This document shows positions 1 to 33,156 of a DNA stretch of 33,156 nt, one piece after another. The DNA is from Collodictyon triciliatum (taxonomy: Eukaryota). The stretch covers positions 1 to 33,156 of the forward strand of contig JBHJMP010000902.1 of the NCBI GenBank assembly GCA_043381765.1, written 5' to 3'. The notes under the pieces are model-generated. The model made no database searches and had not been told where the DNA came from. It was given only the letters and a program-made list of their open reading frames with translations. Numbering within the stretch: the first letter of the stretch is position 1; the number at the start of each line of letters is the position of its first letter. The translations under genes and the position numbers were made by a program.

Positions 1-409
1 TTCACCCCAACCACAAGCAGGTGTAAATTATCACAGTGGCCCGCACACAAGCCATTATACAAATACAAATCCGGGGCATCTTTCTTCAGAACCTCATCAG
101 CACGGGCATCCAAATATGGCATCACCCTACCCTGCTCCTGTCATGCCACAAGGATATCCAGCCAACAGCCCGATGGTATACGCCCCGCCTGCGCACGGAG
201 CTGGACATTATCAAGCACAGCCTTCATCATTCCAAAATCCATCCATCTTTTCACCCCAACCACAAGCAGGTGTAAATTATCACAGTGGCCCGCACACAAG
301 CCATTATACAAATACAAATCCGGGGCATCTTTCTTCAGAACCTCATCAACACGGGCATCCAAATATGGCATCACCCTACCCTGCTCCTGTCATGCCACAA
401 GGATATCCA
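1..409 (+). repeat. Coding tandem duplication with a 249-bp (83-aa) period
   Basis: 1-160 matches 250-409 except for one synonymous change (CAG/CAA). Encodes SPQPQAGVNYHSGPHTSHY...MASPYPAPVMPQGYP. Confidence 0.95.
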
Positions 410-3400
410 ACCCACGGAAAGGCGCCCGCACACAACCCGAATCACAATAGCCCTTGGACACATCACAGCTCACCGAATGAATCACCCAATGGACATTTTT
501 TTGTTGCTTACAGTTACACCGCCCCTGGTGAGTTATGGGAATTTATAAATCAGGGCCAAGTAGAAGCAAGGTCTTCCATCAAATATTCTGAAAGTTTAGA
601 AACAGCGATTGTTCGTGTATCAAGGCCTGGAGGTCAGCATAGAAATGTGAGATTTTACTCTAGTTATTACCATGTCCAAGTTATTTTCAAGATATTAAAT
701 AAAGTACCACATATATACAAGAGCTATATTGCAGCTGAACATGAAAACAATATTACATGACAAACACTTTAAGCATAACATCAAAAATACGAAGCAACCG
801 TATTATTATAGTAATATGATATTCTTTTGATTCAGTGCAATATTCTTCATTGTAGTTGAAACATAATTTAGACAATCAATTAATAACACAAGCCACAATT
901 ACAATCATGTATCTGTCTCCACATGCATTTACATTTGAATTCCATTATAAACAGGGAAAATTCATATCTGGCTTAAGTGAGACCGAAGGAATAATAATTG
1001 GCCGCTGCTCATACACTGATGAATCTCTCTTGGAAAAGTGGTTTTCATCAACATTTAATTCAAAATTCAAAATACTCTATTCAAATATAGCAGAAAATAT
1101 AATAGTAATGAGCTCGAGCCTTACAACTATCGACTTTATGATATCCAAAAAAGATTTTTTAGCCCAAGAAAGGGTAATTGCTAAATCATTAGCATGTATT
1201 GTAATATACAGTTGATTACCCCTTATTATCACTATGACTAAAAGGGATTTTCGTTGAATTAGAATCACAATATACAATGAAAATTCTTAATATAAACTAA
1301 ATGATTCAAATTCACTCTAATATTCACTGTTTTATCGTTAAAGTTTGTATTCGAGACGGCCCTGCCATCCCAAGCAAAAAGCTACATATTTTGTGTTCAC
1401 AAATCAATCAAAGCTACAAATTTTGAGGCAGAGTTGGAAACCTTTTCTCAAAGATACAAGCTATCTCTGTCTTCTTCAAAGAGTTTCTATAATCTTGAGA
1501 TAGGAGAAACGGAAATATTTGTGAAATCCCTAGTATGGCCTCTCCACAAACAATTTGATCACCATGACTTTCACGCAAACGTAATGGTCACTAAATATTT
1601 CCACATACATAAAATGAATATGTTAATGACCAGTGTCTTTGAATCCATCCGATTATATTAATTCTTTTTTCTTTTATCAATCTAAAGTTATTGTTTTATG
1701 GTATCAAATAATATTATTGATTTATACTGTATACCTCTTTAATTTCTTTAATTCTTCTTACAGGTTGAAATAAAAGAAATGCCCATTTCTGTCTCGATGA
1801 CAGCTGAACCGAAGCAAAAGCCCCTTGTACCGGAAGGGTCCTTCATGAAGAAAGATTATACCGATTCAAATGACGAAAAATTTGATCAGAAGGAGGTTTG
1901 CAATCAAGAAATCATATTTGATCTTGCAAAATCAGTCAGCTCGAGTTTATTTGAATCAGAAAACCTAGTGTTACTGAGCTTTGAGGGTATCCGAGACAAT
2001 GAGTATTTTGATTTGAGCTCTGTGCTTGATATAAGGCAAAAGGATTATAAAGAATTAAAAGACAGCGACCTAACAAGGCGCTTGTTTTTCATCTCAGTCG
2101 AGGCACTCAAAAGAATTAGTAATGTAGGACCGGTCAGATACCAATCCTTGCTCATCCACACTATTACTAGTATTCCCGATGAAGGGACCTGGTATATTCC
2201 ATACTGGTGCCCTTCTAACTTGACAAACTTGCGCGAAATAATGTCTACCATCGGTCATGTTCATTGTTTTTTCCATCAAAATATCTGCGTAGCAGTTTTA
2301 AAAACAAAACAAAATCCAAAAGTTCATCTGGGGAAGCATATATCAGTTTATTTGGCAAATCACCAACTGCGTCTTGAAAAGTGCTATATCTTTCGAGTTT
2401 TTCTGGTCAACACGCCTCTGGATTGCACAGTAGAGTCAATTAAAAAATTATTCCCCAGGCATAATTTTCAGCATGTGATTCAATATCACACAGATGTTTG
2501 GTGTTTATACTTTCAAACACCTGACATCGCCAACGACTTTATGGTCAGTAATTCAGAGGGTAAAGGTCCCGGTTCCGAATCACATTTTATACATAGATTC
2601 TTCTCACATGAACTTCCTGAGCATCAAACGAGGCGTTTTCGAGACCACATGCCCCTTTTTGTGCACATGGTACCTCAAGACTGCGCCAAAGATATCGAAA
2701 GCGGCCTTATATCAAAAAAATTGTCTTACTCTTTCTCAAAATACTACGCAAACGAGTCCTTATTTTTTGCCCTCGTAGTCCCAGACAACGCAGCCAGCAA
2801 TTTAATATCTGACGGAGCAATATCCTTCCAGGGGAAGAATTATCCTGTATCAACCCGGGTCCAGGTTTTTTTTTCGATTAGGGGATTAGGATCTGACTAT
2901 GGTACCCCCGACTCTGTCTCTCATCTGCTCGAAAAGCATACAATTTTTTCGAAAAGCCCATTCAATGTGGAAATGAATCCAAACGGGGGCATGTTACTGG
3001 TGACCTCATTCCCATTGTACAAAGTTGTTGAGAAAAACTTGTGCATTGAAATCGGAGGAGTGACGATTCAATTCAGTCCATACACGTCTGCCTTACAAGT
3101 ATTTGACGAAGCGTGGTATAAAGGTGGAAATCTGGTCAGGTCATTTGATCAATATGAACCAACAGACTCTATCTTTAAGAAAAAATGGGACGCAGTATCT
3201 TGGCTTGATGCCTGGCAGAATTGTGAGCAATCATCCTCAAGAAAAAGCACTACTTTAAATAGGTCCAGTTTCGTGCAAACAGCTCAAAATCTCCACTATA
3301 CTGCCATGCTCCTTACAGGAAAGACATGCCGGGATGGATTTTATGTTAACACAAAGGGAAAAAAAGTGGACGTACCCACGCCAAGGGACTATCAGATACA

Positions 3401-6400
3401 TATGTACCCTGTTCCTTTCGAATCTCAACCAAACTCAGCTCCAGCAAAGATTGAGTGCAAAAGCTCAGATCCATTTTCCGAGGCCTCTATATTGATTCAA
3501 AAGGCATCCCGACCAGCTGTTCTATGGTCTGTGGAAGAACATCAACCACAACTTGGCCTTGAAAACGAACTCGTTCGTAGGTCTAATTATAGTATGATTA
3601 CTGAACCTCATGTATTTGGATTGAGTACCGGCTTTAAATATCCTTTGCATTCATTCAGCTTGTGGACAGCAAATCTGACAATTTTTCGGACCCAAGAACT
3701 ACTTGGGTATGATTTCCTAGAAACCCCCATCCAGTGTCTAGTTGCATGCATACCAACGAATGCGAAAGCTGTAGAGGAGAAAAGTCATAGCAGTCGCAGC
3801 TTCATTGAAAACACAAAGATAAAGATTGAAACATTCATTCGTGTTGCTCTCTCGATGAAATGTGACTCTCTAGTACTCACGCCCTTTGGTATTGCAAACG
3901 AAGGATATGACCAACCCACTGTGGCATATATTGTGAAGGACCTGCTTGCTGTGTACGCAAAGTATTTTAAACAAATAACCTTTGCGCACGAGACACACCC
4001 ACAAGAAAAGGTAAATTCTGACGGAAAATATACAATGGAGGTGTATGAATCAATCTTTCATCGGAGTCGATTTGACTATCCAACCTATTTGCCTTCAACA
4101 AATAGTAATATTTGCCCAGATGGTGCATACTGTAAAAATAATTCCAGTGCTCATGAAGAAATGGGGCACCCTATCATATGCAAGTATTTTGGGAATTGCA
4201 ACGAATTAAATAATGAGGTACATAGAACACTGTTTCGACATAGCACTAACTGCCGAGAAAGGGGACTTTGCAAAAAAGTAAATGATGCAGATCATATGTC
4301 AACATTCACCCACCCTCCTATGTGCAAGGAAAAAGGCATGTGTGGCCGTGATGATATCGAGCACCTCGATTCCTATCTTCATGTTCCAATTTGTACCCAT
4401 GGAAGTAATTGCACCAAGCGCAACATTCCCGGACATGTTGAGGAATACCGGCACATTGTTGCTGTATGCTCATGGGGAACCTTTTGTCGATTGTACAACG
4501 ACCCAAAGCACATGGCGAGTGAAAAGCATCCTTTCAAGTCCGTGTGTGAAGAGACTCCTCTCTGTCAAAAAACAGACCCCTCACACATGTATGCGTTTTC
4601 GCATCTCTGTAGCTGGGGGAACAATTGCAGGCTTTTGGGTGACAAGGACCACACGTCGAACTTTATTCACATGTTACTGCCGCAGTGCAGAGATGGTGCT
4701 AAATGCCAAAAGATTCACGAACATGAGCATGGATCACAGTTTGCACATCCAGGAGTACAGACACTCCGAAAAACGTGCCAGTTCGGATTCCTGTGCCGAA
4801 AGATAAAAGAAATGGAGCACATATCAAAGTTCTCCCATCTTGAAGTGACCCTCCCTGTGTGTCCCAGCAAGATGTTAAATGTAGAAATTAATTTTTTCAA
4901 AAATCAGACCGACTCTTTACAAAGACTTAATTCGCATGCAAACGGAAGGCTTCATATTCCACAAGACATCATTGACTACATTCGCAATTTGCAACCTGTC
5001 CACCGCTGCCGCTTCCCTATATTTCAATCTGTCATCACGCACGGGACAGTGATGTCTCTTGAGTCGATGGAAAGTTTAAGCGACCCTACGCAGATTGCCA
5101 AAGAGGCAATAAACCACGCGATGATTCGAAGATTGATAGAGTATCGCCCAGGAGAAGCGCGTCATGTTTATGAATCAAGAAGAAAATGGGTGACAGATTA
5201 TGTCCCCAACTCCATTTCATATGAAATGCGAAAGCACGCGCCCAATGTTAATGTGTCCTCAGACCCTGTACTTCGAGATTTGAAGCTCAAGAGCGATGTC
5301 ATTTTAAGCATTTCTGCCTCCAGTGGAATCTTAGCAACTGAGTTGGAACTGATCAACTCTGTCATCGCTAACGTACATTCTGCTTGTGTTGAATTAAGTA
5401 GAAATAAAGCAGGAATCCAGTATCAAGTCGATCAAATCATGGGGACAAATCGACATGTATTTAGTATCCTCGGACCGCATACCGTAAGACGAATTTTTTT
5501 ATTTCTTTTTTTATCTCTAACGAGATACATGAAAGTAATACAAATGTGAAAAATGTCTCCTAAAAAGAAAGAGAGAAAATATATCAGTATGATAGAATAA
5601 TTAATTTTTTAAGAAATCAATATTCATTAATTGCTTTTCCCCTTGAAGGGAAAAAAATGTGGAGGACTCTTGTGTATAATTTTTTTTAACCATGATTACT
5701 AAATGTATTCCATTTTTCCATTTTTTTTTTTTTTTTTTACCTACAGGGATTTTATTATGGCCATATTGCAATTATTTTCAAGAAAGAGATTCTAAATCAC
5801 CCGGATACAAACTTCACATCTATGGCAGCGACATCCTTTCACAACGCCACTGTTTCCCAAAGGCCTTGGTTATGTGTCCGCGACTTAACCTCGAAAGGTC
5901 TCTTTGATGTCAACAAGCATCACATCTCTACGCCAGATTGGGCTGTATGTCTGGCTGGGCAAATGGTTGCATTCTTTCGCTCCAAGGGCGTGAAGATTGA
6001 CAAGCTCGAAGATTTCATAGCTGCCTGGATTTCTGTTGATTCTCATATGACAGTCGAGTGCCACCTCCCGTCCATGATTCCTTTGTCATATATTGATAAA
6101 ATCATCATGCCTAAGGTAATTACTTGATTTCATAGATTCAAAATGCATTTATCATAATGATATGATTATTCTTTTGTGTTCTCCTAATCACTCTAAATTT
6201 ATTATCATGTTAATTTATAATTCCTATTATTACACCTTCTTTTTTTGCCTTCCTGTTAATATTTGTATACACCTAGTGTAGCTATGTATTGTTTACGCAT
6301 TGTACCACTCACTCGGGTTAATTAATCTATGCATTATCATGAAAGGACTATTGGGAGAAATCATCATCTGATTTCAAAACCAAATTCAAAGGCTGCTTCC

Positions 6401-7656
6401 CCGACTCCACCAAAATTCTTGCCCTTACCGATAGCTCTATCGGCACCGATGAAAATCCAAATACAGACTGCATTGCAGAAATTATAGCCATGATTATGAT
6501 TCACATCAAAATGACGCACCACCTTACAGGAATGTCTATGACCCTAGACGAGCCAGACATCCCACTTCTCCTCCCATGCCGCATGCCGGAGGCAGGAAGA
6601 GGGCACATTTACTTCCGTGCGTGCGGCTCAAAGTTTTATTTGTATTTGTCGTCTACTCGCAAAGGCAACACGCTTACTGGAAACATCTTTACCATCTATA
6701 TTAAAATCGGAGCTGGCGGGTTTGCTTGCATCGCAAAAGGATTTCAAACACACGCTAAAAACACAAAGTCAAAGGCCGCCACAACGTCGCAATTCTTTGC
6801 ACAAAACTTGAACCCGATGATACCCAACGGATTCTACATCAAAATATCGGATGGGCAGCTGCAGCTGTCTCATCACATGTCTGCATTTTACTATAATCGC
6901 AACTCGATGAGCCTCCAAGACAGCAACCTGAACTCGGTTGTTTACATCGCTGTTGCACCAGGGAAATTGCCTGTCACATTCCTTGATGTGCGTGTGTTGC
7001 GCAGAGCAGACCATGAAATGCCCGCGCCCGACATGTCGGCATCGCAAAGGACTTTGGAACGCTCGCCGTCCACAGAAGGCAGCTCTTCGTCATCAAAGAC
7101 ACCCCCTTCATCCGCGAGATTGTCCGCCCCGACCCCATCTAGGTCGTCTTCGTCACAAATATCACCAAAGTCAGACCGCAGCCCACCTCGGCACAACACA
7201 CAGCAGGAGGAAAAGGCAGGTGCATCCTCGGATATTCCTTCGAGAAGCCTCACCAGATGCAGGCATGACTTGTCGTGCGAAATGTTCCACGACCCGGGCC
7301 ACGCTTTAAAGTATGCACACAGCATTCTGCCCATGTGCCGCTACGCAGCGTCGTGCAAAAACTACTTCAACAAACCGGAGAGCGATGCTCATCTGCAGAA
7401 ATTCTCGCACCCTTGTTCGTTTGGGACCAGATGCCGGTACCTCAAAGACCAGAGTAGCAACCATTGCACCCTTTACTACCACGTCCCACGTCAAATGTGC
7501 CCGGAGGATGCAAAGTGCTCCAGAAAGATAGACCATGCCCACCGCTCCCAATTCAGCCATACGGGTCTGGCCGATTTTATGTATCCCTGCTTATACAAGC
7601 TTGAATGTAGAAGTCAAAACGACGCAGAGCACGCGACAAAATACTATCATGCTTAG
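2..7656 (+). CDS. Giant multidomain protein, 5'-partial, at least 2,199 aa: Pro/His/Gln repeat, RRM-like modules, degenerate microbial-type PARG macrodomain, 10 PBZ-like fingers, putative ART domain, beta-rich domain, Ser-rich linker, 5 PBZ-like fingers
   Basis: Six exons (<2-646, 856-1173, 1344-1580, 1764-5483, 5747-6115, 6346-7656) join through five GT..AG introns, all phase 0, into one stop-free frame. This unites ORFs 116, 856, 1434, 1779, 5822 and 6490. Motifs: PAVL...LENELVRRS...IFR...LVLTPFG...FKQITFA; repeated C-x5-C-x6/11-H-x4/5-H; VHRC..SVITHGTVMS; HVFSILGPHT|GFYYG; VECHLPSMIPLSYIDKII. Confidence 0.8.
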
Positions 7657-7971
7657 CCAAGTCTCCAATACAAATAAAAGAGAAAGAATATGGGCTCACC
7701 TGCTACCATGAATTATTTAATTTTTGATAATAATCCTAATAACAGTAAATTAAGAAAATAATGAATAATTCTGAAGAACAAATAGAAAAGTGTAGTGCTA
7801 AAACTGGTGTCAAAATCTAATTAAAGAGACATGCAGATCGAATAAGTACATTTTATGCGACTATCGCTATTGTTTCCATCAATGTTAAGAGGTTCACTAC
7901 AGAATTTATTTTTTATTTTTATTTTTTTGCGGTGAAGGGTTCAATGGGAAAATGTCTATATGGGCAAGTGG

Positions 7972-10266
7972 TTATTCAGCACAGGTGAGCGGGTAATTAC
8001 TTCGCAGAGGGGGCTCGGTTACCAAACTGCACAAGGATGTATTTCCCATTCAATTTGAAGCCATGTGTCGCTTCAAGTGCGGCACTCGCAGACTCTGTAT
8101 CTGTTGATAAAATATTAGCAGTTTCTATTTTTCTTTTTTTTTTTTATTATAAAAAAACACGAGGAAAAAAACCCAAAAATGATTTGAAAAAGGAATTCGC
8201 TGTGAAGCAAGTTGCATACAATATACGAAGTAAAGTTGGGCTTATTGTATAGAAGCTTTTGGGTGTGTTGAGGCCCTGAGACGGGACACCAATCAAAAAA
8301 CAGAATAATCAAACCAGGAAATGTTATGAACGCCTGGCCTTTCATTCTCCCAGAAGTCATATACTTGAAAATAAGAGGGACTTTGGGATTCTGTCGCACA
8401 TAGTATGGTTTGTATAAATGAAGGAATAAATATGGAGCAAATAAAAATGAATTCATAATATCCCTCATCATCTTGACGGCGTCGTTATAAATCTCTCATA
8501 CAATGTATCACAGCAACAAGACTCAACAAATATATTACATTTAGAGAGATTCATCAAAAATAATTTGCTTAACATATATTATGAACAAGAAAAAAAATCA
8601 AGAAAAACGATAAATGTAAGCGTATGTAAGACAGTAGCAACCTGGAAAGTCAGAAAAAGGGCAATCAAGTCCGATTTGTTGGTTTCAGGTGCGATATTTT
8701 TTATGTACAAAACCTATGTACATAAGATAGATATCTTTTGCTTTAAAAACCATATAAATGCAACGTATATAATAATACAAAAATATGATAAATAAAGGAT
8801 TCTGCAAAGTATTGATAACTGTCATACTTGATTGGGCACTCCTTTGGTGTATGTGGAGAACATCTGGTTTGAACTTGCCTCCTCAGGACTGATTTTATTA
8901 GATAATATTTGGCTGAGCCGCACGGGTTCTATGAAGTCCGGTAAATCATCACCTAGATGAACCTTGTTAACGCCCAATTCATATTCTATATAATTTGCAG
9001 CCATTTTAATCGCTAATCTATTTTTTAATAAAAAAAAAACTACCAATTTTGCAGTAATACAAGGCTTGTTTTAACATAAAAGGGGAAACAGTGGGATTAT
9101 ATACGAAAAGCATCGAAACCATTTTCCTTGATATCGGTAGTTTGGATGGATGGACGATCCATACGCCCCGGGTTTACTTTGTCGCGTTCTGTTTCATCCA
9201 TTCTTAATACATTCGCCGTATTGTTGAGCTGCTTTCCTTTGCTCTGGAGACCTTCAAGGTGTGTTTCCATCATGTCCATTTCTCTTTTCACGATACTTGG
9301 ATCCATCTTGACTCTTCCATGACTGCTTAAATCAGTGGTTCCCTCCATATCATCTATCTTACGTCTATTTGAGTTTATATGATACTCATCGTTTGCGGGT
9401 TATCTGTTTGATAAAACAGACAACACAAACAATACAACTTTATGAATAAATACGAATCTCACTTAATCTGTGCTTCAGTAAATCCTGCCACTCGCAGGTG
9501 ATTCCGCAGCACGACATTCTTTTCATTCATCTTGAAATGAGCCAGACTCATCACGCCGGTTGCTTCGGTTTTAGAATCATCAACAAAGCGCTCGCTCGTA
9601 GTCCCCATTGAAACAAATCTGTGTGAAATGGGCTCTCTCCTAGAAGAAGTGATTGGGAAAGTTGATAAGTCAGTATAATTCATGGGTCAATATAAATCAG
9701 AGAACAGAGGTGTGCAAACATTTCTTCGAGCAAAAAAAAAGAAGTAGAGATGTTCTTAGAATTGGCTATGGATAGAAGACAATGAACAAGAAAAAAGAAA
9801 AAGAAAAAGAAAAAGAAAAGGAAAAGGAAAAGGAAAAGGAAAAGGAAAAGAAAAAGAAAAAGAAAAAGAAAAAGAAAAAGAAAAAGAAAAAGAAAAAGAA
9901 AAAGAAAAGAAAAAGAAAAGAAAAAAAGAAAAAAAGAGGGCTCTAACTCTGAAAATTCGACTGCTCTTTGCTTGCGAAGCTGCTCCTGGAGCTCTTCATC
10001 GCGGCTGGGGGCAGCTGAAACCAAGTGGGTTTAAACGAACTTCCTCACACAGAGGTAAAAAGAAAAGAAAAGAAAAGAAAAGAAAAGAAAAGAAAAGAAA
10101 AGAAAAGAAAAGAAAAGAAAAGAAAAAATAGTACAAAAAAAGCGCAAAGGCACATACGCGCATCGCCTTCTTTCAAGACTGCCTTGATCGGGCCACGAGT
10201 CCTGCAAGTGCGGATAACTTCACGAGTCTGATAACGAGATGGATTCCCGACCGAGCGCTGAGACAT
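7972..10266 (-). CDS. RBM41: RNA-binding protein 41-like (paralogue of U11/U12-65K), single C-terminal RRM
   Basis: Eight exons: 10266-10158, 10014-9948, 9639-9463, 9364-9105, 9012-8828, 8713-8642, 8390-8315, 8100-7972. The RRM reads YTKGVPNQVLYIKNI...MTSGRMKGQAFITFP...ALEATHGFKLNGKYILVQFG, which is RNPC3/RBM41 type. The N-terminal EATGVMSLAHF...LRVAGFTEAQI and KREMDMMETHL resemble the RBM41-specific region as I recall it. Confidence 0.75.
9788..9935. repeat. (AAAAAG)n/(AAAAGG)n microsatellite in an RBM41-like intron
   Basis: Direct inspection. Confidence 0.95.
10057..10128. repeat. (AAAAG)n microsatellite in RBM41-like intron 1
   Basis: Direct inspection. Confidence 0.95.
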
Positions 10267-10451
10267 AACGCCGCCCGCAGCAAGGTTCCTTCCTAGTTCC
10301 TCCTGTGTCAGTCACGGAAGCCTCTCTACTTCCCTTTCTTTTTCTTTCTCTCTCTCTTTTCTTTTCTTTTTACTGTTTTTTTTTATTGCTTTATTTCCTT
10401 CCATAATTTCGGCACATACTTGCGTGCTGTTACGCAACTGCTTGTGCGACT

Positions 10452-12335
10452 TTAGCGCTTGCTTTCAAGAGCGCGGTTGATGGTGAACTCGTAGAGGAAT
10501 CCGCCCAGACAACCCCCAAAGAGCGGGCCGAAGATGTAGATCCAGAAGCCCCCGTTTGGTCCAGGAATAGCGATCTAAATGATGATAATAATGATAATGA
10601 TGATGATGATAATGATGATGATGATGATGATGATAATGGCGATGATGATAATGATGATGATGATGATGATGATGATGATAATGGCGATGATGATGATGGT
10701 GATGATGAAAGTAGTGACAATGAAAGTAATGATGAAAGGGACAATCAACCTGTCCCCAACCGGCGATAGCAGCAACAATACGAGGCCCAAAGTCACGAGC
10801 GGGATTCCAGCCGGCCTGTGTCAGTGGGGCGTAAATGCTAATCAGCGCGGCCACGGTCATCCCCACCATGTAAGGAACATAGTCTCCATTGGAGATGACT
10901 GTGGATGGGAAGGCAAAGAAGATGGCGTGAGTTGCTGGTATCGTGTACTTCTATTTCTTGTCTCACACATTCTCATTTGGCATTCTATGTTTGGGGGCTG
11001 TGCAGGACAAACTTTTGTTGCGTCGATCTGTCAGAGCAAAGATCATAAAGACAAGGATGGCAGTGCCCCAGGCCTCGATGCAGAATCCTCCAAAGACGCT
11101 GTAAGGGATTCATAAGTGAGTTGTGTGGAGATATTGCGGCGAGGATGAGTTGAAAGGGCCACTTCATGAGTTTGTCGTAGTCGGGGGTGCCGTCGTCAAA
11201 GGAAGGGTTGGGGAAGTATTCTCCAAAAATCATGGCTGTGCGGACAGATTCATCCGAACCGCGCTCGATATCAAACTTCCTGGAGAATAAGAATACACCA
11301 TAGCTCAGAAAATACCAATGACGGCACAGTAAATCACACCAGAATTTAAGAGAAATCCATGAAATAAAATAAACGAATTGAAACAACCAAACCAAAAATA
11401 AACATAATTGAAAACAAACAGAAGCACATTGTAATAAATTGCTTATGAAGCTGCAACCACCCAGATATTGCGCATATGATTCGGTTGAATAAAATACAAA
11501 GGGCCTATTCATACTTTTCGTGGTGTTCAATAAAGTTGGAATAGATGACGTAGTTGGAAAGACCGCCGATGAGGCCACCGAGAAGCTGGGCTGTCTGTTG
11601 TAATTGAGTCCAAGCATAACAAATTTGAGAGAAAAACAAAGTACATGGCTGCGCATATATGTGTAAGGAATATATATATATATATTGCTTACAACCCCAC
11701 AACAATCCTTATTATCATGTCGCATAATTAAGAGCAAACCCAGTAGGCTGGGAGCTTATCCTTTGAAAACTCTGTGGGGCGGTAGATAGCCATGGCCAAG
11801 GAAACCGCAGGGTTGAGATGACCGCCAGAGATTGACCCGGTAAAATGCACAGCAAGAGCAACGCCGAGACCCCAGACAATGGCAACCTGCATGCGCCATA
11901 CGAGTCTGAAAGTGATCGTCACAGTATAATATTCAAAAGAAAAGAGAAAAAAGAGAAAAAAAGAGAAAAAAAGAGAAAAAAAGAGAAAAAAAGAGAAAAG
12001 AGAGAAAAAAAGAAAAAGAAAAAGAAAAAGAAAAAGAAAAAGAAAAAGAAAAAGAAAAAGAAAAAGAAAAAGAAAAAGAAAAAGAAAAAGAAAAAGAAAA
12101 GAGAGAAAAGAAAAAGAACCTGCCACAGGCCCGACTGCGCGCTCATAAGTACGGCTGTGCAGACCGATCCGCCGCCAGTAAGGACGATGAAGAGTGTGCC
12201 AAGAAACTCTGCGACGCACTGCCACCACAGCGGAGGAAGCCCGAGATACATTCGGCCGAGTCGGGTGTCCTGGCGAACAAGTCGGTGCGCAACGCTGCGC
12301 TCCTCGTAAAAGTCGTCCACTTCGGGGCTTGACAT
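10452..12335 (-). CDS. MIP-family aquaglyceroporin (GlpF-like)
   Basis: Spliced exons give AEFLGT, WQVAIVWGLGV, SGGHLNPAVS, AQLLGG, IEAWGTAILVF, APLTQAGWNPARDFGPR...AGWG and FWIYIFGPLFGG, with TAA at 10452-10454. There are two NPA boxes, the second followed by RD (glyceroporin signature). Confidence 0.92.
10579..10736. repeat. Imperfect (ATG/ATA)n microsatellite in the last aquaglyceroporin intron
   Basis: Direct inspection. It lies between the GWGQ|GT and AG|IAIPGP junctions. Confidence 0.95.
11935..12118. repeat. (AAAAAAGAGA)n plus (AAAAAG)n microsatellite in aquaglyceroporin intron 1
   Basis: Direct inspection. Confidence 0.95.
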
Positions 12336-12391
12336 GCGATCGACTGCGCTTTCTGGTTTTTTCCAATGTTTTTTTCTATTTATTATTCTTA

Positions 12392-12465
12392 TTGTTCTTT
12401 TTGTTGTTCTTTTTGTTGTTCTTTTTGTTGTTCTTTTTGTTGTTCTTTTTGTTGTTCCTTTTGTT
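12392..12465. repeat. 12-bp tandem repeat (TTGTTCTTTTTG)n upstream of the aquaglyceroporin
   Basis: About six copies seen directly. Confidence 0.9.
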
Positions 12466-13611
12466 TGGTGTTGATTTTAAGCAGCCCATCAAAAAAAAAA
12501 AGGAGGGAGAAAGAATGCTCTGGGACAGCAGGAATTGGCGTATACGCAAAGGACTGGTGAGTAGGCAAAGAAAAGGACGAATAAGTAATTAAGTAAATAA
12601 AAAAGAACAACGATCGAGAGCACAGTGCAGTCTCTTTCTCGTCGACTCTCGGGACACACTAATGACAGAGACAATAAGCGGGCCAGCCAGGCACACGCGC
12701 GCTTCTTGCCGGTCGGGTTTATGTTTTCCTTTCCGTTTTCTTTTCCCTTCTTTTTTTAATGATTCAGTCTTTCTTGGCTGATCAAACCCGATTGGGCTTC
12801 GTCTTGTGTGTTCGGATGTTTGCGTAATGATACGGTTGATGGAAATGATTCCAATCAAATGATATTGGATAATATACATATATGGGCTGAGATACACATC
12901 AAGCGAATGATTATTTATGGAATTTAATCTATATATTGAATTTTAGATTGCAGCGTGACAAATTCTGCACATGTCTTAATTTTACACATAACCATTATTG
13001 CGTCTATATATACATGTGGATTTCAGCTCGCAACTATCCAAACAGATGTCTTCGGCTTGTGCAACACGCGTATTAGGATGCAACTGTTGTGAAGGGAACA
13101 CATTAACACATTCTTTTTTTTTTTTTTTTTTAACTGCAACGCCAAGCGAATATAACCCACGTCCAGGGGAATCACCCTTTCACGCTCCTCTCGAAATGAG
13201 AAAGGCTTTTGATTCTTGTGTTTTCCCCTCTGGGGCGTGTTCTGTAGCCAGAGCGTGGCAGAGGCTCTTGATTCATCGGGGTTTATAGCTCCACCCAGAC
13301 CTTCTTTCGTAAATACACCCCACAGCCTCTAATGGGACGGCTGTTGCTGTTCTGCTGTTCTGCTGAGCCAAGCAGTGAACATACATTTGAAGAGTATGGG
13401 TAGCCTCATTTTGAGACTGGCGATTCGCATAATCCTTAGGCCAGGAGTGCATGCAGGTTGACTCTCAGGATTGTTTATTGGGTAGGGTTATCCATGGGTC
13501 ATGGAGATTTTTTTTTAAACGCTATGCAAGCAATAAGATAGATAAATAAGAAACAAGACTGGGGTGATTTTCTGAAGGCTGTCCAGGGGAAATTGCGTGC
13601 ATGCCCCGGCA

Positions 13612-16472
13612 TCAGGACAGATTCTCGTCTCTGCTGCTAGAACTTTCTGTCTTTTTCTGGTGTTGCATCGACGAGAAGAGTGGACGTTGTGTTGGATGAA
13701 CCGTTCTCGGGTCGACTAGTGGATTCAACGTTTTCGATTGTTATTATTATTATTAAAAAAAATTTATAAAAAGAAAGCCGAGAGTATAAAGAGTAAAAGA
13801 AAAGTAAATGTGACATCAGAGTCTCACCATGAAATGAGTAGACATGATTCGAATGCGAACTGAGCCATCCATTCCCATCGCCGAGATAGGCCAAAACAGA
13901 CTCTGAAGGAGTCTCGGGAAAATGTTTGCTGGTCTCTGAATATGCAAATCCAGATTGGTGTGCATCACCCGACGACAGCACATTTTCGACTGGTTTGGCG
14001 ATTGTTGCATACGCTGTTGGCTCCTTTTCTTTCCCAGTTTCATCTGCGATACCCATCGTTCTGCATACCATCATAGCTCTGGTGCCTGCCACGAACATTA
14101 AATGATTAACGGCCACTGTTGTATACACACAAATGTAGATTAAAGACATAAATTGTTGCCAAAGTAAAGATTAAGACATCTGCTGTGGCTACTAGACGTA
14201 TAATACTTACGTCTTCGAACCAGAACTTTCTTATGTGAATATGCATACATGGGCTCAGTAAAGCATGTTGCCAAGGCCTTGGTTGGTGCGCTGTCTTCAA
14301 TTAGTGTAACAAGCACACAAAATTCTCTTTCTTGGTGACGGGTGGACGGCTCCGATATTGTTAGTCCTGAGAAAGTGGAGATGCCTGTCTTATCAACACG
14401 GATTATTCTCGAGCCTCCAAATATGCGGTCGGAGCCGTCGAATGGATAGGGTTCCGTCCCGGTTAGCGGGCCAGGTGCATAATATAAATCTGAGCGAATT
14501 GCAAATCTACGGTAATCATATGCCCCATCAAAGCAGTGTACCGTAACTATAAACCCAAAGTTTCTAGGAATCAGGTTTATGAAATATAGGAAATAATAAT
14601 GCGTTAGTTGAAAAAAAAATGTTAAATATATTTGAATTGCTCTGTCTACCAGAATTCAATCCCACAGAGCGTATAGATATTCTTTTCTTCTGATATACAT
14701 TCAAATGGCCATGAAAAAAAATATTGTACTTGGATGAACATTGACCTACCTAACTTCCCGAGTGGTCCTTGTACGAACTTCTCTGGGCGGCTGTGCTGTT
14801 ATTTCTAATCCAAACTTGGATTGGCCAGAAAAAGGAGGCGCCAAAGTGAAATTGATTTCATTGACACTTTGAGAAGTCTCCAGTTGCGACAGAATAGTTC
14901 CCTGTGATTGAGGGCGTGAGTATGATGTTGACACCTCAGACATCATATACACGGGACTATGCTTTGCCGCCTGAGAGTTAGGCGTAGATGGAGACTTCTT
15001 ATCCACTGGGGAACTTGCTTTTGGATTTGCCAGGCTCTGCCCTTCTTGGTCTAGTTCAGATAGGTGACTTTTTGGCGCAATCTCTTGGACGCCAGCGTGA
15101 GTATGAAACGAGACGGGCGGATGAGTTGCTTGAGAATTTTCCACAGGGGATATTCCAGCAACAATATAGTCGTGCTCTTCATGCGCCCCATTCTCAATGT
15201 GGTTGGTTGGAGAAAAAGAATCAAATAAAAGTTGTTCAGTATATCCCTCTGGCTGGTAATACACCTGGCCTTCGAACGAGACAGCTTTTTCCAAGATGAG
15301 CTCGTCCTCCTCTTCCCTTTTCAGCATGAATGGCGGATGCTCCTCGGATTGCCTTGGCTTCATAACGGGATGGTTTTGATTGGGCATTGGTTGGAACAAC
15401 GGCGAAGCACTGTCGAATCCAAAGGACAGAATGCGTGTGGGGAACGCAAGAAGTTCCTTTGGGATGGAGATCTCGTCTTCCAAGTGAAAGTGTGCACGCA
15501 TCAACGGAGATAATAGTCGGTCGATTCTAAATGCATCTGGGTTGACGATTTGATCCTTGTGACACGAGGGGCATTTTTGACAGTCTGGAGATGATTTGCA
15601 CAGACATTCCCAGCAGAACGGATGCCCACATGACAGAATTACAGGATTTTGAAAAGCATGTCCACAAAGAGGGCAGCCGTTAGGTCTTCCAAGAACAGGC
15701 TCGTTGGTCACATGCATAAATAATTGGCTGACGATATCCTCGGCCTGTGAGCAAAACATATTTTCTTGATAATGAATAAATAGATAGCAGCCAAATAGTT
15801 CACTATCCACACAAAATCATATTAAAATATGCATATATAACAACCATTTCTAGATCAGCGCAATTAATTGGATGACACAAAGAGAGAATCCAAGTGCAAC
15901 CAACCACCAATTATTTTTTAAAAGTAAAAATATTAGTCGAAGTATGAAAACAAAATAAAGCAGACCCGCTGAATCATCTCGTAGAGTTGCGGAGAGCAAT
16001 AAAACGGCTGAATGAGCAATATCTCCTGTGGATGAAGAACCTCGTAGTCTTGGATCTGCTTGTTGCGCTTCTTTATAATCTTGACCAGGGCGATATAGTT
16101 CAGGACGGCATATTTGCGCAGATGGTCGAGCGTCTCCACAAACTGGAAGATGGGCAGCAGCAGATCTTGGGCAAAGCCAAAGCCGCTCACCTGCAGCTGC
16201 GCCTCAATCGCTTCCATCTTCCGCTGGCACTCGCCCTCGATCACAAAGTAAAACTGGTTCACCTTTGTAAGCTCAGCGTGCAGCTGTGTCATAAATAGTT
16301 GATGAATCAGCTGGTCGGCTGCGCGGGTCGAAAGCGAGGACGAGCTTGTTGCTACGGCCTGGCGGAAAGGCTCGACCGCCCCAGAGAGCGACTTCTTGAG
16401 GGACTTGTAGTTGACATAGAACGCCTCCCACTCCCGCTTCCCCTCACGCTTCAGATGTTTGCCAAACTTCAT
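13612..16472 (-). CDS. SPX-domain, C3HC4 RING protein with a C-terminal putative Ig-fold (velvet/Rel/STAT/CudA-like) DNA-binding domain
   Basis: Exons 16472-15966, 15744-14750, 14563-14211, 14085-13828 and a less certain last exon ending at TGA 13612. SPX: MKFGKHL, YVNYKSLKK, LNYIALVKIIKKRNK. RING at 15675-15562: CPLC-x11-CGHPFCWEC-x10-CPSC. Exon 3 is absent from the ORF track but is open and in phase. Confidence 0.85.
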
Positions 16473-16507
16473 CCTGGACGGTAATATGGTCACAAAAAAA
16501 TTAAGTG

Positions 16508-16660
16508 AAAAATTAAAAATTAAAAATTAAAAATTAAAAATTAAAAATTAAAAATTAAAAAGAAAAAGAAAAAGAAAAAGAAAAAGAAAAAGAAAAGGAA
16601 AAGGAAAAAGAAAGAGAAGAAAAAGGAAGAGAAGAAAAAGGAAAAAGAAAGAGAAAAGTA
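16508..16660. repeat. (AAAATT)n followed by (AAAAAG)n just upstream of the SPX gene ATG
   Basis: Direct inspection. Confidence 0.9.
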
Positions 16661-16954
16661 AAGAGACGAAAAAAAGTAAGTAAACAACCCATTCCACGGT
16701 ATGCAACAAATGTGTAGACTTTCTCTACCCCACACACTCAGCCACTGTCTGATCTGCACACGCACACACACACACAAACACAGCACGCCCGATCGGCAGA
16801 CACAGAGTCATCAAGGATACAGCGTCAAGCCAAGGAGCGACATACTCAAACCGCTTTATGAGGCGCGGAAGTGAAACGAGATAGCGCGTGAGGGAGGATC
16901 AGGTTGTGGTGTGCTTATGCAAATGATTGAATGTCGACACGACATTTGTGGAGC

Positions 16955-17317
16955 TCATCGAAGAGTCGCAAGGGCATCGGGAACGAGCCAGATGAGTGTG
17001 GCCGTTGTCTGAGGGCCGAGAAGATGCCTCTGTGCCTCTTTGCGGAAGTCGTCCATGTCGCTCCCTTCGAAGGTGTGTGAGTCGCTTGCGTGGCCGGTGT
17101 GGAGCCAGAAGCGAAACGTAGGAATCTACGCAGTATCGATGGGAATGAAAGATAGAAAGAGAGAAAAGGTGTTAAAATTTAACCCAGAATCAGGAATAAG
17201 ATATGATGAAAACAAAAATTATAAAGTTATTGTCTGCTGCCATCAAAGAAAGTCCTCATCAGTCTCTTCTAGCCACATGCCACGGGAGGCAAATATAAGA
17301 ATCGGTTGTGAATATGT

Positions 17318-17364
<47 letters not shown>

Positions 17365-18212
17365 GAGAGAGAGCCTTCAGCTCAATATGTGATAAGAGTT
17401 GCTTCAATTGTACAGCTCACGTATACATAAATAGCAAGAACAATGGAAAATCTGCTTCGTACCCTCTTGTGCGTGTGCCTTCGATAAAATTGAAACAACA
17501 CATCTCCATTTACAATTGTGTTAGAGGGGAACAGCAAGGTTAAAGTGTTATCTACATAATTGCACTGGCGGTGCCCATGGACCTGCAGCGATTTGAACAT
17601 CACAAAACATACCACTTCCATTTGGTTGATGTAAACTATAACACGTATATTGCTCGATGCATGTAATCTTATTTTCAATACCAATGCAGAATACTTTCGT
17701 TCTCCGTTCTTTATTGTTAGTTGTAGATCTGTTCAGAAGTATTAGCACTTTAAGTTAGGCAAATCGACCTGTGTAACTTTTTTTTTTTAAAAAAAAAAAC
17801 CCTTTTTTCGCAGAATATTTTGCTTTATCAATTAGGTCCGTACCATCAGGACTCATGTTGATAAGTATCCCATCAATCTTTATTTTGACCTGAACAACAA
17901 CTCTGTCAACAGCAGGCTTTATCCCAGATTTCAATCTATCAGCATACCATCGAATATATCTTTTTTGACTGGCGATAGTGACTCCCTGCATTTTTTTTGA
18001 AGTGAAGCAAACCCAGATTAAATTCCGAAGAAAGGCATGGTCAACTTGCTTTTCAATTATGCCCAATAATATCATCAAATGGATCTTAATGCATAAAATC
18101 TCGATGGTTAAGATACTTTTCCGTCGTGTGTCCGAGTATTTCCATAGTATGTTATCGCTTGGTCCGGGTCGTCAAAGTTTCCAAGGTGGCAAAGAAGACA
18201 GCATGTCATCGT
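16955..18212 (-). CDS. PTEN/tensin-type phosphatase with C2 domain, 3' part only (5' part lies in or beyond the gap)
   Basis: TMTCCLL...QAITYYGNTRTHDGK|GVTIASQKRYIRWY matches PTEN RTxDxKGVTIPSQRRY. C2 motifs GDVLFQFY and FRFWLHTG are present, with TGA at 16955-16957. The catalytic CX5R loop is not visible. Confidence 0.8.
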
Positions 18213-19040
18213 NNNNNNNNNNNNNNNNNNNNNNNNNNNNNNNNNNNNNNNNNNNNNNNNNNNNNNNNNNNNNNNNNNNNNNNNNNNNNNNNNNNNNNNN
18301 NNNNNNNNNNNNNNNNNNNNNNNNNNNNNNNNNNNNNNNNNNNNNNNNNNNNNNNNNNNNNNNNNNNNNNNNNNNNNNNNNNNNNNNNNNNNNNNNNNNN
18401 NNNNNNNNNNNNNNNNNNNNNNNNNNNNNNNNNNNNNNNNNNNNNNNNNNNNNNNNNNNNNNNNNNNNNNNNNNNNNNNNNNNNNNNNNNNNNNNNNNNN
18501 NNNNNNNNNNNNNNNNNNNNNNNNNNNNNNNNNNNNNNNNNNNNNNNNNNNNNNNNNNNNNNNNNNNNNNNNNNNNNNNNNNNNNNNNNNNNNNNNNNNN
18601 NNNNNNNNNNNNNNNNNNNNNNNNNNNNNNNNNNNNNNNNNNNNNNNNNNNNNNNNNNNNNNNNNNNNNNNNNNNNNNNNNNNNNNNNNNNNNNNNNNNN
18701 NNNNNNNNNNNNNNNNNNNNNNNNNNNNNNNNNNNNNNNNNNNNNNNNNNNNNNNNNNNNNNNNNNNNNNNNNNNNNNNNNNNNNNNNNNNNNNNNNNNN
18801 NNNNNNNNNNNNNNNNNNNNNNNNNNNNNNNNNNNNNNNNNNNNNNNNNNNNNNNNNNNNNNNNNNNNNNNNNNNNNNNNNNNNNNNNNNNNNNNNNNNN
18901 NNNNNNNNNNNNNNNNNNNNNNNNNNNNNNNNNNNNNNNNNNNNNNNNNNNNNNNNNNNNNNNNNNNNNNNNNNNNNNNNNNNNNNNNNNNNNNNNNNNN
19001 NNNNNNNNNNNNNNNNNNNNNNNNNNNNNNNNNNNNNNNN
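18213..19040. other. Assembly gap (N run)
   Basis: Run of N next to an (AAAAAC)n microsatellite. Confidence 1.
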
Positions 19041-19095
19041 AAAACAAAAACAAAAACAAAAACAAAAACAAAAACAAAAACAAAAACAAAAAAAC

Positions 19096-19126
<31 letters not shown>

Positions 19127-19143
19127 CAAAAAACAACAAAAAA
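19041..19143. repeat. (AAAAAC)n/(AAAAC)n microsatellite flanking the gap
   Basis: Direct inspection. Confidence 0.95.
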
Positions 19144-19521
19144 AGGAAATGATTTGACAGTGAAAGACAGGCCTTTGACAGCATTTTGAATCTCGTGGTA
19201 CAAAAGCCTCACTCGACGAGGTCAGTGAGGTTTTCATACACCCTTGTTTAGCGTGTCTTTGCGATCAGTCACAACCAGCGTCACTTGAAAGGCTTTCCCA
19301 CTAAATCGACAGGGAAGCCAAGGTGGATTTGGTTCCATTCCGAAGTTCTGAAAAACGCGGATACATAACTATATGAGACTGAAAGTATCTGGGGGCCTTT
19401 GTCTTTTCCTCTAACAAGGCATTCTTAATGAAACACGCAAACTTGCGCCACACAGATAATCATGGTGATGATATTTAAATAATGAATTTTTTTTTATTTT
19501 TTTTCGAAGGTAACTGCGCTC

Positions 19522-22381
<2,860 letters not shown>

Positions 22382-22783
22382 TTATCAACCAACTTCCCCA
22401 TGCCCTCTGTCCTCCTTGGAGCGATATCCTCTTTCTGCTCTTCCCTCACAATATAAGTGCCAAAAGAGGATTATAAAACTACTTTTGAAACAAAAAAAGT
22501 GTAGCTATGTGTGGATGTCGCATTAGATCACTATTCGGGGTTCGATTAATATCAAGGAGAGCCATGTTTCCCTTCATACAACATATACCATTAAAAAAAA
22601 AAAAAGAACTTGTGGAAACATCTACAGCCTGGGCTCATTGAAATAGGGGCAAAGTAAAACCAGAAGAAAAAAAAAAGACCTACAAATACCAAGATAACAG
22701 AGTACATGAAAACTGCACAAGGTATCAAGAGTATCATCCCATAATCTATGCCACCCAAGACACTCCCCTAAGAAACACAAAAG

Positions 22784-22901
<118 letters not shown>

Positions 22902-23370
22902 TTATCACCAACGCCCTGTCCCCGATGCGACCGGGTCGGGATTGACTGATGCATCTTCGGCGCCAGCCTCCAATCTACCCACACCGTTCATCACACGGAG
23001 GTAGCCTCTGGATCGATTATGCCCTTTATCGCGGCTGCATCTTTGCGACAAACCCGTGAATATCCGCAACACTCAACTCCCACCTTCCTTTTCCGCTTCT
23101 TGACAAACCTCTCCTCGATTTGCCTTGCTGTCGTGTGTTTTCTTCAGCCCTTCCAAATTCCCAGCCAGCCAATGACACATACGTTTCTCCCGCCATCAAA
23201 CAAAATCATACTGCAAAATCGGCGCTGTTGATGCGTACTTTGTTCCTGTCTCACTCGATCGCCTTTGAGTCCGGCTTCACTAAAGACTCGCCAGCCGATA
23301 TTGAATCACTCTGCTGATCGGCCCTGTGGGTAGACTCTGCGTTCTTGGTTAGGGCAAACTACGGAAGGAC

Positions 23371-26300
23371 ATGGCCAGCCAGTCTTCAATCACCTCGCCA
23401 AGGCTGATTCCCGTCGGGCTGTACGAGCGCTTCTTCGACTACTTTGAGAAGCAGCAGCCTTTGCTCAATGATGGATCTGCAGATTTTGGCTCTATCGAGT
23501 CCCCTGAGGACAGTACGCTTCATTATAGTAGAGTCAATCGTCGGCGTGCGATAAATCGGGCCACGATGCTTCGCAATTGGTTCCTTTTGTTACTTTTATT
23601 TTATTTTTTTTATTCTTCCTTTCATTTCATTTTCACCCCCATTAAACATAATTCTGTGTTCAAGAGAATCTCTTTTGGTGAACTAATTATCCATCATTCG
23701 CGTAAGCAATGAACGAACAGTGAATGGAAGGATCAATAATAAATACTTTGAGGTTAATTAGATTTATAAAGTTTATTAATGTAATATCATTTTTGATAAA
23801 TATGTAGGTGCTCTGTCAACCCTGCAATCCCAGCCGACTTTTGGACGCCTTTGCTCGAGAATGGAAAAGCAGGGATCGGAATAGCACTATTTTTTAATTT
23901 CGTAAAGGATTACATGGTCGGATGGTTATTTTTTTCTTGTGAGTAATTTATTTTCTAACAAAATAGAAATAATGCAACATTTGAGTGAAATCCTACATAT
24001 TTTTGTTAAATTTTTCTACGACTATGTTTTTATTAAAAAAATTCATTACAATACAGTGTATGCTTTCTATGCTTTGGTCGAATATTCCAACGGAGAAGGG
24101 CCTTCTTTGAATGACACAAAGTATGACTCTTTGGAAGAAAATCCACCTGAGTTTATGAAAATATCTATATCAAATCTGGGAACCAAACGCGTTAGCCTTG
24201 GACTAATGATTACAGATTTTATTTTCTCTATCCTGTTTATGGCTTTTGTTTACTACCAGAAGAATAGAGAGGTTTGACCATGTCACATAATTTTCTTTGT
24301 TAATACAAAATGATTATAAGTAATAAAAATTATAAAAAAAGGATGACCATCACTAACTTTATCCACATAATTTTAGCACAAGAAAATCGTTAACCTTCAA
24401 ATGAATCGTGTCTCTGCGTCAGACTATTCTTTTCAGATGACCGGTCTTCCGAAATTACCTTACAAGGCCGCTGAATTGACAGATTTTTTCTCAGTGTAAG
24501 TTGAATATACATCAAGAGACACAACCCAGAATTGATAAGTCATCTACGGATATGTGAATGTTATTCATGAGTAATTAGATATACAAACACTAATTATAAT
24601 TAATGTATCTAATTGTCTCCTGTGTGTAATAACTGAAGTTATGGTTCTGTCTGCAATGTTAAAATCATCGTCGATTGTACAACCTTGGTTGATATTCGTC
24701 GAGAGCAGAAAAGTGCAAATTCTGCTCTTGAGCACGCGGTTGCAGCTGAATCCAACAGAAACACGAAGCCTTGGTATTGGGATTTCGTTTACAAGTATGA
24801 CGAAGAAGATCAGCCATCCCGTGTTTTATCGTGCCTACAATATGTTGGTCTCTTTAGAGACTCAAAATATTGGGGACGGAGAATTGAAATCCTCGACAAG
24901 GAATATAACGAAGCCATTCAAAAACCGTAAGCCTATTATGGATTATGTCTTTTTTAAAACAAACCCTGGGAGGTCAATTTGCTGTTTTAATTGTATCCTC
25001 CTTATTAGCTCTCGTTTATTTAACCTAGCTCTACCTATTATTGATAAACGATATATTTTAATCATTGCAGTTCTCAACCCACGGGACGTGCTTTTATCAC
25101 ATTCGATTCTGTGGATGCCACAATCGATTGTAAGGAGGTATACATGAAGAACTCGATTGTGAGGGCGTGTCAGTTGATTTGGTGCTATTCTGGCCCACCG
25201 CGCTTTCGATACAGGTATTACTTTGATGATCTATATGTGCTTTTATATTCTACTCAGCAATATTTAAGCAGCTTTGTTTTTCTCCACCTGGTTTACTTTT
25301 TCAAATATTTCTCAACCATATAGAACAATCAATATCAACGACACACCGGAGCCTCAGGATATCCTCTGGGAAAATCTGGGTTCAATCAGCTTCAAAAAGT
25401 TTTTATACAAGTGCCGTAGTGCCTTTGTGGCCATGGTTTTTGTTATTACAGGAGCTTTGTTGGTGACATCAATTCTCGATGAAGACGTGGCCATCTCCAC
25501 AGGGAACTCTGTGCTTGTTGCCTTCATTATTGCCTCCACGAACTTCGCCATTAATCGTTCATTATACTTTCTTGTTCCTCACGAGCGCCACTATTCCCTC
25601 ACTGGTACACAAACAGGGCTATGCATGAAAATCATTTACTTTTTATTGGCCAATAGCTTACTGACCATCGTCCTGGCTGGACTGATTTCATCCAAAGATG
25701 ATGACAGGAACGAGGACAAGTTTGACCTGGAGTATTTTTGGAAAACACCGGAATACGTCGAAGTTTATAGTTTGGTTATGATTGCTGCATCTGTCGGTCC
25801 AATTCTACGTCGAATTATGCTTCCTGCAGTCCGAAGTTTGCGAGCTAGATTCCTGGACAAAAACTGCTTCACTGAGGCCGATTTCGAAGATATCTACGCA
25901 AACCCCCCTTTCGACCTGGCTGAAGCCTACGCTTATGCTTTCCATTTGATGTTTATGGCGTTGATTCTCAGTCCGGTGATTCCAATTGTCCTCATAATTT
26001 GCTTCTTGGCATTTGTAGTTCACTACTTTGTCTGTCGTTACATGATTCTGCGCGTTAACGGACCGCCTCCACCATATGAAATGAAGCTCGCTTTGCACTT
26101 GGAACGATTTGGGCCGATGTCAGTGGCTCTACACATGCTTGTCTCTTGTATTTGCTTCAGTCTCCAAGGCGTGGACTACAAAGATAGTCTTATTGCGGCT
26201 GCTCTAGAAGGGGACTTTAAGGGGAAGATTTTCTCTCACGATTCTGATGACGAGGATGACTTTCTGTTTTTCTACTGGATTGCCACAGCTGTTGTTTTGC

Positions 26301-26842
26301 TGACCAACGTTTTGATTCCCTTGACACCGCTTCGTTCTATTCTTCAGGATATTTCATTCTTTAGACGCGAGCAGTTTGTTGTGTCAGAAAAGCTGGCAGA
26401 AATCAATCCTTTGTCCTTCAACCAAGCCATCACCTCTCGTTACTTTGTTCCGTACCAACCACCGATTTCTCAGGTTCAGATGATTCATCTCATCCCATAT
26501 TCTCTAGTTCTGCATTCTTATTTCCCTTGCCGTAATAAATATTTAGGAGGACTCGCCCTTGGATAAATCCCGCAAGGTTGATGAATACATCGAACAAGTG
26601 GACCGCCGTCTCATGGTATATACCTTCTTGACAATTGAAAAATAGAAAAGAAGAAAAAAAAGTACGTTGCATCCTCCAAATACTTCTACTTATTGCTGTC
26701 CACTGGTTTATATTTATTATTTTCCTGTCGAATCTAGGGAGACGTGCTTTGGAACCCTGCTTATTTGGGTGAAAATCAAGAAAATGGAAAAGCTGGCTCG
26801 TCTAACAGGCCGAGCAAACGTGTCTCGCTTATCGGGAAATGA
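23371..26842 (+). CDS. OSCA/TMEM63 (CSC1-like) multi-pass ion channel
   Basis: Motifs GIGIALFFNFVK, SASDYSFQMTGLP, PEPQDILWENLG, ERHYSLT, PPFDLAEAYA and RYMILRV..PPPY, plus many hydrophobic helices in 25323-26470. Two short terminal exons end at TGA 26840-26842. Confidence 0.75.
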
Positions 26843-27519
26843 TGCGCTGTTCCCTTCGAATCTTCCCCTTCCTTATTCACACTTTACCTTCTCATACTAT
26901 TACAAACCACCCAGCCAAAAATTCCTCTCATTATCTGTCGCCATCATTTCTCATTTTTCCGTTGTTGTCATCTGACGAGGCACGTGCAACCCTTAGATGC
27001 CCTTTGATATTTCCTTGAGAGAGTGGAGCCCTGAAAGATGGGCTCACCATTCTCATATACCCTGACTATGAAGCAAAGAAGAAATAAATAAACGCACTGG
27101 CGGGTGAACCAAGTGTTTTACTGTTTTTTCAAATGAACTCACGCCTGGTGATGGAAACCAGCCTGATTCTAGCTGGGTACTGCTAATTGAAGTTGGCGGT
27201 GCAGATTTTTGAAAAAGAAAAAAAAAAGGAAGAGAAGGTGGAATGAATGTTAGAATTCATCACAAACAACAACAAATCCATCATATGCACCATGTTTGTT
27301 CGTGCGTTCCGTTTGTTGAATCTCTGGCCTTTCTCTTTCTTTCACTTTCAACACAAACTCCCGAGCGAAAAAGTTAGCCAGTCTCGATTTTGATTTTGTT
27401 GTGAGGACTGTTGCTTTTTTTTTTTTTCTGAAAAAAGTGACCAAATAAAACGTTATGAGCGGGTTCCTGTCGTACTTTGCATCAGCGTCATGGTCGCTTT
27501 AAACTGTTCTAGGATGTTT

Positions 27520-30500
27520 TTAATGTTGGTTGGATTTATTGAACGAAACTTTTAAAATTTTTCGGCCAATCTGATAGCCATTCATCCCACGAATTGCCCT
27601 CTGTGCATCTTCGATTCTATAGTACCTCACAAATCTGGGTGTAATTAATCCATTTGAATAACCATTCCCACGAAAAAGAGTGATAGGAGATATTGCTTAG
27701 GGCATAATAAGTAAGAATCAAACCCGTATCCGCGGCTGTCTCCCGTGACATGGTCCTTCACAACCTTTTTTATTTTTATTATTTTACGATTACAATAAAC
27801 AAAAGGAATATGAAACAATTGGATTGGATTCGCTGCATTATTGTATTCTTTGCTGATTTTTATGCAGCATAAATATTCCAATGCCGATTTTTTTAACATT
27901 ATGGTAAAAGAATTAAACAAATGTAAAACGATTCAAAAAGAAAGAAAAGAAAAAGAATTAACCTTGACACTGTCGATTTGCCCAAAAGGCAGAAAAAGCT
28001 CTGCAAGCTTCGTCTCTGTCATCTCAGGCGGCAGATGGAAGATAAAAAGGTTTGTATTTTCAACCGTCGGCCGCTATACAGCACATAATCAGGATTGAAC
28101 CAAAATCCTCCTCTTGAAAAAAGAAAAAGAGAAAGAAAAAGAAAAAGAGAAAGAGAAAGAGAAAGAGAAAGAGAAAGAGAAAGAGAAAGAGAAAGAGAAA
28201 GAGAAAGAGAAAGAGAAAGAGAAAGAGAAAGAGAAAGAGAAAGATATAAGAGAAGTAAAAGAAAAAAAGAAGGAAAATATCCCCATCGCAGCTGGGTAAT
28301 ACCTCTTGTATTCCGCCCAATCCCAGCGGCGGAGGAAAAGTATATGGACCTTGACCCCCTGAGAGCGTAAATGGAATATGTGGGTAGTATCCCATCGGGG
28401 GTGAATGTGGCGAGGCTGGGTATAATGAAGGAGAATGAGGAACATTCATAACAACTTCCGGGCTGACTGGCGGAATCCCAACAAAGGGAGGAGTCAGAGG
28501 CATCATATACGGGAGATTGTACCCTGTAGGGTGATACTCTGTGTGTAATAAGGCATTAGGGGTGTGATTATGTCCTTGGGAATATCGCCCGCGCAGTGAT
28601 GCATCCTTGTTTCTAGGTTGTGGGCGGTGAAAAAAACTATCTTTCTCTTCGCGATAGCCGTGACCAAAGTGATGAGGAGCATGGGATGACTTTGAAGTAC
28701 GATAGTGCTCACGAGTGGTAAAAGACCCACCAGGCCCGCTCTGATTACGATGTGCGTAATTTGCGGGGAAATAGCTATGGGATTGAGTAAAGGGACTCAT
28801 ATGTAGCCTTGGGGATGTTGAATTGCTCTTTTCATTTCGACTGGTTGGTGACATTGAATAGTTACGCGCGGCTCTCCCACCATCCCAAGCCGGAGCTGCT
28901 TTACTGGTGATATAGTGGTCATTTGTATGGATTGAAAGTTTTTGGAGCTGTGCATTAAGTCGCTCTTCTTCAATCTGGTGGAGCCGGGATGGCCGTTCCT
29001 GAGGGTATTTTGGTGTATGAGACGGGCTCACGTGTCCCGTCATATTTGAATAGTTAATTCTATTTCGGCGGTCTAGTTTTTGTTTCTCCGAGTCTGCATA
29101 TTTGACTATTTACATTTATTTTTAAAGTAAATTATTTTAATGACAAAATTTGGAGGACGAGTACATATGAACATAAATTTACAGACTGGATTTCTTCACA
29201 ACTGTGAATTTATTAGAAATAACACAAAAAGAAAACCAGAAACCCATGGTAATTGATACAAAAAATTCTTCCTACACCAAGATAGTATACCTTGTATTGC
29301 AGCCGGTGTGCCAGAAAGAGGTCTGCCATTGATTGCTTCAATCGCCTGGGCGGCCTGTTCCTTGGTGGAAAATCTGTTTTGCGACCACATAATAAGTCTG
29401 TAATAATCTATTATGTATATACCTCTCTCTCCCCCATTGTGCAACATAAAATAACTAAAAATATTTTACTCGTGATTATTTATTCTTTCAAATTGTGCTT
29501 TTTTCAAAAACTAAAATATGGAATCGTAAATAATGACTTGCAAATAAATAAAATTAAAGATGTGAACGCACCTCACAAATCCTATCTGACGACTAAACCC
29601 TGTAAGCGGGTCCACCATGACTCGAACTTCTTCGATGATTCCATACGGAGAAAAGAGAATTTTAAGACCAGATTCCATCATATCTGGAGGCAGGTTCTTG
29701 ACGTAGAGGTTGTTGCTTGGTTCAGGTTGATTGAGATGGGGAGGAATGCTAAGTTTACAAAGAAGGGTCTTATTTCCAACTTGAGTCCGATTCAGCTTTT
29801 CAATGGCTACTTGTGCCTAAAAGAAAGTTTTTAAAAGAAAAATAAAAGTATATCGCCACTTGTATGAGAGAGAATGGGACTGAAGGAGGATATATCTGAA
29901 TACCGTTCATGATAAAAAAAAATCACCCTAATATTGTAGCAAAAACGATGAGAAGAGAACTTCATTATTGATATGATGTAACATTACCTGTTCAGCCGCT
30001 TCGTATCTCACAAAGCCATACCCGAGACTTTGCTTTGAGCGAGGATCGACCATAACTCGACATGACTCTATTTTCCCATATGGCTCAAACATCAAAAGAA
30101 GCTTTGCGTCATCGATATCGGAAGGTAGATACTTGACAAAGATGTTACAAGGGTCGGTGACTATTTCGTGAGAAGAATAAGTTAGCTTTCCAATCCCCAA
30201 GATTATATGTGAGGCTTTCGGAAGACATTACTCAGTTTTTCTTGAACAAAGAATTGCACAAAAAAAAAACCAAATAATAGGGAAACCCCATTTCGTTCCA
30301 ATCTAAATGTATTTGATTCCTCAAACAGATAAATAAAGAAGGAAGAAAGCAAAGATCTCTAGATAGCTTTTAGATCTTTGATGAAATAATGCACCGTTGT
30401 CGTAGTTTTTCCTTCTTTTTGTTATCACCATTATTAATCTAACAATCCCACTCAGCAGACCATTGTGTTACATAAGTGGCAAAGTAGAGTATTCCTTACC

Positions 30501-30539
30501 TTCATTGGGAGGCGCCAAGAATGGGTCGGCCGTGTCCAT
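27520..30539 (-). CDS. Three-RRM RNA-binding protein, ELAV/CELF-like layout (RRM1-RRM2-low-complexity linker-RRM3)
   Basis: RRM1 NIFVKYLP..SLGYGFVRY; RRM2 NLYVKNLP..SRQIGFVRF; Pro/Ser/His linker (ORF 28060-29043); RRM3 NLFIFHLP..SRGYGFVRY..MNGYQIGRKILKVSF. ATG 30539 sits in a short first exon (MDTADPFLAPPNE|GTAAGG). TAA at 27520-27522. Confidence 0.85.
28117..28243. repeat. (AAAGAG)n microsatellite in an intron of the 3-RRM gene
   Basis: Direct inspection. Confidence 0.95.
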
Positions 30540-31453
30540 CGCGTCTCTGTGATGGTGAAACATGTATATCAGGTTGGAACATGTAAAAAAGTATGGCATG
30601 ACCTCTCACAGCGCGGACGTCATTGCAAAGTCAATACTCTGAATATACACGGAAACATATATTCTCGTCAAAGACAAAAAAGAAATCAAATACACACAGC
30701 TGTTTATTCAGAGAGGGAGAGAAAAAGTGAAGTGAACCGTTGCGGCTTTGTCTGGTTGCCTTACAATACATATTTCATTTGTGTGCCGAACCATATTCAA
30801 CTCTGTCAGCAGGTTTTTCTTTTGGGACTGCTGCTTCGTGTTATCCTGGACTTACGTCAACATATCCTCTCTTTGATATTTTCTCTTGGCTTTACGAAAA
30901 GCCGATTGCCTGGCTCCAGACGGAATTGAAAAAGGGGGAAAAGAAAAGAGAAAAGCCATGGCTCGATCTACAAATCGAAGAGGCGGCGATCCTTCGTGGC
31001 ATTTTTATTTTATTTCGACAGAATAGTTTTTTGCGAGAATTTGAAACACATAACACACATAAAGTAAAAAACCCCAAATTAAAAAAATGCCTCGATCAAA
31101 TGTCAAAATCAAAACCGTAAGAATTGGGAAAGGTGGAGATCGTTTCCAGAGGGAAAATAAAAAACAGCAAGGAGAAAGGCTGGTGTTCAAAACGGCACTT
31201 CCACAATAGATCAAAATCCACATTTGGATGACTGTTGCCTCGTCTCAGTTGATGTAAGACTTAAACTTTAGCATAATGTGGAATATATAGTGGGACAATT
31301 TAAATGCTCGTTTAAGGCAGCCAACTCTCAAGCGCGTTGTGTCGTGTCAAAGGAAAAAATTACATGCTGCGCAAGTATTGACAGTTATTTGACTCCCAAG
31401 CTACAGGTTTGTCCAACTGCACCGAATCACTGGGACGGACACAATTTATAATC

Positions 31454-33110
31454 TTATAGACATGCTGGCGGAGAGCAACCCAAGTCTGTGTGTGTTGCTG
31501 TGGCTGTGGATGAATTGGATTCCTGGTCTGCCGGCCTACCATTCCCTGGCGCTTTGTTGTGTACCGACTTCAAAGAATCAGCTGTGTCATTGTGCCCAGG
31601 AGAGCGCTTCTGCAGCGGGACTACATCTTGACCAGCCACTCTCGGATTTGCTTGCGCGCTCCCAATCTGCATCTCACCCTTCGCACGACTGTCCGTCCGA
31701 ATCGTGTTTTCCACAAGATCGTAAAAATCTACAGATTAAAGAGGGGATTAAATATTTGCTTCCGTGCTTTCCCACGCAACTTTTCGGTTGTATACTTCGA
31801 AAACTGATCGTTTAGAAAACAAAAGAGATGGCCACCGTCATCCGCAAAGTCAGCAAAGGCGTCGTCCATCCCATTAAAGGTATCCACAGAAATCTTTTCC
31901 ATCCCAGCAGCCTTTATGTGAGAATGGTGTGAATGTGCTGGAGGTGCTTTTGCGGCTACTGCGTTTGGTTTGAATGAGCTTGAAGCTTGGTGAGGGACGT
32001 TTTGAGTTGCTGCAGGCTTTGATGATATACTGCTTTGGTGCGCACTTGCGGAGTAGCCAGACACGGGCCCAGCTTTCGCTAGATTTATAGTCGTCATCAG
32101 GGCATGACACGCAAGCCAATAAATGATGAACTACTCTATATTGATTGGATATGTTTTCGTGTTTACAAGGCAATGAACCAGCAGATTTGGAGCGAGGGTC
32201 TTCCTGTATGAGTTCAGTAAAATATGAGCGATCCGTATTTGCTCTATACGAAGGTAAACATATGTCTGATGAGATAATATACCTTCTTGTGCAGACCTTG
32301 GATGTGGTCTTTATCGTATATACTATTTCCAAGATGATTTCCGAATAGGCGAAGGGCTCTCTTCAGGGCATCAGATGTGGCTTCCTATCAAACATCGGCA
32401 CCATGAATTTATTAAAAAAAATATTAAAAAATCGCATAGAAAATTCATCCAACATAGATGTAATGATATACTTCACATGAGTTTTAGCTCCGTCAATCTT
32501 TATATGTAAGGAAATCAGAAAGAAAGTACAAAGAAAATACTTTTTTTGCATGCTCCAAGGCAAGATGTTTTGACTTTTGTTCACTTCCACCGTACCCTAC
32601 GTCCTTTGTAGTGTTGCTTTTAATTAGAAAAGTATAATGTGATACACTCCGCTTTTCATTACTATACTTTAGTTGGCTTTGGAAGGTGCTACTGAATTAT
32701 TTACCTCGTGAAACGTACCATCCTTGAGTGTCACACGAACTATCGCGCTTACACCCACAGAAAATCTGCCATTTGGTGACGGGTCAACCTGTAAAATACA
32801 TATGATAATGTGTAAATATCTTTATTATTTGCAAGATTTATCAGTTCCATGGCGCATTTTATTTTATTTTAAAAATTAATAAAGGCAAAATCGCGGTTCG
32901 ATCAACTTACAAAATCCAAGGTTATATCCAAAACTTGTGAGCTCCACCCATTCCATCCAAAAACTTAAGACGCAAAAAGAATATAAAATATTTTACGAAT
33001 TAACGCATCATTAATTCTACAGATTTTCAAAAGGAATGGATGGATACCTTCATTTGCCAACTCGATTGCTTTGAAGGTAGCGATGTATGATACTTTTGCT
33101 GAAGATGACA
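31454..33110 (-). CDS. RAD52: DNA repair and recombination protein RAD52 homologue, 5'-partial
   Basis: Exons give [61 protein letters not shown] and [25 protein letters not shown] (Rad52/Rad22 domain), followed by a disordered C-terminal tail ending at 31454. Confidence 0.93.
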
Positions 33111-33156
33111 AAAAAAAAAAAAAAAAAAAAAAAAAGAAAAAAAAAGGAGACAAAAA

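Follow-up and report, generated by a model that had tools for sequence, protein, structure and literature searches.

Gene model and domain order

Here we analysed a stretch of 33,156 nucleotides of the Collodictyon triciliatum genome (hereafter the window; assembly GCA_043381765.1, contig JBHJMP010000902.1, positions 1 to 33,156), which carries on its forward strand a gene with a predicted product of approximately 1800 residues, as assembled from its exons. Along this gene we observed, in order, a decayed PARG, about ten PBZ fingers, an ADP-ribosyltransferase (ART)-like domain, a lectin-like beta-sandwich and a second set of five PBZ fingers. All features described below are on the forward strand.

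The long first coding exon (1752..5483) is part of the ORF 1752..5549, is collinear with four homologs (P0001-P0004), and ends in ACC at 5483, followed by the donor GTAAGA from 5484. Besides the N-terminal region, it encodes the PARG-like remnant and the array of PBZ-like fingers, and it breaks off within the ART-like domain, of which it has the N-terminal half. A first Met is found near its start, and further exons upstream are possible; the upstream ORFs 2-760, 856-1215 and 1305-1661 had no similarity to family members by BLASTP. Intron 1 (5484..5746, 263 nt) has GT..AG borders, a long T tract ahead of the AG, and a G+C content of 24%, against 44% in the flanking exon. Reading through it unspliced leads to a stop at 5549. 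The intron interrupts the ART-like domain at position 191 of the family HMM: the two ORF pieces matched this HMM at positions 8-191 (E 2.7e-46) and 191-320 (E 4.5e-49) and, since the two matches meet at position 191, no domain residues are missing between them. Four homologs cross the junction collinearly (H-V-F-S-I-L-G-P-H-T-G-H-Y-Y-G-D). After splicing by script, the domain was 35.7% identical to its best homolog over 342 residues (BLASTP, E 2.6e-67), a likeness that, by this comparison, is far beyond chance.

Intron 2 (6116..6345, 230 nt, GT..AG, 27% G+C) is spanned by a metatranscriptome contig of 100% identity that joins 6095-6112 to 6343-6511. This contig, whose short side has only 18 letters, fits the removal of the intron, and since AAG is present on both sides of the RNA junction, the cut can be placed at 6115/6346. 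Four short RNA contigs, from three freshwater or lake metatranscriptome studies, matched 4600-6900 at 100% identity; all of them lie outside 5139-6062, which leaves the junction of intron 1 outside their coverage and makes them uninformative on its splicing. We regard both introns and the gene model as established: intron 1, proposed in the first-pass annotation of this DNA, is real as judged by its splice sites, the collinear homologs and the abutting HMM matches of the two ORF pieces, and intron 2 has its splice sites and the collinear homologs in its favour, besides the RNA contig that fits its splicing.

Upstream of the ART-like domain, the region 3309..3986 aligns with the PF10021 (microbial-type PARG, macro-fold) region of the homologs, which score 70-77 bits in this model (77 for P0001, 70 for P0003). 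The window itself had no PF10021 match at E <=1, and the loop that carries G-G-G...Q-E-E-N in homologs is deleted or altered. By this alignment, the window's own PARG part is decayed to a degenerate remnant. It is followed by PBZ-like zinc fingers, some nine or ten in tandem (4113..4838; C-x5-C-x6-9-H-x5-H, counted by regular expression). Five more fingers, aligned with the PBZ-bearing ends of homologs and counted in the same way, are encoded together with the stop codon (7654-7656) at the end of the gene (7258..7656). PF10283 scored 12.6 bits in the window, below its cut-off of 22.7, with 14 regular-expression matches to the finger pattern; the homologs, which carry PF10283, exceed the cut-off, and a match to human APLF, in its tandem PBZ, was found with the family profile (E 1.5e-5). 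Between the ART-like domain and the C-terminal fingers, 6523..7015 is predicted to form a concanavalin-A-like or galectin-like beta-sandwich (AlphaFold2 model of 6346-7050, pLDDT 85.1), with VIA-align Z scores of 13.1 to CBM66, 13.0 to a levanase C-domain, 12.3 to a thrombospondin C-terminal domain and 11-12 to galectins.

Conserved residues and predicted fold of the ART-like domain

The first-pass annotation had placed the domain at 4980..6115. The HMM envelope showed this extent to be too narrow: the ART-like domain spans approximately 4911-6429 (residues 1054-1395 of the script-spliced protein) and, being wider than first stated, has its last helix (6346..6429, at the start of exon 3; helix 326-339 of the homolog model) separated from the remainder by intron 2. 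The four motif blocks previously reported were all found at their given places in the forward-strand frame translation; only the spacing from V-H-R-C to S-V-I-T-H-G-T-V-M-S had to be corrected, from five residues to six. The N-terminal half (4911..5483) was delimited with the HMM envelope, the secondary structure of the homolog model and residue conservation. It consists of beta-1 with a His and an Arg, a helix and beta-2 (S-V-I-T-H-G-T-V-M-S), followed by some 110 residues of helical insert and then beta-3 (H-V-F-S-I-L-G). The His codon of the V-H-R-C motif is at 5001-5003, and the exon ends at 5483 with D-x3-G-T-x2-H-V-F-S-I-L-G-P-H-T (Phe codon 5460-5462). The C-terminal half (5747..6115), supported by residue conservation and by the HMM match of ORF 5696..6127 (E 4.5e-49), opens exon 2 at 5747 with G-F-Y-Y-G-H-I-A-I-I-F (Tyr codon 5756-5758), in which I-A-I-I-F is beta-4. 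Then come H-P-D (His 5798-5800), R-P-W, a helical region, D-S-H...V-E-C-H-L-P and finally I-P-L-S-Y-I-D-K-I-I; within V-E-C-H-L-P-S-M-I-P-L-S-Y-I-D-K-I-I, the Glu codon is 6056-6058 and the His codon 6062-6064.

Many of these residues are strongly conserved. The beta-1 His (His44, window 5001) is kept in 111 of 117 family rows and the adjacent Arg45 in 102 of 117, Glu299 (window 6056) in 132 of 138, and His301 of the E-x-H motif (window 6062) in 129 of 138, with the following Pro in 135 of 138. Aromatic positions are likewise kept (Phe183, window 5460, 139/147; Tyr194, window 5756, 129/143), as are Ser62 (117/126), Asp173 (140/144), His208 (141/147), His295 (128/137) and the Gly of F-Y-Y-G (141/143). 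The triad of residues at the NAD+ site of the ART fold (beta-1 His, mid-strand aromatic and late-strand Glu) is thus conserved in the family and present in full in the window, whose protein retains 44 of the 46 columns conserved at >=70%. The earlier proposal that His and Glu are retained agrees with these counts: both rank with the most conserved residues of the family, and the window has both. Glu299 is replaced by H, Q or A in 6 of 138 rows and His44 by Tyr in 6 of 117, and some of the paralogs with a substituted Glu or His are probably inactive.

The fold was modelled on a homolog of 366 aa, approximately 33% identical to the window protein (AlphaFold2, pLDDT 93.2, pTM 0.89). Its strands (42-46, 59-61, 182-186, 197-201, 212-215, 298-302 and 311-317) have the order of the ART core: beta1-helix-beta2, a helical insert, then at least four further strands. 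In VIA-align, all nine rows with a Z of at least 9.4 were ADP-ribosyltransferases: SopF (11.6), Thermus DarT (10.8), yeast Tpt1 (10.4), M. tuberculosis DarT (10.4), DarTG (10.3), CopC (10.2), DarT1 (10.1) and OspC3 (9.9 and 9.4). The next row, at Z 7.9, was a helical design aligned to the insert. Foldseek placed SopF with NAD first (E 2.9e-4, probability 1.00), then DarT1, DarTG, DarT, CopC and OspC3. The split beta-sheet ART core on which the first-pass annotation depended was found in the homolog model, with ARTs as its only top matches and DarT and Tpt1 at Z >10; these results support the assignment of the modelled domain to the ADP-ribosyltransferase fold superfamily. By rough offsets from the aligned ranges, with no residue alignment, SopF, CopC and OspC3 each place their catalytic Glu within 3-5 residues of model Glu299, and CopC places its His137, equally roughly, within 4 residues of model His44. 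A viral structure library gave no match at E <=0.001; its best rows were uncharacterised phage or giant-virus proteins (E 1.5e-3 to 0.03).

A eukaryotic family compared with known ADP-ribosyltransferases

The family comprises 419 representative clusters (50% identity) at E <=1e-3, 324 at 1e-10 and 145 at 1e-30, and its named sources are Rotaria, Adineta vaga, Didymodactylos, Diphylleia rotans, Naegleria fowleri, Arcella intermedia and Eukaryota sp. GEM-RC1. On the strength of these matches, the ART-like domain defines a large, well-conserved eukaryotic family across distant lineages. A sequence search with the member P0016, sensitive to close relatives only, confirmed no relative among 40 pattern matches in prokaryote genomes and 2 in viral contigs. 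In 25 scanned members, the domain was accompanied by PF10021 (PARG) in nine, by PBZ in six, and by WWE or Macro in single members. One member from A. vaga (P0007, 2297 aa) has PF10021, PBZ and the ART-like domain at 1332-1689. The "bacterial-type PARG with PBZ repeats" of Adineta vaga, mentioned in an excerpt of Perina et al. 2014 citing Slade et al. 2011 (PMC4245714), belongs to the same protein family as the window gene; the account of it in that excerpt gives the PARG and the PBZ fingers only, and leaves the ART-like domain and the beta-sandwich unmentioned. In searches of full-text literature we did not find a description of the ART-like domain, and surveys of ART natural history may already name the family.

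No model for the domain was found in NCBIfam, PADLOC or PHROGs (10 proteins searched), nor in Pfam among the matches listed. The Pfam scan covered 44 family members at E <=10, with 25 of the 41 matched families listed; among these there was no ART family, and PF14487 (DUF4433), PF06128 (OspC) and PF00644 (PARP catalytic domain) were absent. The window pieces did not match PF00644, nor PF14487 (cut-off 22.5 bits) at E <=1; as a control, the PF14487 model found E. coli DarT at 181 bits. This DarT reference came from E. coli E2348/69, and there was no DarT match among 14 control genomes. With hhalign, the probability was 0.1-0.2% against 121 DarT2 sequences, for the whole family and without the insert alike, the DarT2 profile being shallow (Neff 2.5), and 0.2-0.5% against an OspC profile made from the OspC-family sequences of >=420 aa out of 93 matches. 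Solved structures searched with family profiles at E <=10 yielded zero matches for one profile (A1) and, for the other (A2), nothing beyond the APLF PBZ and a pair of designed helical proteins; exon 1 alone gave only noise (pyrrolysyl-tRNA synthetase, E 0.45-0.69). ESM Atlas returned cosines of 0.88-0.91 to OspC (0.91), DUF3841, DUF3626 and giant-virus DUFs, which at that level are leads only. PARP2 appeared in Foldseek only at E 2.9-3.2 and was absent among the best 50 VIA-align rows. The original description of the domain as DarT/DUF4433-like is therefore right as to the fold, with DarT at Z 10.1-10.8, and not as to sequence membership, with no PF14487 match listed and hhalign below 1%.

SopF (PDB 7DN8/7DN9), an ARF-activated Salmonella ART modifying the V-ATPase subunit ATP6V0C, came top in both structure searches (VIA-align, 206 residues, rmsd 4.3). 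Its identity to the family is only 12-13%, with no sequence-level signal, and it is a secreted bacterial effector of approximately 370 residues. OspC3 and CopC (PF06128; PDB 7WR4/7WR5, 7WZS, 7XN4), arginine ADP-riboxanases of Shigella and Chromobacterium, also match in their ART-like fold (Z 9.4-10.2, 185-207 residues aligned), and a Shigella OspC ORF reads L-E-Y-H-I-P at 325-330 where the window has V-E-C-H-L-P. OspC proteins carry ankyrin repeats and require calmodulin, and their likeness to the window domain is one of fold and motif. The deamination step of ADP-riboxanases requires an extra Asp. Excerpts of the literature report that the catalytic Glu 325 of SopF binds the N-ribose (PMC11937434), that E325 and H327 of CopC and E326 and H328 of OspC3 are essential, and that CopC uses an H-F-E triad (PMC9239266). 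The SopF E325A primer given in the first of these sources reads, in our own translation, Y-I-[E to A]-A-H-I, a Glu-x-His as in the family.

The DarT chains were aligned over 161-181 residues, compared with 194-207 for SopF, CopC and OspC3. DarT has approximately 210 residues, in contrast to approximately 330 with two inserts in the window family, which is eukaryotic and intron-containing. Motif order in E. coli DarT is similar (I-V-H-R-D...L-D-N-G-L, V-P-F-Y-F, Q-A-E-A-L...I-S-L-L-D-G-I-I): in both, beta-1 contains H-R, an aromatic strand comes after it, and the strand with the Glu leads into I/L-P/S-L..I-I, but the Glu motif of DarT is E-A-L (E-x-L) and that of the window family E-x-H. In both, the writer comes together with a macro-fold eraser, which DarTG has in trans or fused and the window family has in cis. 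For Tpt1, which also has an N-terminal RNA-binding lobe, VIA-align covered the NAD-binding lobe only, with 108 of 120 residues aligned in the yeast protein (Z 10.4) and a Z of 6.7 for the mouse protein. The Tpt1 clade is characterized by H-H-h in an excerpt of PMC12522546, where a conserved Glu assigns families to the H-Y-E clade instead.

Predicted activity and alternative explanations

We consider it rather likely that this segment codes for a catalytic-type domain whose eukaryotic family, of the ADP-ribosyltransferase fold, is unannotated, and that the domain belongs to a protein composed of ADP-ribose signalling parts. In our reading, the domain is probably an active ART. NAD+ would lie between the two halves of the split sheet, in a cleft where the beta-1 His (5001) and the aromatics of H-V-F-S-I-L-G and F-Y-Y-G grip it; the Glu (6056) of E-x-H-L-P would polarise the nicotinamide ribose, and ADP-ribose would pass to the acceptor. 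The PBZ fingers may guide the enzyme to poly(ADP-ribose) that is already in place, while selection of the target may fall to the beta-sandwich. Nucleic acid had been suggested as a possible substrate. Since SopF scores as high as DarT and E-x-H points to the protein-modifying SopF/OspC kind, a nucleic-acid target is no better supported than a protein one, and by this analogy DNA or RNA would be no likelier as the acceptor than a protein side chain.

Polar residues are strictly conserved at just those positions where a catalytic site would require them (His 95%, Glu 96%, E-x-H His 93%, Asp173 97%). This holds across rotifers, Diphylleia and Naegleria, and the window copy retains all of these residues, which argues against a pseudo-enzyme or reader that would have kept the ART fold, and perhaps the binding of NAD+, ADP-ribose or poly(ADP-ribose), to serve, without transfer, alongside the PBZ fingers as one further module for recognition or scaffolding. 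We judge this explanation possible, though rather unlikely. It is allowed by the decay of the PARG part, whose signature loop the window protein has already lost; it is also consistent with the replacement of Glu by Gln, His or Ala in 6 of 138 rows, and with sequence searches (the Pfam matches listed, hhalign against DarT2 and OspC) that found no link to an active ART. An excerpt of PMC7955679 argues that LRRC9, a further ART-like family of eukaryotes, is a pseudo-enzyme.

The remaining alternatives differ in the type of enzyme. An OspC/CopC-type ADP-riboxanase or SopF-type protein ART, which would modify Arg or Gln of a protein partner and maybe require a cofactor protein, is a sub-case of the explanation we prefer, and as such a doubtful one: the E-x-H-[IL]-P motif is in common, SopF is first in both structure searches with longer alignments than the DarT chains, and the language-model search offers OspC (0.91) as a weak lead, but hhalign reached only 0.2-0.5% against the OspC profile, PF06128 is absent among the Pfam matches listed, and the Z scores of SopF, DarT and Tpt1, within about 1.5 of each other, are close to tied. 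We find it improbable that the family is a true relative of DarT, that is, a eukaryotic DUF4433-type enzyme acting on ssDNA bases with the fused macro-type PARG in the role of DarG. Neither structure search scored DarT above SopF, E-A-L in DarT stands against E-x-H in the family, no PADLOC model fell on the domain, PF14487 is absent among the Pfam matches listed for the 44 members, and hhalign gave 0.1-0.2% with its shallow DarT2 profile (Neff 2.5). The points in favour are the Z scores of the DarT structures (10.1-10.8), the similar motif order in E. coli DarT, the existence of a bacterial DarT-macro fusion (7OMU, seen in the structure searches), and the PBZ fingers, typical of DNA-damage proteins according to the excerpt of PMC4245714. 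A Tpt1/KptA-like 2'-phosphotransferase acting on RNA ends appears very improbable despite the Z scores of yeast (10.4) and mouse (6.7) Tpt1: the alignment is confined to the NAD-binding lobe, the Tpt1 family is absent among the Pfam matches listed, and the third motif of the family retains a Glu, against the H-H-h of the Tpt1 clade (excerpt of PMC12522546).

The ART-like family shares polypeptides with known ADP-ribose readers and erasers, and has no model in the libraries searched. Beyond the PARPs, the ecto-ARTs, Tpt1 and a handful of predicted pseudo-enzymes, eukaryotes are believed to have few ADP-ribosyltransferase families. If active, the ART-like family would be a new writer in eukaryotic ADP-ribose signalling, a cellular relative of the SopF/OspC effectors, and a candidate for non-canonical ADP-ribosylation in bdelloid rotifers, which are noted for their extreme DNA-damage tolerance. 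More tentatively, and with low confidence, we can envisage a eukaryotic E-x-H ART clade as the cellular counterpart of SopF and OspC/CopC, in which single giant proteins unite a writer with readers (PBZ, WWE) and an eraser (microbial-type PARG or macro). Such proteins might form a self-contained ADP-ribose circuit that helps protists and bdelloid rotifers to tolerate DNA damage or serves their innate defence, placing a non-PARP mark, possibly on Gln/Arg or nucleic acid, at sites tagged with poly(ADP-ribose). Intron-split domains in protist genomes escape ORF-based annotation, and the ART-like domain described here, which extends across two introns, is an example.

Gene model and family of the ART-like domain

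The ART-like (ADP-ribosyltransferase-like) domain belongs to a eukaryotic gene with introns (+ strand), which the ORF reading of the window breaks into a frame of 1265 codons at 1752-5549 and two downstream frames at 5696-6127 and 6343-7656 (all +). The four motif blocks reported in the first-pass annotation are all in frame: positions 5001-5003 encode the His of V-H-R-C, and 6056-6058 the Glu of V-E-C-H-L-P; the only slip concerned the spacing between V-H-R-C and S-V-I-T-H-G-T-V-M-S, given in the right order but with five intervening residues instead of six. The intron placed there at 5484-5746 (+, 263 nt) was corroborated by several features. It starts with GTAAGA, ends with a long T tract and CAG, and has 24% G+C, compared to 44% in the preceding exon; a frame read through it stops at 5549. 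The end of exon 1, used as query, identified four homologs (4 of 257 candidates; E 4.7e-23 to 5.3e-13), all collinear in alignment across the 5483/5747 junction. The family HMM (the profile of the ART-like domain family) matched the two window ORFs separately (E 2.7e-46, positions 8-191; E 4.5e-49, positions 191-320), and since these matches abut at position 191, no residues are lost or duplicated where the two exons meet. A second intron (GT..AG, 230 nt, 27% G+C) was found at 6116-6345 (+). It separates the last helix from the rest of the domain, whose span is therefore about 4911-6429; the extent of 4980..6115 initially proposed was thus correctly located but too short. Three metatranscriptome studies of freshwater or lakes contributed four short RNA contigs that map to the gene, three of these contigs at 100% identity. 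One joins 6095-6112 to 6343-6511 (the short side has only 18 letters), which fits removal of intron 2 because AAG is present on both sides; none of the four covers intron 1.

In BLASTP, the script-spliced domain matched Diphylleia rotans transcripts best (35-37% identity, best E 2.6e-67). Among 1.84 billion proteins, the domain profile detected 419 representative clusters with an E cut-off of 1e-3, of which 324 and 145 remain at cut-offs of 1e-10 and 1e-30, respectively. Named members belong to bdelloid rotifers (Rotaria, Adineta vaga, Didymodactylos), Diphylleia rotans (several paralogs), Naegleria fowleri, Arcella intermedia, Eukaryota sp. GEM-RC1 and one marine protist transcriptome. Their source names read “uncharacterized”, “microbial-type PARG catalytic domain-containing” or “PBZ-type domain-containing”; the ART-like domain itself is not named in any.

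Conservation was counted in 161 family proteins (216 domain rows) aligned to the HMM, in the numbering of the 366-residue member P0016. The best-kept polar positions are His44 (111/117, the rest Tyr), Arg45 (102/117), Ser62 (117/126), Asp173 (140/144), Thr178 (136/147), Phe183 (139/147), Tyr194 (129/143), Gly195 (141/143), His208 (141/147), His295 (128/137), Glu299 (132/138), His301 (129/138) and Pro303 (135/138), which makes E-x-H-L-P the late-strand motif of the family. The window copy keeps 44 of the 46 columns conserved in at least 70% (Tyr16 is changed to His and Ile54 to Val), and its beta-1 His (5001) and late Glu (6056) are both retained, as had been noted at first. In a GC-rich sub-group (P0087, P0098 and P0064), Gln or His replaces the Glu (W-Q-C-H-L-P or W-H-C-H-L-P) with the remaining motif kept; these paralogs probably lack activity or differ in chemistry.

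Predicted fold and relation to known ADP-ribosyltransferases

The fold was modelled on P0016, a homolog consisting almost only of the ART-like domain and not the window protein itself, using a 44-row alignment (mean pLDDT 93.2, pTM 0.89). The model has a strand at 42-46 bearing P-I-H-R-C, a helix at 48-57, a strand at 59-61, an inserted helical region at 63-176, strands at 182-186, 197-201 and 212-215, another stretch that is mostly helical, and strands at 298-302 (bearing F-E-A-H-L), 305-307 and 311-317. Its top Foldseek match in PDB was SopF with NAD (E 2.9e-4, probability 1.00), followed by DarT1, DarTG, M. tuberculosis and Thermus DarT, CopC and OspC3 (E 0.2-1). In an independent structure search with VIA-align (48,161 chains), all nine rows at Z >= 9.4 were ARTs: SopF (11.6), Thermus DarT (10.8), yeast Tpt1 and M. 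tuberculosis DarT (10.4 each), Thermosipho DarTG (10.3), CopC (10.2), E. coli DarT1 (10.1) and OspC3 (9.9 and 9.4). The tenth row, a designed helical protein aligned on the helical insert, dropped to Z 7.9; the ART fold is therefore well supported, and the domain very probably adopts it. The fold check suggested in the first-pass annotation thus returned ARTs, DarT and Tpt1 included, with SopF, DarT and Tpt1 close to tied. In a viral structure library, weak look-alikes of the model (E 1.5e-3 to 0.03) included uncharacterised proteins of Bodo saltans virus, invertebrate iridescent virus 6 (422L) and betabaculovirus (ORF32), as well as Yasminevirus, Pithovirus and Tupanvirus proteins, which may be further unannotated ART-fold proteins.

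The initial assignment as DarT/DUF4433-like holds for the fold (DarT Z 10.1-10.8), but not for sequence membership. PF14487, which matches E. coli DarT at 181 bits, had no match in the window pieces and was absent among the families listed (25 of 41) for 44 members; when the family was compared by hhalign with a shallow profile (Neff 2.5) of 121 DarT2 sequences, the probabilities were 0.10-0.17% with the insert kept or removed. Against an OspC profile the probability was 0.16-0.49%. With no PF14487 match among those listed and all hhalign probabilities below 1%, the domain is by sequence a member of neither DarT nor OspC. Pfam had no match over the domain in the window pieces, the first four homologs (P0001-P0004) or 25 further members, and in a scan of the 44 alignment rows at E up to 10, the listed part (25 of 41) of the matched families included no ART family. 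PADLOC, NCBIfam and PHROGs returned nothing meaningful for 10 family proteins, and two family profiles matched no solved ART among the sequences of solved structures. A full-text literature search found no description of the domain, although ART surveys may have named it earlier. Within the ART fold, the domain is best treated as a family of its own, which we rate as new, large and eukaryotic, with inserts and accompanying domains that are particular to it.

In its mode of working, the family appears closest to those H-[Y/F]-E enzymes whose strand carries E-x-H. CopC has a H137-F183-E325 triad, with E325/H327 (OspC3 E326/H328) essential (PMC9239266), and the Shigella OspC ORF reads L-E-Y-H-I-P at 325-330. 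SopF E325 binds the N-ribose (PMC11937434), and the E325A primer printed there translates in our hands to Y-I-[E to A]-A-H-I. E. coli DarT, in contrast to the E-x-H of the family, has Q-A-E-A-L at Glu 170 and lacks a His at the second position after it. By arithmetic on VIA-align range ends, which is not a residue alignment, the catalytic Glu of SopF, CopC and OspC3 would fall ~3-5 residues from Glu299 of the model, and CopC His137 ~4 residues from His44.

Domain company and proposed function

Upstream of the ART-like domain, a PARG-like region (3309-3986, +) aligns with PF10021 of homologs and is degenerate, the loop with their G-G-G...Q-E-E-N being deleted or changed. It had no Pfam match to PF10021, for which paralogs elsewhere score 70-77 bits, and from its sequence it may have lost eraser activity. 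About nine or ten PBZ-like fingers (4113-4838, +) separate it from the ART-like domain. Directly after the latter comes a beta-sandwich (about 6523-7015, +; modelled from the window itself, pLDDT 85.1) of concanavalin-A-like/galectin-like type, whose best matches were CBM66 (Z 13.1), levanase C-domains, the thrombospondin C-terminal domain and galectins (11-12). Conserved in rotifer and Diphylleia homologs and with no Pfam model, it may be, from its predicted structure, a target-binding or sugar-binding module; five more PBZ-like fingers follow (+). The family fingers match the tandem PBZ of APLF (E 1.5e-5). Among 25 other members, PF10021 is present in nine and PBZ in six; single ones have WWE, Macro, RING, GBP GTPase, protein kinase or eIF-3c_N, two have VWA, and 11 have no Pfam domain. 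A “bacterial-type PARG with PBZ repeats” of A. vaga is already in print, with no mention of the ART-like domain in the accessible portion of that paper (PMC4245714). In P0104, P0114, P0149, P0089 and P0061, the domain is fused to a guanylate-binding-protein GTPase, protein kinase, VWA or WWE domains, fusions that hint at innate-immunity-like or stress signalling.

Gene model, family, fold and conservation are supported by the results above; as to function, we lean towards a catalytically active domain. NAD+ would be bound by the His, aromatic and Glu residues and ADP-ribose transferred to an acceptor, while the PBZ fingers would recruit the protein to existing poly(ADP-ribose) and the beta-sandwich would choose the target. 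Because of the E-x-H and the likeness to SopF/OspC, a protein acceptor appears at least as likely as a nucleic acid. The main alternative, a pseudo-enzyme or reader, would fit the decayed PARG in the same window protein and the few paralogs without Glu; we consider it rather unlikely.

Other frames in the window

The neighbouring open frames encode ordinary eukaryotic domains and gave no evidence of being linked functionally to the ART-like domain: a MIP aquaporin (11728-12375, -), SPX plus RING finger (14746-16526, -), an alpha/beta hydrolase (21116-21565, +) and RSN1_7TM, an OSCA/TMEM63-type channel (25268-26566, +). The open frame at 2-760 (+), a possible upstream exon of the gene with no similarity to family members, has a Pro/His/Gln-rich unit of ~75 residues in two near-exact repeats, and then a short structured-looking stretch. 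The 828 N at 18213-19040 are an assembly gap, which accounts for the bin of 8.5% G+C seen in the composition profile.
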